Shown here piece by piece: positions 1 through 64,000 of a stretch of 64,000 bases of DNA. Source of the stretch: a virus. How positions within the stretch are numbered: the first letter of the stretch is position 1; every line of letters starts with the position of its first letter. The translations under genes and the position numbers were made by a program. The DNA is taken from IMG/VR virus record IMGVR_UViG_3300047678_000094, positions 33,449 to 97,448 of that record; one strand, written 5' to 3'. The notes beneath the pieces were generated by a model, which saw only the letters and a list, made by a program, of their open reading frames with translations, was not told the DNA's origin and did not search any database.

Positions 1-3000
1 CAAGCGTACATACGAGGAATCAGGTAACTACGTTATCAACCAATTCCTCGTGCTGCCAAAGGATGATAGCACGCTCGCCAACACCGCCAACACATTCCAG
101 ATCATCGTTGATCCAGGCGTGGCTTACATCAAAGGTTATCGCGTCGCGACAACTGGTAACTTCACTAAGAATGTGAACAAAGGTTCAAACACCGTAAACG
201 TACCAGCCGCTACTTCGCGTGTTGCTTACGGTTCATACATCAAAATCAATAACGTTGGTGGTATCTTCCGCTTCAACTACGGTGACACTGTATCTCTGTA
301 TGATACAGCTAAGACTTATCTTTCAGGTATCGGTACTGGTTCAAACGCAATCACAGCACCAAGCGGAAACGTAATTGGTACTGCGCGCATGCGCGGGTTA
401 CTACCAGGAGATAATGCCGGTGAGTATCATCTGTATCTCTTCGACATTAAGATGAGCGCCGGTAAAAACTTTGTAGACACTCGTTCGGTGTACTACAACA
501 ACACGCTTGTCGCTGTCGCTGACACAGTTCTACAATCAAACAACACCCTTCTCCTTGACACTGGTTCGGGCTTTAATGGGCTGCTTGTCAAGAACCACAA
601 AGCTACTGCAGCTGCTAACAGCATCACATACACATACCGCACCTTTGATACATCAAAGACCGCGAACTCAACTGGTTACGCTACAATAACACCTGGTGGT
701 GGACAGGCGTTCCCTTATTCTGGGACATTGACAACACCAGAACGCAAAGAATTCCTCGTAGTTCCAAAAGGTAACTACCAAGCGCAAGTCAACGCTGCTG
801 GTACAGTAACATTCACATCAACAACAGCTAACGTGACTGGATCAGGAACAAGCTTCCTGACCGCATACCGTGCTGGTGACTATGTTAAAGTAGCGAACTC
901 AACAGCCAACGCCGTTGCTCGTGTTCTTAACGTATCTAACAACACCTTCATGACATTGACCGCGAACGCTTCGCTTACTATCGCAAACCAGTCATGTCTG
1001 TATTATCCTAACAACGTACCTCTAGCATTAACCCGCGACGGCAGATCGGTAGTAGTCGAGTCTAACGGCTCGATTACTATCTTTATCGGAAACACTGTGG
1101 CTAACACAGCAGGTTCTGCTGCTTCGATGGATGTTGCTATTGCTTACAACATTAAAGATATCGAAATCAACCCAGATGCGAAAACCATTAAACGTGGTAT
1201 CTACGCTCGTATCAAAACCTCAAACAACTACGCAGGTTCTGTCGGTCCTTGGCCGCTAGGAGCTTCTGATGTATTCCGTATGCGACAAGTGCTGCAAGCC
1301 AATGGTGCTTCGCTAACACTTTCTGTGAACTCTGAGACAGCGGTCGCTAACTCTACTGACTTCATTACGGTGTCGGATAACAAGTTCGCCAATGGTGACT
1401 CGCTGTTGTACTCTAACACAACAGGAGCAGTAATTGTCGGACTCGCAAACAACACAACATACTACGCAGTTGACGCAAACACAACTGGATTCAAACTCGC
1501 TGCGACGCGTAATGGATCCGCGATCGGACTTACAGCGGTCTCTGGTGGCGGAAATCACAGCTTTATCGGAAGTCCTACGTATTTCGCTAACGGAACAAAT
1601 GGGACTGTCGACATCTCAAATGAATTCTATATTGACCACAGACAAAACGAAGACTACCTAGACATATCTTATCTAGTACGTAAACCAAATCTGCCTGCGC
1701 TATCAAACAACGATGTTCTACTTGTGAAATTTGACGCCTTCACATCAACAGCTGGTGTGAAGTCTAAGGACTCATACAACATCACTGATGGTGTGACAGT
1801 TGCTACTATGGGTAACACATCCATCAACACTCTTGAGATCCCGGAAGTTTGGGGTATCAATGGTGAGTATTATGACCTACGTGATCAATTTGACTTCCGC
1901 CCATCAGTAGCAAACACCATCCCGCTGATCTCAGAGGCATCAAACACTTCTATTTTGAACCCAGAATTACCTGCTTCTAAGTTCACAGCATCTGATAAGA
2001 AATTCCCAATTTCAGATTCGGATCTAATAGCTAACGTGTCCTATTACCAAGGTCGCACTGATCGTGTGATCGTGGACGTCTATGGAACTATAGACGTGAT
2101 CCGAGGGTACGACGGTAGAACTGAGCCGCCACCCCCACCAAACGACTCAGTCACTCTTCAATTGCTTGAAGTGCCGCCGTACCCATCACTACCTAAGTCG
2201 ATGACTCCAGCAGTTATTGCTCTGGCAGATACACAGGTCTACAACGGAAAAGGTTCAAGACGTATCTTCGAATACACCGTTGGAACGCCAATCGACTCCA
2301 ACCAACGCGAGCGTCTGCAGATCCGTAACTACAAGATGGAAGACATCGCTTCAATCGAACAGCGCGTGTCTGATCTTGAGTACTATGTGTCATACACTCT
2401 CGCAGAAACTGTGGCTAAGGCTCGCTTCATCCCATCTTCATTGGATGGTGGTGTTGATCGATACAAAGTAGGGTTCTTCGTAGATCCGTTCACGAACTAT
2501 AACTTCGCTGAAACGCAAGACCCCGAGTTCTACGCTACGATCGAAGACGATCAGCTGACAACTCACATCAACGAAACAATTCTAGAGTTCCGTCACGAAA
2601 CAGCTCCAGGTGGTGGTGAGTCTATGGCAACACTAGACTACGTTGAAGTAACAGCTTTCAAACAGCTTGATGCAACAAACGGACCTCTGATTGCAGTTAC
2701 TGCTAATACCGTAACACCTAACACAACACCAGTTGTTCCAAGTCAGAATACAGAAACCGTTACTATCACAACGGTTACCCAGCAAATTACTTCTGAGAAC
2801 AAAGTCAACAAGTCAACAGCTTGGGGTAATGGTACTGTCTACGAAGACTGGACATTCACTATGTCCGCCCTAACAGGACCAGTTGAGATTTATGCCAACC
2901 ATCGCGGATTGTATAATGCATTCGCGGTCTACCAATCTGAAACACCAGAAGGCCCATGGGTAGAAAAAATAAACTCGAACGCAGGTTCTGGTGTTTCTAA

Positions 3001-3847
3001 TGCAGATATCAACACTAAAGGTATCGCGAATCTCGAGATGGGGTTTGGCTTCTACAAACCAGGCGTAACATTCCGCGACTCAAGCGTGGTTCCGGGAACT
3101 TCAATTTACTGGTTCCGCGAACACCAGAAGATTCTCTTCACTCACGATCCAGCTGATGGTATCTACTACATGGTACGTGTCTACAAGGGTCGTAACAGAG
3201 ATCGTACACCATACGGTAACTACGAGTACAAGATCTTCTACCCAACAGACTCAATTTCTAGCCGTACAATCACAACCAACAGCCCAGATACCTACGTATA
3301 CGTTGGTGAGGTTGTTGACATTAACCCACGTAACATCTCAGTTGGTGGATCAAATATTGACGATCCTAGAAACTACCAAGTCTGGACTTCAGTTGGTATT
3401 AAAGGCTACACATCTGATGCGCAGCTTATCAACAACTCTAACCAGTCTTATTGGTACACAACAGGTAGCAAGCACCGTATCTCTATTATCGGCCTGAAAC
3501 CAAACACCGTTCACACGTTTACGTTCGATGGTGTTCTATCAACAGATAAGTGCACTCAGATCCGTACAACCACAGATAACACATCAGGACTGAAATCTGA
3601 TGCTAATGGTACTCTGTCGTTCGACTTCTACAACGATCTTCAAGTGGATTGGGAAACAATCCTGACTAACTTCGCTCAAGATCAAATACGTTCTGGATCT
3701 ACACCAGGGAATAAGTCTTTCACGGTAGCAAGTAGTGATGGAAGTTCAATCGCATCTGGTGTTATTGGTATTTCGCCTTGGCTTAGTTTCCCACAAATAA
3801 GTATTGATTACAATGAGATCTCAAGAGGGCTTCAGATCTTCCAATAA
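1..3847 (+). CDS. Large virion structural protein (VrlC/DUF4815-like), 5' end outside window
   Basis: Frame is open from base 2 (KRTYEESGNY..., typical of VrlC-like proteins of T4-like phages); also PGVAYIKGY, RVSDLEYY and GFFVDPF motifs. Confidence 0.75.
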   Translation, partial: KRTYEESGNYVINQFLVLPKDDSTLANTANTFQIIVDPGVAYIKGYRVATTGNFTKNVNKGSNTVNVPAATSRVAYGSYIKINNVGGIFRFNYGDTVSLYDTAKTYLSGIGTGSNAITAPSGNVIGTARMRGLLPGDNAGEYHLYLFDIKMSAGKNFVDTRSVYYNNTLVAVADTVLQSNNTLLLDTGSGFNGLLVKNHKATAAANSITYTYRTFDTSKTANSTGYATITPGGGQAFPYSGTLTTPERKEFLVVPKGNYQAQVNAAGTVTFTSTTANVTGSGTSFLTAYRAGDYVKVANSTANAVARVLNVSNNTFMTLTANASLTIANQSCLYYPNNVPLALTRDGRSVVVESNGSITIFIGNTVANTAGSAASMDVAIAYNIKDIEINPDAKTIKRGIYARIKTSNNYAGSVGPWPLGASDVFRMRQVLQANGASLTLSVNSETAVANSTDFITVSDNKFANGDSLLYSNTTGAVIVGLANNTTYYAVDANTTGFKLAATRNGSAIGLTAVSGGGNHSFIGSPTYFANGTNGTVDISNEFYIDHRQNEDYLDISYLVRKPNLPALSNNDVLLVKFDAFTSTAGVKSKDSYNITDGVTVATMGNTSINTLEIPEVWGINGEYYDLRDQFDFRPSVANTIPLISEASNTSILNPELPASKFTASDKKFPISDSDLIANVSYYQGRTDRVIVDVYGTIDVIRGYDGRTEPPPPPNDSVTLQLLEVPPYPSLPKSMTPAVIALADTQVYNGKGSRRIFEYTVGTPIDSNQRERLQIRNYKMEDIASIEQRVSDLEYYVSYTLAETVAKARFIPSSLDGGVDRYKVGFFVDPFTNYNFAETQDPEFYATIEDDQLTTHINETILEFRHETAPGGGESMATLDYVEVTAFKQLDATNGPLIAVTANTVTPNTTPVVPSQNTETVTITTVTQQITSENKVNKSTAWGNGTVYEDWTFTMSALTGPVEIYANHRGLYNAFAVYQSETPEGPWVEKINSNAGSGVSNADINTKGIANLEMGFGFYKPGVTFRDSSVVPGTSIYWFREHQKILFTHDPADGIYYMVRVYKGRNRDRTPYGNYEYKIFYPTDSISSRTITTNSPDTYVYVGEVVDINPRNISVGGSNIDDPRNYQVWTSVGIKGYTSDAQLINNSNQSYWYTTGSKHRISIIGLKPNTVHTFTFDGVLSTDKCTQIRTTTDNTSGLKSDANGTLSFDFYNDLQVDWETILTNFAQDQIRSGSTPGNKSFTVASSDGSSIASGVIGISPWLSFPQISIDYNEISRGLQIFQ

Positions 3848-3875
3848 ATACCTTGAACTAGGATAAGAGAAACAT

Positions 3876-6011
3876 ATGACGGCTCTCTACAATTACATTC
3901 AAACCTTCTTCGGTGATTACGAAGCAGTAAACAAGTCCCCTGAGTTCATGGTGACTTCGATTGACCTGTTTTTCAAATCAAAACCGTATGCAGATAACAA
4001 CACATCTGGGGCCTCTAAGCCTCAGGTGACGATGTGGTTGTGTGAAATTGACAACAACGTTCCAAATCCCGACAAGAAAATCAAAGACTCAACAACCTGG
4101 GCTGATTGGGATGAAATTGCTTGCTCAACTAACGCAACAGCTTCGACAACCTTCTCTTTCCGCAACCCAGTTCTACTGAAATCTAACACACCTTATGGAA
4201 TCGTTCTGAAATTCCAAGACAGCGGGTTTATTCTCTGGGAAAACGTTCGCGGGGACGCTCTTGTCCGTGAAACAGGAACGACTCAGATCGCATCAACAGG
4301 CTCACAGAGCACAACGGACGGCTCTCTGTTCAAATCAGTGTCTCCAGGGTCTGATGCGATCCGTTATGCGGACCGTGACCTTAAATATGAGATCAAAGTC
4401 GCGAAATTTACCGGTGCGAACACGACAGTTTACGTTGTCAACAAGGATTATGAGTTCTTCACGATCAACACGATCGTCGGCGGGTTCATTCCAGGCGAAG
4501 TTGTCTATAAACAGACGGCAAACGCTACTGGAAACATCGCATTTAGCTCTTCTAACAATTATGTGAGGGGTACAGGAACGATTTTCCAGAATATGTACGA
4601 GGGGCAACAAATTATCATCGACAACGGGTCTGCGAATGACTCTGTGACCGTGAAATCGATCGTTTCTAACACTGAAATGTACATTGAACGTCCTGTCAAC
4701 TTTGAAGGACCAGGAAATTACAAGTCTCCAGTCGCAGGTAGGGTTTTCAAGTATTCCGCACCTTCTAAGACGCTGCATCTTGTTGATTCAAACGCATCAA
4801 ATAGCACATTCAAGTTTGCTGCCGGAGATACTTTGGTTGGAGAGCGTTCAGGAACGACAGCCAACCTAGTTTCTCTCGATAGATACTCTGTCGACAGCTT
4901 TGTACCTAAGTTCACCCTCAATGGTCCGGTTGCCGGTGCGTTTGAGCTCAGCTACAAGATTGCTACTGGAGCTAACACGCTCCAATCCGCATACACAAGC
5001 TTCAGTCTCAACGATATCAATCGTGTTGGCCAAGTATCATATATTCTGTCGCGTTCGCAAGAAGTTGAGGGAAGCTCCCTCTACGGAACAGACAAAAAGT
5101 CGATTGTGGCGAAAATAGACCTACAGCTTACCGGTACAGGTAACGCTTTCACCGCACCATTCATCGACTGTGATGATCTTGATCTAATTGTCAAGAAACA
5201 TGAAGTGAACAACACATATCTAGAAGATCGTGTCTACGTTTCAAGCGCCAACACTTCATACTCATACACTATTGAAGATTACGACACTGAAATCGATCGC
5301 AATGGTCTAGCTGACTCTAAGTACATCTCAAAGAAGGTTACTTACGCCCCAGGTGTGTATGCTGAAGACTTAAAGGTATTCCTTGCAGCTTACAGACCAG
5401 TTGGAACGGAAGTTCGCGTGTATGCGAAAATGCACAATTCCGCTGACGTTGAGCCGTTCGATATTAAAGCTTGGACGCCTCTGGTTCTCGAACAGAACAA
5501 CGCCAAGTATTCTGCAGAGAATGATATAAGCGATTTGATCGAGTATACCTATGGACTACCACAATATCCAGAGATGATGTCTGCTCATGGGGAAAGTAAC
5601 CTTGCGGAATATGGTAACACAGTTATTCTGACCCCGTCTTCATTGGTATCTGTGATTCAGGAAGATGATTTGATCCGCATCTACAAGCCTGACTTCGCAG
5701 AAACAAACCATGAGGTATACTCAGTAATTTCATCCAACACAACAGCAATTGTTGTGAACCGTGCAATTAGAAACACTGATATCGTTAATGGTCTCGGCCA
5801 ACCTGCTGTGGCCGTTGGTATTGAGAAACTCAAGTACAAAAATATCGCATTCAACAACCTCGCGAATGATAACGTAGCCCGTTACTACACATCATCTAGA
5901 ACAGAATTCGACAACTTCAATACAATGCAAATTAAGATTGTTCTTCTATCTGATGCCTCAAACAAGAATCCACGCGTTGAACAAATCCAGGCAGTTGGGG
6001 TGAGTGCTTAA
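3876..6011 (+). CDS. Virion structural protein (baseplate/tail associated, DUF4815 C-terminal-like)
   Basis: VTSIDLFFKSKP, SKYISKKV and FNTMQIKIVL motifs; follows the VrlC-like gene. Confidence 0.6.
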   Translation: MTALYNYIQTFFGDYEAVNKSPEFMVTSIDLFFKSKPYADNNTSGASKPQVTMWLCEIDNNVPNPDKKIKDSTTWADWDEIACSTNATASTTFSFRNPVLLKSNTPYGIVLKFQDSGFILWENVRGDALVRETGTTQIASTGSQSTTDGSLFKSVSPGSDAIRYADRDLKYEIKVAKFTGANTTVYVVNKDYEFFTINTIVGGFIPGEVVYKQTANATGNIAFSSSNNYVRGTGTIFQNMYEGQQIIIDNGSANDSVTVKSIVSNTEMYIERPVNFEGPGNYKSPVAGRVFKYSAPSKTLHLVDSNASNSTFKFAAGDTLVGERSGTTANLVSLDRYSVDSFVPKFTLNGPVAGAFELSYKIATGANTLQSAYTSFSLNDINRVGQVSYILSRSQEVEGSSLYGTDKKSIVAKIDLQLTGTGNAFTAPFIDCDDLDLIVKKHEVNNTYLEDRVYVSSANTSYSYTIEDYDTEIDRNGLADSKYISKKVTYAPGVYAEDLKVFLAAYRPVGTEVRVYAKMHNSADVEPFDIKAWTPLVLEQNNAKYSAENDISDLIEYTYGLPQYPEMMSAHGESNLAEYGNTVILTPSSLVSVIQEDDLIRIYKPDFAETNHEVYSVISSNTTAIVVNRAIRNTDIVNGLGQPAVAVGIEKLKYKNIAFNNLANDNVARYYTSSRTEFDNFNTMQIKIVLLSDASNKNPRVEQIQAVGVSA

Positions 6012-6208
6012 TGGATGTATTCGTTAGGGCAAAAGATACTGGCGCGATCATAAATACGAATGCTAAAGAATTATATGCGATAAAGAAAAAGCGTGAGGAA
6101 GCGAAGCAAACAAAAGAGACGCTCAAACGTCTTGATACTCTAGAGAATGAAGTAAGAGAACTGAAGGAGCTAATTAGAGGGCTCACAAAAGGGACGGTAG
6201 ATGTCTGA
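6011..6208 (+). CDS. Small coiled-coil protein
   Basis: 65 aa, RAKDTGAIIN then a heptad pattern; overlaps both neighbours. Confidence 0.6.
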   Translation: MDVFVRAKDTGAIINTNAKELYAIKKKREEAKQTKETLKRLDTLENEVRELKELIRGLTKGTVDV

Positions 6209-7346
6209 AGCTATTGCAAACGTTAACATTCTAGCCGACTCTTTCGAGGGTTGGCTAAATCGACATAACCAAATGTCGTATCTAATGTCCTATTCGGTCA
6301 TTACCGCCAACGTGAGCGGTGCAAACACAGGTAACTCTACAGTCTCACGTATCTCTCAACTCTGGGGAACATTCGGAGCTAACACGCTCGTTGCCACAAA
6401 TGGACTTCGTGGTGGTAACGTATCTACAGTGAACGCTCTTCCTGTAGTTGCAAACCTGGAAGTTTACATCGCTGCAGCAGCAGGGGCCAACGTTCCGGTT
6501 TTAAAGGTTGGTAACTCCTCAGTAATTACCACAATTGATCTCTATGGATTAAGAGCTGGTAACGGAACTTCCAACACAGTCATCAGCAACAGTTCTATTA
6601 TATCGCAATCTAATGCGACTGTCAAGTCAATTATCACTCCAACAGAAATAAATGTTGCGAATGGTGCTGTAAACGCTTCAATGACGCCAATCGGCTTTAC
6701 AGCTGGTACTACAGGGGCAAACCAGACCCATATTTACAACGGCGCAAATGTAGTCATCAACAACAGTTCGGTAACTGTCGGAAACGCGACTTTAAACGCT
6801 GTTTTAACCTCGCAAGAACTCCTTATTTCAAACGGTTCTTCGTCATCTTCTGTAAGAAAAGATGGGATCACTACAACAGGAACTCTGAATGTTTCGAGTA
6901 ACGCTACCTTCCTCGGTCCAGTCTCTTCTAACTCGACTGTGTCTCTTGCAAATACGCTTTCCGTCGCTGGAGCGGCTTCTGTAAACAACACCCTCACAAT
7001 CAAGACAGATTACACCTTTGATGTTGGATCAAACACAAACGTCGGCGCGAATGTTACCGCTCCTCAGTTAGTCTACAGATTTCCAAAAGCAGATTTCTCA
7101 TCAGCGAAACTTACCGTTCAGGTAAAAAACGGCACAAACACTCAATTATCTGAAATCGTCATCGCCCACAACTCAACAAACGCATACCTCACCGTATACG
7201 GTACAGTAAGCTCACCACCAAGTGGGAATTCTTCTCCATTGCTCGCAACATTCGAGGCGAACCTAAATAGTGCAAACGTTGAACTTCTTATTATTCAAAC
7301 TCAGGCGAATTCCGCAGTGAAGATCGCCGGACACCTAATTAAGTAA
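6201..7346 (+). CDS. Asn/Ser/Thr-rich virion fibre/structural protein
   Basis: Beta-rich low-complexity composition, structural context. Confidence 0.6.
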
Positions 7347-7354
7347 GGGAACGT

Positions 7355-8767
7355 ATGGCCGACTCCAGGTTCAAAGCAGATAAAGGTCTCCGTGTAAGCG
7401 GAGACACAGCCATATTCGACACAAACTCCGCGTTTATTGCAAATGTAGATGTGGTCGGTACAGTGTCTGTTAACGGCGCAATTATTCCAGGTGCAAATGA
7501 TACGATGACGATTGGTTCGACCAATCGTCGAGTAGCATCCATCAACCTCACAACACTATTTGTTGCAAATAGTACTACCGTTCCAAATCTTACCGCAAAT
7601 AACGCTGACACCGTTTATGGTCTCACAACAGCAGGATTTGTAGCTGTTATTGGATTGGCTAACGGTGTGTCGCGTGTGTTTATGGGTTCGAACACAGTTA
7701 CAGTTACCAACGGTAACGGAACCAACGGCAACCCAACATTCTCTATTCCAATTCAAGGTGGATTGTTTGCGAACACCACTGGCGTGTACGTTAATGCTGA
7801 ATCAATCCCAGTAGGAACATTGCCGATTGCTCGTGGTGGTACTGGTGGTAACACACAGCAACTAGCGGCTCGTGGTGTTCTCCCACCACAAACAGGAAAC
7901 AGTGGAAAATTCCTGAAGACAGATGGTTCAGATTCTACTTGGGAAACCGGTCCAGTAGGTTACACAGGTTCGCAAGGTGCTATTGGTTACACAGGTTCAC
8001 AGGGCCCAGCAGGTCCTGCTTCTACACAAGGCTATACTGGATCTATAGGTGCCACCGGCCCAACAGGTCCTACCGGACCAGCAGGACCAACAGGCCCACA
8101 AGGTTCAACCGGATTTACTGGATCTATCGGCGCAACTGGTCCAGCAGGACCAACAGGCCCAGCAGGACCAACTGGCGCAGCAGGCCCAACAGGACCAACT
8201 GGTTTAACCGGTCCAACGGGACCAATCGGATACACCGGTTCTCTTGGCGCTACAGGACCGACAGGACCGACAGGATCTACTGGTCCAACAGGCCCTTCAG
8301 GACTAACCGGACCAGCAGGACCAACGGGTGCTACGGGGCCTACTGGATCTACGGGACCAACAGGCCCTAGCGGACCAACAGGTCCACAAGGTTCAACCGG
8401 ATTTACTGGATCTATCGGAGCTACAGGCCCAACCGGAGCAGGTGGACCAACCGGGTCAGCTGGTCCAACCGGACCCACCGGCCCAACAGGCCCATCAGGT
8501 CTAACAGGATACACAGGATCTATTGGAGCCATAGGCCCAACAGGCCCAACAGGTCCAACAGGATTTACTGGATCTATCGGAGCTACAGGTCCAACAGGCC
8601 CAACAGGCCCAACAGGTCCAACAGGATTTACTGGATCTATCGGAGCTACAGGTCCAACCGGACCTACTGGTGCAACCGGTCCTACCGGTCCAACTGGTGC
8701 TACGGTTTACACGCAATCAGGCAACCCAGGAGCGGCACCTACAGGTTCTATCTGGATACAAATCTAA
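7355..8767 (+). CDS. Collagen-like tail fibre/decoration protein
   Basis: About 250 aa of G-X-Y repeats (GPT, GAT, GYT/GFT-GSI); [11 protein letters not shown] fibre motif. Confidence 0.85.
7950..8700 (+). repeat. Collagen G-X-Y coding tandem repeats
   Basis: Recurrent ggcccaaca/ggaccaaca 9-mers and ggatttactggatctatcgg units. Confidence 0.9.
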
Positions 8768-9318
8768 TGCCTAGTTTCAAATTATCAACGAAGGGTTATA
8801 CTGGCGGGAGTTGGCAAGGCCCAGGTACAAGTTTGTACACTTATAGAAGTGGATCATGGCAAGTACCAGACAACGCTTTCTACTACAGTGGTAGCGCATG
8901 GGTAAGATTTTTTGGCGATGATGTCTTATTCAACCACGGAAATTTGTCTATTCGTGGAGTTGGATATGATGAATTGCAAGGTGGAGAAGGTGGTGATCCA
9001 TTTTGGCTACATTTTTATGGTTCAGGACGTTATACTCTCAAAACAGATGGAACAGTGGAATATGAAGGATTAGGAACAACGGGTTCTACTCCTGGATCAA
9101 CCTCAGGTACTTGGGCTGAAGCTGGTATAACTTCTTCTTTGTATGAGGTTCAATGGAACCAAGCTGGATATGGTGCAACTTGGTATGATCTTGCGGGACA
9201 AATTGATTTTCTTGTCAATGAAGGTAACTATGGTGATTATTCTGGTACGCTTCAAATTAGACACAAAGAATCTCAAATTGTTGTTTCATCATTTACTCTA
9301 GCCATAAACGTGGATTAA
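8767..9318 (+). CDS. Putative fibre-tip/adhesin protein
   Basis: Gly/Trp/Tyr-rich, coupled to the collagen gene; C-terminus (YEV...W...TLQIRHK) resembles 18048-18602. Confidence 0.5.
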   Translation: MPSFKLSTKGYTGGSWQGPGTSLYTYRSGSWQVPDNAFYYSGSAWVRFFGDDVLFNHGNLSIRGVGYDELQGGEGGDPFWLHFYGSGRYTLKTDGTVEYEGLGTTGSTPGSTSGTWAEAGITSSLYEVQWNQAGYGATWYDLAGQIDFLVNEGNYGDYSGTLQIRHKESQIVVSSFTLAINVD

Positions 9319-9320
9319 AA

Positions 9321-9656
9321 ATGGCAGCTAAAGCAAACATAGTAATTGATCAGGGCGCAAATCTATTATTCACTGTTATAGTAACAGATGTTGATGGAAT
9401 CGCATTAGATCTTACAGGCTACACTGGTGCTGCTAAGATGCGGAAGGAGTACACTTCTTCTAACGCTGCTGCTACCTTTACTGTCGTTATCACAGCAGGT
9501 GATGGTCAAGTAGACTTGTCTTTAACAGCGGTACAGACAGCAAATATCACAGCTGGTGAGTATGTGTATGATTGTGAGCTAACGAAGACATCTTCCAACA
9601 CAACATCTAGAATTGTTGAAGGTAGAGCTACGGTTACACCTGAAGTAACGAGATAA
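9321..9656 (+). CDS. Small virion structural protein
   Basis: ANIVIDQGA...DLTGYTGAAKMRK...GEYVYD...RIVEGRATVTPEVTR, a pattern common in T4-like phages. Confidence 0.7.
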   Translation: MAAKANIVIDQGANLLFTVIVTDVDGIALDLTGYTGAAKMRKEYTSSNAAATFTVVITAGDGQVDLSLTAVQTANITAGEYVYDCELTKTSSNTTSRIVEGRATVTPEVTR

Positions 9657-9658
9657 GT

Positions 9659-9865
9659 GTGTATACCTCAAACACCATAACGATAATGGTAACGAACAAC
9701 GGCGGTTTACTAATACCGGCTGTTGGTGAGACATCTGTTAGAATTAAAGTGGTAGAGAATAATGGTTTGTTACAAGCAGCTAATTCCATGATAACCAAAC
9801 ATATCACGACTGCAGAATTGCCGGTAAGACAGCAAACAGTAAGGGTTCCCAGGGAACCCCTCTAG
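9659..9865 (+). CDS. Hypothetical protein
   Basis: 68 aa with an internal repeat (NNGGLL / NNGLL). Confidence 0.4.
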   Translation: MYTSNTITIMVTNNGGLLIPAVGETSVRIKVVENNGLLQAANSMITKHITTAELPVRQQTVRVPREPL

Positions 9866-12507
9866 TTTTCTATTCTATAAACGCTTTGGCCGTAGTGGTC
9901 GCATCTGATACTAGGATCAACGAAAATTCTATATCCCACAGCCCGAGCTTTTTGACAAAAATCGACATCTTCACTAAGTGAATCCTCAGCTTTGATAGCC
10001 CTGTGGTAATCAAACTGAGGATATCCTATTTTGCGAAGAACATCTACCTTAATCAGAGCACAACCAAGTCCAACAGCACCAACCTCAAATAAATTTGGTG
10101 ATGGAAACGCTTTAGTACTGTAGTAGGGGGTGTAGTCCATCTTGAAAACTTCAAGGACCTGGCTTGGTTTGCGCTGACGATAGATTCCTCCGACAACATC
10201 TTTACCATGATTTATCAAACGTGCCACGGTCGTTGGTGCAAAGGCAATGTCGTGATCAACACACATTAGATAATCATAATTGTTCTCTATCGCATAGTTC
10301 GCGATGAGATTCCTGACTTGATCTACATTGTATCCGTAGAAGTATTGGAAGTCCATCACAACACCGCCTGGTGTTACTTGTTCGTAAATTGATTTGAATG
10401 TTTCCGGTTCAATGTATCTTGCCGTTGGAATTGCGATCAATAATCTCTTTGGCATTACGTTCTGCTCCAGTGCCTTCTTAGCGTTACGTGTTTGTTCTTC
10501 AGAATTTACCTTGTAGTCGTTCTGAGGATTCAAATCATTATACACAACTTGAATTTCCTTTACCGCCACAATCTCATCTGGCTCGCATCTCTCTATCATC
10601 TCATAGAACATAGCTGTGTCACCACCAGCCATCATCCATTTACCATCAGCATCTTTTAGTTGCTCGCGCCTAATACCCTTGATGAGATTAGAAGAGAAAG
10701 TACGAAGATGCGTGTATGGAATATTCCATGGGAATAGGTGTGTTCTATACGACTTATTCTCTTTGATGTGTAGAGGATAGTCTTGTGCGATGAGTGGTAT
10801 GTTGTCAGCCATAGACCAACAGCTACCGTATGTGAACTTCGCACCTTCTTTGATGTAGAGATCATTCAAGCGACTGAAGATATAAGGATCGTTCTTGAGT
10901 TTGTCATCCCCATCTAGGATGATACAAATCTCACCATTCGGATCCTTACAGAAGTCGTCGATATTATCCATAATGCGGAGTTGATTTAGTACCGCTCCAT
11001 CACGCTTTTCTGAAAGATAGAAGAGTTTAATTGTATCAGCGCCAACCCAACCTAATTCGTCTCGTACTTGACTGATAATTCTTTTAGTATCATCTGTTGA
11101 TGCGTCATCTGATATGTACATCACATAGTTTGAGTAGTCTTGAGCGGCTACCGAACGCATACACTCTTCAATGTACCTTTCACCATTACGAACTGTCGTG
11201 ATGATGTTTATCTTACGTTCTTTGAATTCGGTTCGTTCATAATTGTCTTCTGGATTTGTCCAGCGACGATTGAATACGCGCTTCACCTTTTGGTTGATAG
11301 TTGTTGCGCGACGTTGTTCTTCTACGGGGAGATATCCACCAACCTTACGGTAGATGTGTTGTTTCCACTGAAGAGCAATGGTATCCCATGTGGCAATGTC
11401 TTTGATAACATCACAGTAGTTCTGTTTTTGCATGTAGAGATAAGTGTTCTCGTAAGCAGCCACTACTGTGTTTACAAAGTTCTCCACTTGCCATTCTTCA
11501 TTGATATTGGGATACAGAACGTTTGGTGTGGTTGAATAAGGTAACTTGTAGCATGCCATATCAATAGCTGTTTCCTCAAGAGCACCAAAGTTCGCGGTAA
11601 TGACTGGTGTTCTATGGTAGAGAGCTTCAAGCGTTGAGATACCAAACGTTTCCGGATACTCCGTTGGGTAAAGCATAAACCCAGCTGTCTTAATGATATC
11701 CGCTACTATTTCTTGCGTTACGGAACCGGTGAATGTGACATTCAAGTCTGGCCTTATTTGCATCTTCTCTTTCCACAACTTAACATCTTCACCTTGCTTA
11801 TCAAGCTTGTCACCAGGGAAATTGTAGTATCCACCAATAATAGTAAGTCGCGCATCTTGGATACGCGTGCGCACGCGAGGCCAGACTTTCTCAAGTAGCA
11901 CTCTCATACCTTTGGTGTAAGCGGCATTGAATACAAAGTGGTTGTGATCTCGTGGAATACTTGATTCTTTTCCGTAATCGTTCACACCATTACGTGTCTG
12001 CCAGATTGCTCGTTTGAGCATCTCAAAGTTACGACGATTTCCGGTGTGATCACAATTAGTAATGTAGGATGTGTGGAAATCTGATAGAGTCCAGACCTCA
12101 TCAAGTAATCCATTCACTACCAACGGTTCAATAGAACTATCGTCTACGGTAAAGGTATCGTGCATCCACAGCACCCTTAGCTTTGCCTTCTTAACGAAAT
12201 CACCAGCAAAGCTGTTGCAAATAGGATCTGAACTTTCATAGAAGATAGTAGGCGATCGAACCGATATCACGATATCAGCAGGATTTACAGGACCGTTCTT
12301 GACGTTTCTGTATTCTACTCCATTATACCAATCTTCATCTTCTATCTTACAGTTATTGTAGACTGTAACACCAAAACCGATTTCTTGGAGTTCTCTAGCC
12401 ATAGAGATAACTGCGGACTCAGAACCACCTAGCCCTCGTTCATTCAGCGTATCACCATTATACTCAAGACCGTTTGGGTCAACAAATGCAATTTTCAACG
12501 TATTCAT
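9862..12507 (-). CDS. Three-domain glycosyltransferase (GT-B/GT4-like plus two GT-A/GT2-like domains)
   Basis: GLGGSE, WMHD and ETFGISTLEA (GT4-like); DDASTD and LDGDD (GT2); VDHDI, GLGCALIK and SEDVDFC (second GT2-like). Confidence 0.85.
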   Translation of the reverse strand: MNTLKIAFVDPNGLEYNGDTLNERGLGGSESAVISMARELQEIGFGVTVYNNCKIEDEDWYNGVEYRNVKNGPVNPADIVISVRSPTIFYESSDPICNSFAGDFVKKAKLRVLWMHDTFTVDDSSIEPLVVNGLLDEVWTLSDFHTSYITNCDHTGNRRNFEMLKRAIWQTRNGVNDYGKESSIPRDHNHFVFNAAYTKGMRVLLEKVWPRVRTRIQDARLTIIGGYYNFPGDKLDKQGEDVKLWKEKMQIRPDLNVTFTGSVTQEIVADIIKTAGFMLYPTEYPETFGISTLEALYHRTPVITANFGALEETAIDMACYKLPYSTTPNVLYPNINEEWQVENFVNTVVAAYENTYLYMQKQNYCDVIKDIATWDTIALQWKQHIYRKVGGYLPVEEQRRATTINQKVKRVFNRRWTNPEDNYERTEFKERKINIITTVRNGERYIEECMRSVAAQDYSNYVMYISDDASTDDTKRIISQVRDELGWVGADTIKLFYLSEKRDGAVLNQLRIMDNIDDFCKDPNGEICIILDGDDKLKNDPYIFSRLNDLYIKEGAKFTYGSCWSMADNIPLIAQDYPLHIKENKSYRTHLFPWNIPYTHLRTFSSNLIKGIRREQLKDADGKWMMAGGDTAMFYEMIERCEPDEIVAVKEIQVVYNDLNPQNDYKVNSEEQTRNAKKALEQNVMPKRLLIAIPTARYIEPETFKSIYEQVTPGGVVMDFQYFYGYNVDQVRNLIANYAIENNYDYLMCVDHDIAFAPTTVARLINHGKDVVGGIYRQRKPSQVLEVFKMDYTPYYSTKAFPSPNLFEVGAVGLGCALIKVDVLRKIGYPQFDYHRAIKAEDSLSEDVDFCQKARAVGYRIFVDPSIRCDHYGQSVYRIEN

Positions 12508-12521
12508 TCAAACATCATCCA

Positions 12522-12557
12522 TATAAATAAGGGGTGAACCAATATTCAATATTTAGT
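12522..12557. promoter_or_regulatory. Pair of opposing T4-type late promoters
   Basis: TATAAATA on + (12522-12529) and ACTAAATA on - (12550-12557) between divergent genes. Confidence 0.55.
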
Positions 12558-12587
12558 ATACCTTAAAGATAGGCTGAAGTCAAGGAA

Positions 12588-13787
12588 ATGTCTGAAGAAA
12601 TCACCTACATCGCAACAAACACAGATATCCAAGTTATCGACACCTTTGATCCGGGTGAAGTAAAGGCTTTGTCGTATTTGTGTCAGATAGATACTGAAGC
12701 AGAGACGGGGTTTGTTCAATTCAAAGTAGTTCATGATGGAGTTACAGCAGGTATCACACAACAAGGGTTGTCTGTTTCAGACAATTCACCTTTAAGTTTT
12801 GATGCTAACATATACTCGCACTCAGGTGAGATTAAGGTAACTCCGGTTTCGCAGCCAACAACCATTGTTATGGAAAAGACGACTATCCTCGCTAACAATT
12901 ATGCCGAACACACAAAGTGTGGCCGCTGGATTAAACACACTGAAGGTTTCGCTTTGAACTCTGACACTGTGGTTGTTAGACAAGCAAACAATAATGTGTA
13001 TGATGAACCGAGCGTCTATCTGACATCAAACACACTTGGTCCTGTTGAAGATGGACCTAATCTATTATCTAATCCGACGTTCTCTGATACCTCAGGTTGG
13101 ATTCCACATAATGATGCTGTCTTATCAAATACTATTCTAACCACGAGCAACATTTACAAAGACAACTTTATCTATCAAGCCTTCGAAGCAGAACTAGGTT
13201 ACACATACCGAGCTTCAGTTTCTGGAAGTAATGGGTCTATGGTGGTAGGAACAACACTCTCAGATAACAACTATGTTGATACCGAGTTAGCTATCAACGT
13301 TGATCGCGAGTTCACACCGAACACCGTTACCGGAATGTACTATTCGCTTGGGCATACGAATTCTGGTGACACATCTCTATTGGAGAGCTATCTTTATAAG
13401 ATCGTTCCTTTCAACACATATCGCTATGACCTCGGAACGTTCTTTATCAAGTGGGCTAACACCGCAGTAAACACCGTTCTCTGGGAGATGCTAACAGTAG
13501 AGGGTTATCCGCGTGAAGTGAAGATTAACTCTAATGGTGATGTTCAGATCACCGAAAACACGACTATACTAGTGATTGGTGCTCAAAGTGGTGGAAACAA
13601 CAAGCTTGCATTCAGTTACGAGGATGGAATTGTTGCTTCTCTTAATGGAAATTCCGTGGTCTCAAACCTAAATATTGAGATACTGGATAATATGATGACG
13701 CTTGAATTTGTGGCTCCGTTTTTACAATTCTCATACGTTCCAACAGTTATCTCAAACACCGAATTGGTAGTCCTATCGAATGGCTAG
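12588..13787 (+). CDS. Virion structural protein with putative carbohydrate-binding module
   Basis: NLLSNPTFSDTSGW is typical of CBM-like fibre domains; late promoter upstream. Confidence 0.55.
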   Translation: MSEEITYIATNTDIQVIDTFDPGEVKALSYLCQIDTEAETGFVQFKVVHDGVTAGITQQGLSVSDNSPLSFDANIYSHSGEIKVTPVSQPTTIVMEKTTILANNYAEHTKCGRWIKHTEGFALNSDTVVVRQANNNVYDEPSVYLTSNTLGPVEDGPNLLSNPTFSDTSGWIPHNDAVLSNTILTTSNIYKDNFIYQAFEAELGYTYRASVSGSNGSMVVGTTLSDNNYVDTELAINVDREFTPNTVTGMYYSLGHTNSGDTSLLESYLYKIVPFNTYRYDLGTFFIKWANTAVNTVLWEMLTVEGYPREVKINSNGDVQITENTTILVIGAQSGGNNKLAFSYEDGIVASLNGNSVVSNLNIEILDNMMTLEFVAPFLQFSYVPTVISNTELVVLSNG

Positions 13788-16700
13788 AAAAAAAGAGTAT
13801 TTTGAAAACGATGTAGCTCTGCAAGGCATTTACGCTGCAGGCTCTCTCGGTACAGCCGGACAGGTTCTTAAGTCTGATGGAGACAGCGTATATTGGGGTA
13901 CAGATTCTGCTTCCGGCGGAGATGCAGCCACACTAGACGGATACGACTCTACAGCGTTTGTGCTCGTAACAGATTACGAAGATTCTGATGTTCTAACAAA
14001 AATTAAAAACGTAGATGGGTCCGGATCGGGTCTTGATGCAGACCTTCTAGACGGCCATGACACATCATACTTTGCCACAGCTTCAAGTCTAGGTTCGTAT
14101 CTACCATTGGCTGGTGGCACGATGACTGGTGATTTGCTTATTAGTGCTGGACATGGACTTGCTTGGTCAAACAGTTCAGCAAATCGTATTTACATAGAAA
14201 ATAACGGCACAAATTGGACTTTTAATCGCCAAACATCGGTTCCTGCCTATATCGATACGCCATTCTATGTTCCACTTGCCACTGGTGTTCTTACTTTCAA
14301 TACTGGACCATACGTCGGTGCTAGCGTAATCTGGCACGCCGGTAACGATGGTGCAGGCTCAGGTCTTGATGCTGACTTGCTGGATGGTATGAACACCACA
14401 ACGGTTGGTGCAGTAAGCTCAATCTTAGCACTAGATTCCGGTGGTACTGCAACAGCATTACAATTTAATGCTTCTACAACAACACCTTATTACGCGTTCT
14501 ATCAGAGTGGCGCCGCTACTAATGAGAAGCGTTGGTATTGGGTTGCTACTGGTGGAGTTCTCTACCTCCGCACCATCAACGACGCGTTTAGTAGTGACAG
14601 CACTGTTCTTTATTTTACACGCTCAGGACAAACTCCTGGTGTTGCGCAATTTACTGTGCCATTGGGTACAACAGGACAAACGTTTGCTATCGGAAGTGTC
14701 GCCAACCCACGTTTCTATATGTACAATAGTAGCGGTACTGCTTCAACTTTAGTTGCTGGAGCCGACAGTGGTGCTGCTTGGATTGGAACATTTACGAACA
14801 GCTTCTTTTCTCTTTATGCAAATTCTGCAGAAAGACTTAGAGTAACAACTTCTGGGTCTCTATTGAGAGATGGTGCGTACACGATATGGGACAGTAACAA
14901 TGACGGTTCCGGATCGGGGCTTGATGCCGACACAACCGATGGATATCATTTAAACCAAAACGTGCTGACAACAAGTTCTCCTAGATTTGTCGGTGTTGGT
15001 GTTGCATATAGTGGAGGTTCACCAGAATTTTATCTCGATGGTGGATACACAGCATTCACCGGAAACTCCAACAATCCCGGTCTTCGTATTCAAAGATATA
15101 CAGGCAACTACTACGTAGATTTTATACACGACACAAATGGAACCGGTGAACATCTTCATATTGCTGTTCGCTCCGGCGGAGCAGCTGTAGCTACACTACG
15201 CATTTATCCAACAACTATGACCTTCTTGGGCAACACAGTTTGGCATGCCGGTAACGATGGCGCGGGTTCTGGTCTTGATGCCGATTTGCTTGATGGTATA
15301 AACAGCACGTCGTTTGCAAGATTAGACACGGATCCAACGTGGGTCTCGGGGCGAATAGTTCAGTTCACAATGAACAGCAACATTGCTCTATCGAGCGCGA
15401 CGAGCAGTGAATATTACGCTCTGGCTGCTCTTGGAAACGGGACTGGAGCCGCTGTAATTTCATTCCACCGTCCAGGATCATTCGCGGCGTATCTTGGACT
15501 TGATACGGACAATGGTCTGAAGTACGGCGGCTGGTCTGCGGGAGGACCGTTTACAGTCTGGCACTCCGGTAACGACGGTTCTGGCTCTGGTCTTGATGCT
15601 GATACCGTTGGTGGATTAAACTCCACGCAATTTCTGCGTTCAGATATAACCCAACAAGGTGGCGTCGCATATCTGGCGCAAGATTTCAATACTTATCCAA
15701 ACGTGTATAACGTCTCGTTTGCCAACATTACCGGTTCAACCAATCTGCCAACTGGTATGGCCTCAGTTAACTCGTACCGCTTTATCATGGCCGGTGGAGA
15801 TACGGCTGGGCGTGGAGTTGACCTTGTTGTCACACAGGAAAATCCTTATGCAAATATGTTCTTCAGGGAGCGAACATACGGCGGTTGGAGCAAGATTTGG
15901 CACAACAACAACGATGGCGCAGGTTCTGGTCTTGATGCCGACTTGCTCGACGGGTACAATATCGGCACATCGGGCGCCGCCATTGGCCTACTAAACGCTG
16001 CGTGGACTAGAAGTGCTGTCACTACGTTCACTCAGGGCTACGGCGTCCTCTTCGCCAACTCGGGCGCTACGCACGGCATCTTCGACTACAACAACACCGC
16101 CCTTATCATAACCTACAATACGTCTGATTGGGCTTCATCAGTTCGTATCAATTCAGCCAGCACGGATATTTATGCGAACTCAGTTCCGCTATCGTGGAAC
16201 GGACAAACCATAAACCTATCTTCAACAGCGAACCCACGTTTCTACATGTACAACAACGCCGGAACGGCTTCTACACTTATCGTAGGGGCTGATAGTGGTG
16301 CGGCATGGATTGGTACGTTCACCAACTCAAACTTCTCGCTTTACGCGAATTCATCGGAACGTCTCCGTATAGGCCCATCGGGGTCGCTTCTGCGCGATGC
16401 AACTCACACGATGTGGGACGCCAACAACGACGGCGCAGGTTCTGGTCTTGATGCCGATCTGCTTGATGGATACAGCAGCGAAGCATTCGCCCGTCTCGCT
16501 GCAACGTCAATATCCTTTACGAGTGCTGCTTCGGGCTTCAACGTGTTTCTCTCGAAATATGTGTACTTCAATATTATTGACCAAACATCAACGGATGGCC
16601 AGACAGGTATTCGGATCACAACCAAAAATGGTGCTGGTGTAGACAAACACACCTACATCTACACGACCTCAGGCAATGATCTACGCATTCAACAAGGTTC

Positions 16701-18045
16701 CGGCACGGATGGCCTAATATGGACTTCGGGTAACGGTGGTTCCGGTTCTGGTCTTGATGCCGATCTGCTTGATGGTATGGACTCCGGACGTTTTGTCTCT
16801 GGTGGTGCCACCGGAAAATCAGACGGCTCCCAGACGAACATGAATTCCAATACCCTGCGTTCTGGATTCTACTACGCAAACGCTCCAACTAACTATTCAG
16901 TAAATGATTGGTTGAATTGGATACAAGTTCGCGCGGATGCGTGGGGAGATGGTAGCCAGTACGGGTTCCAGATCGCTGGAGCTTTCCATAGTGATAACCT
17001 TCATTATCGTCGCCATACGAATGGAACCTACTATGGCTGGAATTCCATTTGGCACGCCGGTAGCGATGGTGCTGGTTCGGGCTTGGATGCGGACTTGCTC
17101 GATGGATTGAACGTCGGTACGTCCGGTTCTGCTATTCCAAATCTTGCTGCGGCCAACATCTTCGGAACGGTTCAGACGATCACGGCTGGAACCGCCGCGA
17201 CTGTAACGGAATTGATTAGGTTCAGGCCGTCTGACTATGCGACAGGCAAACCGTATCTGTTTATCCAAAACGTCGCCGCGCAGAATTATCATATTGGTCT
17301 ATGGGACGGCACCAACAACAATGGAACAATTACCTTTGATACAGCAGTTGGGCTTCCGGGGGGAAGCACCGTGGGTGGCTATTATCCGTGGACGTCGAAC
17401 AACGACGGCGCAGGTTCTGGTCTTGATGCCGATCTGCTTGATGGCTACAACACAGCAACAGCAGCTACCGCCTCAACGGTCGCTGTTCGTGATAGTTCTG
17501 GTGATATCTACTCTTCTTCCATATATGTCTCAAACTGGCTTAGAACCACAGGTTCTGCTGGTTGGTATAGCCAGACATACGGTGGTGGTACGTGGATGGA
17601 AGATACCACATACGTTAAAATATACGGCAGCAAGGCGCTTTACGTTGCTAACAACATTGATGCAACAGGCAACATCACAGCTTACTACTCTGATGAACGC
17701 CTCAAAGAACGTACAGGTATCATTAATGGAGCGTTGGACAAGATTGAAAGTCTTGATACGTTCTACTACAAAGAAAACGATATTGCTCGTTCGCTTGGGT
17801 ACAAAAACGACAAAGAACAGGTTGGTATGTCTGCACAACAAATTCAAAAGGTGCTTCCACACGTTGTTCATCGCGCGCCTGTGGACATTAAAGTCAATGA
17901 AGATGGGACACAATCCTCTAAATCGGGAGAAGAATATTTAACAGTAGATTACGCACGTGTAATGCCACTTGCGATTGCCGCTATTAAAGAACTTCGCTCT
18001 GAAGTTGCTTCTCTTCGTGCAGAAATTGCATCAATGAGGAAATAA
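13780..18045 (+). CDS. Long tail fibre with C-terminal intramolecular chaperone (peptidase S74)
   Basis: Ten GSGLDAD repeats; YYSDERLK cleavage motif, GMSAQQIQKVLP, VDYARV and a terminal coiled coil. Confidence 0.9.
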   Translation: MARKKEYFENDVALQGIYAAGSLGTAGQVLKSDGDSVYWGTDSASGGDAATLDGYDSTAFVLVTDYEDSDVLTKIKNVDGSGSGLDADLLDGHDTSYFATASSLGSYLPLAGGTMTGDLLISAGHGLAWSNSSANRIYIENNGTNWTFNRQTSVPAYIDTPFYVPLATGVLTFNTGPYVGASVIWHAGNDGAGSGLDADLLDGMNTTTVGAVSSILALDSGGTATALQFNASTTTPYYAFYQSGAATNEKRWYWVATGGVLYLRTINDAFSSDSTVLYFTRSGQTPGVAQFTVPLGTTGQTFAIGSVANPRFYMYNSSGTASTLVAGADSGAAWIGTFTNSFFSLYANSAERLRVTTSGSLLRDGAYTIWDSNNDGSGSGLDADTTDGYHLNQNVLTTSSPRFVGVGVAYSGGSPEFYLDGGYTAFTGNSNNPGLRIQRYTGNYYVDFIHDTNGTGEHLHIAVRSGGAAVATLRIYPTTMTFLGNTVWHAGNDGAGSGLDADLLDGINSTSFARLDTDPTWVSGRIVQFTMNSNIALSSATSSEYYALAALGNGTGAAVISFHRPGSFAAYLGLDTDNGLKYGGWSAGGPFTVWHSGNDGSGSGLDADTVGGLNSTQFLRSDITQQGGVAYLAQDFNTYPNVYNVSFANITGSTNLPTGMASVNSYRFIMAGGDTAGRGVDLVVTQENPYANMFFRERTYGGWSKIWHNNNDGAGSGLDADLLDGYNIGTSGAAIGLLNAAWTRSAVTTFTQGYGVLFANSGATHGIFDYNNTALIITYNTSDWASSVRINSASTDIYANSVPLSWNGQTINLSSTANPRFYMYNNAGTASTLIVGADSGAAWIGTFTNSNFSLYANSSERLRIGPSGSLLRDATHTMWDANNDGAGSGLDADLLDGYSSEAFARLAATSISFTSAASGFNVFLSKYVYFNIIDQTSTDGQTGIRITTKNGAGVDKHTYIYTTSGNDLRIQQGSGTDGLIWTSGNGGSGSGLDADLLDGMDSGRFVSGGATGKSDGSQTNMNSNTLRSGFYYANAPTNYSVNDWLNWIQVRADAWGDGSQYGFQIAGAFHSDNLHYRRHTNGTYYGWNSIWHAGSDGAGSGLDADLLDGLNVGTSGSAIPNLAAANIFGTVQTITAGTAATVTELIRFRPSDYATGKPYLFIQNVAAQNYHIGLWDGTNNNGTITFDTAVGLPGGSTVGGYYPWTSNNDGAGSGLDADLLDGYNTATAATASTVAVRDSSGDIYSSSIYVSNWLRTTGSAGWYSQTYGGGTWMEDTTYVKIYGSKALYVANNIDATGNITAYYSDERLKERTGIINGALDKIESLDTFYYKENDIARSLGYKNDKEQVGMSAQQIQKVLPHVVHRAPVDIKVNEDGTQSSKSGEEYLTVDYARVMPLAIAAIKELRSEVASLRAEIASMRK

Positions 18046-18047
18046 CT

Positions 18048-18602
18048 ATGACACTGGCAGCATCAGGCGCTATAACTCTGGTTGACATAAGAAACGAATT
18101 CAAGGCTGCTTCAGGTGCAGTAAGTTTGTCGGAAATGTATAGAAGTGGGACATATGTTCCACCATTAACAGCTAACGCTGGTATCCCAACTTCTGGGCAG
18201 ATTCAACTTGATGATTTCTATTCAACTACTGTGGTAACAGACATGGATGCCTCATATAGTGCAGAATCAATTGGAATTAAAGGTGGTGGATCTACAGTAA
18301 GTTTTACTGTAGGTAATGACGGAAACATAGCATCTATATGCATTCCTTCTATTGTTACCAATTTCAGTGATACTTGGGTAGCTTCTAGTTCTGCTCCTGG
18401 TTCTTGGTACGAGGTATATGTTAGCGTCAGTTCTGGAACCTCTCCGACCGGAGCCTCTTTAAATACTTGGCTAGCACTGAGTAGTGATAGAACTTGGACT
18501 CTCAGTAGCTCAGCTAGCTGTACGTTGACTCTGAAAATTCGACATAAATATAATACCGCTTCTGAAGAAACATGTACAATCTACTTAACCGCAGGCGCAT
18601 AA
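18048..18602 (+). CDS. Tail fibre-associated protein
   Basis: MTLAASGAITLVDIRNEF...IPTSGQIQLDDFY, a common fibre-downstream N-terminus. Confidence 0.65.
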   Translation: MTLAASGAITLVDIRNEFKAASGAVSLSEMYRSGTYVPPLTANAGIPTSGQIQLDDFYSTTVVTDMDASYSAESIGIKGGGSTVSFTVGNDGNIASICIPSIVTNFSDTWVASSSAPGSWYEVYVSVSSGTSPTGASLNTWLALSSDRTWTLSSSASCTLTLKIRHKYNTASEETCTIYLTAGA

Positions 18603-18611
18603 GGAATTTCA

Positions 18612-19124
18612 ATGTCTTCGATCGATTGGATGATAGATCAGCAAATAAAATCTGGTAGACCCATGACTTGTTCGTTCGTAGTTTTGGCTAAAGAATACAA
18701 AGCTATCCACGATGCTGAGACTAAACCAGCAGCAAAAATTAAGATAGAAAACAATTTCAGAAAAGCATTGATGGCTTTACCTGAATTTGAACCAGTTCAT
18801 TCTAGAATGATCATATCTTACTTACTGGCTAATCCGAATAACTATACTCCTGCTCAAAGAACTCTTATACTAAATGATCACATAAATTATTTGATCTCTA
18901 AAATAACTCCTGAATCAAGAGCCACTACGTTGAGTTTTTTAGAAAGTCTACTACCGAGTAATAAGAGAGCAGGGAAATTGGGGGACCATCCCGCTTTAGC
19001 TGCTCTCATTCAAACTAAGATTCTAAATTTTACACCAGCTAAACAACTACCAAAAAAACCAGAAATTTCGGTGTCAACCACGCCTATTATTGTATCTGTA
19101 GGTCCCCCATCAACCAAGTCATAA
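18612..19124 (+). CDS. Hypothetical protein
   Basis: 170-aa ORF with RBS (aagga). Confidence 0.55.
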   Translation: MSSIDWMIDQQIKSGRPMTCSFVVLAKEYKAIHDAETKPAAKIKIENNFRKALMALPEFEPVHSRMIISYLLANPNNYTPAQRTLILNDHINYLISKITPESRATTLSFLESLLPSNKRAGKLGDHPALAALIQTKILNFTPAKQLPKKPEISVSTTPIIVSVGPPSTKS

Positions 19125-19158
19125 AATATAAATAAAGCGAAGAAGTAAGGAAACTCCA

Positions 19159-19713
19159 ATGAGTACTGAGAATATGGAATACACCGTCAACAAAAAAGAC
19201 GATAAGACAGCAGAGTTGATTCTTATCGATCCGGATTCTGGGATCGTCACAACCAGAACTATCAATATTTTTGATTGTAAAAATAAAGCTCAGCTTGATG
19301 AAAGAATCGAAGCTCACCTTAGAGCCTTTGCCCACAGAATTAATGTTGGTGTTATAACAACGTCTTCTCTTCCAGCAGTAGATTTGCCATCTGACATCGT
19401 AGTTGACCCAACTCTTTCTAAAGCTAGCCAGCTGGTTCTATTGGATGTCATCGAAGCAAAAACTGGAGAAATGCTCCAGCAAGCCGAAGAAAATTTAACA
19501 AAGTTAATTAAAGAAGACGAAGACGAAGAAGCTGTCATAGAAGCTAAAGAAAAAATTGCAACAATCAAAACTTCAGTCGAGTCTATTTTTGCAGTTAAAA
19601 CTGAAACTCTTGCTCTTGTAGAACCAGTGAAAGAGGAAGTATTTGTAGAACCGGAAGTGCTGAATAATACTTTGCCAAAAACTCCAGTTCCACCAACAAC
19701 AAAACCAAAATAG
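19159..19713 (+). CDS. Hypothetical protein
   Basis: 184-aa ORF; TATAAATA at 19127 and RBS. Confidence 0.6.
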   Translation: MSTENMEYTVNKKDDKTAELILIDPDSGIVTTRTINIFDCKNKAQLDERIEAHLRAFAHRINVGVITTSSLPAVDLPSDIVVDPTLSKASQLVLLDVIEAKTGEMLQQAEENLTKLIKEDEDEEAVIEAKEKIATIKTSVESIFAVKTETLALVEPVKEEVFVEPEVLNNTLPKTPVPPTTKPK

Positions 19714-19791
19714 AGTTGGTATAAATATACTTGATGGTGGATGAGACACATCCCATCACCAAAATCACCTAACAAATAGAGAGAAAAGATT

Positions 19792-20049
19792 ATGAAAGTA
19801 GCACCTAAACTATCTAAAACTAAACCAAGTGATCCTGTAGGAGAAAGCATGAAGAAACAACACAAAGAACCTACCGTGAATGTGGTTCTGACTGCCAAAC
19901 AATTTAATATTGTGATGGCTGGACTTGGTGAACTACCACACAAACATGTTGGTAATCTCATTAATGAACTTGTGGCGCAAGTTCAACCGCAGGTCGAAGA
20001 GAAACCACCCGCGAAGGCTTCAAAAGCCCCACCAGCATCTGAAGAGTAA
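19792..20049 (+). CDS. Hypothetical protein
   Basis: 85-aa ORF downstream of TATAAATA at 19720. Confidence 0.55.
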   Translation: MKVAPKLSKTKPSDPVGESMKKQHKEPTVNVVLTAKQFNIVMAGLGELPHKHVGNLINELVAQVQPQVEEKPPAKASKAPPASEE

Positions 20050-20208
20050 TGCTTCGGCATATTCTTTTCAATCTACAATCATCTGAATATAGTGTTGATG
20101 TTGTTCCTTCTTTCGCTTTATTCGAGAGAAATCTCGATGTCGCAGAGATCGATCTAACATCAACACTTGTATCATTCCGAAGACAAATTATGGAAAGAGT
20201 TGATAATT

Positions 20209-20781
20209 ATGAACCAAATGATGAAAATATGGACAGCTAATCTCAACGGTCAGTTTGTAGATGCTATCTGCGAGGTTGGAGATAAACAACCAATCGCTCA
20301 AACAGGCATTGGATTCGCCGGAGAATCTAATGGCATTGATACAATAAGAAAGAGTGAGATTCGGTGGATCAACACATACGATCTAAACCACAAGTTCATC
20401 GTTGACACGCTCTGGAATTTTGCCAACGATGCTAATCGCGACCACTTTGGGTTTGATCTTAACTATCTCAGAGACATCCAATACACAACCTACAAATCTG
20501 AGAACAGTGGTAAGTATGATTGGCACCAGGACACCTTCTGGCTTAACCCTACCGCGAATCATCGCAAAATATCAATGATCATCCAACTCTCAGATCCCAA
20601 AGAGTATAGCGGCGGAGAATTCCAAGTTGATCCGGAGTTTGGTGTCCTGGATCAACAATCTGTGAAACAGAGAGGAACCGTGATAGCATTTCCTTCATTC
20701 TTAAGACATAGAGTAACACCAGTCACTTCCGGGATCAGAAGAAGCCTTGTTTGCTGGATAGAGGGACCTAAATTCAGATAA
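20209..20781 (+). CDS. 2OG-Fe(II) oxygenase (prolyl-4-hydroxylase/PKHD-like)
   Basis: YDWHQD, RKISMIIQLS, YSGGEF, FPSFLRHRVTPVTSGIRRSLVCW; ATG at 20209 preferred. Confidence 0.85.
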   Translation: MNQMMKIWTANLNGQFVDAICEVGDKQPIAQTGIGFAGESNGIDTIRKSEIRWINTYDLNHKFIVDTLWNFANDANRDHFGFDLNYLRDIQYTTYKSENSGKYDWHQDTFWLNPTANHRKISMIIQLSDPKEYSGGEFQVDPEFGVLDQQSVKQRGTVIAFPSFLRHRVTPVTSGIRRSLVCWIEGPKFR

Positions 20782-20811
20782 ATAGCTGAATAGACCCACT
20801 GGAGAGGTATA

Positions 20812-21552
20812 ATGAGCGTTCCTACATCAAGAGCCCTATTCAAAGAGTGGTGCCTCAAGAAACTCGGCAAGCCAGTCATTTCGATCAACGTATCTGACGA
20901 TCAGGTAGATGATCGTATCGACGAGGCTCTGAAGTACTACTATGATTACCACTTCGATGGTACCGAGAAAACATACTACAAGTATCAGCTAACTCAACCA
21001 GACATTGATGCTGGATGCATTCCAGCACCGGAAAATCTTCTGGGTGTGGTTGGCGTATTCCCAGTTATGGGATCGTATGCCGGATCAAACATCTTTAACA
21101 TCCAGTATCAGATTGCTTTGAATGAGATCTGGTCTCTAACAAGCATTCAGCTTACACCATACTACCTTGCGATGGAACATATCGCCCTGATCAACGAATT
21201 GTTTGTTGGAAACCAACGTATACGCTTCAATCGACACACTAATAAGATTTACATTGATATGGATTGGACACAGGCCGTTGTCGGTAAGTGGATTGTTGTT
21301 GAAGGATATCTTCTGGTAGACCCAGACACATACACTGATGCTTGGTCTGATCGTTGGCTTCAACTGTACGCTACAGCCAAAATCAAAGAACAGTGGGGTA
21401 ACAATCTGTCTAAATTCTCTGGTATGCAATTACCAGGTGGAGTTCAATTCAATGGACAAGCTATCAAAGATGAAGCAGTTGCAGAGATTAAAGATCTTGA
21501 AGCCCGCATGATCAATGAGTTCAGCCTGCCTCCTGAAGATATGGTAGGCTAG
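20812..21552 (+). CDS. gp13: Neck protein gp13
   Basis: LGKPVISINV, YHFDG, QWGNNLSKFSGMQLPGGV. Confidence 0.9.
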   Translation: MSVPTSRALFKEWCLKKLGKPVISINVSDDQVDDRIDEALKYYYDYHFDGTEKTYYKYQLTQPDIDAGCIPAPENLLGVVGVFPVMGSYAGSNIFNIQYQIALNEIWSLTSIQLTPYYLAMEHIALINELFVGNQRIRFNRHTNKIYIDMDWTQAVVGKWIVVEGYLLVDPDTYTDAWSDRWLQLYATAKIKEQWGNNLSKFSGMQLPGGVQFNGQAIKDEAVAEIKDLEARMINEFSLPPEDMVG

Positions 21553-21557
21553 ACATA

Positions 21558-21601
21558 CGTTTTTATAAATAGACTCTGAAAAGGAGATCTATTATGAGTG
21601 A
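21558..21601 (+). promoter_or_regulatory. Late promoter plus RBS-sequestering hairpin (copy 1 of a 44-nt repeat)
   Basis: TATAAATA; aatagactct-gaaa-aggagatctatt; identical to 30961-31004. Confidence 0.7.
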
Positions 21602-22313
21602 GAAATACGGTTTTGTATACATCTGGTACGATCGCAAACACAAGCGATTCTATATTGGGAGTCACTGGGGAACTGAAGATGATGGGTATATCTGTTCATC
21701 TACTTGGATGCGAAATGCATATAAACGAAGACCAACAGATTTTAAAAGAAAAATTTTGAAACACGTAAAAACAAATCGCAACGATCTTCTTTTAGAAGAA
21801 CATAGATGGCTGTTGATGATTCCTAAGGAATCATTGGGTAAAAATTATTACAACATGACACAACACTTAAACGGTCATTGGGAAACAGAAGAAGAACGAC
21901 GTTTATCTTTAGTTGATAAGATATCTCTTCATACAAAAGAAGCTATGCAAAGACCTGATGTTCGAAAGAAATATCTGGCTGGTTTACAGAAACGTAACAG
22001 TATACAAAGCATCGAAGCCAAAAAGAAACGTTCTGAATCTATGAAACGTACAATGGCTAAAAAATTCCCAATTGAATCTAGATTTAAATACGAAACCAAA
22101 TTTGGTTCTGATGAATACAAAATTAATATGGGGAAAACAATATCAGAATCTTGGAAACATAGAGACAAAAAGAAAATAGGGAAGAAAATTTCCGCAAGCC
22201 TTAAAGGTGTACCAAGACCATCTATGTTGGGTCGTAAATGGTGGAATAATGGTTCTATAAATAGAAGATCTATATTACCACCAGATGCAACTTTTGTTGC
22301 AGGAAAAGTTTAA
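21594..22313 (+). mobile_element. Free-standing GIY-YIG (Seg-like) homing endonuclease
   Basis: GFVYIW...FYIGSHWG...DGYICSS, YYN, basic C-terminus, AT-rich. Confidence 0.85.
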
Positions 22314-23041
22314 TGGCAACCAATCCGTATATTAATGCGTTCTACAATGAACCTGAACAGGATCTGATGGATGATCTTGTGATGGAGAGCATTAAATTTT
22401 ATGGACATGATTGCAACTACATCGTTCGTGATACTGTAGAAGTGGACGAAGTTTACGGCGAAGCTCCACTAACAGAATACAATCGCGCATATATGTTAGA
22501 TTTCTATATCCGTAACTTTGATAGTTACGAGGGTGACGGTGTCTTCCTTTCTAAATTCAATCTTGAGATTCGCGACAGCTTAACTCTGACTGTATCATTG
22601 AAGAACTTCAAAGCAGAAATTGGACAAGCCGAAAATTTATCAAGACCACGCGAGGGTGACCTAATACACGTGCCAATGGATGGTCGTGTCTATGTCATCA
22701 AATTCGTCAACAAAACCCCGGTGTTTTACCAGATGGGTAAGATCCAATTCTACGATTTGACTTGTGAGGTGTTCGAGTATAGTAACGAGAAATTCAATAC
22801 TGGTATCCAAGCTGTTGATAACATCTACCGTAACCGTTCAGTAGACATTACAAATTTCGCTCTACTAACGCAAGACGGCTATATGATTGCCGACCAAGAT
22901 GGTTACCCAATCATACAAGGTGGATATGATATTGACGGACAATCTGGTGACTCCGGCGATGACAGTGGCGAGATCCAGAATGAGTCTAATGCCGTTCTAG
23001 ACTGGAGCGAACGAGATCCATTCAGCGAAGGAAATGTGTAA
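22313..23041 (+). CDS. gp14: Neck protein gp14
   Basis: ESIKFYG, SKFNLEIRD, RPREGDLI, FYQMGK, FEYSNE. Confidence 0.9.
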   Translation: MATNPYINAFYNEPEQDLMDDLVMESIKFYGHDCNYIVRDTVEVDEVYGEAPLTEYNRAYMLDFYIRNFDSYEGDGVFLSKFNLEIRDSLTLTVSLKNFKAEIGQAENLSRPREGDLIHVPMDGRVYVIKFVNKTPVFYQMGKIQFYDLTCEVFEYSNEKFNTGIQAVDNIYRNRSVDITNFALLTQDGYMIADQDGYPIIQGGYDIDGQSGDSGDDSGEIQNESNAVLDWSERDPFSEGNV

Positions 23042-23044
23042 TAA

Positions 23045-23282
23045 AAACAAGAGACTAGAAGAAGAATTTCTGAAACGAGACTTAGAAAGATAGAATCTGG
23101 AGATCTAGTTATAGTCGGACACAAACACAATGAAAGTTCAATAAATAAAATTAAAGAGAAACGTGCATTACAAATTTTCTCTGAAGAAAGTAAAAAAGAA
23201 GATGCGAGAATCAGCCAAAGGTAGACGCTGGTACAAATGTCCAGAAACAGGTAAACGTGTTTTCTATAGAGAGGCTGCGTAA
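23045..23282 (+). pseudogene. Remnant of a homing endonuclease C-terminal DNA-binding region
   Basis: No start codon; reads ETRRRISE...GHKHNESSINKIKEKR...SEESKK, then after a frameshift KMRESAKGRRWYKCPETGKRVFYREAA* (NUMOD3-like). Confidence 0.65.
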
Positions 23283-24097
23283 TGTTTGGGCAGACCTGGT
23301 CGCATGATATTATGCGTAAATACGTCATCATTTTTGGGACGTTATTCAACAACATCTACATCACACGAAACAGCTCAAAGGGTGCACCAACCAAAACGAT
23401 TAAGGTGCCACTGACATACGCACCAAAAGAAAAGATGCTTGCGCGTGTTAACGCCGATCCTGATCTTGATAAAGCGATCGCCATCACTCTGCCGCATATG
23501 TCGTTCGAGATCAACAACTATCAGTACGCACCAGATCGTAAACTTACAACGATCGGAAAGCACTACAAAAATCAAACTGATGGTACAACAAAGTATGTGT
23601 ACCAACCTGTTCCATACGACATCGTTTTCAACCTCTATATTATGGTTAAGAATGCCAACGATGGCACGAAAATCGTTGAACAGATTCTGCCATACTTCAC
23701 ACCAGAGTTTACTGTCACCGCGAACATTCTTCCGGAGATGGGTAAGACTCTTGATATTCCAATTGTCCTAAACGACACTTCAGTGCAGGACATTTACGAT
23801 GGGAACTTTGAAACAAGGCGCTCTCTTGTTTGGGTTCTCACCTTTACTATGAAGGGCTATCTCTATGGTCCAATTCGACAGTCCTCGTTGATTCACTTCG
23901 CAAACACAGGATTCATCCTATCTGATGACCCCACAAACGCGAATACCGCATCACCACGAGTAGCAACAGTAACGGCACAACCAGGTCAGCTTGCTAATGG
24001 AGAAGCTACTTCTAACATTGCACTGACTGTATCCTATGACGATGTAGATCCGAATAGTGATTACGCCTTTATCAACCAATTCTCAGAGACTCCGTAA
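23282..24097 (+). CDS. gp15: Tail terminator/sheath stabiliser gp15
   Basis: FGTLFNNI, KVPLTYAPKEK, EQILPYFTP. Confidence 0.9.
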   Translation: MFGQTWSHDIMRKYVIIFGTLFNNIYITRNSSKGAPTKTIKVPLTYAPKEKMLARVNADPDLDKAIAITLPHMSFEINNYQYAPDRKLTTIGKHYKNQTDGTTKYVYQPVPYDIVFNLYIMVKNANDGTKIVEQILPYFTPEFTVTANILPEMGKTLDIPIVLNDTSVQDIYDGNFETRRSLVWVLTFTMKGYLYGPIRQSSLIHFANTGFILSDDPTNANTASPRVATVTAQPGQLANGEATSNIALTVSYDDVDPNSDYAFINQFSETP

Positions 24098-24528
24098 TGA
24101 GTAACGATCTAGACAAAGCACTCAATGTAGCGCCAGCCAAAGACACCCCTCTTGTGCATGGGGAACTTGTTGTTCCTGTTGTAGAACAACTTCCAGCTGT
24201 CATTGATGCTGACTCTTCAGATGATAAAGAGGTGGATGAAGATTTCCAACTCGCCCGTGAAAACATAAAAGAATTGCTTGAGCAAGGCAAGGACGTCTTC
24301 GCTGAGATGCTCCAGGTCGCCAAACAATCGCAACATCCAAGAGCATTCGAGGTCTTAGGCAACCTCATGAAAATTGCGGTTGACACCAACAAAGACCTAT
24401 TAACGCTTAGAAAGCAAAAAAGGGAGTTGGTCAAGAAGACCGATGGGTCCCCAACTACGGTAAACAACAACCTGGTGTTGAGTACAGCCGATCTTCTCAA
24501 ATTGATCAAAAATCAGACTAATGAGTAA
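24097..24528 (+). CDS. gp16: Terminase small subunit gp16
   Basis: HPRAFEV, NNNLVLSTADLLK; precedes gp17. Confidence 0.85.
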   Translation: MSNDLDKALNVAPAKDTPLVHGELVVPVVEQLPAVIDADSSDDKEVDEDFQLARENIKELLEQGKDVFAEMLQVAKQSQHPRAFEVLGNLMKIAVDTNKDLLTLRKQKRELVKKTDGSPTTVNNNLVLSTADLLKLIKNQTNE

Positions 24529-25459
24529 CGAAAGACAATCATACTTAGGAAACCCGAAACTAAAAAGATCTAACGTCGCTGTCGAATGGACACCCCTTCA
24601 GTTGAAGGAGTACATAAAATGCTCGCAAGATCCAATTTACTTCATCCACAAATACTGTAAGATCATTCACGTGGACCGAGGCTTGATTAACTTCAAGCTG
24701 CACGAATTCCAAGAAGAGATGATCCGAACGTTCTCGGAAAACCGTTTCGTAATATGCAAGATGCCGCGTCAGGTGGGTAAGACCACGACGACAGCATCAT
24801 ACATTTTGTGGAAAGTTATCTTCAACGAATACACCAACGTCGCTATTCTTGCCAACAAAGACAAGAAGGCCCGAGAGATTCTGGACAGAATTCAGAAAAT
24901 GTTCGAGAACCTCCCAAGCTGGATGCAGCAGGGTGTTACAGAATGGAACAAAGGTAACGTTGAACTTGAGAACGGTTCTAAGATCGTTGCTACATCTACA
25001 TCTTCATCTGCCGCTCGTGGTGACACCTACAACCTTGTTTACCTTGATGAGTTTGCGCACGTTGAACGTAACATCCAAGACGACTTCTTCACATCCGTGT
25101 ACCCAACCATTTCATCGGGTGAAAAGACGCAGCTTATCATTACATCCACACCAAAGGGTATGGAGCTCTTCTACAAAATCTGGATTGATTCTGAAGAAGG
25201 TCGCAACAGCTACAAGCGCGTTGAGGTTCACTGGTCAGATATTCCTGGTCGTGACCAGAAGTGGAAAGAACAAGAGATCGCCAACACCTCGGAAGATAAG
25301 TTCCGCCAGGAATACGAATGTGTTGATGGAAAAACAAAAATAACCATTAGAAACAAGAAAACTGGTAAAACCAAGAAACTTACAATCAATAAATTTATAA
25401 ATATGATTGTAAGTTCCTCGGAGAACGAAGATGCACTACAGAAAAGTGTGGGAGAATAA
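24521..25459 (+). CDS. gp17: Terminase large subunit N-terminal part fused to N-intein
   Basis: YLGNPKLK, PRQVGKTT (Walker A), YLDEFA (Walker B); ends FRQEYE|CVDGKT... Confidence 0.9.
   Translation: MSNERQSYLGNPKLKRSNVAVEWTPLQLKEYIKCSQDPIYFIHKYCKIIHVDRGLINFKLHEFQEEMIRTFSENRFVICKMPRQVGKTTTTASYILWKVIFNEYTNVAILANKDKKAREILDRIQKMFENLPSWMQQGVTEWNKGNVELENGSKIVATSTSSSAARGDTYNLVYLDEFAHVERNIQDDFFTSVYPTISSGEKTQLIITSTPKGMELFYKIWIDSEEGRNSYKRVEVHWSDIPGRDQKWKEQEIANTSEDKFRQEYECVDGKTKITIRNKKTGKTKKLTINKFINMIVSSSENEDALQKSVGE
25319..25456 (+). mobile_element. Split intein N-fragment (46 aa)
   Basis: Block A CVDGKTKITI immediately after extein QEYE. Confidence 0.8.
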
Positions 25460-26003
25460 ATTTGGAAAAATCCCAACCGATGAAAATGGATTTAAATATG
25501 AAATACACCACATAGATGGTAACAGAAAAAACAATTCTATTGAAAATCTACAATGTATAACAATTTTGGAACATCTTCAAATTCACATAAACCGTGGTGA
25601 TTGGGGTGCTGTTGCTCTCATTGGAAAGAGAATTGGTCTTGGACCAAAATATATGTCAGAAGTCCAAAGAGGTGTTAAACGCCTGGGAGTTGGCGGTGCT
25701 AAAAAAGGAAGAACACCTTGGAACAAAAACAAAAAAGGGTGTTTCTCAAAGGAAACAATTGATAAGTTTAAAACTTCCAGAAAGGGTAGAAGATTTTCGC
25801 CATTGAAAATTTCTGATTCTGATTGTCAAAAAATTATCTCATTGTATGCTAATAAACCAAAAATGGTTGGAGCTGGCAAGAAAAGCAAAAACGGTAGAAT
25901 AATGTCTTATGAGACAGCTTTCAGCAATTGTATTTCTAAAGAATATAGCGTTACTCCAAAACAAATATGTAACATAATAACAGGTAAACGTAATGTTCTA
26001 TAA
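25431..26003 (+). mobile_element. HNH homing endonuclease between the split-intein halves
   Basis: YEIHHIDGNRKNNSIENL...EH...H. Confidence 0.85.
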
Positions 26004-26316
26004 GAACGATAACTTTGAAATTCTAACACCAAGTGGCTTCAAAGAGTTTGCTGGTGTGCAGGAAGTTATCAAATGTGGTAAAATAGAACTGACGTTGAAC
26101 AATGGTAACAGATTAATCTGTGCATCCAAACACAACATTTTGACTGATAGTGGTTGGATTGAATCTGGAAAATTGAGAAGAGACAGCAAAGTAATTACCA
26201 AAGATGGTTTGGTCGGTTTATACCACATTGAACTTTTGGATGACGAACACACATTTTATGATATTGTCGGTGTTCCTAATTTTGAATACTATACTAATGG
26301 TATAGTTTCTCACAAC
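25993..26316 (+). mobile_element. Split intein C-fragment (108 aa)
   Basis: ILTPSGF, CASKH (block B), FYDI...YYTNGIVSHN|CEF. Confidence 0.85.
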
Positions 26317-27180
26317 TGCGAATTCCTTGGTTCCGCCAACACCCTTATCCACCCTTCTAAGTTGCGCACATTAGCTTGGAAAAAACCAATCAAACAAAAC
26401 CATCTTGGGCTCAAGGAATACTATGAGCCTGATCCAAACACCGTATATGCGATGGTGGTGGACACGGCCCGTGGTGCAGGGGCAGACTATTCCGCATTCA
26501 TCGTGGTGAACGTTTCGACGTTCCCATACAAGATTGTCGCGACGTTTAAGAACAACACCATCTCACCATTGATTCTGCCAAACATCATTTACGAGACGGC
26601 TAAATACTACAATAATGCTTTGGTACTTGTAGAGACAAACGATATTGGTCAACAGGTAGCAGATATTCTACACTACGATCTAGAGTATGAGGGTATGCTT
26701 GTTTCTGCCATGTCTGGTCGTAACGGCCAGTCGCTATCTGGTGGTTTCGCAACGTCTACCCATAAAGGAGTGAGAACAACAAAACAGGTCAAGAGAATTG
26801 GATGCGCCACATTAAAGACGCTTGTTGAGTCAGACAAACTTATCATCGAGGATGCTGATGTCATTTATGAGTTAACGAGATTCGTGCTCAAAGGACAGTC
26901 ATATGAAGCTGAAGATGGTAATGATGATCTTGCTATGTGCTGTGTTCTATTTGGTTGGCTTTCTACTCAGTCATACTTACGAGAAATTACGGACCTTGAT
27001 GTTAGGAAAAAGATCTACGAACAAAACGAAAGAATGCTCGAAGACGAAATGCTCCCATTCGGGATCTTTGCCACCGGGGACGATGAAATAGACGAAAAAA
27101 TCAACGACGCTCCTACAGTTCTTGACCGACGTCCTAGAGACGAGTTCGGTGGGTTCTTTGGAAGCGCCGCAACAGACTAA
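25993..27180 (+). CDS. gp17: C-intein fused to terminase large subunit nuclease domain
   Basis: After SHN: CEFLGSANTLI, VDTARG, DYSAF, ETNDIG, DDLAMC. Confidence 0.9.
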   Translation: MFYKNDNFEILTPSGFKEFAGVQEVIKCGKIELTLNNGNRLICASKHNILTDSGWIESGKLRRDSKVITKDGLVGLYHIELLDDEHTFYDIVGVPNFEYYTNGIVSHNCEFLGSANTLIHPSKLRTLAWKKPIKQNHLGLKEYYEPDPNTVYAMVVDTARGAGADYSAFIVVNVSTFPYKIVATFKNNTISPLILPNIIYETAKYYNNALVLVETNDIGQQVADILHYDLEYEGMLVSAMSGRNGQSLSGGFATSTHKGVRTTKQVKRIGCATLKTLVESDKLIIEDADVIYELTRFVLKGQSYEAEDGNDDLAMCCVLFGWLSTQSYLREITDLDVRKKIYEQNERMLEDEMLPFGIFATGDDEIDEKINDAPTVLDRRPRDEFGGFFGSAATD

Positions 27181-27251
27181 AATTCGCGTGGAACCAGCGT
27201 TTTATAAATAAGAGTAACAGCTAAACCACCCGTAACGATTGTAGGGAGAAT

Positions 27252-29813
27252 ATGTCGATGACGTTCCAAGTAAGCCCAGGTATCAATGTATCAGAGATTG
27301 ATTTAACAACCTCTATACCAGCCGTGGCGACCGCAGTAGGTGCGTTCGCAGGTCCATTCAACTGGGGACCCATCGGTAAATTTTCACTAATCACAGGCGA
27401 GAATGATCTCGCAGCCCGTTATGGAAAACCTAACAGCGACAACTTCGAGAGCTTCTTCTCAGCGGCAAACTATCTCGCTTATGCAAATCGTCTCTATGTA
27501 AGTCGAGCAGCTAAGACAAGCGGTTTCTCAAACACAGTCACGACAGCCCTTATCGGAAACAACGTTCTTCTCGCATACTCTTCAGATGCTGGTCTAGCGG
27601 CTGGATATGGCGTGTTCGGAACAGGTATCCCAGATGAAGCAACAATCGTTTCTGCAAACAACACCGCTCTGTCGAATACTTTCAACGCCAACACCGCTGT
27701 TGCATCAAACGGACAAATCACTCTGTCTGCAAACCCATTCGTAACTGGTGAAACCGTAGTTTACACTACAGCTACAGGTAACACTGTACTAACAGAACTT
27801 GCAAACAACTCAACGTACTTCGTGCGTGCAGCAAACACAACCACCCTTTATCTTTCTGCTACAGTCGACGGATCTGTTATCACCCTTACAAAAGGTGTGA
27901 CGGAAGCTGGACACACACTAACTCGTAGCGGCGTGACTCGCGTAACTCTCTCAGCAAACGCCACAACCGGAAACGTTGCATCGCCACAGCTGACCACGGT
28001 CAACTACTTTGACACTGCTCTATCATTCAACGCTGTAGCAAACTCTGCCGCAGTGACAAACCGTTCAGCGGCTATCGTAAAGAACTCTGATCATTACGAT
28101 ACTGTAACCTTCCCTTCAGGTGTTGAGTGGGTGGCAAAATACCCATCCGACCTTGGTAACTCTCTGAAGGTATCCGTGTGTGACTCTGCTGACCAATATC
28201 AGTCAACACTTACACCATACTCAATGACAGCTGGTGGTGTTACATCCAACAGCACAGTAATCCCAGGCGGAGCAGGAATCACTGTTGCGCTGAACGCAAA
28301 CAGCGCCACAATCTATGTCGCCAACTCTGCCACACTGAGCTCAGCAAACGCTGCACTTCTTGCAGAAGGGCTAGCTGATTCGTTGATTGTTGGTGACGTT
28401 CTTGAAGTTGGAAACAACTCTATCAACAAGCAAAAACTGAAGATCTCTGCAATCGGTGCTGTGTCGACAGCTTCTGGTAACTCTTCGTTCACTGTGAGCT
28501 TCGATGGAACATATGCTCTGTCAACAGCCTTCTCAGCTAATACGATTTCTCGTTACTGGGAATATGCTTCGATTGTTGGAAAAGCCCCAGGAACAAGCCC
28601 CGCTGTTGAAGCTCTAAACCGTAGCATTGTGGATGAACTTCACATCGTTGTGGTTGATGAAGATGGCAAATTCTCTGGCGCGCCAGGAACTGTTCTCGAA
28701 GCATTCACAAGCCTATCACGTTCTACGGATGCTCGTAACGATGATGGTTCGTCAGGATACTACAAGACAACAATCAACGACCTATCTCGCTATCTCTGGT
28801 GGGCTGCAGACCGTCCAGGAGCCGCTTCAAACACCGCTGCTCTAGTCGCTGCTTCTACAGCACTTGTACCATACACAGTTTCTCTGACAGGTGGTACAAC
28901 TGGTGCTTCTGAATCAGACATCGCTGCGGCCGACCTGGCAGCTGCTTGGGATCTATTCGCAGATACAGCATCTGTAGATGTATCACTTCTGATCGCAGGT
29001 AAACCAGCCGGTGCCTCTGGAACACAGATGGCCAACTACATCATCGACAACATCGCAGAAGCTCGCAAAGACTGCGTCGCCTTCATCTCACCACAGAAGT
29101 CTGACGTTGTCAGAACTGATGGTGCTGAGGCTGACTCTGTAGTAACCTTCCGCGATGGTCTCCGTAGCACTAGCTACGCTGTGATGGACTCTGGGTACAA
29201 GTATCAGTATGACAAGTACAATGATGTGTATCGTTGGGTTCCTTTGAACGGTGACATCGCTGGTCTAACAGCCCGTACCGACCAAACACGTGACCCTTGG
29301 TTCTCACCAGCCGGATTTAACCGTGGTTCTATCAAGAACGTGGTAAAATTGGCTTGGAACCCAAAACAAGCAGCACGTGACGTTCTGTATGGTAAAGGTA
29401 TTGATCCAGTTGTTACTTTCCCAGGACAAGGTACAATCCTCTTTGGAGACAAAACTCTACTGACCAAGGAAAGCGCCTTTAACCGCATTAACATTCGTCG
29501 TCTCTTCATTATCCTAGAAAAAGCGATTGCTAACGCCGCAAACGCAATGTTGTTCGAATTCAACGACGAGTTTACTCGTGCGCAATTCAAGAACATTGTT
29601 GAGCCTTTCCTCCGTGATGTGCAAGGTCGCCGTGGTATCTACGACTTCCGCGTAGTCTGCGACGAAACAAACAACACATCAGAAGTAGTTGATAGTAGTC
29701 GCTTCGTTGGTGATATCTACATCAAGCCAGCTAAGTCGATTAATTTTATTCAATTGAATTTTGTCGCAGTGCGTTCAGGTGTTGAATTTGATGAAATCAT
29801 CGGACAATTCTAA
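27252..29813 (+). CDS. gp18: Tail sheath protein gp18 (enlarged by insertions)
   Basis: SPGINVSEID, FNWGP, WFSPAGFNRG, RINIRRLF, INFIQLNFVA; TATAAATA at 27203. Confidence 0.95.
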   Translation: MSMTFQVSPGINVSEIDLTTSIPAVATAVGAFAGPFNWGPIGKFSLITGENDLAARYGKPNSDNFESFFSAANYLAYANRLYVSRAAKTSGFSNTVTTALIGNNVLLAYSSDAGLAAGYGVFGTGIPDEATIVSANNTALSNTFNANTAVASNGQITLSANPFVTGETVVYTTATGNTVLTELANNSTYFVRAANTTTLYLSATVDGSVITLTKGVTEAGHTLTRSGVTRVTLSANATTGNVASPQLTTVNYFDTALSFNAVANSAAVTNRSAAIVKNSDHYDTVTFPSGVEWVAKYPSDLGNSLKVSVCDSADQYQSTLTPYSMTAGGVTSNSTVIPGGAGITVALNANSATIYVANSATLSSANAALLAEGLADSLIVGDVLEVGNNSINKQKLKISAIGAVSTASGNSSFTVSFDGTYALSTAFSANTISRYWEYASIVGKAPGTSPAVEALNRSIVDELHIVVVDEDGKFSGAPGTVLEAFTSLSRSTDARNDDGSSGYYKTTINDLSRYLWWAADRPGAASNTAALVAASTALVPYTVSLTGGTTGASESDIAAADLAAAWDLFADTASVDVSLLIAGKPAGASGTQMANYIIDNIAEARKDCVAFISPQKSDVVRTDGAEADSVVTFRDGLRSTSYAVMDSGYKYQYDKYNDVYRWVPLNGDIAGLTARTDQTRDPWFSPAGFNRGSIKNVVKLAWNPKQAARDVLYGKGIDPVVTFPGQGTILFGDKTLLTKESAFNRINIRRLFIILEKAIANAANAMLFEFNDEFTRAQFKNIVEPFLRDVQGRRGIYDFRVVCDETNNTSEVVDSSRFVGDIYIKPAKSINFIQLNFVAVRSGVEFDEIIGQF

Positions 29814-30398
29814 ATGATAGATCGCACACCATATACTTACTTGATTGGCTGGAAACATCTAAACTTGTGGTATTTTGGTGTGCGATATGCTAAAAATTGT
29901 CATCCATCAGAATTATGGAAAAAATATAAAACATCATCAAAAAAAGTTTTAGAACAAGTAAAACTTTCTGGTAATCCAGATGTTATTGAGGTTCGTGATA
30001 TATTTGATTGTGTTGAGAAGGCTAGAAATCATGAACATAAAGTTTTGAAAAAACTTGGTGTTATTCGATCATCTAAGTGGTTAAACGAAACAGATAATAA
30101 ATCGTTCTCAATCGAAGCTTCTAGAAAGGCATCTCTTTCTGATATTTCTAGATTGAGAAAATCTAATTCGCATATTGGTAAACCTGGTCCAAACAGAGGC
30201 AGAAAATTTTCAGAAGAAACTAAAATGAAAATGTCTTTGGCTAGAAAAGGTAAGAAACGGCCTGAACACTCCGAAAAGATGCGCAAGGCTCAAAAAGATG
30301 GTGGATTCCATAAAGGTTTTTTACATACTTTAGAAACTCGCCAAAAAATGAGTAATTCTAGATTGAATTACTGTGCATCAAAACAACTAAATAATTAA
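29814..30398 (+). mobile_element. GIY-YIG-like homing endonuclease with NUMOD3 repeats
   Basis: PYTYLIGW...WYFGVRY, KTSS, WLN; SEETKMKMS and HTLETRQKMS. Confidence 0.8.
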
Positions 30399-30417
30399 GA
30401 ATTAGGAGAATAGAAAT

Positions 30418-30954
30418 ATGGCCTTCTCGATCAACGAAATCAAAAGTCAGCTTGCCGGTGGTGGTGCTCGTCAGAACCTGTTCCAAGTTCGTATTACGAA
30501 CCCCGCGAACGGATCAGCTGACATCAAGGTACCATTCCTTGTTCAAGCTTCGCAAATCCCAGCTGCCGGGTTGGGAACCATTCAGGTCCCTTACTTCGGC
30601 CGCACTATCAAACTTGCCGGCGATCGCCAATTCGCTGCCTGGGAAGTTTTGGTAATCAACGACGAAGACTTCAAAATCAGAAATGCTATGGAAGAGTGGT
30701 CTAACAAGATCAACCGCTTCCAAGGTAACATCCGAGAACTGGCAAACTACAAGTCTCAAGCTCAGGTAATTCAATATGGTAAGGACGGCACCATCCTACG
30801 CGAGTATGAGTTTGTCGGTCTGTGGCCTTCTCAAATTTCTGAAATCAGCCTTGACTGGGGTTCTAACGATCAAATCGAAACGTTCGGTGTGACCTTTGAG
30901 TATGACTTCTGGAGAGTTTCCGGTGGTACAACAGGAAACGCTGGAGGACAGTGA
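30418..30954 (+). CDS. gp19: Tail tube protein gp19
   Basis: GGARQNLF, VPYFGR.IKLAGDR, LDW, FEYD.W. Confidence 0.95.
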   Translation: MAFSINEIKSQLAGGGARQNLFQVRITNPANGSADIKVPFLVQASQIPAAGLGTIQVPYFGRTIKLAGDRQFAAWEVLVINDEDFKIRNAMEEWSNKINRFQGNIRELANYKSQAQVIQYGKDGTILREYEFVGLWPSQISEISLDWGSNDQIETFGVTFEYDFWRVSGGTTGNAGGQ

Positions 30955-30960
30955 GACGGC

Positions 30961-31004
30961 CGTTTTTATAAATAGACTCTGAAAAGGAGATCTATTATGA
31001 GTGA
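30961..31004 (+). promoter_or_regulatory. Late promoter plus RBS-sequestering hairpin (copy 2)
   Basis: Identical to 21558-21601. Confidence 0.7.
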
Positions 31005-31680
31005 AAAATATGGGTTTGTATATGTTTGGTATGATTGTTGGAGAAAGATGTTCTACGTTGGTTGCCATTGGGGAACTGAAGATGATGGATATATTTGTTC
31101 TTCTGACAGAATGCGAAAAGCTTATCGAAGAAGACCAGAAGATTTCAAACGTCGAGTAGTGTTTCGTACAAACGAATCAAGACAAACACTACTCGACGTT
31201 GAAGATAGTTGGTTGAAGTTGATAAAAGAACACGAGATTGGAAAAAAATACTACAATCTCCGTGTTCACAAATTTGGTCACTGGTCTGCTGTCAAAGATT
31301 TATCGTTAAGTGTTAATCAAAAACTTTCTAGAGCACACAAAGGATACCACCGATCGCCTTCTACAGAATTCAAAAAGGGACAACGAATATCTCCATCTAC
31401 TGAATTTCAGAAAGGTGTCGGCTCGTTCAACTCTGGTAAAACGTTAGAAGAACAATTTGGAAAACGACGTGCTTCAGAAATTAAGAATAAGATGTCAAAA
31501 ACCAAAAAAGGAAAACCACTAAACTCTCCTACTAAATTCAAACCTGGTCAGCCTAGCTGGAATAAAGGATTGAAACGTACTTTTATCACAAATGGTTATG
31601 TTACTAAAGCATTATATGGTGATGATATAAGTATTCCTGAAGGATGGCGTAATGGTATGAAAAGTAGGAAAGCTGCATAA
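30997..31680 (+). mobile_element. GIY-YIG (Seg-like) homing endonuclease
   Basis: GFVYVW...FYVGCHWG...DGYICSS; SPSTEFKKG repeats. Confidence 0.85.
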
Positions 31681-33254
31681 TGGACCTTTTCGGTTTCAGA
31701 ATAACACGTAAGATTGATGGGAACGCGCCTCCGGTGTCTTTTGCTCCAGAGCAAAAGGATGACGGGGCGGTTCTCGCAGCTGCAGGTGGTATTCAAGGTG
31801 TATACATCGATCTTGATGGTAGCATCAGGAACGAAGCGGAGCTTGTCTCTAAATATCGTGAAATGTCGATGCATCCTGAGATCGACATTGCGATCGATGA
31901 CATCGTTAACGAAGCTATTTGCCTTGAAGACCTTAAGAAAACAGTCACTCTTAATCTAGACGAACTAGAACAACCACCAAAAATTAAAGAAATCATTCAA
32001 GGGGAATTCAATAATATTCTCAACTTGCTTGAGTTTCAGCATGGTGGGTATGAACTGTTCCGCCGTTGGTATGTGGATGGTAGACTCTACTACCACTTAA
32101 TCATCGATAACAAACTTCCGCAACTTGGCGTCCAAGAAATCCGTTATGTTGATCCTCGCAAAATCCGTAAGGTGCGTCATGTTAAACAGAAACAGATTCA
32201 AGGTATGCCGATCGTAGAGACGGTCGATGAGTATTATGTGTACAACCCTCGTGGGTTTGCTAAAGCTGTCTCTTCACCAGCAACGTTTTTTGGTGACAGT
32301 GGACAACTCACCGGACTTCGTATCTCAAAAGACGCGATCGCCCACTGCACCAGTGGATTAACTTCTATTAATGGTGATGTGGTTACTGGATACCTTCAAA
32401 AAGCCATTAAACCGCTTAACCAGCTTAAAGCGATGGAAGATTCGCTTGTCATCTATCGTATTTCAAGAGCCCCGGAACGTCGCGTGTTCTACATTGACGT
32501 TGGTAACCTCCCAAAATTAAAAGCTGAACAGTACCTTCGTGACGTTATGACGAAGTTCAAGAACAAGCTCGTCTATGATGCATCAAGCGGAGAAATCCGT
32601 GATGATCGTAAATTCATGACCATGCTAGAGGACTTCTGGCTACCAAGACGCGAAGGCGGTAAGGGAACAGAAATCACAACTCTCCCAGGTGGACAAAACC
32701 TTGGTGACATCGACGATATCAAATACTTCCAGAACAACCTGTATAAGTCTCTGAACGTTCCTATTACACGTCTCGACCCAACGCAGGCGTACACGCTCGG
32801 TCGTGCTACAGAAATTACCAGAGATGAGGTTAAGTTCACTAAGTTTGTGAAGCGCCTTCGCTCCCGTTTCTCTGATCTGTTCAATAAGATTCTTGAAAAA
32901 CAACTGATTTTAAAGGGTATCATCAACCAGGATGAATGGAAACAGATCAGACCATTCTTCCAGTACGTTTTTAACGATGATAGCCATACATCTGAACTGA
33001 AGGATCTGGAAATTCTCCGCGACCGCATCGAAGCGGTTGCCAACATGGCCGGTAATGGTATTACTGGAAAATATATGTCTCACCAGACTGTGCGTAAACA
33101 GATCCTTAAACAGAGCGAAGAAGATATCGAGCGCGAAAATGAGCTCATTATGGAGGAAATGACTAACCCAATTCTGTTCCCTCCAATGGAAGAATTAGCT
33201 CCAGCGCCTGAAGGACCACCACAAAGAAAACATCCGACACCCAAGAAAAAATAA
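31680..33254 (+). CDS. gp20: Portal protein gp20
   Basis: WYVDGR, IYRISRAPERRVFYIDVGN, EDFWLPRREGGKGTEI. Confidence 0.95.
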   Translation: MDLFGFRITRKIDGNAPPVSFAPEQKDDGAVLAAAGGIQGVYIDLDGSIRNEAELVSKYREMSMHPEIDIAIDDIVNEAICLEDLKKTVTLNLDELEQPPKIKEIIQGEFNNILNLLEFQHGGYELFRRWYVDGRLYYHLIIDNKLPQLGVQEIRYVDPRKIRKVRHVKQKQIQGMPIVETVDEYYVYNPRGFAKAVSSPATFFGDSGQLTGLRISKDAIAHCTSGLTSINGDVVTGYLQKAIKPLNQLKAMEDSLVIYRISRAPERRVFYIDVGNLPKLKAEQYLRDVMTKFKNKLVYDASSGEIRDDRKFMTMLEDFWLPRREGGKGTEITTLPGGQNLGDIDDIKYFQNNLYKSLNVPITRLDPTQAYTLGRATEITRDEVKFTKFVKRLRSRFSDLFNKILEKQLILKGIINQDEWKQIRPFFQYVFNDDSHTSELKDLEILRDRIEAVANMAGNGITGKYMSHQTVRKQILKQSEEDIERENELIMEEMTNPILFPPMEELAPAPEGPPQRKHPTPKKK

Positions 33255-33290
33255 AACATAAATATAACAGATTCAACGGAGAACTATCCC

Positions 33291-33701
33291 ATGCCAGAGC
33301 TAAAAGACCTAGTACAATTCGCTCTTGACAAGCAACCATCGAAGTTCAAGGACGCCTTCGCGGAACTCCTTGCAAATCGCGTTGTTGATCGAGTAGATGA
33401 ACTCAAAGCAGAAATTTCAGCGAACATGTTCGGTGAAGCTCCTGAAGAAGACGAAGAAGATCTCGATGATTCTGACGATGACGTGGTATTCGACGACGAC
33501 GAAGATGTTCTTGTAGATGACGAAGATCTCGCAGATTTTGATCTCGATGACGAAGACATGCCAGCCGACGATGAAGAAATCGACTTCGAAGATGAATATG
33601 AAGACGGAATAGTAGATGAGGATGATGATTCTTTTAATGAGGAAAGTCTCGACGCCCTAGAAGAAGAGACAACACATATTCACGCTAAAGCAGGCAAATA
33701 A
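33291..33701 (+). CDS. Highly acidic prohead core protein (gp67-like position)
   Basis: Asp/Glu-rich, directly after the portal gene. Confidence 0.55.
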   Translation: MPELKDLVQFALDKQPSKFKDAFAELLANRVVDRVDELKAEISANMFGEAPEEDEEDLDDSDDDVVFDDDEDVLVDDEDLADFDLDDEDMPADDEEIDFEDEYEDGIVDEDDDSFNEESLDALEEETTHIHAKAGK

Positions 33702-33703
33702 CA

Positions 33704-34702
33704 ATGACTAAGACATTAGGAAAACTGCGCCAGCAAACACTTAAACTAAAAGAGCTAGATGCTCCTTCGAGTGTTTCAAAAGGCACAAAGAATTTTGTGA
33801 AGAAACACGTGTATGTTGTGCATCCTGATGCTAACGAAAACGATGATGACGTATTCAAGGCCACAAACGTAAAGAAAGCAAAACGCTTTCCCGAACACGG
33901 CTATGAGAATGGACAAGACAAAGACGTCTATGAAGATTTCGATCGTGAAGAATATCACAAGACACAAGCAGATATCCATAACAGATATGCTGATGCTGTT
34001 GAAAAGAAAGACCCTGGTAAAGCTATTGTTTATCGTGAACTTGCTAGAAAGCATCTCCACCAAGCCAAAAAACATTCTCGTTTCCACGATTCAGTGACTA
34101 TGAAGAAAGGTCGCACCCGTGGAGAAGATCTTCTCGGAGATCATCGCGCTTCTCGTCGTATGGAAGGACAGCGACTTAAGGATCGTCAGAGAACAGAAGA
34201 AACTGAGCTTGATGAAATTTCCACGCCATTTGTTGTAGCTTTGAGTAGAGCTTTGCGTATCAAAAACGCTAGAAGCGGTGGTGGAGGATCATCTAATCGA
34301 AAGAAGTTGGAGAAACTTCGTCTTAAGAACAACAAACGTGAGCTTCTACTCAAACCTTCAATGCAAGACCCAGCGCAAACTGCGAGTATGGCGGCCTTTG
34401 ATGCTAAGATCGGACGTGCTGCTGAATACAAAGGTCACATGGCTGCCAAAGCAAAACGTGATGCAGCCAAGAAATATTGGGGTGAAGAAAAAATGAACGA
34501 AGATCATCACGAAGTAGCAGCTGGTAAGTATTCAGAAGGTTATGAGCACATTGAAGCTCTCAGCGAGAAAGATCAAGCTCTTCTTGTAGATACATATAAT
34601 AGTCTCACTAAAGAAAACCAAGAACGCTTCCTTGAGCTTGCTGAATCAGAAGAAGGTGTCGATCAACTTATTGACTTCGCCATCACACAAAGGGTTGACT
34701 AA
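33704..34702 (+). CDS. Putative prohead core/internal head protein
   Basis: Charged, His/Lys-rich, between portal and protease; several candidate Glu cleavage sites (VYE, LDE, MNE). Confidence 0.5.
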   Translation: MTKTLGKLRQQTLKLKELDAPSSVSKGTKNFVKKHVYVVHPDANENDDDVFKATNVKKAKRFPEHGYENGQDKDVYEDFDREEYHKTQADIHNRYADAVEKKDPGKAIVYRELARKHLHQAKKHSRFHDSVTMKKGRTRGEDLLGDHRASRRMEGQRLKDRQRTEETELDEISTPFVVALSRALRIKNARSGGGGSSNRKKLEKLRLKNNKRELLLKPSMQDPAQTASMAAFDAKIGRAAEYKGHMAAKAKRDAAKKYWGEEKMNEDHHEVAAGKYSEGYEHIEALSEKDQALLVDTYNSLTKENQERFLELAESEEGVDQLIDFAITQRVD

Positions 34703-35112
34703 TGACCGTTACGGTACAGAAAAATCAGAAGAATGGTGTCGTAACCATCCACTTCAACGCTAGCGGTTCAATCGTTATTGCTGGTAACAACAGTGTGTCC
34801 AACGTAGCTATTGGCGCTGAGATAATCGAGACAGCTCCAATTAACCAGGTTTGGGCAGGATCACCATCTGGTAACGCAGCTTATTGGGAAATTAAACGTG
34901 ATGGCACACTGGTCGCAACAATCGACTCTACGTGTTATCTCGACTTCGCCGGCAACGGAAACCAGCTTACAGTAGCTGCCAACGGTGCCAACCTTACCGC
35001 TAACCTTATTGGTGCAACATCCGGTTTCCTTGTTGTCGAGCTACAGAAACTCGGCGCTGGTGGAAGACCGCCGCTTGGTGCTAATAGCGACTACTTTGTA
35101 GCAGGACAGTAA
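34702..35112 (+). CDS. Hypothetical virion protein
   Basis: 136-aa beta-rich ORF in the head operon. Confidence 0.55.
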   Translation: MTVTVQKNQKNGVVTIHFNASGSIVIAGNNSVSNVAIGAEIIETAPINQVWAGSPSGNAAYWEIKRDGTLVATIDSTCYLDFAGNGNQLTVAANGANLTANLIGATSGFLVVELQKLGAGGRPPLGANSDYFVAGQ

Positions 35113-35117
35113 CCACA

Positions 35118-35984
35118 ATGAAACTCATCACAGAAGTTTACGAAGACGTAAAACTTGTCACAGAAGGCAAGGAAGGCGAAGCGAAAACACACTTCATCGA
35201 AGGTGTGTTCATGATGGGTAACATTCAAAACCGTAACGGGCGTTTCTATCCAGTCAATGTTCTGGAAAACGCCGTAACGAAATATCAAAAAACATACATC
35301 GACAACAAACGCGCATTTGGTGAACTTGGGCACCCAGAAGGTCCATCTATTAACCTTGATCGCGTATCCCACCTTATTGAGAAACTAGAACGCAACGGCG
35401 ACAATTATATGGGTCGCGCGAAGATTCTCGACACACCAATGGGTAACATTGTTGTAGGAATTCTCAAAGGTGGTGGTAAGATCGGGGTTTCGACCCGTGG
35501 TCTTGGATCACTAGAAGAAACAAACAAGGGTTACAAGCTTGTTAAAGACGACTTCTTCCTTTCGACAGCGGCCGATATCGTGGCCGATCCATCAGCACCA
35601 GATGCCTTCGTAAATGGCATCATGGAAGGCGTTGATTGGTGCTGGAAGAACGACCAACTAATCGCGGAAAAAACCCGCACTGCAGTTGAAAAAGCTGTAT
35701 CATCCCGCGAACTGGAAGATCGAAAGCTCAAAATCTTCGAAAACTTCATTCGTGGAATTGCTTCTTTAAATGAGACCACACGGTCCATGAATTTGGTGCA
35801 TGATTACAAAGGAAATCACATCGGCTATCAATCTAAATCTGGTGAATACTTTGCCAAACCAGCAAATGGTGGTTTCGGTCACGAAGAAAATTCATCTGCT
35901 AGACCATCAGGATCTAGAGTATCCAACAAAACAATCTTAATGCACTATAAAGATAAAGATTCAAAGTCAAAACATTATAAATAA
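35118..35984 (+). CDS. gp21: Prohead protease gp21 with C-terminal extension
   Basis: MKLITE, NRNGRFYP, GELGHP, GVSTRGLGSL, DIVADPSAPDA. Confidence 0.95.
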   Translation: MKLITEVYEDVKLVTEGKEGEAKTHFIEGVFMMGNIQNRNGRFYPVNVLENAVTKYQKTYIDNKRAFGELGHPEGPSINLDRVSHLIEKLERNGDNYMGRAKILDTPMGNIVVGILKGGGKIGVSTRGLGSLEETNKGYKLVKDDFFLSTAADIVADPSAPDAFVNGIMEGVDWCWKNDQLIAEKTRTAVEKAVSSRELEDRKLKIFENFIRGIASLNETTRSMNLVHDYKGNHIGYQSKSGEYFAKPANGGFGHEENSSARPSGSRVSNKTILMHYKDKDSKSKHYK

Positions 35985-36010
35985 TACTAGATAAAACGGA
36001 GTTAAGGAAA

Positions 36011-36970
36011 ATGCCTAAAGCAACCAAGTCAACCGTAGCAGAAGAATCAGCAGCAGCTGCTACGCTTAAACCAAATCCATCGCGCGCTTCTATGCTCGCG
36101 ACGTTCACACAGATGCTTGCTCAGCTAGGTATGGAAGATCTTACTCACTTCTTCAACGACTCGATTGCACAAATCGGTAAAGAAGCAGCTAACATCGATC
36201 CAAACGCCGCTGCTAAAAACGTAGCAACTATCGCAACAAAAGAAGACATCGACGAAGTATTCGCCGGTGAAGAACTCTCAGAAGAATTCAAGACCAAAGC
36301 TGCTGAGATCTTCGGAGCTCTTGTTGAAGCGCGTGTCGTGCTTCGTACAGCAGAAATCGAAGAACAGTTCGAAGAAAAGATGAAAGATGAAGCGGAAGCT
36401 ATCATCGAACAGGTAACGGACACACTTGACCAATACCTAAACTACGTAGCTTCTGAATGGCTCAAAGAAAATGAAGTTGAAGTTGAAAAATCACTTCGTT
36501 CTGAAATCGCCGAGTCGTTCCTCGAAGGTCTCTACAATCTCTTCACTGAAAACAACATCAAGGTTCCTGAGGCAAAGATTGACGTTGTCGAACAACTCGC
36601 AGCACGTGTTGAGCGACTTGAAGCAGAACTAGACGAAGAAGTAAACAAGAACATTGAACTCCAGACTGAAATCGAAGAAGGTGCCCGTGCCGCTGTATTC
36701 GCTGATGTGACTGAGGGATTGGTGGCAACGCAAGTTGAGAAATTCCGCACACTTTCGGAAGGAATCGAATTTGCTGATCCTGAATCATTCAAACGTAAGC
36801 TTTCTGTGATCAAAGAAAAACACTTCTCTGGTAAGTCAGATACAGCACCAAACTTTGGTGTTCTGACAGAAGAGAATGATGTACCGCTAGACGAAGCTGA
36901 TGTTAAAAAACCAGCTAACCCAGCTATGAGTCGTTATGTTCAAGCTATCTCCCAGACTTCTGGGGAATAA
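36011..36970 (+). CDS. gp22: Prohead scaffold protein gp22
   Basis: LSEEFKTKAAEIF, YLNYVASEW, acidic coiled coil, MSRYV; TATAAATA at 35976. Confidence 0.9.
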   Translation: MPKATKSTVAEESAAAATLKPNPSRASMLATFTQMLAQLGMEDLTHFFNDSIAQIGKEAANIDPNAAAKNVATIATKEDIDEVFAGEELSEEFKTKAAEIFGALVEARVVLRTAEIEEQFEEKMKDEAEAIIEQVTDTLDQYLNYVASEWLKENEVEVEKSLRSEIAESFLEGLYNLFTENNIKVPEAKIDVVEQLAARVERLEAELDEEVNKNIELQTEIEEGARAAVFADVTEGLVATQVEKFRTLSEGIEFADPESFKRKLSVIKEKHFSGKSDTAPNFGVLTEENDVPLDEADVKKPANPAMSRYVQAISQTSGE

Positions 36971-37047
36971 CCCAACTCAAGCACTATAAAAGACTAAATA
37001 AATCTAACAACGAGAGAAAATTAAATCTCACTAAGGAGTAGAAGAAA

Positions 37048-38397
37048 ATGTTAGCCAAAGAACTTTACAAGAAGTGGGGAGAAGTGCTTGAGCACAAAGA
37101 CCTGCCAGAACTCAAAGCTGGTCAGCGTAAGTTTGTGACAGCTCACTGCCTTGAGAACACAGAGACTGCTCTGCGCGAATCAGGCCAGTTCGGCTCTCAG
37201 CAACTCCTTGGTGAGGCTGTGCCTACCAACGCTACAGGCTCAAACGTCGACAACTTCGACCCAGTTCTAATTTCACTGGTTCGCCGTTCGATGCCAAACC
37301 TTATCGCCTACGACATTTGCGGCGTTCAGCCTATGACAGGACCAACTGGTCTTATCTTCGCAATGCGTTCACGTTATGCGAACCAAGCCGGAACAGAAGC
37401 TTTCTATAACGAAGCTGATGCTGGTTGGTCTTCACGCTCAGGGGCTAACGCCGCTGTAGCTGCTACCGGCGCTTCTGGCGCTACGGACTTCGGTGCCAAC
37501 ACTGTTGGTACCGCACCAGGCGTTTCAAACAACGCAGGTAACTCGACCTACAACACAACCATGGGTCTAATCCTTGGTACGGCTGAAGGTCTGGGATCTA
37601 ACTCAACGGCTATCTTCCCAGAGATGGCGTTCAGCATCGAGAAAGTGACCGTTTCGGCCAAATCTCGTGCTCTGAAAGCCGAGTACTCACTCGAGCTTGC
37701 ACAAGACCTGAAAGCTATCCACGGTCTTGACGCTGAGACAGAACTTTCGAACATCCTTTCAGGCGAAATCCTGGCTGAGATCAACCGTGAAGTTGTGCGC
37801 TCAATCATCATCACTGCTAAACAGGGTGCAACCGAAGGTACTACAACTTCAGGTATCTTCGATCTTGATACAGACTCAAATGGCCGTTGGTCAGTTGAGA
37901 AGTTCAAAGGTATGATGTTCCAGATCGAACGCGAAGCCAACAAAATCGCCCGCGACACCCGTCGTGGCCGTGGTAACATGATCATCTGTTCTTCAGACGT
38001 CGCTTCGGCTCTGAATGCTGCAGGTGTTCTTGATTACACACCAGCCCTTGCTGGAAACAACCTCGCAGTGGACGATACAGGTTACACCTTCGCCGGTGTC
38101 CTAAACGGTCGCACGAAAGTGTTCCTCGACCCATACGCTGGTGCCAACTATATGGTATCTGGCTTCAAGGGTGCGAACGCCTTCGACGCCGGTCTCTTCT
38201 ACTGCCCATACGTGCCACTACAAATGGTGCGTGCTGTTGACCCATCAACGTTCCAACCAAAAATCGGCTTCAAAACCCGTTATGGTATGGCACCAAACCC
38301 ATTCGCAAAAGGCACAACAGCTGCCGATGCGAACGCCGCTCTCGAGCAAGACTCGAACGTTTATTATCGTCGTATGCTCATAAATAATCTGATGTGA
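37048..38397 (+). CDS. gp23: Major capsid protein gp23
   Basis: GVQPMTGPTGLIFAMR, ELAQDLKAIHGLDAE, YCPYVPL, GFKTRYG. Confidence 0.97.
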   Translation: MLAKELYKKWGEVLEHKDLPELKAGQRKFVTAHCLENTETALRESGQFGSQQLLGEAVPTNATGSNVDNFDPVLISLVRRSMPNLIAYDICGVQPMTGPTGLIFAMRSRYANQAGTEAFYNEADAGWSSRSGANAAVAATGASGATDFGANTVGTAPGVSNNAGNSTYNTTMGLILGTAEGLGSNSTAIFPEMAFSIEKVTVSAKSRALKAEYSLELAQDLKAIHGLDAETELSNILSGEILAEINREVVRSIIITAKQGATEGTTTSGIFDLDTDSNGRWSVEKFKGMMFQIEREANKIARDTRRGRGNMIICSSDVASALNAAGVLDYTPALAGNNLAVDDTGYTFAGVLNGRTKVFLDPYAGANYMVSGFKGANAFDAGLFYCPYVPLQMVRAVDPSTFQPKIGFKTRYGMAPNPFAKGTTAADANAALEQDSNVYYRRMLINNLM

Positions 38398-38399
38398 TG

Positions 38400-38460
38400 G
38401 ACTCTGTAAATGTATAAATAATGGCGAGGCTTCGGTCTCGCCATTATCATTTGGAGAGTC
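38400..38460 (+). promoter_or_regulatory. Late promoter within a long UUCG hairpin that also pairs with the RBS
   Basis: gactct..aaatg..ataatggcgaggc-ttcg-gtctcgccattat..cattt..agagtc; TATAAATA 38413-38420. Confidence 0.6.
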
Positions 38461-38462
38461 TA

Positions 38463-39170
38463 ATGCAAGAAGAATATGGTTTCGTATACATTTGGTACGA
38501 CAAAAAGATGAATAGATTTTATGTTGGTTGTCATTGGGGACGTGTAGATGATGGATATGTGTGTAGTTCTAAGTGGATGCGTAATGCATATAAACGAAGG
38601 CCATCCGATTTCAGAAGAAAAATCCTTACAACAAATATCACAGATAGATCTGAACTACTAGAAGCGGAATTCAAGTGGCTTTCTATGATTAAAGAATCTG
38701 AACTAAAAACAAAATATTACAACTTATCGAAACATCATTTCGCTCATTGGTCTGCCAGACCTGATGCTAAATCAATTGCAAAGAAATCTGGAGATTCTCG
38801 CAGAGGCAAATCACCAAACAATGACCCAAAAATGCTGATTGAACGTGGAAAGAAGATTTCCGCTAAGATGTCTGGAAGAACATTCTCCGCTGAACATAAA
38901 GAGAAACTCCGTCAAGCGAAGCTTGGTAAGAAACAAACCGAGCGGCAGAAATTAAAACGTTCTGAAAGTCTAAAATTTGCATGGGCAAACGGCAACAGAC
39001 CACGTAAGAAACCTTCTATGACTATTGAAGAACAAGGTAAGCTTTCATCCAACAGACTTAAAGGTCTCTGGTCTGACCCTATATGGGCAGCGTCCCAGCG
39101 CGAAAAGCTTCGCATTGGCGCTCGGCAGAGATACCTAAATAAATCGAAGCAGACGAAAGAAGCTGCCTAG
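38463..39170 (+). mobile_element. GIY-YIG (Seg-like) homing endonuclease
   Basis: GFVYIW...FYVGCHWG...DGYVCSS; FSAEHKEKL; ATG at 38463 follows ggagag. Confidence 0.85.
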
Positions 39171-39181
39171 TAGAGTTCAAC

Positions 39182-39213
39182 TGGGCCGTTCTGCAAGGAG
39201 CGGCCCACATTTC
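39182..39213 (+). terminator. Probable intrinsic terminator
   Basis: tgggccgttc-tgcaag-gagcggccca followed by a short T-rich tract. Confidence 0.55.
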
Positions 39214-39304
39214 TATAACACAAAGAAATAATTTCAACTTTCGCTTGACTAACCTGCAAAAGACGATATAATCAGTAATGTCACTGTGAATACCGAGGAC
39301 CATT

Positions 39305-39820
39305 ATGACTGACAGTATGCCTACCAATATCAATATGCTAAGTCAACTTGGCTTTAAGTTTACGCTGGCGCGCGCTCCGAACCTTGTTTACTTCACGAAT
39401 GTTGTAGAGTTACCAGGTATAAATCTCAGTGTGGCAGAGCAGTCAACCCCATTTGTTTCAATACCTTTTAGCGGTAAGTGTTCTTATGAGGATCTTACCA
39501 TACAATTTAAAATCGATGAGAACTTCGGTAACTGGCTTGAGTTACATGATTGGATCACTGCATTAGGTTCTCCAGTTGATTTTAGTGGATTTCGTACTCT
39601 CAAAGAAAAGCCTCTAGGAGACAAAAAAGGCTTGACTTCTGATATAGAACTCACTATAATGAAGAGTAGTATGACACCTAATGTTGGGATCACATTCAAG
39701 GATGCGTTCCCTGTATCAATTTCCCCATTGACGTTTAGTTCCCAGGATCTTGATGTTGAGTATCTTTCGGGTACTGCTTCATTCAGATATCTCTCTTATT
39801 CAGTACGTAGAACTACCTAA
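39305..39820 (+). CDS. gp3: Tail completion/tube terminator gp3
   Basis: LSQLGFKF, LPGINL, FKIDENFGNW, FKDAFPVSIS, ASFRY. Confidence 0.85.
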   Translation: MTDSMPTNINMLSQLGFKFTLARAPNLVYFTNVVELPGINLSVAEQSTPFVSIPFSGKCSYEDLTIQFKIDENFGNWLELHDWITALGSPVDFSGFRTLKEKPLGDKKGLTSDIELTIMKSSMTPNVGITFKDAFPVSISPLTFSSQDLDVEYLSGTASFRYLSYSVRRTT

Positions 39821-39949
39821 TGCTTCGGAAGCCCTGCACTCGCGAAGACTGTAAAGGGTTCTATTTCCCTGAAGGCGGGACACGGTGTTACAACAAAGAT
39901 TGTTAGTAAAACGTGAAGCTTCAAAACACAGGTAAGAAGGAAGAAAGAG

Positions 39950-40036
39950 ATGCTAAGTAGGATTATCCTAGGAATCGGTTGTGCTCTGGCTGTTGCTGCA
40001 CTGATTTATCAAATCTACATTATGATGACGCCTTAA
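39950..40036 (+). CDS. Small membrane peptide
   Basis: MLSRIILGIGCALAVAALIYQIYIMMTP with a purine-rich leader; below the ORF-track cutoff. Confidence 0.4.
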   Translation: MLSRIILGIGCALAVAALIYQIYIMMTP

Positions 40037-40037
40037 A

Positions 40038-40475
40038 ATGAAGCTTGATGATATTTTTACATTATGGGAAGCCGACAGCAAGATCGACAGGACGGAGTTG
40101 GGTGAGGAAAGCCTCAAGATAGCCCAACTCCACCACAAGTATTTTAAGATCTTCTCCAATGAACGTCTTACACTGAAGAAGCTCACCGTTGACTACAAAC
40201 GGTTAAAGCTCCAGAAGTATGAGTTCTATACAATGGGACCAACGGAAGAGTCACAGAAGCTAGGATGGGAACTCCCACCACAGGGTAAGATTCTCCGCGC
40301 GGATGCAATGCAATATGTTGAGAACGATAAAGACATCGTTGAGATTTCACTGAAGATTGGCCTCCAGGAAGAGAAGCTTGAACTTCTAGAGTCTATCATT
40401 AAGGGCCTAAATAGTCGTGGGTTCAATATCAAGACAGCACTAGATTACCTGAAATTCACCAGCGGAGTTAATTGA
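40038..40475 (+). CDS. uvsY: Recombination mediator UvsY
   Basis: WEADSKID, LHHKY, RGFNIKTALDYLKFTSG. Confidence 0.85.
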   Translation: MKLDDIFTLWEADSKIDRTELGEESLKIAQLHHKYFKIFSNERLTLKKLTVDYKRLKLQKYEFYTMGPTEESQKLGWELPPQGKILRADAMQYVENDKDIVEISLKIGLQEEKLELLESIIKGLNSRGFNIKTALDYLKFTSGVN

Positions 40476-40984
40476 TCGTGGATTATTATGTAGACTTTGA
40501 GTTCACAAAATTCGAAGGTGAGATTATCTCTGTCGGAATCGTTTCAGAAACGGGTAAGGAACTCTACCTCGCTCTTACTGATAGGGTTCTGAAGGTTGAA
40601 GAGAACCAAGGACTTATTGATCCTTGGGTTGTAAAGAATGTGATTCCTCTTATTGATGCCGGAGACGCTGAAGCGGAACGCTATGATGAGCGTCGCGATA
40701 TCAAAGAAAAGTGGCCTCTCAGAATCTATCAATACCTACTTGACACACAGAACCACGTAAGACAACCGGCAACCTTTATCACCGATTGGTGGGAGGATGT
40801 AAAGTTAATGTCTGGTCTGATGATTACAGGACCAGGCGCTTCTATCAACGTCCCGCACGGCACCTTTGTCGTAACTCGCGCAGATACGTATCCAACAACT
40901 CTTGAAGGCGCTGTACAACACAACGCTCTTTGGGATGCGCGTGTACTGAAGCATGAGATCGGGAGATTCCAGGAACGATATTAA
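40472..40984 (+). CDS. DEDDh 3'-5' exonuclease
   Basis: YVDFEF, ISVGIV, HNALWDAR. Confidence 0.75.
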   Translation: MIVDYYVDFEFTKFEGEIISVGIVSETGKELYLALTDRVLKVEENQGLIDPWVVKNVIPLIDAGDAEAERYDERRDIKEKWPLRIYQYLLDTQNHVRQPATFITDWWEDVKLMSGLMITGPGASINVPHGTFVVTRADTYPTTLEGAVQHNALWDARVLKHEIGRFQERY

Positions 40985-42462
40985 TGAGTGATGAAGTCTT
41001 CCTCAAGTATGTGGACAATGTCCATGTAAAAGTAGTAGCAAACCCCGGCATCGTTAAGGAGCTTGGGGATGAATTCACATTCTATGCGCCAAACTACAAA
41101 TTCCACCCAAAATACCGCTCGCGTATGTGGGACGGTCGTATTAGATTATGCAACAGTGTAACAGCATTATTGTACGCCGGTCTTGCACAACGTGTAAAGA
41201 AATTTTGCGAGTCAAGAAACTACGAGTTTAAGTTAGATGACAAGCTACTCTATGAAGACGTCTCTGAGCACGAGATCAAAGAGCACATCAAGAAGCTTAA
41301 GATTCCGAAACACTTTGATGAACGTGAGTATCAAATTGACTCAATCATCAAGTGTATTCGTACCGGCCGTAGAACCCTTCTTTCTCCTACGAGCTCAGGT
41401 AAGTCCCTGATCATCTACGTGATCGGCACTTGGTATGCAAAGCACAAGAAGTTGATTATTGTGCCGACGATCTCTCTTGTGAACCAGCTGGAAGGCGACT
41501 TTCGCGACTACGGATACAAAGGTAAGATCCACAAGTCAACTGATAAAGGGGGTCTATCAAAAGAGATGAATATCAAGGCTGACATGGTTATTACAACCTG
41601 GCAGTCTCTAAACAACGGTAAGACAAAGATGTCGAAAGGTTGGTATAACCAGTTCGGTGTGGTGTTCGGGGATGAGGCCCACGGCGCCAAGGCTACCTCG
41701 CTAATCCAGATTCTGTCAAGCATGACGAATTGCCGTTACCGCTTCGGAACAACTGGAACGCTTGATGGTGAACCTCTGAATGAAACAACAATCGAAGGTT
41801 TGTTTGGACCAAGATACCAATCGATTTCGACCCGCGAATTGATTGATCAAGGATTTGCCTCCAAGTTTCAAGTTAAATGCCTGGTGCTACGCTATTCAGA
41901 AGCTGACTGTAAATTAGTAAGGGGTATGAAATATCCAGATGAAGTGAAGTTTCTAATTAACCATTCAAAGAGAAATAAATTCATAAAGAACTTGACTTTG
42001 AGCCTGAAAGGGAATAAGCTTGTATTCTTCCGTCAACGTGACCACGGAGATATCATCTATCAACTAATTATGGATGGGAAGAAAAAGAAGAACGTCTTCT
42101 ACATCGATGGTACGATTAGTGGCGATATGCGCGAGCAAATTCGCCATGCAATCGAGGATGAAAAGGACGCTACGCTAATTGCATCGCTTGGTACAACATC
42201 AACGGGTACCAACATTAAACGCCTACACCACATGATTTCTGCCTGGCTCGGTAAAGGCAGAATTAAGGTGTTACAGTCAATTGGACGCATGTTACGTTTA
42301 CACGCCGAGAAAGAAGCAGAAGGAGCCATCCTTTATGACATCGTGGATGACCTAAGTATTAAGAACCACCAGAACTATGCTTTGAAGCATTTTACACAAC
42401 GATGCGCAATTTATGATTCTGAAGAGTTTGAGTACAAGATCTACAACATAGGATTAAAGTAA
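40984..42462 (+). CDS. uvsW: DNA helicase UvsW
   Basis: WDGRIRL, SPTSSGKS, DEAH, GTTGT, QSIGRMLR. Confidence 0.95.
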   Translation: MSDEVFLKYVDNVHVKVVANPGIVKELGDEFTFYAPNYKFHPKYRSRMWDGRIRLCNSVTALLYAGLAQRVKKFCESRNYEFKLDDKLLYEDVSEHEIKEHIKKLKIPKHFDEREYQIDSIIKCIRTGRRTLLSPTSSGKSLIIYVIGTWYAKHKKLIIVPTISLVNQLEGDFRDYGYKGKIHKSTDKGGLSKEMNIKADMVITTWQSLNNGKTKMSKGWYNQFGVVFGDEAHGAKATSLIQILSSMTNCRYRFGTTGTLDGEPLNETTIEGLFGPRYQSISTRELIDQGFASKFQVKCLVLRYSEADCKLVRGMKYPDEVKFLINHSKRNKFIKNLTLSLKGNKLVFFRQRDHGDIIYQLIMDGKKKKNVFYIDGTISGDMREQIRHAIEDEKDATLIASLGTTSTGTNIKRLHHMISAWLGKGRIKVLQSIGRMLRLHAEKEAEGAILYDIVDDLSIKNHQNYALKHFTQRCAIYDSEEFEYKIYNIGLK

Positions 42463-42864
42463 ATGAGTACAACAATCATACGCCTTATGAGTAGTGAGAC
42501 TATTATTGGTGATGTTGTTGGTAAAGACAAAGAGCGTGGAGCGCTGATGATACAGCACCCGGTTCTTTTAGAAACAGTGTACGCGAACGATTCACGATAT
42601 GTGTTGATGCGCGATATGCTAAAGGATAGCCGTGAAATTGTCATGCCGATAAACGCCATGAACATCATGTATAGCTATCAAGCAGCACCTGAGGTTGAAG
42701 CCTACTACAGAGGTTGTCTCCCAGCTTTTGAAAAAGCAAAGGTCGCTCACATAGAAATGTATAAAGAAATGTTAAAGGAGTTAGCAGCTGGCACAATTGA
42801 ACAAGGTATGTTCGAAGTAGCTGATAAAAAAATGCTACAACCCTCCTCCAACACAATGAATTAA
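42463..42864 (+). CDS. Hypothetical protein (uvsW-gp55 interval)
   Basis: IRLMSSETIIG N-terminus; coupled to uvsW. Confidence 0.6.
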   Translation: MSTTIIRLMSSETIIGDVVGKDKERGALMIQHPVLLETVYANDSRYVLMRDMLKDSREIVMPINAMNIMYSYQAAPEVEAYYRGCLPAFEKAKVAHIEMYKEMLKELAAGTIEQGMFEVADKKMLQPSSNTMN

Positions 42865-42876
42865 AGGTATCTAGTT

Positions 42877-43494
42877 ATGGCTAAACGCGAAAAAGTTCAC
42901 TATGTGGACAACAAGAGATTATATGAAGACATGGTTAAGTTCATTGCAGCTTATCGTATTGCTGTGAAAAAGGGAGCTGAGAAACCACGAATTCCAGAGT
43001 ACGTCGGTGCGTGCATATTGAAGATTGCACAACGCCTGTCTCTGCGTCCTAACTTCATAGGATATACATACCGTGATGAAATGGTGGGTGATGGCATTGA
43101 GAATGTCCTCACCTACATTCACAACTACGATCCAGAAAAATACAACAATCCATTTGCATACTTCACTCAGATCATCTACTTCGCCTTTCTCCGTCGCATG
43201 GATAAAGAGAAGAAGCAGTCATACATCAAGCACAAGATGCTCGAGCAGAGTTCTCTTATGAACCTGTTGGCTGATATGCCAGGTGGTGAGACTAATGAGG
43301 ACGGCCACTCGGTAACAGTAATGGTAAACGTCGATGGACGCCTAAACGATCTCGTCAACAAATTCGAGAAACGTGGCGTTAAGACGAAGAAGAAACGTGG
43401 TGTTGAGAAATTCGCGGATGACGCGGACCCACCCTTCTTAGATCCACATCCTGACGATGTGAAACCTGAAAACAAAAACGAGGAAACTGTATGA
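42877..43494 (+). CDS. gp55: Late sigma factor gp55
   Basis: HYVDNK, PNFIGYTYRDEMVGDGIE, NPFAYFTQI. Confidence 0.95.
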   Translation: MAKREKVHYVDNKRLYEDMVKFIAAYRIAVKKGAEKPRIPEYVGACILKIAQRLSLRPNFIGYTYRDEMVGDGIENVLTYIHNYDPEKYNNPFAYFTQIIYFAFLRRMDKEKKQSYIKHKMLEQSSLMNLLADMPGGETNEDGHSVTVMVNVDGRLNDLVNKFEKRGVKTKKKRGVEKFADDADPPFLDPHPDDVKPENKNEETV

Positions 43495-44549
43495 AAATAG
43501 CTATCGTTACTGACACACATTTTGGAGCTCGTGGGGACAGTGTTATTTTCGCCGATTTCTTTAATAAATTCTATGATGAAACTTTCTTCCCATACCTGAA
43601 GAAGCACAATATCTCAAGAGTGTTTCACCTTGGTGATGTTGTTGATAGACGTAAGTACATTGCTTATCTGACGGCCCGTAACTTGCGCAACTTTGTTGAG
43701 AAGTGTACGGAAATGAACCTTGAGCTTGATGTGATCGTCGGTAACCACGACACAACATTCAAGAACACAAACGAAGTCAACTCTATGCGTGAGTTGTTCT
43801 CCAACAGCAATCTGAAGATTCGTTACTATGACTCACCTGAAGAGATTGAGGTAGATGGCACGAAGATCGCTATGTTACCCTGGGTTTGTTCAGGTAACTA
43901 TCAAGAGTCTATGGAGTTCGTTAATAAGACGAAAGCCCAGATCCTATTTGGTCACCTTGAGATCGCCGGGTTCGAAATGTACCGTGGATCATATGCGGAC
44001 GGTGGCTTTGACATGAATATCTTCGATAGATTTGAGATCGTATGTTCAGGACACTTCCACCACAAGTCAACTCGCGGTAACATCAACTACCTTGGTGCAC
44101 CGTATGAAATGACGTGGTCCGACTTTGACGATGATCGCGGCTTCCATATATTTGATACAGATACCCGTGAGCTCACATTTATCAAAAACCCACACAATAT
44201 TTTCGAGAAGATTTATTACCGAGATGAAGATTGGGACCTGAAGAACGTCACGGATTTTGATGCGGAAAGTCTTCGCGGAAAGTATGTGAAGTTGATTATT
44301 GAAAATAAGACAAATCCTTACCTGTTCGGATTGCTGATTGAGAAGATTGAGAAGGCAGGCCCGGCAAATCTACAGGTGCTTGAGGATTACTTTAGTATTA
44401 ATCCAGAGGATGAAGAGTCTATCAACGAAACCGAGGACACCATTACCATCTTAAAGAAAGTGGTGGAGCAATTAGATGTTCAGGTAGACAAGAAACAGCT
44501 TGACAACTTCCTTGGGAAGTTGTATACTGAAGCGATGGCGATCGAGTAA
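43491..44549 (+). CDS. gp47: Recombination nuclease gp47 (Mre11/SbcD-like)
   Basis: TDTHFG, GDVVD, GNHD, GHLE, SGHFH. Confidence 0.95.
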   Translation: MKIAIVTDTHFGARGDSVIFADFFNKFYDETFFPYLKKHNISRVFHLGDVVDRRKYIAYLTARNLRNFVEKCTEMNLELDVIVGNHDTTFKNTNEVNSMRELFSNSNLKIRYYDSPEEIEVDGTKIAMLPWVCSGNYQESMEFVNKTKAQILFGHLEIAGFEMYRGSYADGGFDMNIFDRFEIVCSGHFHHKSTRGNINYLGAPYEMTWSDFDDDRGFHIFDTDTRELTFIKNPHNIFEKIYYRDEDWDLKNVTDFDAESLRGKYVKLIIENKTNPYLFGLLIEKIEKAGPANLQVLEDYFSINPEDEESINETEDTITILKKVVEQLDVQVDKKQLDNFLGKLYTEAMAIE

Positions 44550-44560
44550 GGATTTATTTT

Positions 44561-46288
44561 ATGCATATCCTCTTTAAGAGCATAAAATGGCAGAATTTCA
44601 TGTCAACGGGTAACCAGATGACAGAAATTAAACTCGACAAGTCGAAATCCACACTTGTTGTGGGAGACAATGGCGCTGGAAAATCTACCATGCTTGATGC
44701 CCTTAGTTTTGCTCTGTATGGTAAAGCCTTCCGTGACATTAACAAACCTCAGCTGATCAATTCTATCACTGGCAAAAACTGCCTGGTTGAGTGTGAGTTC
44801 AAGATCGGCGGTAAAGAGTATCTCGTGCGTAGAGGTATGAAGCCTTACTTCTTTGAGATCATCCAGAACGGTAAACTGATCAACCAAGACTCAAGAGTTA
44901 CTGAGTATCAGGAAATGCTCGAGAAGCACATCTTGAAACTTACCCACAAGTCATTCGGCCAAATTGTTGTTCTTGGTTCTGCCAATTTCGTTCCGTTCAT
45001 GCAGCTTGCTCCTTACGTTAGACGTGAGGTGATCGAAGACCTTCTTGATATTCAGATCTTCTCAACGATGAACACTCTCCTTAAGGAGAAGGTGAACGAA
45101 AACAAAGCTTCTATAATGGAAGTAGAGCAGCGTATCCTGCTGATAGAAAACAAAATCGATCTTCAGAAGAAACACATCCAGTCTATCAAGGACAACAACG
45201 ACTCGTTGATAGAGAACAAACGTGAAGTGATACAAGAAACAATGGATAAGATCACCGAGGCTAATCTCGAGATCTCAAGATTGAAAGAGGATCTGACTTA
45301 CAATATGGATGCGATTACTGATGAGCGTAAGATTACCGCGAAGCTCAGTAAATCTTTAAGTCTTGAGAAACAGTTGTCAGAGAAAGTGAAAGCCACGAAG
45401 CGTGAAATTAAATTCTATCACGATAATGATGATTGTCCTACGTGCAAGCAAGCTCTTGAAGCTTCGTTTAAGGCGAATAAGATCTCCAAGAAAACTGCTT
45501 CGCTAGACAAGTATATTAATGGCATCGCTCAACTCGAGGCGGAAATTGCCGCTACTGAAGAACGCCTCGACGACATCAAAGCGATCCAGAAAATCATCGA
45601 TAACATTAACCGTAACATCGACAGTCTGAACAACCAGATCTTCAGCTGGAATGAGAACATTACTCTTTTAAACAATGAAATTGAGACGATCCGAAACAAC
45701 ACCAAAATCATCGACGGTACCAAGTCCGATGTGAAGAAATTAAAGGATGATCTTAAAATCGAATCCAAATTAAGGCGTGAACTATTTGAAGAAAGGACAC
45801 TGATTAACATCTCCAGCTTCCTTCTCAAGGACAACGGGGTTAAAACCAAGATAATTCGTCAATATGTGCCTGTGATGAATAAACTCATCAATAAGTACCT
45901 GAGTGCACTAGACTTTTTTGTTCAATTTGAGCTCAATGAGAAATTTGAAGAAAGCATCAAATCCCGCTACCGTGATGAGTTCAAATACAACTCATTTTCA
46001 GAAGGGGAAAAAACCAGGATAGATTTGGCTTTGTTGTTTACGTGGCGTACGATAGCTAAAATGCGTAATTCCGCCTCAACCAACCTTCTTATTATGGATG
46101 AAATCTTTGATAGTTCTCTTGATTCGAATGCGACTGAGGAACTTCTTAAGATCCTTGAAAATTTCGCATCAGATGTAAACGTTTTCATCATCAGTCATAA
46201 AACCGATGCACTTTACGATAAATTTCGTTCAGTAATTAAATTCGTAAAAGACAAGAATTTCAGTAAAATGGTCGCCGAGAAGGTATAA
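44561..46288 (+). CDS. gp46: Recombination ATPase gp46 (Rad50/SbcC-like)
   Basis: GDNGAGKST, CPTC zinc hook, FSEGEK, MDEIFD, ISH. Confidence 0.95.
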   Translation: MHILFKSIKWQNFMSTGNQMTEIKLDKSKSTLVVGDNGAGKSTMLDALSFALYGKAFRDINKPQLINSITGKNCLVECEFKIGGKEYLVRRGMKPYFFEIIQNGKLINQDSRVTEYQEMLEKHILKLTHKSFGQIVVLGSANFVPFMQLAPYVRREVIEDLLDIQIFSTMNTLLKEKVNENKASIMEVEQRILLIENKIDLQKKHIQSIKDNNDSLIENKREVIQETMDKITEANLEISRLKEDLTYNMDAITDERKITAKLSKSLSLEKQLSEKVKATKREIKFYHDNDDCPTCKQALEASFKANKISKKTASLDKYINGIAQLEAEIAATEERLDDIKAIQKIIDNINRNIDSLNNQIFSWNENITLLNNEIETIRNNTKIIDGTKSDVKKLKDDLKIESKLRRELFEERTLINISSFLLKDNGVKTKIIRQYVPVMNKLINKYLSALDFFVQFELNEKFEESIKSRYRDEFKYNSFSEGEKTRIDLALLFTWRTIAKMRNSASTNLLIMDEIFDSSLDSNATEELLKILENFASDVNVFIISHKTDALYDKFRSVIKFVKDKNFSKMVAEKV

Positions 46289-46300
46289 GGAGTTACGCGC

Positions 46301-46618
46301 TTGAGATACCGTATTGTTGAAAGCCCATTGGGAAACTGTAGAATACAGGTTGGTGGGAAACTCCCATTCACATGGGTATTCCTTAAACGACCAGAAGGAG
46401 ATAATCGTTGGCTAGTATGGACTGGTACTTACGCAGAAGCGTTCGAAAGATGTCAGAAGCTGGAGATGGAAGCGAAGAATTCCAAAATGAAATACTACTA
46501 CCCACCCCTAACACCACCACTCCCGAAAGCACCAATTCGAACAGATCTTCCGAAGACAGAACCGCTTCCCCCATACCACCCAGGCCTAGGAGCGATACTA
46601 CTCAATGAACGACTATAG
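46301..46618 (+). CDS. Hypothetical protein
   Basis: TTG start after aaggag; Pro-rich tail. Confidence 0.5.
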   Translation: MRYRIVESPLGNCRIQVGGKLPFTWVFLKRPEGDNRWLVWTGTYAEAFERCQKLEMEAKNSKMKYYYPPLTPPLPKAPIRTDLPKTEPLPPYHPGLGAILLNERL

Positions 46619-46847
46619 TCAAAGTTACAAAGTTTTGGCGGACAGCCTTGGTGTTCCTCTAATCCCGAAACGAAAAGCTCCAAACCGTATTGATACAAAT
46701 GGACCGGTTGCTGTTTGTGGAGAATGTGGTGTGACTGTTTACCGTGTTATGGCTTATAGCTGTCCACATCAAAATTGCCCATGTGGTCTTGGTTCAGCCG
46801 GATCACTTTGTCTAAATAATAATGAATTGAGTGGGAGCTTGAAATAA
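46605..46847 (+). CDS. Small Cys-rich protein
   Basis: CGEC...CPHQNCPC. Confidence 0.5.
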   Translation: MNDYSQSYKVLADSLGVPLIPKRKAPNRIDTNGPVAVCGECGVTVYRVMAYSCPHQNCPCGLGSAGSLCLNNNELSGSLK

Positions 46848-47431
46848 TGGAAACGCAACAACCCTTACCAGAATTTAAGATTGAGGGGTCGGCGATGTTC
46901 ATCCCGACGGCTTTACCGTTGGTGTCTGAAAACGATCCAATTCTTAAACAGAAAACAGAACGATTTGACTTTGACAATCCACCGATGAACCCGGTCCAAT
47001 TGTATCAAAACTTAGGCCGAACTCTGATGGCGCATGACGCGCTTGGACTCGCTGCACCCCAAGTTGGACTGCCGTATCGGTTCTTTGTGCTTAGAACAGA
47101 AAATATTCTTGGAGTTTTCAACCCGATTTTGGTTGATAAATCTGAGGAAGAGGTTACAATGGAGGAAGGTTGTCTCTCATTCGTCAATCTATTCATTAAG
47201 ATCAAACGTCCACAGCGCATTCGCGCTCGTTTTACGACGCCGGATGGTCAGACGCAAACAGCAGTGTTTGATGGAATGACCGCGAGGGCGTTTCTACACG
47301 AGTATGATCACCTTGAAGGTAAGGTATTCACAACGGTCGCGAACCGTTTCCACCTTGATGCGGGTAGGAAGAAACGTCACCTAATAAAGTCCGGTAGATA
47401 TACCGTGAGTCATGTCATTAAGGAGGCCTAA
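46847..47431 (+). CDS. def: Peptide deformylase
   Basis: GLAAPQVG, EGCLS, HEYDHLEG. Confidence 0.92.
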   Translation: METQQPLPEFKIEGSAMFIPTALPLVSENDPILKQKTERFDFDNPPMNPVQLYQNLGRTLMAHDALGLAAPQVGLPYRFFVLRTENILGVFNPILVDKSEEEVTMEEGCLSFVNLFIKIKRPQRIRARFTTPDGQTQTAVFDGMTARAFLHEYDHLEGKVFTTVANRFHLDAGRKKRHLIKSGRYTVSHVIKEA

Positions 47432-48799
47432 GTGGTCAAGATTATTGTTGCAAAAACTAAGCACGACTGCGAACATCTTCTCGGGCAGTATCTTGATGAG
47501 TCGCACTTTGATACGCTTGTCACAGAAGATGTAGATTGCTATATGCCACCAGACTGCGACATCGCGACGCAAGCTCAATGTGGTGGAGATTGCGAAGTAT
47601 GTCCATCAGGAACAGATGAACGCCGCATCGCATTCAAATTCCGTAAGAATTACTTTTCGAAGAAACTGAGAGATCCTGCATATGAAGGGCTCAAGGAAGC
47701 TGCTACCGAGTCTCAAAATCGTGGACTGGCAGCTGGCCCACGCGGTGCTAGCCTTAGTGTCGATGGGCGTGGTGGTCGTGACTGGGTTACTGATTATGAG
47801 CTAGAAGTTCTTGACTTCTTCCTTAACGACACAAGTCGCCTGTGGGATGGACCCACCATTCCTGAGATCCGCGCCAAATACAAGAACAAAGCCAAGTCTG
47901 ATGAGACACGCGGTACTGTGTGGCTTCGTTCACAAGTAACCAAAGAATATCCCGAATACCACAATTGGTTTGATACTTGGGTTGATAAAATCAAGGAGCT
48001 TCCTCGTGATGAGCAAAAAGCCGCTGCTAAAATTGTCGCTGAAAAGTGGATTAGTTATACTAACTACGCTAAGTCTGTCTACTCTGGAGTCGCTGGTTGG
48101 TATGATAGGTATCCGCGTATCCCGTTTGGAAGAGCTACGTCTTACACTCGGGATAACCCTGAAAAATTCGCTCTCGCCTACCCATTCCTCCAAGCCCTAA
48201 ATAAAGGGTACAAGGATTTGATGCCGTGGCGTTGGGGAAACCAGAAGGCTGCGGCTGATAAATTGGATCAGAGATATCTGGTTCCAAAAACTGTCTTCAC
48301 CACAATCACAGTGAACAAGTCTTTCCGTACAGCAGCCCACCGTGACGCTGGTGACTTCCAAGAAGGTATCTCCAATCTTCTAACGCTCGGTGATGGTGAG
48401 TATACAGGTGGATACCTGATCTTCCCAGAGTACCGTATCGCCGTAGACGTTCGCCCCGGCGACCTGCTACTGGTAAACAACCACGAGATCATCCACGGTA
48501 ACACCGAGATTAAATTGAATCATCCAGATGCTGAACGCATCTCAATCGTGTGCTATTTTCGTGAAAAGATGCTTGAGCTTGGAAGTTTTGAATATGAGAA
48601 AACCCGTGAACAATATGTCGAAGATAGAAGAAAAAACAAAGACCACCCCGCTCAAAGACCTCTCTGGAACGGTATTACACCCGGAATGTGGGATGAACGA
48701 GAGTGGTATGACTATCTTGGGAGTAGATTGGGGGACGACGCCGTCCGTAAGTATCACCCGGATGCGTTTGCTTCCTCCCTTGATGCGTTTTTCGCGTAA
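47432..48799 (+). CDS. TET/JBP-family 2OG-Fe(II) dioxygenase (nucleobase oxidation)
   Basis: FTTITVN..FRTAAHRDAGD (HxD), GGYLIFPEY, PGDLLL, IHGNT (distal His), RISIVCYFRE. Confidence 0.8.
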   Translation: MVKIIVAKTKHDCEHLLGQYLDESHFDTLVTEDVDCYMPPDCDIATQAQCGGDCEVCPSGTDERRIAFKFRKNYFSKKLRDPAYEGLKEAATESQNRGLAAGPRGASLSVDGRGGRDWVTDYELEVLDFFLNDTSRLWDGPTIPEIRAKYKNKAKSDETRGTVWLRSQVTKEYPEYHNWFDTWVDKIKELPRDEQKAAAKIVAEKWISYTNYAKSVYSGVAGWYDRYPRIPFGRATSYTRDNPEKFALAYPFLQALNKGYKDLMPWRWGNQKAAADKLDQRYLVPKTVFTTITVNKSFRTAAHRDAGDFQEGISNLLTLGDGEYTGGYLIFPEYRIAVDVRPGDLLLVNNHEIIHGNTEIKLNHPDAERISIVCYFREKMLELGSFEYEKTREQYVEDRRKNKDHPAQRPLWNGITPGMWDEREWYDYLGSRLGDDAVRKYHPDAFASSLDAFFA

Positions 48800-48816
48800 C
48801 ATCAGGATGCCTAAAT

Positions 48817-48912
48817 ATGTCTAGTTATTTCCGTCGCTGGGTAATAGTTGCAATCTGTGCTGCTATTGTAGTTGCGATGGTATATTACTCGGCTGGAGAA
48901 GGTGTTTACTGA
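48817..48912 (+). CDS. Small membrane peptide
   Basis: MSSYFRRWVIVAICAAIVVAMVYYSAGEGVY. Confidence 0.35.
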   Translation: MSSYFRRWVIVAICAAIVVAMVYYSAGEGVY

Positions 48913-49169
48913 TGCGAGAACTACAAGAAAAGAAACTTTTGGCTAGAGTTAAATCTGCGATCAAAGGCCGTGTTGATGCCGCCAAATCGTTTGGAAAGAA
49001 CTTTTCTCACTACGCAAAAAATCCACACATCCCGGTTCCAGGTACTAGTCCTGAAGAAAAAGATGCTAGACGTCGCTATAATGATTACATGAAAACAAGA
49101 CAGCGTCGTCCGGGTGATTTGGATGAAGGAGTCTTCAGCCAACGTAAACCAGACAAACCAAAATTGTAA
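48912..49169 (+). CDS. Small basic hypothetical protein
   Basis: 85 aa, Lys/Arg-rich. Confidence 0.5.
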   Translation: MRELQEKKLLARVKSAIKGRVDAAKSFGKNFSHYAKNPHIPVPGTSPEEKDARRRYNDYMKTRQRRPGDLDEGVFSQRKPDKPKL

Positions 49170-49256
49170 GAGGAAAAATGACAAACCTATTAGAAAGAGT
49201 CCGTGCACTTCATAAAATGGCAAGAGAAACAGCTGTACACCATGGCATAGTGAGAG

Positions 49257-49285
49257 TTGACTAAAACCTTTTTATGTTTTATGAT
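49257..49285 (+). promoter_or_regulatory. Sigma70-like promoter
   Basis: TTGACT-N17-TATGAT just upstream of the glycosyltransferase. Confidence 0.55.
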
Positions 49286-49296
49286 GGAGAATTTGT

Positions 49297-50643
49297 TTGA
49301 AAATTATGGTAGCTATGCACGACTTCAACAATTTTGGAGGCATCATCAATCACAACGAACAGTTAATTGCGGGTCTTAAGGATCTCGGTCACACCGTTAC
49401 GTTCGCTTATATCAAAACCACAACCAAGCCATCCTATTCTGTAGACACCTCAAAGGTTCCAGATGGATATGAGATTGGCGCTGGAACAGGCCTGCCTGTC
49501 CATCAAGGTAACGGATACATTTCTCCATACTACAGCATGAAGAATTCTGAGTCCGTCGCGAAATTCGTGAAGGATGCGAATGAACATGACATCCTTATCT
49601 GGCAGTCGATCTTCGGCTTCAAATCTCAAGCCACCGAGAAGGACAAAACATGGCTACCTATGATCGAAGGGGTATCCGCCAAACAGATAGCGGTTATACA
49701 CGACGGGAACCTAAAAAAGCTGTACAGCTGGATTTACCGTTTTGCGAATCACCTGGCAGGCCTAGCGTGTGTCCATCCGGCTGCTATGAAGCAAGCGGAT
49801 TTCATGCCTGTGCCTCGGAACATGATTCTGAACCCACAGGATGTCTCCGAGGTAGAAGTTGTCCCGTTCACCAAACGGAAAAACCAACTCCTAGCCCCAC
49901 AAACATTCAAACGCTGGAAGCGTGTAGACGACCTGGTTGCGGCGGTGCCATATATAGATGGTTCTGTTCTAATTGCCGGGGACGGTATGGAGCGAGCATA
50001 TATGGCTTCAGAAGAAAAATGCAAGCCTGAATACTACTGCACCAAAGAGCTTGACCCTGATGCTACAGAAGATCGCCTTGGTAAACGCATCTGGCAGAAC
50101 GCTCTTGATTCTGGAAAAATGGAATATCTAGGATTTATCACAGGTGCGTCCCGTGACAAAATACTAAATAACTCTAAGTTCCTCCTTGATCCCAGCTGGT
50201 CGCTGACGTACGGAGAACACTTTAACCGCTCTATCGTAGATGCTATGCGCGTAGGATGCGTGCCGATCGCTCGTAACTATGGTATTAGCGACAACGTTGA
50301 TGGAAACGGAACGCTCTTCAAGCCGGGTGTTAATTACCTGATGATTCCCCACGATGTTAAGCCGAAAGAGTTCGGTCGTCTCGTAAATGAGTGCTTCTTA
50401 ATTAGTCCCAGCGCATATGCCTACATGGTCGCTCAGAACAAGGAAGTGATCAAAAATTTCGACCGCGAAAAGATTGCGCAACAATTTGTCAATCTTGCTA
50501 TGGGCAAGAAAGGCAGTGGATATTATGAGAAGGCCGAAACTGGTCGTCTGAATATCGACAACAACGTGACCCAAAAAACGGGTGACAAAATCTGGGACGA
50601 ACACTTTGAAGTCCCTTCTTCTCTTGATAGCTTTTTTTCATAG
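49297..50643 (+). CDS. GT-B fold glycosyltransferase, putatively DNA-modifying
   Basis: FGGIINH, IHD, FKRWKRVDDLV, GEHFNRSIVDAMRVGCVPI. Confidence 0.75.
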   Translation: MKIMVAMHDFNNFGGIINHNEQLIAGLKDLGHTVTFAYIKTTTKPSYSVDTSKVPDGYEIGAGTGLPVHQGNGYISPYYSMKNSESVAKFVKDANEHDILIWQSIFGFKSQATEKDKTWLPMIEGVSAKQIAVIHDGNLKKLYSWIYRFANHLAGLACVHPAAMKQADFMPVPRNMILNPQDVSEVEVVPFTKRKNQLLAPQTFKRWKRVDDLVAAVPYIDGSVLIAGDGMERAYMASEEKCKPEYYCTKELDPDATEDRLGKRIWQNALDSGKMEYLGFITGASRDKILNNSKFLLDPSWSLTYGEHFNRSIVDAMRVGCVPIARNYGISDNVDGNGTLFKPGVNYLMIPHDVKPKEFGRLVNECFLISPSAYAYMVAQNKEVIKNFDREKIAQQFVNLAMGKKGSGYYEKAETGRLNIDNNVTQKTGDKIWDEHFEVPSSLDSFFS

Positions 50644-50646
50644 GAA

Positions 50647-51087
50647 ATGATTATGGGTAACATTACTACAAGCATTACAGACGAACAAAGGGTCTTGGCT
50701 GAAAAAAACGCCAAAGAAAATGGTGGTGGATTACGCTACAATATCGGAAAGCTGAAATACAACCTTATCCCACCAGAGTGGGAACAAGGACTTGCTCACC
50801 TTCTTACAGTTGGTTCTTGGAAATACTCCGATCGCAACTGGGAGAATGGACTTGCTTGGGACGACACGATCGCCGCTCTTAAACGTCACCTGAATAAGTG
50901 GTTGAGTGGTGAAAACTATGATCCTGAAACTGGATCACATCATCTGATATCAACCGCCTGGAATGCGCTCGTTCTCTTTTCAATGCAAATCCGCGGCAAA
51001 GGTAAGGATAATGTTCCTCGCCCAAAATATGTCATGGAAGTTTTCGTTAAGGGAACACTTAAAGACCCGACAAAACCAAATACGTAA
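50647..51087 (+). CDS. dATP/dGTP diphosphohydrolase-like protein (DUF5664)
   Basis: RYNIGKLKYNLIP, GSWKYSDRNW, RHL, DPETGSHHL...WN. Confidence 0.8.
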   Translation: MIMGNITTSITDEQRVLAEKNAKENGGGLRYNIGKLKYNLIPPEWEQGLAHLLTVGSWKYSDRNWENGLAWDDTIAALKRHLNKWLSGENYDPETGSHHLISTAWNALVLFSMQIRGKGKDNVPRPKYVMEVFVKGTLKDPTKPNT

Positions 51088-51092
51088 ATTGC

Positions 51093-51121
51093 TTGCCTTT
51101 CGGGGCGACCTAAGCTATAAT
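51093..51121 (+). promoter_or_regulatory. Sigma70-like promoter
   Basis: TTGCCT-N17-TATAAT. Confidence 0.6.
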
Positions 51122-51141
51122 TGACAAACATAAGGAATAAC

Positions 51142-52047
51142 ATGGAAAACCAAAGCGTAGGACCTGCCCCAAGTCCATCACCAAGTGGGGGAATGCAAAT
51201 TCAGATCCCAATTGAGAAACTGCGTGAGAGAAAACTCTTCGTTGCAACTCCGATGTATGGTGGTCAGTGTAGCGGGATGTTTGCTCGTTCTTGTGCAGAC
51301 CTTTCGGCTCTTTGCACAAAGTACGGCATCCAACTCCGCTACTACTTTCTCTTCAACGAATCTCTGATCACACGCGGCCGTAACTACTGCGTCGACGAAT
51401 TCCTACGTTCCGGTTATACGCACATGATGTTCATCGACTCGGATATTGGATTCAACGCCAACGACGTTATCGCATTGATGGCAATGCAATCGCCAGATCC
51501 AAAAGATGATAATTACGATATCCTCTGTGGTCCCTACCCAAAGAAGTGTATCTCTTGGGAGAAGATTAAGATGGCCGTGGATAAAGGATTTGCTGATGAA
51601 GACCCGAACGTCCTAGAACGGTTTGTTGGTGATTACGTTTTCAATCCAGTCGGTGGAACGAAAACAATTCAGATCAATCAACCAACAGAAATTCTCGAAG
51701 CTGGAACAGGGTTTATGATGATCCGTCGTAACACCTTTGAGAAATTCGCTGCGGCTTATCCTCAACAAGCATATAAACCTGATCACGTAAGAACTGCTCA
51801 CTTCGACGGTTCGCGTGAAATTATTGCTTACTTCGATACGCCAATCGACCCAGAATCAAAACGCTACCTTTCAGAGGACTATATGTTCTGCCAATGGACT
51901 CGCAAGATCGGACTGAAAGTGTGGTTCTGCCCATGGATGAAACTCCAACATGTTGGATCGTTCATCTTCGGTGGTTCTCTAGCTGACCTTGCACAAATCG
52001 GAGCATCAGCCACCGCTGACCAAGCTCAAATCAAGAAACCAAAGTGA
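51142..52047 (+). CDS. GT-A fold glycosyltransferase-like protein
   Basis: ATPMYGG, ESLITRGRN, FIDSDI (DxD), GTGFMMI, LSEDYMFC; ATG 51142 after aagga. Confidence 0.7.
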   Translation: MENQSVGPAPSPSPSGGMQIQIPIEKLRERKLFVATPMYGGQCSGMFARSCADLSALCTKYGIQLRYYFLFNESLITRGRNYCVDEFLRSGYTHMMFIDSDIGFNANDVIALMAMQSPDPKDDNYDILCGPYPKKCISWEKIKMAVDKGFADEDPNVLERFVGDYVFNPVGGTKTIQINQPTEILEAGTGFMMIRRNTFEKFAAAYPQQAYKPDHVRTAHFDGSREIIAYFDTPIDPESKRYLSEDYMFCQWTRKIGLKVWFCPWMKLQHVGSFIFGGSLADLAQIGASATADQAQIKKPK

Positions 52048-52061
52048 TAGGATAACACACA

Positions 52062-52721
52062 ATGCAACTTTCCAACGAGACGAACTCAGTTCTGAAAAAC
52101 TTCGCCAGCATCAACCCGAACCTTCTGGTGAAGCCTGGTAAGAGCCTTCGCACTATCTCTCCGACCAAGTCGGTCATGGCTCGCGCCACCGTCGCGGAGA
52201 AATTCGACAAAGGCTTCGCGATCTTCGATCTGAGCCAGTTCCTCGGCCGTCTGTCGCTCTTCGACAAGCCGGAACTGACGATCAACGAGTCCTTCATGGA
52301 AATCTCTGAAGGTGAAGAATACTCCGAGTTCGCATTCGCGGATCAGGAGAACATCGTAGCTCCGCCTGAGAAAGAGATCACCCTGCCGAAAGCAGAGATC
52401 AACTTTGAGCTCACGGAAAAGGACTTCTCCAAAGTCATGAAAGCCATGAGCGTATCCGGCCTTCCGGAAATCGCTGTGTCTGGCGAAGATGGTAAACTCC
52501 AGCTTCAAGCCATTGACTCCAAAGGTGTCAGCAAAGACGTCTTCACAATCAACATCGGCAAGACGAAACTGAAATTCCGCATGATCTTCCGTGCGGACAA
52601 CCTGAAGATCATCCCCGGCGATTATGCCGTGGCGATCTCTTCGAAAGGTCTCGCCCATTTCAAATCGGAGAAGGTTGAGTACTGGATTGCTGTTGAGCAA
52701 AACAGCAAGTTCGAAGGCTAA
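52062..52721 (+). CDS. gp45: Sliding clamp gp45
   Basis: LKNFASIN, FAIFDLSQFL, NLKIIPGDY, YWIAVE. Confidence 0.93.
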   Translation: MQLSNETNSVLKNFASINPNLLVKPGKSLRTISPTKSVMARATVAEKFDKGFAIFDLSQFLGRLSLFDKPELTINESFMEISEGEEYSEFAFADQENIVAPPEKEITLPKAEINFELTEKDFSKVMKAMSVSGLPEIAVSGEDGKLQLQAIDSKGVSKDVFTINIGKTKLKFRMIFRADNLKIIPGDYAVAISSKGLAHFKSEKVEYWIAVEQNSKFEG

Positions 52722-52745
52722 TCGTTCTCAACAAGGACACTCATT

Positions 52746-53684
52746 ATGATGATTCGTGAAGAATTCCTCTGGGTTGAAAAGTACCGTCCCAAGACTATCG
52801 ACGACTGTATCCTCCCAGAAAAACTTAAAGCGTCATTCCAAAGGTTCGTTGAGCAGAAAGAAGTTCCAAATCTTCTTCTGAGCGGCGGACCCGGAGTTGG
52901 TAAGACAACTGTTGCACGCGCTATGCTCGAGCAACTCGGTTGCGATTACATCGTTATCAACGGTTCTATGAATGGTGGTATTGACACCCTTCGAACCGAT
53001 ATCCAAAACTTCGCTTCATCTGTATCACTTACAGGTGGGCGTAAGTATGTCATTCTCGACGAGGCAGATTATCTTACTACTGCAACTCAACCAGCCCTCC
53101 GTAACTTCATGGAGGAATTCTCTAAGAACTGTGGCTTCATTCTGACTTGTAACTTCAAAGACAAGATCATCGCACCACTTCACTCGCGTTGTTCCGTTGT
53201 AGATTTCAAGATCACAAAGCTAGAAAAAGAAGAACTGGCGAAACAGTTCCTGAAGCGTGCCATGAACATTCTTAAGGCGGAGAATGTTGAGGCGGATAAA
53301 GGAGCCGTGGCTGGGGTGATCGTCAAGTTCTTCCCAGATTGGCGTAGGGTCCTCAACGAGCTCCAACAATATGCTGCTACTGGTAAGATTGATTCGGGTA
53401 TCCTGACAAATCTTCAAGATGTAAATCTGACGAAATTGATGGAATATCTGAAGGGTAAAAACTTCACCGCTATGCGTAAGTGGGTTGGTGAGTCGGATCT
53501 CGATGGCGTTTCTGTTTTCCGTGTCATCTATGATAAAGCAGAACAGTACGTTGTCGCCTCTTCAATCCCAAGTCTTGTCATCCTGATTGGTAAGTATCAA
53601 TATCAACATTCATTCGTATCTAACCCGGACATCAACATCGTAGCATTCCTCACAGAGTGTATGGTGGAATGTGAGTTCAAGTGA
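52746..53684 (+). CDS. gp44: Clamp loader large subunit gp44
   Basis: WVEKYRP, GPGVGKTT, DEAD, SRC. Confidence 0.95.
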   Translation: MMIREEFLWVEKYRPKTIDDCILPEKLKASFQRFVEQKEVPNLLLSGGPGVGKTTVARAMLEQLGCDYIVINGSMNGGIDTLRTDIQNFASSVSLTGGRKYVILDEADYLTTATQPALRNFMEEFSKNCGFILTCNFKDKIIAPLHSRCSVVDFKITKLEKEELAKQFLKRAMNILKAENVEADKGAVAGVIVKFFPDWRRVLNELQQYAATGKIDSGILTNLQDVNLTKLMEYLKGKNFTAMRKWVGESDLDGVSVFRVIYDKAEQYVVASSIPSLVILIGKYQYQHSFVSNPDINIVAFLTECMVECEFK

Positions 53685-53920
53685 GTTGGATTGAGAAGAT
53701 CTTTGACCTAATTGGTCTTCGAATTGAGAAGATTCCAACGAAGATTTGTATCTTCTGTGATGGTCCTTTACCTTCGGAACCAGCAAAGGTAATCGTCAAT
53801 GACGGTTCGGAGGTCGAAATTTGTGAGATCTGCGAGAAGATCCTCGAGCTATCCAACAAAGCCGTTAGAACGGGCAGAGCCCCGGAAAAGGATGAAGAAG
53901 ATGGCGACCAATCCTTTTGA
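53681..53920 (+). CDS. Small zinc-finger-like protein
   Basis: CIFC...CEIC. Confidence 0.5.
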   Translation: MSWIEKIFDLIGLRIEKIPTKICIFCDGPLPSEPAKVIVNDGSEVEICEICEKILELSNKAVRTGRAPEKDEEDGDQSF

Positions 53921-54281
53921 TTTTGTTTCAAGCGTAAACTTCACCAAGCGACACCTGATTAAAGAAGGTGAGGCGGATGAGAAGTCTTATCTTCCGTTTA
54001 TGGTAAACACCGCCTTGTCTTACTTCCCAGACACGGTGGAATACGCCAATATCATGAACATGAATTATCACCTGGACAACAAACTTCAGTATGATTATCT
54101 TTTTCACATAGTTAGACCAAAAAAACGTTTTAGTAAATGGGTTAAAAAAGAAACAGACACAATACTTCTTGCTATTTCAAAATATTATAAGTGTAATATC
54201 ACAAGAGCAAAGGAGTATAAGTCAATATTGACTGGAGACGAGATTAATCACATACTTCTTGTTTTAGAATCTTGTTCTTGA
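53901..54281 (+). CDS. gp62: Clamp loader small subunit gp62
   Basis: NPFDFV, YLPFMVN..LSYFPDT, QYDYL, KRFSKW; ATG 53901. Confidence 0.88.
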   Translation: MATNPFDFVSSVNFTKRHLIKEGEADEKSYLPFMVNTALSYFPDTVEYANIMNMNYHLDNKLQYDYLFHIVRPKKRFSKWVKKETDTILLAISKYYKCNITRAKEYKSILTGDEINHILLVLESCS

Positions 54282-54584
54282 TGCAAGATTTCCATGATAT
54301 CTTGAGATTGCTTGGTTTGTGGCATTTTCCACCCAAACACATATTGTAAGAATTTTGATCTTTAACGATACATTCGTTTACAATATTTTGTTCTGCTGTA
54401 AAAGCTTCTTGAATTGTGTCATAAAACGAAATTATTTCACGTTTGAAGTTTTTCTTATTGCTCTTTTTAATGCAACACCAGATCCTAGATAGCCGTCTTT
54501 GATGTCATTTGTTGAATGAACTCCGATATAGTACTTGTTGTTTATTTTGTTGATTGTTTTATATGTGAAAATATAAATAGTCAT
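54244..54584 (-). pseudogene. Frameshifted GIY-YIG homing endonuclease
   Basis: MTIYIFTYKTINKINNKYYIGVHSTNDIKDGYLGSGVALKRAIRK, then a frameshift to NFKREII...EAFTAEQNIV...YNMCLGG; own RBS (aaggagg) and TATAAATA on -. Confidence 0.8.
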
Positions 54585-54697
54585 GCTGGCCTCCTTCTAG
54601 GTTAGAGTCGGTGGGACTGGTACTCCGCGACCGATATTCTATTTATAATAAATATGCTTGATAACTTAGAAGACATAAAGAAAGCACTAGGTGAAAG

Positions 54698-55093
54698 ATG
54701 AATGTTGTTGATAGTCTGTTAGAAGTCACCCTCAAAGAGAAGGACGACTTCCTGAAGGTCATGGAGACCCTCACCCGCATTGGCATTGCCTCGCGGAAGG
54801 ACAAAGTGCTTTACCAATCCTGTCACATTCTGCACAAGAAAGCCCGTTACTACATCGTCCATTTTAAGGAACTCTTTAAGATAGACGGGAAGCCGACGGA
54901 TCTTTCCGAATCTGATATCCAGCGAAGAAATGCCATTGCGCTACTCTTAGAAAGCTGGGGACTATTACAGATCGTTAATAAAACAATAGCAGAAGAGAAT
55001 ACTGTCTCGCCTAATACTATCAAGGTAATACCATTCAAGGAAAAGAATGATTGGTCCCTTACCCCAAAGTATAACATCGGTAAAAAGCGTTAA
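54698..55093 (+). CDS. regA: Translational repressor RegA
   Basis: DFLKVMETLTRIGIA, LYQSCHILHK, YYIVHFKELF, PKYNIG. Confidence 0.95.
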   Translation: MNVVDSLLEVTLKEKDDFLKVMETLTRIGIASRKDKVLYQSCHILHKKARYYIVHFKELFKIDGKPTDLSESDIQRRNAIALLLESWGLLQIVNKTIAEENTVSPNTIKVIPFKEKNDWSLTPKYNIGKKR

Positions 55094-55138
55094 GTTTCAG
55101 GGTTTTACGACTTAGTAGAAAAAAAGTTGTAAAACCGC

Positions 55139-55167
55139 TTGACAAAAAGACCGAAAAGCGGCATACT
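55139..55167 (+). promoter_or_regulatory. Sigma70-like early promoter
   Basis: TTGACA-N17-CATACT with an upstream A-tract. Confidence 0.7.
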
Positions 55168-55191
55168 GAGACGGTGATAGGAGATACGCCT

Positions 55192-55374
55192 ATGGACGTT
55201 TTGGTTTACCGCCTCGCAACGCTTGATGACAGTATTGACCGTGTTGAGCAACTTGCAGATGAACTTGATTCCCGCCTTCGTCGTGGGGAACGCCTCGCTG
55301 ATGAGGAACTCGATTGGCTCGATTGGGCCAACAGCGTCACCAGCACGGCCAATTCTCAGCCGGTGGCCGCGTGA
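55192..55374 (+). CDS. Hypothetical early protein
   Basis: ATG after aggag. Confidence 0.55.
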   Translation: MDVLVYRLATLDDSIDRVEQLADELDSRLRRGERLADEELDWLDWANSVTSTANSQPVAA

Positions 55375-55547
55375 TGAAATTCCATAACGAGGATGGCACA
55401 CTCAAAGGTGATTTGGATGAGCGATATACGTTCGCGTGTGAGGAGCTTGATCTGATGCTCCAAACCGGACACATTACGCGTAGTCAATACTACTCTGAGT
55501 GTCGTAATCTAGAACGCGAATTTTATGGAGACGACTATGTCGATTGA
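55374..55547 (+). CDS. Hypothetical protein
   Basis: MKFHNED..., TGATG-coupled to the previous ORF. Confidence 0.5.
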   Translation: MKFHNEDGTLKGDLDERYTFACEELDLMLQTGHITRSQYYSECRNLEREFYGDDYVD

Positions 55548-55833
55548 GATGACAGTTTACGATTTCGTCACAGATCAGGAAGTACCTGTCGCGGTTCGAT
55601 ATTCTGTCGGACCTGGGAAATACGCTGTTCAGATGTGCGTTCCTTTTAAGCGGTGGCTTGAGTTGTGTGAGTTTTTCTCTGACGTAATTGAGGATGATGG
55701 ATTTCGACCGACAGGTCGTCGTTCTATAGCTAAACATCACATGGCTTTTTGGGTCAATAAAGCTGAGTATGTGAATTGGACCTATGTTGAGAACGTTCCA
55801 AGTTCTCACACCAAGGGAAGAGAACACAACTAA
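55525..55833 (+). CDS. Hypothetical protein
   Basis: ORF in the early operon. Confidence 0.5.
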   Translation: METTMSIEMTVYDFVTDQEVPVAVRYSVGPGKYAVQMCVPFKRWLELCEFFSDVIEDDGFRPTGRRSIAKHHMAFWVNKAEYVNWTYVENVPSSHTKGREHN

Positions 55834-55839
55834 TAACCT

Positions 55840-55877
55840 GACCACGTAGCTCAGTTGGATTAGAGCAGTAGCCTTCG
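55840..55877 (+). pseudogene. 5' half of a tRNA (Arg-like), truncated in the anticodon loop
   Basis: GACCACG-TA-GCTC-AGTTGGATTA-GAGC-A-GTAGC-CTTC; no T arm or 3' acceptor strand follows. Confidence 0.65.
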
Positions 55878-55938
55878 TCTTTATAAAGGCGTGATGGACC
55901 TGCAGGTCCATCACGTTCCGACGAATGTAAAAGTTATT

Positions 55939-56013
55939 GCCCCGTTCGTCTAATGGAAAGGACACAAAACTTCTAATTTTGTAATCGTGGTTCGATTCCA
56001 CGACGGGGTGCCA
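55939..56013 (+). tRNA. tRNA-Arg(TCT)
   Basis: Cloverleaf, loop CT-TCT-AA, TTCGATT, encoded CCA. Confidence 0.85.
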
Positions 56014-56057
56014 AACCGATAAATACTCTGTCAGTCGCTTAAACACAGGAAAACAAT

Positions 56058-56582
56058 ATGAGATCGCTAGCAGAAGTCTTTGTTGAAGTTCTTTCAGAAG
56101 AAAAACCTTACCGCGTAAGGATTTCTGGTAAGGGTAAACGCGCTGGCCAGGTGCGTGTCACTATGAGTGATGCAGAAGCGCAGCGCCACCGTTCGCCTTC
56201 GATCTTGAAAGATCGTGAACCGCAGGTTGGTGATCACGTTCGCAGACCTTATGATTGGAACACTGTTTCGGTCGTAACTAAAGTAGAGAAGAAAGCTGAG
56301 CCTGATAAATACGGTAATACTCATACAATTACTCACCAAGCTCTTGGACGTATTTGGTCAACCAAATCAGGATCGCCTGCTCAGGGTAATGGATACAAAC
56401 CATCTAAAGTAGCGACACCACCAAAAACGGTTTCTGTTGGTCTACACCCCAAGCATGGTTGGCATTCAGATCCAGGTCGCTATAATTCCAGCCATCATGA
56501 TACACAACCTCAGGGTTATGAGCACTTTGTTGTGACACCGAAAGCCGCCAGCTATTTGGATTTATATAAAGACAAAAAATAA
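56058..56582 (+). CDS. Basic His-rich protein, possible internal head protein
   Basis: GATAAATA late-like promoter, RBS; MRSLAEVFVEVLSEE leader. Confidence 0.55.
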   Translation: MRSLAEVFVEVLSEEKPYRVRISGKGKRAGQVRVTMSDAEAQRHRSPSILKDREPQVGDHVRRPYDWNTVSVVTKVEKKAEPDKYGNTHTITHQALGRIWSTKSGSPAQGNGYKPSKVATPPKTVSVGLHPKHGWHSDPGRYNSSHHDTQPQGYEHFVVTPKAASYLDLYKDKK

Positions 56583-56715
56583 CGCTGAAGTTTGTATGTA
56601 TGTATACGGACGGAAAGGTGAAAACTGTCTACTTTCCGTCCAAAGAACAATTCCTGATGTTTGTCCAATCCGAGGGTGACCATCTAGTAGAGTGGACTGA
56701 AGTTGTAATTCCTGA

Positions 56716-56744
56716 TTGACATTGGACCCGATACCGGGTATATT
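56716..56744 (+). promoter_or_regulatory. Sigma70-like promoter
   Basis: TTGACA-N17-TATATT. Confidence 0.65.
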
Positions 56745-56750
56745 AGGTGA

Positions 56751-57302
56751 ATGATGCGACAAATTCTCGGTAAAGAAATTCCTGAACTGATCATAATGAT
56801 TGGTCCTTCTGGGTCAGGTAAATCGACCCTCGCGAAGGATCTCAAGCATCCGATCGTTTCGACAGATACAATCCGCCAAAATTTGTTTGGGTTGAGAGAC
56901 GATAAGATTGATCCGGAAGCTTACACGCAACAAGGTTTCAGCGACACCTTTGCCGCTGCTAAATTTGTTGTAGAAGGATATTTGCGCGCTGGACAATCAG
57001 TTATCTATGATGCGACCAATCTAACAAAGAGCGATCGGCGTCAGTTTCTGTTGTGGCTTGGGCTGTTGGATAACACACCTTTGCTTGAACGTACAAGGGT
57101 CAGCGTTGTTTACTGTATTGTTGATCGCCCGTTGAACGATAAGATAAATTCTTATCGAGCGCGTGTTAAATCAGGTGATCCTGTTTACCACACAAGCGAA
57201 GATATCATACAACGACACCATGATAAGATGCAGACGCATCAAATTGATGCAGTGTTGGGTGATGGAATTCCTTGGATTACCGTTTGGGATTATCGCAAGT
57301 GA
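56751..57302 (+). CDS. Polynucleotide-kinase-like P-loop kinase
   Basis: GPSGSGKST, STDTIR, DATNL. Confidence 0.8.
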   Translation: MMRQILGKEIPELIIMIGPSGSGKSTLAKDLKHPIVSTDTIRQNLFGLRDDKIDPEAYTQQGFSDTFAAAKFVVEGYLRAGQSVIYDATNLTKSDRRQFLLWLGLLDNTPLLERTRVSVVYCIVDRPLNDKINSYRARVKSGDPVYHTSEDIIQRHHDKMQTHQIDAVLGDGIPWITVWDYRK

Positions 57303-57529
57303 GAGATTTTTTTGGAAATGATCTGAAGGTTGGTGATGAGGTCGCATTCTGCGAGCCTGGTTATCGCAACCTGATTACTGGAAAGATCCTCAATTTCACA
57401 CCACAAAAAGTGCGTGTTCAATACTTTGCGATGGACAAACGCAATACGACCTATTTGAGTGAACCGAATTTTCTCGTCAAGAAAATTCCTGTGTCAGTAA
57501 GAGATTTGATGGGTAAGGACGCCTGGTGA
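57299..57529 (+). CDS. Hypothetical protein
   Basis: RDFFGNDLKVGDEV, a common small phage protein pattern. Confidence 0.55.
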   Translation: MRDFFGNDLKVGDEVAFCEPGYRNLITGKILNFTPQKVRVQYFAMDKRNTTYLSEPNFLVKKIPVSVRDLMGKDAW

Positions 57530-57554
57530 ACTAAACAAAAAGAAGAAAGAGAAA

Positions 57555-57746
57555 ATGAAGAATATTGTTGTTGCTGCTCTGGCAGTTATTTCTTTGTCTG
57601 CTTGTAGTGGTGGTGGAACCCCAGCGGTTCCTCCTACTCTAGAAGAACAGGGTATTGAGAAAGTTTGTACCCCGGCCGATCCGACCACAGGTACACCTGA
57701 AGTTTGCGTTTGCAAAACCGCAACTGAAGCAACTACCTGTCCATAA
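57555..57746 (+). CDS. Small lipoprotein
   Basis: Signal peptide with LSAC lipobox. Confidence 0.7.
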   Translation: MKNIVVAALAVISLSACSGGGTPAVPPTLEEQGIEKVCTPADPTTGTPEVCVCKTATEATTCP

Positions 57747-57748
57747 TT

Positions 57749-58070
57749 CGTAGGGAATTCTTCTGTTATACCTACGTGCGTGCTGTTCTAGAGCAGTCGA
57801 GTTCAACAGAAATTGACGTACTTAATTCTGAGTCTGACGTACGCTCTTAAAATGACTTCGGGCAGTCCTGGCCTGCCGTAAAAGCCAGGGGCTATTTTTA
57901 AGCAGTGGATTGAAACAGACCCGAAAATACTGACGAAGCAGGGATGCATCCCGGATGAAGCGGTAATTGGTAAGTAGGGCGTCACTCGGTGACTGGCTTA
58001 ATATCGTGAAAGCCGACGCAGAAGGCTTGACTTTGGTGGACGGGAGAGAAATCCACACAGATTTTATGAA
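57749..58070 (+). ncRNA. Unassigned structured non-coding RNA candidate
   Basis: No + ORF of 60 aa or more; many hairpins and two pseudoknot-compatible pairings. Confidence 0.5.
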
Positions 58071-58079
58071 AGAGAGATT

Positions 58080-58439
58080 ATGAGTCAACTTGATGGATAT
58101 ACGATTGATGCTGGTGAATGGGTAAGAAAAGTTTTTCCAGATGAAATTGTTTTTGATGGTATCGAAAGATGCAGTCGCTTTTTGGAAGAATCTCTTGAGC
58201 TCGTTCAGGCTCTAGGATATGATCGCGAAAAAGCCCATGTTCTTGTAGATTATGTATTCAGTCGCCCGGCTGGTGAAAAACGCCAAGAGCTTGGTGGTGT
58301 GATGGTAACTCTTGCCATTTTGTCTTATGTCAATTCTATGCATATGTGGGATGAGGGACAATACGAATTGCGTCGTATAAGTAAACCTGAAGTGATTGAA
58401 AAGATCAAAGAGAAACAAAAATCGAAACCTAAATTTTAG
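58080..58439 (+). CDS. MazG-like nucleotide pyrophosphohydrolase
   Basis: RFLEESLELVQA...QELGGVMVTL. Confidence 0.65.
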   Translation: MSQLDGYTIDAGEWVRKVFPDEIVFDGIERCSRFLEESLELVQALGYDREKAHVLVDYVFSRPAGEKRQELGGVMVTLAILSYVNSMHMWDEGQYELRRISKPEVIEKIKEKQKSKPKF

Positions 58440-58515
58440 GACCATTAGCTCAGCGGTTTAGAGCTTCCCGTTGTCTGCGGGAATGTCGCCGGTTCGAATC
58501 CGGCATGGTTCGCCA
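58439..58515 (+). tRNA. tRNA-Asp(GTC)
   Basis: TCCCG-TTGTCTG-CGGGA, TTCGAAT, CCA. Confidence 0.85.
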
Positions 58516-58520
58516 CTATT

Positions 58521-58601
58521 GTTCTTGTAGCTCAACTGGACCAGAGCATCAGATTACGAATCTGGGGGTTGATGAGGGTTCAAATCCTTCCAAGAACGCC
58601 A
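58521..58601 (+). tRNA. tRNA-Arg(ACG)
   Basis: TCAGA-TTACGAA-TCTGG, GTTCTTG/CAAGAAC acceptor, CCA. Confidence 0.85.
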
Positions 58602-58606
58602 CAATT

Positions 58607-58700
58607 CACGAGACCTCTGTATGCTGTCACATACGGCCTTGACAGAGGACAGTCTAGTAAGCTGACACTTTCCTGTCACCGGAACGACAAAGGTCTCGTG
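58607..58700 (+). ncRNA. Compact doubly pseudoknotted RNA candidate
   Basis: 10-bp closing stem CACGAGACCT/AGGTCTCGTG with two internal pseudoknot-compatible pairings. Confidence 0.5.
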
Positions 58701-58812
58701 TCTTAGTTCGCAGGCTGGGTGTAGCCAGTTGCTAGTTCGATTCTAGCAGTAAAGATGGGGTCGCTCCACAGGAGTTGCAATACTCCCCCTGAGATTTTAT
58801 TATGAGGATGTT

Positions 58813-59922
58813 ATGTTTCCACTGATCAAACATATCGATGATGTGCTACCGCATATCGCTGACAAGCCCGAGATCGCTCGGATCGAAAAGGATGGGTACA
58901 CCGTTCTAGACTACATCTACGCTGGTGTCAGCACCTTTGACAACGCTTTCGCCCGCGAGTGCCGTGGCCTAAAGTTTGACTCACAAGGTAATCTGATCGG
59001 GCGACCGTTCCACAAGTTCTTCAATCTGAATGAGACTGAAGAAACGAAATTCGAAAACCAAGACTGGAGTCAGCAACTCTTTATTCACAACAAGTGGGAT
59101 GGTTCTATGATCCATCCGGCTCTTGTTAATGGTGAGCTTGTGTTCATGACTCGTAAGGGTGTAACTGATGTTGCGCTTCAAGCTATGTCTGAATGTGAAT
59201 ACGATGCGGATGAAATGATTCGTCATATTCGTGATGGGTTCACGCCTATCTATGAGTTCATCTCACCGAACAACAAAATCGTTCTTCACTACGACGAAGC
59301 TCGACTTGTGCCTTAGAATATGCGTCATAGAGAAACTGGTGCTTACAATCGAGATCGTTTCCAGAATAACGCTGTTCATCTTGTGCAAAACGTTTCATAC
59401 TTTGAAACTCTTCTACAGCAAGTTAAAAGCAACACCGGTCTAGAAGGTATTGTGATTCAGTTTGATAAGCCTTCGCGGTTTATCAAGTTCAAGGCGGATG
59501 ACTACGTTGCTATGCACCGGGTCCTTGATGAAACCGCTCACGAAAAGCGGGTTCTGGCTTTGATCATGGATGACAAACTGGATGATGTGATTCCGCTTAT
59601 TGCTCCGGAACGTGCGGAACACCTGAAGACTTACGCCGCTGTTGTCAATGAATCTCTACTTCGTGAAGCGAATAGAATTTACACTTATGTTCATTCAACA
59701 CAATACATGTCACAGAAAGAGTTTGCTGAAGTTGTTCAACGCGATTTTATAAAGCCTGAACAAAGCTTTCTCTTTAGAGCTAGAACTCTTGAATTTCTTG
59801 ATACATATTCTATTCTTGTTATGCTCAAGGAATTCTTCAAGAAGACGCTAACGACGCAAGTTAAAGTTGATTCTTGGAGAGTATTTCTTGGCTACCCCAA
59901 GTTTGAAATGCAAGTTGACTAA
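58813..59922 (+). CDS. rnlA: T4 Rnl1-like RNA ligase interrupted by an in-frame TAG at 59314-59316
   Basis: RECRGLKF, RPFHKFFN, KWDGS (motif I), YEFISP.N.IV, then EGIV and IKFK in the same frame after the stop. Confidence 0.8.
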
Positions 59923-59937
59923 ATAAACTACAATTAT

Positions 59938-60014
59938 CCGAGTATAGCGCAGTCTGGTAGCGCATCTGCTTTGGGAGCAGAGGGTCGTTGGTTCGAATCC
60001 AGCTTCTCGGACCA
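59938..60014 (+). tRNA. tRNA-Pro(TGG)
   Basis: TCTGC-TTTGGGA-GCAGA, TTCGAAT, CCA. Confidence 0.9.
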
Positions 60015-60235
60015 ATTAGGTGGTAATCAGAGTCATATGTCTGGTACTTAAATTGAGGCGGGCGATGCCTCAAGCCACTCTATTAAATGTATAAATAGAA
60101 CGAACTTTAAAGGATAAATCCAATGATTACGATTTTTGCAACAGTTTTTCTTTTCATCATCGATGTGTTCGGTGATAGAAACAGAGGGTAAGATGTCAGA
60201 CGGTTGGGACGGAGTAGCCCCGCGACTCTAATTTT

Positions 60236-60320
60236 GCCTCTGTGACGTAATTGGTAGCCGTGCCAGACTTAGAATCTGGTGTCGTAAGACGTAGGAGTTC
60301 GAGTCTCTCCAGAGGCACCA
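60236..60320 (+). tRNA. tRNA-Leu(TAG)
   Basis: CCAGA-CTTAGAA-TCTGG, long variable arm, CCA. Confidence 0.9.
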
Positions 60321-60335
60321 AAATTTTAAAATTCT

Positions 60336-60412
60336 TGCGGGGTAGAGCAGCGGTCAGCTCGCCAGTTTCATAAGCTAGGAGGTCGGTGGTTCGAATCCAC
60401 CCTCCGCAACCA
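60336..60412 (+). tRNA. tRNA-Met(CAT), initiator-like body
   Basis: TGCGGGG/CTCCGCA acceptor, loop TT-CAT-AA, CCA. Confidence 0.8.
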
Positions 60413-60419
60413 AAATTGA

Positions 60420-60496
60420 TGGCGCGTAGCATAGTTGGTCTAATGCAACGGTCTCCAAAACCGTGATCACCGGTTCGAATCCGGTCCCGCCTGCCA
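60420..60496 (+). tRNA. tRNA-Trp(CCA)
   Basis: ACGGT-CTCCAAA-ACCGT, TTCGAAT, CCA; two acceptor-stem mismatches. Confidence 0.8.
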
Positions 60497-60535
60497 TTAT
60501 TAAGCATAGTTAATGAAGAAAGTTTCAAAAACTGC

Positions 60536-60564
60536 TTGCTTCTTTCCCATTCTCGGGGTATACT
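60536..60564 (+). promoter_or_regulatory. Sigma70-like promoter for the large ncRNA
   Basis: TTGCTT-N17-TATACT. Confidence 0.55.
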
Positions 60565-60570
60565 GATGAT

Positions 60571-61505
60571 ACTGAGACGAAAGAGTAAAGCTCTATCAAA
60601 AACGTCAGTAACAAAACTAAGAGTAATTTTATGATCTGAAAATGGAATATTGGGTCGTTTAGGGTCCAACCTTCGGGTGAAGAATAAGCATCGTGAGATG
60701 CCCAAAGCGGTGAAGTCTACATAACCGCGCCAATTAAATGGTTCGTCTAAACAAGCCTGCTCAAACCCGAAAGGGTTCCTTCGTGTCGACTGCGGAGGTA
60801 TGAGTGAAGGTGGTGTTGAGGAAAGAACCGTCATCCTAACTGACAAGGAAGGATGCGGAAGACTGGATTGGTACCCGGCTCTCAGCGACCAAACCATCGA
60901 ACTCGGATGAGGAATGGTAGTGAGTTTGTGTAAGGGGTTGCACCCAAATGCTTGCTCGCAATGTTAAAGGTAGATGGCTCAGGCCATAGATCTTGAAACA
61001 TGACTGAGTAGCCCGCAAGGCAAAAGGTACGAGGCGTGTTGTATTTGGTATCTAACAAGGTACTGAGCAACTGAAGTAGCACGTCTTAGTAGATTCAATC
61101 AAGATGCTCATCGGTAGGGCGTCAGCTTTTTAATGCTGAAGGAAGTTGGTTCAAACCCAACCTCGATTATCAAAAAACGCAAAGTCTACTTCGGTTATAT
61201 GTGAAAGACACCTAATACTCGGATCCGCAAGGGTAACTGAGTCCAGCGAAACTCGCAAGGTCTAGCTGGTTGAGGACAGAAGGTTCGTAGGGAGTTAGCG
61301 CTCTCGAATAGCTCGCAAGGCTAACGGAATGGAAGACCTCGAATAGCATATAGCGACAAGTCTAATGCCTGACTTTAAAAACGGCGGTGTTGATACGATA
61401 CGGTGCTACTTCTACAGGGTGCCGTGGATGTCGGGAGAATAGTAGCTCGCAAGGCTTCTAATAATGCCCGGAGTTGTATCACTAGAGGGAGTAATCTCAT
61501 CCCTT
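60571..61505 (+). ncRNA. Giant structured ncRNA, GOLLD-like (boundaries approximate)
   Basis: About 900 nt with no + ORF of 60 aa or more inside a tRNA array; five C-GCAA-G tetraloop hairpins; embedded tRNA-like element. Confidence 0.65.
61097..61172 (+). pseudogene. Degenerate tRNA embedded in the large ncRNA
   Basis: D arm GCTC..GGGC, TCAGC-TTTTTAAT-GCTGA (8-nt loop), GTTGG-TTCAAAC-CCAAC, ends ATCA. Confidence 0.6.
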
Positions 61506-61582
61506 CGTAAATTTGTGGCGCCGCTCTTGAATGGTCCATGGTCCATGTGCCACGGGGCGGCGCCAAGCCATTTGGAGTTATC

Positions 61583-61792
61583 ATGTTTGAATACGAGCTT
61601 GAATTCTATAAAGACGATGTGAAGCTGAAGACGACGAATTTCACCGCCAGTGGCCAGGATCTTACTATGGAAGAAGTAGCCGGACAGGTGTATCGTCTCT
61701 CAATGGTAGCAGGATACGATCGGGACTATGACACGGTCATTGTTTATGATCCTTCTGGAACCAGAAACTACAGTATTGATTTGGTAGAATAG
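61583..61792 (+). CDS. Hypothetical protein
   Basis: MFEYELEF... after ggag. Confidence 0.55.
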   Translation: MFEYELEFYKDDVKLKTTNFTASGQDLTMEEVAGQVYRLSMVAGYDRDYDTVIVYDPSGTRNYSIDLVE

Positions 61793-61795
61793 TGC

Positions 61796-61868
61796 ACGCG
61801 AGTAGCTCAATGGTAGAGCATTGCACTGATAATGCAACGACGTGAGGTTCGATTCCTTCTCTGTCCGC
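61796..61868 (+). pseudogene. Degenerate tRNA-Ile(GAT)
   Basis: Intact D arm and TTGCA-CTGATAA-TGCAA, but unpaired acceptor stem and no CCA. Confidence 0.65.
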
Positions 61869-61882
61869 AAATAGGAGATACT

Positions 61883-62080
61883 ATGAAATACGTTTTAATT
61901 GCCTTTGCTATGCTCAGTATGAGCGCCTGTGACACCCCTGAACAAATCGCTGCAAGACGCGAAGTCTTCAACGAGTGCATGGATAAAGCCGACAAGGTGA
62001 AAGAGTCGAATTTCGCTCTCTTCAACAAGGGTGATGATCTTATTGCCGCTTGTGAAGGTTACGCTCGCCGCAACTCGTAG
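61883..62080 (+). CDS. Small lipoprotein
   Basis: MKYVLIAFAMLSMSAC lipobox; aggag RBS. Confidence 0.7.
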   Translation: MKYVLIAFAMLSMSACDTPEQIAARREVFNECMDKADKVKESNFALFNKGDDLIAACEGYARRNS

Positions 62081-62096
62081 GATGTATAAATAAGTC

Positions 62097-62321
62097 ATGT
62101 TCGAAAACTACTTCATGATTTTAACAGATCCTGCTGATCCTGTTAAGGTTAAAGGCGCAAATCGGATTACTCTTGCTGAGGCTCGCCAAAAGATTATGTC
62201 TCAGAAAACAGACACATTGATTTACATCAGCAAGGGATTACAAAATCTACTTTCTCGTGCTGAAACAGAGTTTATTGCTGATATTGAAAAAGACGCTTCA
62301 GTGTTTGAGGCGCACACTTAG
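62097..62321 (+). CDS. Hypothetical protein
   Basis: 74 aa; TATAAATA at 62085. Confidence 0.5.
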   Translation: MFENYFMILTDPADPVKVKGANRITLAEARQKIMSQKTDTLIYISKGLQNLLSRAETEFIADIEKDASVFEAHT

Positions 62322-62329
62322 GAGCTAGT

Positions 62330-62890
62330 ATGAACACTCTAACCAGAATTAGAACTGTTTTAGGAGAGAAGGTTCTTTCTCCGGGATTCAATCCAGAGCA
62401 TAACAAGTATCGGGAACATCATCGTGGTGAAATCCACAATATGCTCCGTAAGACTTACTCTGATATTGGCGGGTATGGTGGTCTAGGTTCTGGCAGTAAG
62501 GCTGAATCAGATTCTATTCACCACGACATTACTCATACTAACATCAAGATGACTAAACGTGATGGAAAGCTCACGACAGTAAATCTTTACAGAGATCAGC
62601 ACGGCAGAAAGAGCGTTGCCTCTGGAACCGATGGAACGAATCAAGGTAAAAGAGATTTTCTAAAAAACAAGAAAGAAGATTTAGCTCAGAAACGCGCATG
62701 GGGTGAAGTTTCTGGTAAACCAGAGCATCTAATGAGAAAGCTCGGCGCACCAGTGATAGATCCTAAACATGTTCATGGGTTAACTGGAAAGACGATTACC
62801 CCACACCCAGATGGTGAACACTACACACGAGACATTGGTGGTCATCTGCACACCAAAATAGCTTTTGGATACCCTAAAAAGAGTAGTTAA
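62330..62890 (+). CDS. Basic His-rich hypothetical protein
   Basis: aggag RBS; downstream of a late promoter. Confidence 0.6.
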   Translation: MNTLTRIRTVLGEKVLSPGFNPEHNKYREHHRGEIHNMLRKTYSDIGGYGGLGSGSKAESDSIHHDITHTNIKMTKRDGKLTTVNLYRDQHGRKSVASGTDGTNQGKRDFLKNKKEDLAQKRAWGEVSGKPEHLMRKLGAPVIDPKHVHGLTGKTITPHPDGEHYTRDIGGHLHTKIAFGYPKKSS

Positions 62891-62918
62891 TCAGTTGTTT
62901 TTATTTGGGATATTATGC

Positions 62919-62947
62919 TTGACAATAACCCCAAAATAGAGCATAAT
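62919..62947 (+). promoter_or_regulatory. Sigma70-like promoter
   Basis: TTGACA-N17-CATAAT. Confidence 0.65.
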
Positions 62948-62953
62948 CATCAT

Positions 62954-63484
62954 ATGAGAAAGCTTATTGTCTACTTCCATGGTTATGGGTCGAACGCGAA
63001 CACTGATAAGGTGAAGCGACTTCGAGATGGATTGAAAGATGCGGAGGTTTTTGCTTGGGATATTGATATTGATCCTGATGTGGCTTTCGACCAACTCTCT
63101 GATCATATCAATATGGAAATCCTTGCAGAAAAACCGCTTGAAGCGCAAGCGAAATTAATCTTCGTCGGCACATCCCTTGGTGGATGGTACGCCCAGCAGA
63201 TGGCTGATATGTATGGCTGTGAAGCCTTCCTTATCAACCCAGCCTTCGATCCTGGTAACAGCTTGAAGAAGTATGGTGTTTCTAATGAGATCATTGAAGC
63301 TTATAAGCCGTTGAATTTCAGAAGCTGCTACCACTACTTCATCGCTAAAGATGACGAAGTAATCGACTTTGAACTAGTTAGAGAAGAACTGGAAAAGCTG
63401 AATACTACGTTCGTTGATGGTGCTGGGCACCGTTTCAACGGTCCCGAATTTGATCTTGTGATCAACGCAATTAATGCTCTCTAA
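62954..63484 (+). CDS. YqiA/YcfP-family alpha/beta hydrolase
   Basis: FHGYGS, GTSLGG nucleophile elbow, LINPA, DEVID, GHRF. Confidence 0.85.
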   Translation: MRKLIVYFHGYGSNANTDKVKRLRDGLKDAEVFAWDIDIDPDVAFDQLSDHINMEILAEKPLEAQAKLIFVGTSLGGWYAQQMADMYGCEAFLINPAFDPGNSLKKYGVSNEIIEAYKPLNFRSCYHYFIAKDDEVIDFELVREELEKLNTTFVDGAGHRFNGPEFDLVINAINAL

Positions 63485-63528
63485 GGAATTCAAATCGTTG
63501 ATAGTTGAAACAGTAGATAAATATGTAA

Positions 63529-63604
63529 GGGCCTTTGGTGACAGAAGGTAACATGCCTGCTTTGCACGCAGGAGAAGACGGGGCGGTACCGTCAAGGTCC
63601 ACCA
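63529..63604 (+). tRNA. tRNA-Ala(TGC) with non-canonical T loop
   Basis: G3:U70 pair, CCTGC-TTTGCAC-GCAGG, GACGG-GGCGGTA-CCGTC, ACCA. Confidence 0.8.
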
Positions 63605-63611
63605 AGTTTCT

Positions 63612-63689
63612 GGGGCGGCTGATATCCTTAAACAGCCCTGTGGTTCAAGCCCAGTGCTCGGGTGTTTAGGAAACCCGTAGGCTCCACCA
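63612..63689 (+). ncRNA. tRNA-like RNA with Ala-type acceptor ends
   Basis: GGGGC...GCTCC-ACCA enclosing three hairpins. Confidence 0.5.
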
Positions 63690-63701
63690 AAGGATGTAGT
63701 T

Positions 63702-63914
63702 ATGGAAGATTTTGAAATTGAAGTCGTTCACGTTAAAGCCAATCCACAAAGTCAGTTAGACCTTTCAGAATGGACAATTGAAGAAACGCAAGATCTCATG
63801 GCCTACCATAGCATAGATGTTGAACGTTGGTTGATGTACCCTGATGGTGCTCCGTGGCATATTAAACTGTTGTGGTTTATCGAAGATAGCTGGTATAAGG
63901 TGACTGGAAGATGA
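63702..63914 (+). CDS. Hypothetical protein
   Basis: 70 aa, aagga RBS. Confidence 0.55.
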   Translation: MEDFEIEVVHVKANPQSQLDLSEWTIEETQDLMAYHSIDVERWLMYPDGAPWHIKLLWFIEDSWYKVTGR

Positions 63915-64000
63915 ATGTCATTTCTGTTTGTAAGAATGTTATTCAAAGCAACAACAAGCGTGGGTGGGTAAATCCTGATCCGGCTATTCGGATTTCTAAG

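Follow-up and report, generated by a model that had tools for sequence, protein, structure and literature searches.

The DNA analysed here (the window, 64,000 nucleotides of viral record IMGVR_UViG_3300047678_000094, from an uncultured T4-like phage) encodes, upstream of its sliding-clamp gene, a TET/JBP-family dioxygenase and a GT-B glycosyltransferase which both end in the peptide typical of T4-type DNA polymerases. We consider it reasonably likely that these are a thymine dioxygenase and its partner, which are recruited to the clamp and together yield a sugar-capped thymine. Direct observation covers family, fold, catalytic residues and gene linkage, the lack of any detected C5-methyltransferase (C5-MTase) in the record and five relatives, and the shared tails; the substrate base, the transfer of sugar to DNA and the binding to the clamp are inferred.

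An earlier sequence-only reading of this DNA had placed a TET/JBP oxygenase, a GT-B enzyme, a DUF5664 protein and a GT-A protein directly 5′ of gp45-gp44-gp62, and all four lie where it had put them, on the + strand (Table 1), with GT-A followed by gp45, then gp44, then gp62. The gp45 product matches the RB69 and T4 clamps by phmmer (1b77/1b8h and 1czd; E 5e-23), 1b8h being the RB69 clamp-peptide entry, with the pocket for the gp43 peptide. No late promoter (TATAAATA) was found between 38420 and 54572, which suggests that these genes belong to the replication-gene block. The 85-aa ORF between oxygenase and GT-B matched no Pfam or PHROG family and has a 47-49% match in the related loci L003/L004; a megablast comparison of the region with phage records was without a match.

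Table 1. Features of the modification locus and the adjoining clamp gene; positions are those of the window.
Feature	Position	Strand	Length	Remarks
TET/JBP-family Fe(II)/2-oxoglutarate dioxygenase	47432..48799	+	455 aa	predicted thymine-to-5hmU DNA dioxygenase
HxD iron ligands H303-R-D305	48338..48346	+		coordinates confirmed by translation
Distal His355	48494-48496			
2OG-binding Arg369	48536-48538			
Oxygenase tail SSLDAFFA	48773..48796	+		candidate gp45-binding peptide; no binding data
Small ORF	48817-48912		31 codons	hydrophobic peptide, possibly membrane-spanning
Basic ORF	48912..49169	+	85 aa	function unknown; between oxygenase and GT-B
GT4-like (GT-B) glycosyltransferase	49297..50643	+	448 aa	predicted 5hmU-DNA glycosyltransferase; transferred sugar unidentified
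GT-B tail SSLDSFFS	50617..50640	+		same motif as oxygenase tail
DUF5664 / dGTP_diPhyd_N protein	50647..51087	+	146 aa	predicted NTP diphosphohydrolase; specificity unknown
GT-A fold glycosyltransferase, phrog_1574	51193..52047	+		Lys-rich C-terminus; target unknown; listed ORF start TTG 51121
GT-A DxD motif D106-S-D108	51436-51444			
gp45 sliding clamp	52062..52721	+		proposed docking platform; Pfam gp45-slide_C 2.7e-14

By profile, fold and catalytic residues the 455-aa protein is a member of the TET/JBP family; that it oxidises a 5-methylpyrimidine in DNA is our inference. Its score against Pfam Tet_JBP (PF12851) is 93.5 bits (E 1e-26), well above the cut-off of 34.9, and rises to 96.2 bits when the genome is searched; it belongs to phrog_24024 (6e-161). 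The best Foldseek matches of its AF2 model (pLDDT 89) are CcTet, NgTET1, human TET2 and CMD1, at E about 1e-10, so that its double-stranded beta-helix fold is closest to those of DNA-base dioxygenases. In an alignment with CcTet the catalytic residues fall on its HRD, HG and R motifs; across 36 homologues H303, D305 and H355 do not vary, and R369 is at least 90% conserved. The oxygenase has at least 2735 homologues, among them an 88%-identical TET on a 173-kb contig, and its own subfamily, with ~200 extra N-terminal residues, is specific to T4-like phages. The same oxygenase is carried by phages DLP6 and Cr30, where it is mis-annotated as ‘SNF2 DNA repair protein’.

Post-replicative modification of thymine, as the sequence-only reading had suggested, is the interpretation with the best support, although the substrate base is inferred from gene content and neighbourhood, with no nucleoside data. 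That reading had seen neither a C5-MTase nor a nucleotide-level hydroxymethylase in the window, and the whole 97,448-bp record (57% complete) likewise has no match to PF00145 or PF00303. PF00145 is also without a match in five relatives with the same oxygenase: the complete genomes of the cultured phages DLP6 and Cr30, and contigs G001 (98%), G002 (96%) and G003 (87% complete). These relatives encode ThyX or ThyA and thus make dTMP. Orthologous oxygenases (55-80% identity) adjoin P-loop kinases of the 5-hmU DNA kinase type (Ploopntkinase3), amino-acid:DNA transferases (AADT/ADDT), GATases and the TET-associated glycosyltransferase TAGT, which are enzymes of thymidine hypermodification that require 5hmU in DNA (PMC8989533, PMC13229309); the 5-HMUDK and AADT enzymes that have been characterised, from other phages, take 5-hmdU in DNA as their substrate (PMC8989533). 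In the window itself the glycosyltransferases are the only candidates for consuming 5hmU, the kinase, AADT and GATase linkage being seen in the orthologous loci. In the TET phylogeny the clade of the window, with its GT-B cassette, is sister to a clade with kinase and AADT cassettes (support 100/99), and the GT-B label requires at least three changes. TET_JBP contigs of a similar kind have been interpreted as converting T to 5hmU (PMC8989533), and phage T-dioxygenases have been demonstrated (PMC13229309). DLP6 DNA is listed as resistant to restriction enzymes in a review table (PMC8228603), the panel of the original study having comprised 18 enzymes. We favour thymine over 5mC because searches of the record and of the relatives revealed no C5-MTase and because the orthologues are flanked by 5hmU-dependent enzymes; the adjacency of GT-B also supports a thymine hypermodification.

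Within the locus the oxygenase and GT-B are linked; membership of GT-A and DUF5664 in the pathway has not been shown. In 60 of the 67 loci with room for it, a TET homologue ends no more than 1.5 kb upstream of GT-B, and eight more loci have the reverse order. The GT-B protein's own Pfam scores (Glycos_transf_1, Glyco_trans_1_4) fall just under the cut-off (4e-5; 23.6 bits against 26.4 for PF00534) and it has no predicted fold; PF00534 is found on most of its best-listed homologues (255 in all) and on 90% of its Atlas cluster. A tblastn search of GT-B against cultured phages found no match, and PDB sequence searches with GT-B, GT-A and the DUF5664 protein, whether as single sequences or as profiles, returned nothing significant. 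Neither glycosyltransferase of the window matches the TAGT profile PF20691; TAGT occurs instead in relatives (L030, DLP6 and, weakly, Cr30). Homology of GT-B to T4 alpha-glucosyltransferase (PF11440) is unsupported, with an hhalign probability of 13.9% over 60 columns; the T4 enzyme is an Atlas feature neighbour of GT-B and nothing more.

Both enzymes carry the pattern S-L-D/E-x-F/L-F at the extreme C-terminus, like the cognate polymerases of relatives. In T4, gp43 ends in SLDFLFG and gp55 in SLDFLYEAND, and both of these tails bind gp45. Since the oxygenase and GT-B tails match gp45-binding polymerase tails, modification is probably carried out on the sliding clamp; binding is inferred from this resemblance, without binding data. 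In the AF2 model the last block of the oxygenase has a pLDDT of 50, making the tail end low-confidence and probably flexible. The strict motif stands at the C-terminus in 107 of 120 oxygenase homologue clusters; among GT-B homologues 110/120 have the loose and 55/120 the strict form, and the motif is present on all 12 TAGT tails and on 23 of 37 AADT tails. No such motif occurs on the kinases, the GATases or the DUF3310, PPase and ParB-like proteins. Both proteins carry it in 64 of the 71 complete TET/GT-B pairs, and a listing of such pairs shows that tail variants often agree within one contig; in L082 the GT-B tail is identical to that contig's polymerase tail. gp43 itself ends in the same motif in eight related contigs (DLP6, Cr30, G001, G002, L066/L067, L069 and L082), and among the 232 ORFs of G001 only gp43 and TET have it at the C-terminus. 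The incomplete record contains no gp43, so that the polymerase tail of the phage itself cannot be read, and the phage's gp55 lacks the motif. The motif alone is no proof of clamp binding, since one baseplate-hub (gp26-like) ORF of the genome has it at its C-terminus too. We found no paper on clamp tethering by a polymerase-type tail.

Other explanations of these data can be offered for the base, for the sugar and for the tail. That the oxygenase might be a 5mC dioxygenase of the phage TET clade A and B type, with 5mC supplied by host methylation or by a C5-MTase encoded in the 43% of the genome that the record lacks, and with GT-B capping 5hmC, seems to us very improbable. The incompleteness of the record leaves room for it, the PF00145 search could overlook a very divergent C5-MTase, characterised clade A/B phage TETs produce 5hmC (PMC8256090) and T-dioxygenases are also able to oxidise 5mC (PMC13229309); yet PF00145 is unmatched even in two complete cultured-phage genomes and in contigs 96-98% complete, and the orthologues are linked to a kinase and an AADT that are specific for 5hmU.

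If thymine is the substrate, as we prefer, the target of GT-B and/or GT-A could still be a molecule that is not DNA, for example a virion protein or a component of the host envelope, leaving 5hmU as the final base or to be processed by other genes. We regard this as unlikely: GT-B adjoins TET in about 90% of loci and bears the same polymerase-type tail, which is hard to explain without DNA as the substrate, even though lipids and glycans are the usual targets of GT4-type enzymes and GT-A is found also in phages without TET. It is similarly doubtful, in our view, that the shared peptide binds a partner other than gp45, for example gp32, a chaperone or the beta clamp of the host, or that it is a degradation or localisation signal. 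The absence of binding data for the peptide permits this, as do the motif on the baseplate-hub ORF and the resemblance of the motif in some relatives (the Cr30 tails) to bacterial beta-clamp motifs. Weighing against it, the peptide is the polymerase's own tail in those eight related contigs and matches the T4 gp43 and gp55 tails, and the phage's own clamp and loader genes are immediately adjacent.

The DUF5664 hydrolase and GT-A may contribute a nucleotide-pool step or a second sugar, and their membership of the pathway is not established. The DUF5664 protein is well identified (Pfam PF18909, 101 bits, E 3.5e-29; phrog_801); just 7 of the roughly 60 related loci have its gene in this slot, together with GT-B or kinase/AADT cassettes, and in Cr30 it is located elsewhere. 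A conserved ‘PPase slot’, in which DUF5664 would correspond to the DUF3310 gene of other relatives, is unsupported, since hhalign shows no relation between the two families. GT-A, whose true start is probably ATG 51193, matched no Pfam family; its AF2 model matches the GT-A enzymes STIV A197, LH3 and ColGalT1 (Foldseek, E 9e-8 to 1e-4) and its DxD motif is invariant in 30 homologues. Nearly all related loci have the gene, which is conserved as a neighbour of gp45. It was considered as a JGT-like partner of the oxygenase and downgraded, because it also lies beside gp45 in the TET-less phiM12-type phages (phiM12, phiN3, phiM7 and RHph_I1_18).

We suggest the following course of events at this locus. 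The dioxygenase would hydroxylate thymine already in phage DNA to 5-hydroxymethyluracil, and GT-B, encoded two genes downstream, would move a sugar, as yet unknown, from a host nucleotide-sugar onto the 5hmU hydroxyl; this would yield a glycosylated thymine resembling base J, which would shield the DNA against host nucleases. As both enzymes end in the T4-type polymerase clamp peptide, they are probably recruited through these tails to gp45 clamps left on newly replicated phage DNA, and this would make modification fast and genome-wide, and would direct it to phage rather than host DNA. A wider proposal, to which we give an even chance of being right, is that gp45 is the docking platform of a plug-and-play hypermodification island in a large, mostly uncultured T4-like clade, with one conserved tailed thymine dioxygenase and interchangeable tailed transferases (GT-B, TAGT, AADT, GNAT); the clamp would make modification phage-specific, replication-coupled and genome-wide, in the role proposed for the ParB activator of other phage T-dioxygenases.

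The chemistry itself (phage T-dioxygenases, and 5mYOX enzymes with glycosyltransferases) was already published between 2021 and 2026, and the new element is the polymerase-type tail. Post-replicative hypermodification poses the questions of how a few enzymes reach all target bases in time and how host DNA is spared; O'Toole et al. 2026 call the rationale of this route a mystery, and suggest that ParB may hold the dioxygenase on DNA (PMC13229309). For T4-like phages, a clamp tail of the polymerase type, borne by the dioxygenase and by downstream transferases, would be a concrete and testable answer, and clamp tethering has parallels in eukaryotes, where DNMT1 is bound to PCNA, and in T4, where alpha-GT is bound to gp45 (PMC13216743). 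The cultured phages DLP6 and Cr30, which possess the same oxygenase, are ready test systems; besides TET, DLP6 has a TAGT and a nucleotidyltransferase, and Cr30 an AADT, a TAGT-like protein and an inositol-1-P synthase. A further prediction is that an abundant group of environmental phages contains base-J-like glycosyl-thymine.

The closest known systems are the phage thymine dioxygenases, described as 5mYOX clades C1/C2 by O'Toole et al. 2026 (PMC13229309) and as TET_JBP + 5-HMUDK + AADT contigs by Lee et al. 2021 (PMC8989533). The window oxygenase shares with them the TET/JBP fold, the catalytic residues, the lack of a neighbouring C5-MTase, the linkage of orthologues to glycosyltransferases, P-loop kinases, AADTs and GATases, and, by inference, the post-replicative T-to-5hmU entry step; it differs in its N-terminal extension and its place in a T4-like replication module, and its polymerase-type tail goes unmentioned in both papers. 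The relatives' cassettes hold machinery described as typical of the ParB-dependent 5mYOX class, yet without PF02195: this ParB family has no match in the present record (G000), DLP6, Cr30, G001 or G002, which leaves ParB dependence of the window oxygenase unsupported. A weakly ParB-like family (C8) occurs only in the cassettes of seven relatives.

With base J of kinetoplastids (JBP1/2 and JGT) the proposed pathway shares thymine hydroxylation by a TET/JBP enzyme followed by glycosylation of 5hmU, on DNA. It differs in using a GT4-like GT-B partner in place of the GT-A JGT, in protecting a viral genome where base J serves gene regulation, and in the proposed targeting by a sliding clamp instead of a J-binding or SNF2 domain. 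T4 alpha-glucosyltransferase also adds a sugar to the DNA of a T4-type phage and associates with the clamp (Sommer 2004; PMC13216743), and its gene lies in the same genome neighbourhood as the window GT-B, between genes 47 and 55; its substrate, however, is 5hmC, made before replication from hm-dCTP, and, unlike the window GT-B, it has no SLDFLF-type tail. The gp45-binding peptides of T4/RB69 gp43 and gp55 have the same position at the extreme C-terminus and the same S-L-D/E-x-F/L-F pattern; there they sit on a polymerase and a transcription factor, whereas here they are found on DNA-modifying enzymes (dioxygenase, GT-B, TAGT and AADT).

The window forms the right-hand 64 kb of a T4-like phage contig (IMG/VR, 97,448 bp, 57% complete). 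Gene calls, Pfam matches and structural models showed that the oxygenase, the GT-B enzyme, the DUF5664 protein and the GT-A-like protein, which the sequence-only reading had placed upstream of gp45-gp44-gp62, are all four real and so located. Gene order in 80 related IMG/VR loci follows a conserved pattern, gp46 - peptide deformylase (PDF) - TET - variable cassette - GT-A - gp45. In a motif scan of the window, the late promoter motif TATAAATA occurs 14 times (about 2 expected), with none between 38420 and 54572, which places the oxygenase and cassette genes in the early/middle replication block. The 0.5-kb interval between the oxygenase and GT-B genes is occupied by two small ORFs.

Features of the oxygenase-cassette locus (window positions)
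Feature	Position	Strand	Remark
gp55	42877-43494	+	followed by gp47, gp46
two small ORFs		+	after gp46, before peptide deformylase
peptide deformylase	46847-47431	+	
oxygenase (TET/JBP)	47432-48799	+	
31-aa hydrophobic peptide ORF	48817-48912		no family match
85-aa ORF, very basic protein	48912-49169	+	no family match
GT-B	49297-50643	+	
DUF5664	50647-51087	+	
GT-A	51121/51193-52047	+	
gp45, gp44, gp62, regA		+	downstream of GT-A, in this order

The oxygenase scores 93.5 bits against Pfam Tet_JBP, and its model (pLDDT 89, built with 36 homologues) finds CcTet, NgTET1, human TET2 and CMD1 as its best Foldseek matches. Residues H303, D305 and H355 are shared by all 36 homologues and R369 by nearly all, and the four align with the iron- and 2OG-binding motifs of CcTet. 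The N-terminal extension carries a Cys-rich insert (residues 36-57, window 47537-47602; 5 Cys in 22 residues), which some homologues share and others lack through a clean deletion, and which may be an optional zinc-binding loop.

GT-B alone gives only a weak Pfam match to Glycos_transf_1, and PF00534 is found on most of the best homologues listed (255 found in all). Among 80 IMG/VR loci encoding a GT-B homologue, 67 had at least 1.6 kb upstream, and 60 of the 67 have a TET homologue whose end lies upstream of GT-B by no more than 1.5 kb; the order is reversed in 8 further loci. By this linkage TET and GT-B act as paired genes. A tblastn search found no GT-B homologue in cultured phages.

The two proteins also have matching C-termini, SSLDAFFA (oxygenase) and SSLDSFFS (GT-B), which resemble the ends of T4 gp43 (ASLDFLFG) and T4 gp55 (SLDFLYEAND), tails established in T4 and RB69 as the gp45-binding peptides. 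The window's gp45 matches the RB69 clamp entries 1b77/1b8h. Polymerase gp43 is absent from the 97-kb record (57% complete), and gp55 of this phage lacks the motif; the same pattern ends the polymerases of Stenotrophomonas phage DLP6, Caulobacter phage Cr30, the related contigs G001 and G002, and loci L066/L067, L069 and L082, and in L082 the GT-B and polymerase tails are identical. Of 120 oxygenase clusters, 107 carry a strict motif, [STN]L[DE]x[FL][FLWY] no more than 3 residues from the C-terminal end, and 110 of 120 GT-B homologues carry a looser one; both proteins bear the tail in 64 of the 71 contigs with a complete TET/GT-B pair, where a listing of the 71 pairs (without a formal covariation test) shows variants that are often alike within a contig. 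In G001 (98% complete) only gp43 and the oxygenase, among 232 ORFs, have the motif. Other cassette families carry it to differing extents: TET-associated glycosyltransferase (TAGT) 12/12, GT-B 3/3, GNAT 2/3, an unknown family 2/2, amino-acid:DNA transferase (AADT) 23/37 (loose), kinases at most 1/40, and no GATase, DUF3310, DUF5664 or ParB-like cassette protein; it is also absent from the most divergent full-length TET homologues, and from more distant phage homologues of approximately 300 aa. In the model, the end of the oxygenase that bears this tail has low confidence (the last block has pLDDT 50) and is probably flexible. A gp26-like baseplate-hub ORF (phrog_150; genome 13946-14656, minus strand), about 19 kb before the window start, ends in SSLDDFF plus three residues; no baseplate-hub ORF of G001 has the motif, and this ending may be due to chance or a lineage-specific feature.

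Which base is modified was considered by comparison. The sequence-only reading had seen no C5-methyltransferase in the window, and this held in a wider search: PF00145 is absent from the 97-kb record and, because that record is incomplete, from five relatives chosen as carriers of the same oxygenase, namely the complete phages DLP6 (oxygenase 49% identity) and Cr30 (46%) and three IMG/VR contigs (98%, 96% and 87% complete). No ThyA-family enzyme was found in the 97-kb record (57% complete); the relatives encode ThyX, or ThyA instead in Cr30, indicating that these phages make dTMP. Across the 80 loci, cassettes vary by phage, including a P-loop nucleotide kinase (PF18751), AADT (PF18724), glutamine amidotransferase, TAGT (PF20691), inositol-1-phosphate synthase, an N6/N4 methylase and GNAT; DLP6 has TAGT and a sugar nucleotidyltransferase, and Cr30 has AADT, a TAGT-like protein, DUF5664 and inositol-1-phosphate synthase. 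In the oxygenase tree the window groups with L003/L004, also GT-B loci (support 100/99), sister (100/99) to the kinase, AADT and GATase loci L005/L008/L009, and at least three changes of the GT-B label are needed. This suggests one orthologous oxygenase feeding interchangeable downstream modules, whose common intermediate, judged from sequence comparison, would most simply be 5hmU. Action on 5-hmdU in DNA has been shown for the kinase 5-HMUDK and for AADT, and contigs with TET_JBP replacing dUMP hydroxymethylase were previously interpreted as converting T to 5hmU (PMC8989533); the existence of T-dioxygenases in phages was demonstrated later (PMC13229309). DLP6 DNA is listed as restriction-enzyme resistant in a review table (PMC8228603), and was challenged with a panel of 18 enzymes in the original study.

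CcTet-type enzymes can oxidise 6mA. An N6/N4 DNA methylase (PF01555; family C11, 220 aa) directly follows the oxygenase in loci L024, L027, L045 and L049, and a different oxygenase substrate cannot be excluded in this sub-lineage. The proposal of a base-J-like hypermodification of thymine has gained comparative support and no chemical measurement: such a modification is supported as a prediction, the base itself being unmeasured. A long AADT (approximately 420 aa) is paired with myo-inositol-1-phosphate synthase in the L032/L037-L043/L051 cassettes and in Cr30 (L002 13293-14474), which raises the possibility of a thymidine adduct that is derived from inositol or unusual in some other way.

The membership of GT-A in this pathway is not shown. 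It matches no Pfam family; its model matches GT-A glycosyltransferases, with an invariant D-S-D, and homologues and the low pLDDT of residues 1-21 place its probable start at ATG 51193. It directly precedes gp45 in almost every one of the 80 loci, and lies equally between gp46 and gp45 in Sinorhizobium phage phiM12, in which a whole-genome search found no Tet_JBP gene; it is also present in phiN3, phiM7 and Rhizobium phage RHph_I1_18, none of which was among the TET matches in the phage collection. GT-A may have a different target, or may attach a second sugar. In place of the clamp motif, GT-A and its homologues have a C-terminal lysine run that could contact nucleic acid or membrane. The 146-aa neighbour is a clear DUF5664/dGTP_diPhyd_N member (Pfam); it occupies this slot in just 7 related loci, which include both cassette types, and is located elsewhere in Cr30; hhalign detected no relation to the DUF3310 gene occupying the slot in other phages.

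The DLP6 and Cr30 oxygenases (L001 8001-9347 and L002 8001-9329) are both annotated 'SNF2 DNA repair protein', a label probably inherited from BLAST matches to trypanosome JBP2. In both cultured phages TAGT and/or AADT adjoin the oxygenase, making them ready test systems.

O'Toole and co-workers assigned kinase/AADT/GATase neighbourhoods to a ParB-dependent subclass of 5mYOX enzymes, and suggested that ParB holds the enzyme on DNA (PMC13229309). PF02195 had no match in the present record, DLP6, Cr30, G001 or G002. Seven cassettes (L023, L028, L033, L034, L047, L048, L078) encode a family, C8 (431-493 aa), that PHROG weakly matches to ParB-like partition proteins (E 2e-6) and that Pfam ParB_N does not detect; in this minority of phages it may be the ParB that the literature associates with 5mYOX. 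T4 alpha-GT co-purifies with gp45 (PMC13216743), and is encoded in the corresponding T4 neighbourhood, between genes 47 and 55. We found no publication describing phage TET or GT enzymes with polymerase-type tails; Pyle and co-workers merely list gp45/clamp among co-occurring annotations. The modification chemistry is a further example of an already published kind, and the proposed tethering to the clamp by a polymerase-type tail, for which binding has not been measured, is the new element relative to it. By inference, the clamp tail may in T4-like phages perform the role suggested for ParB, keeping the enzyme on DNA.
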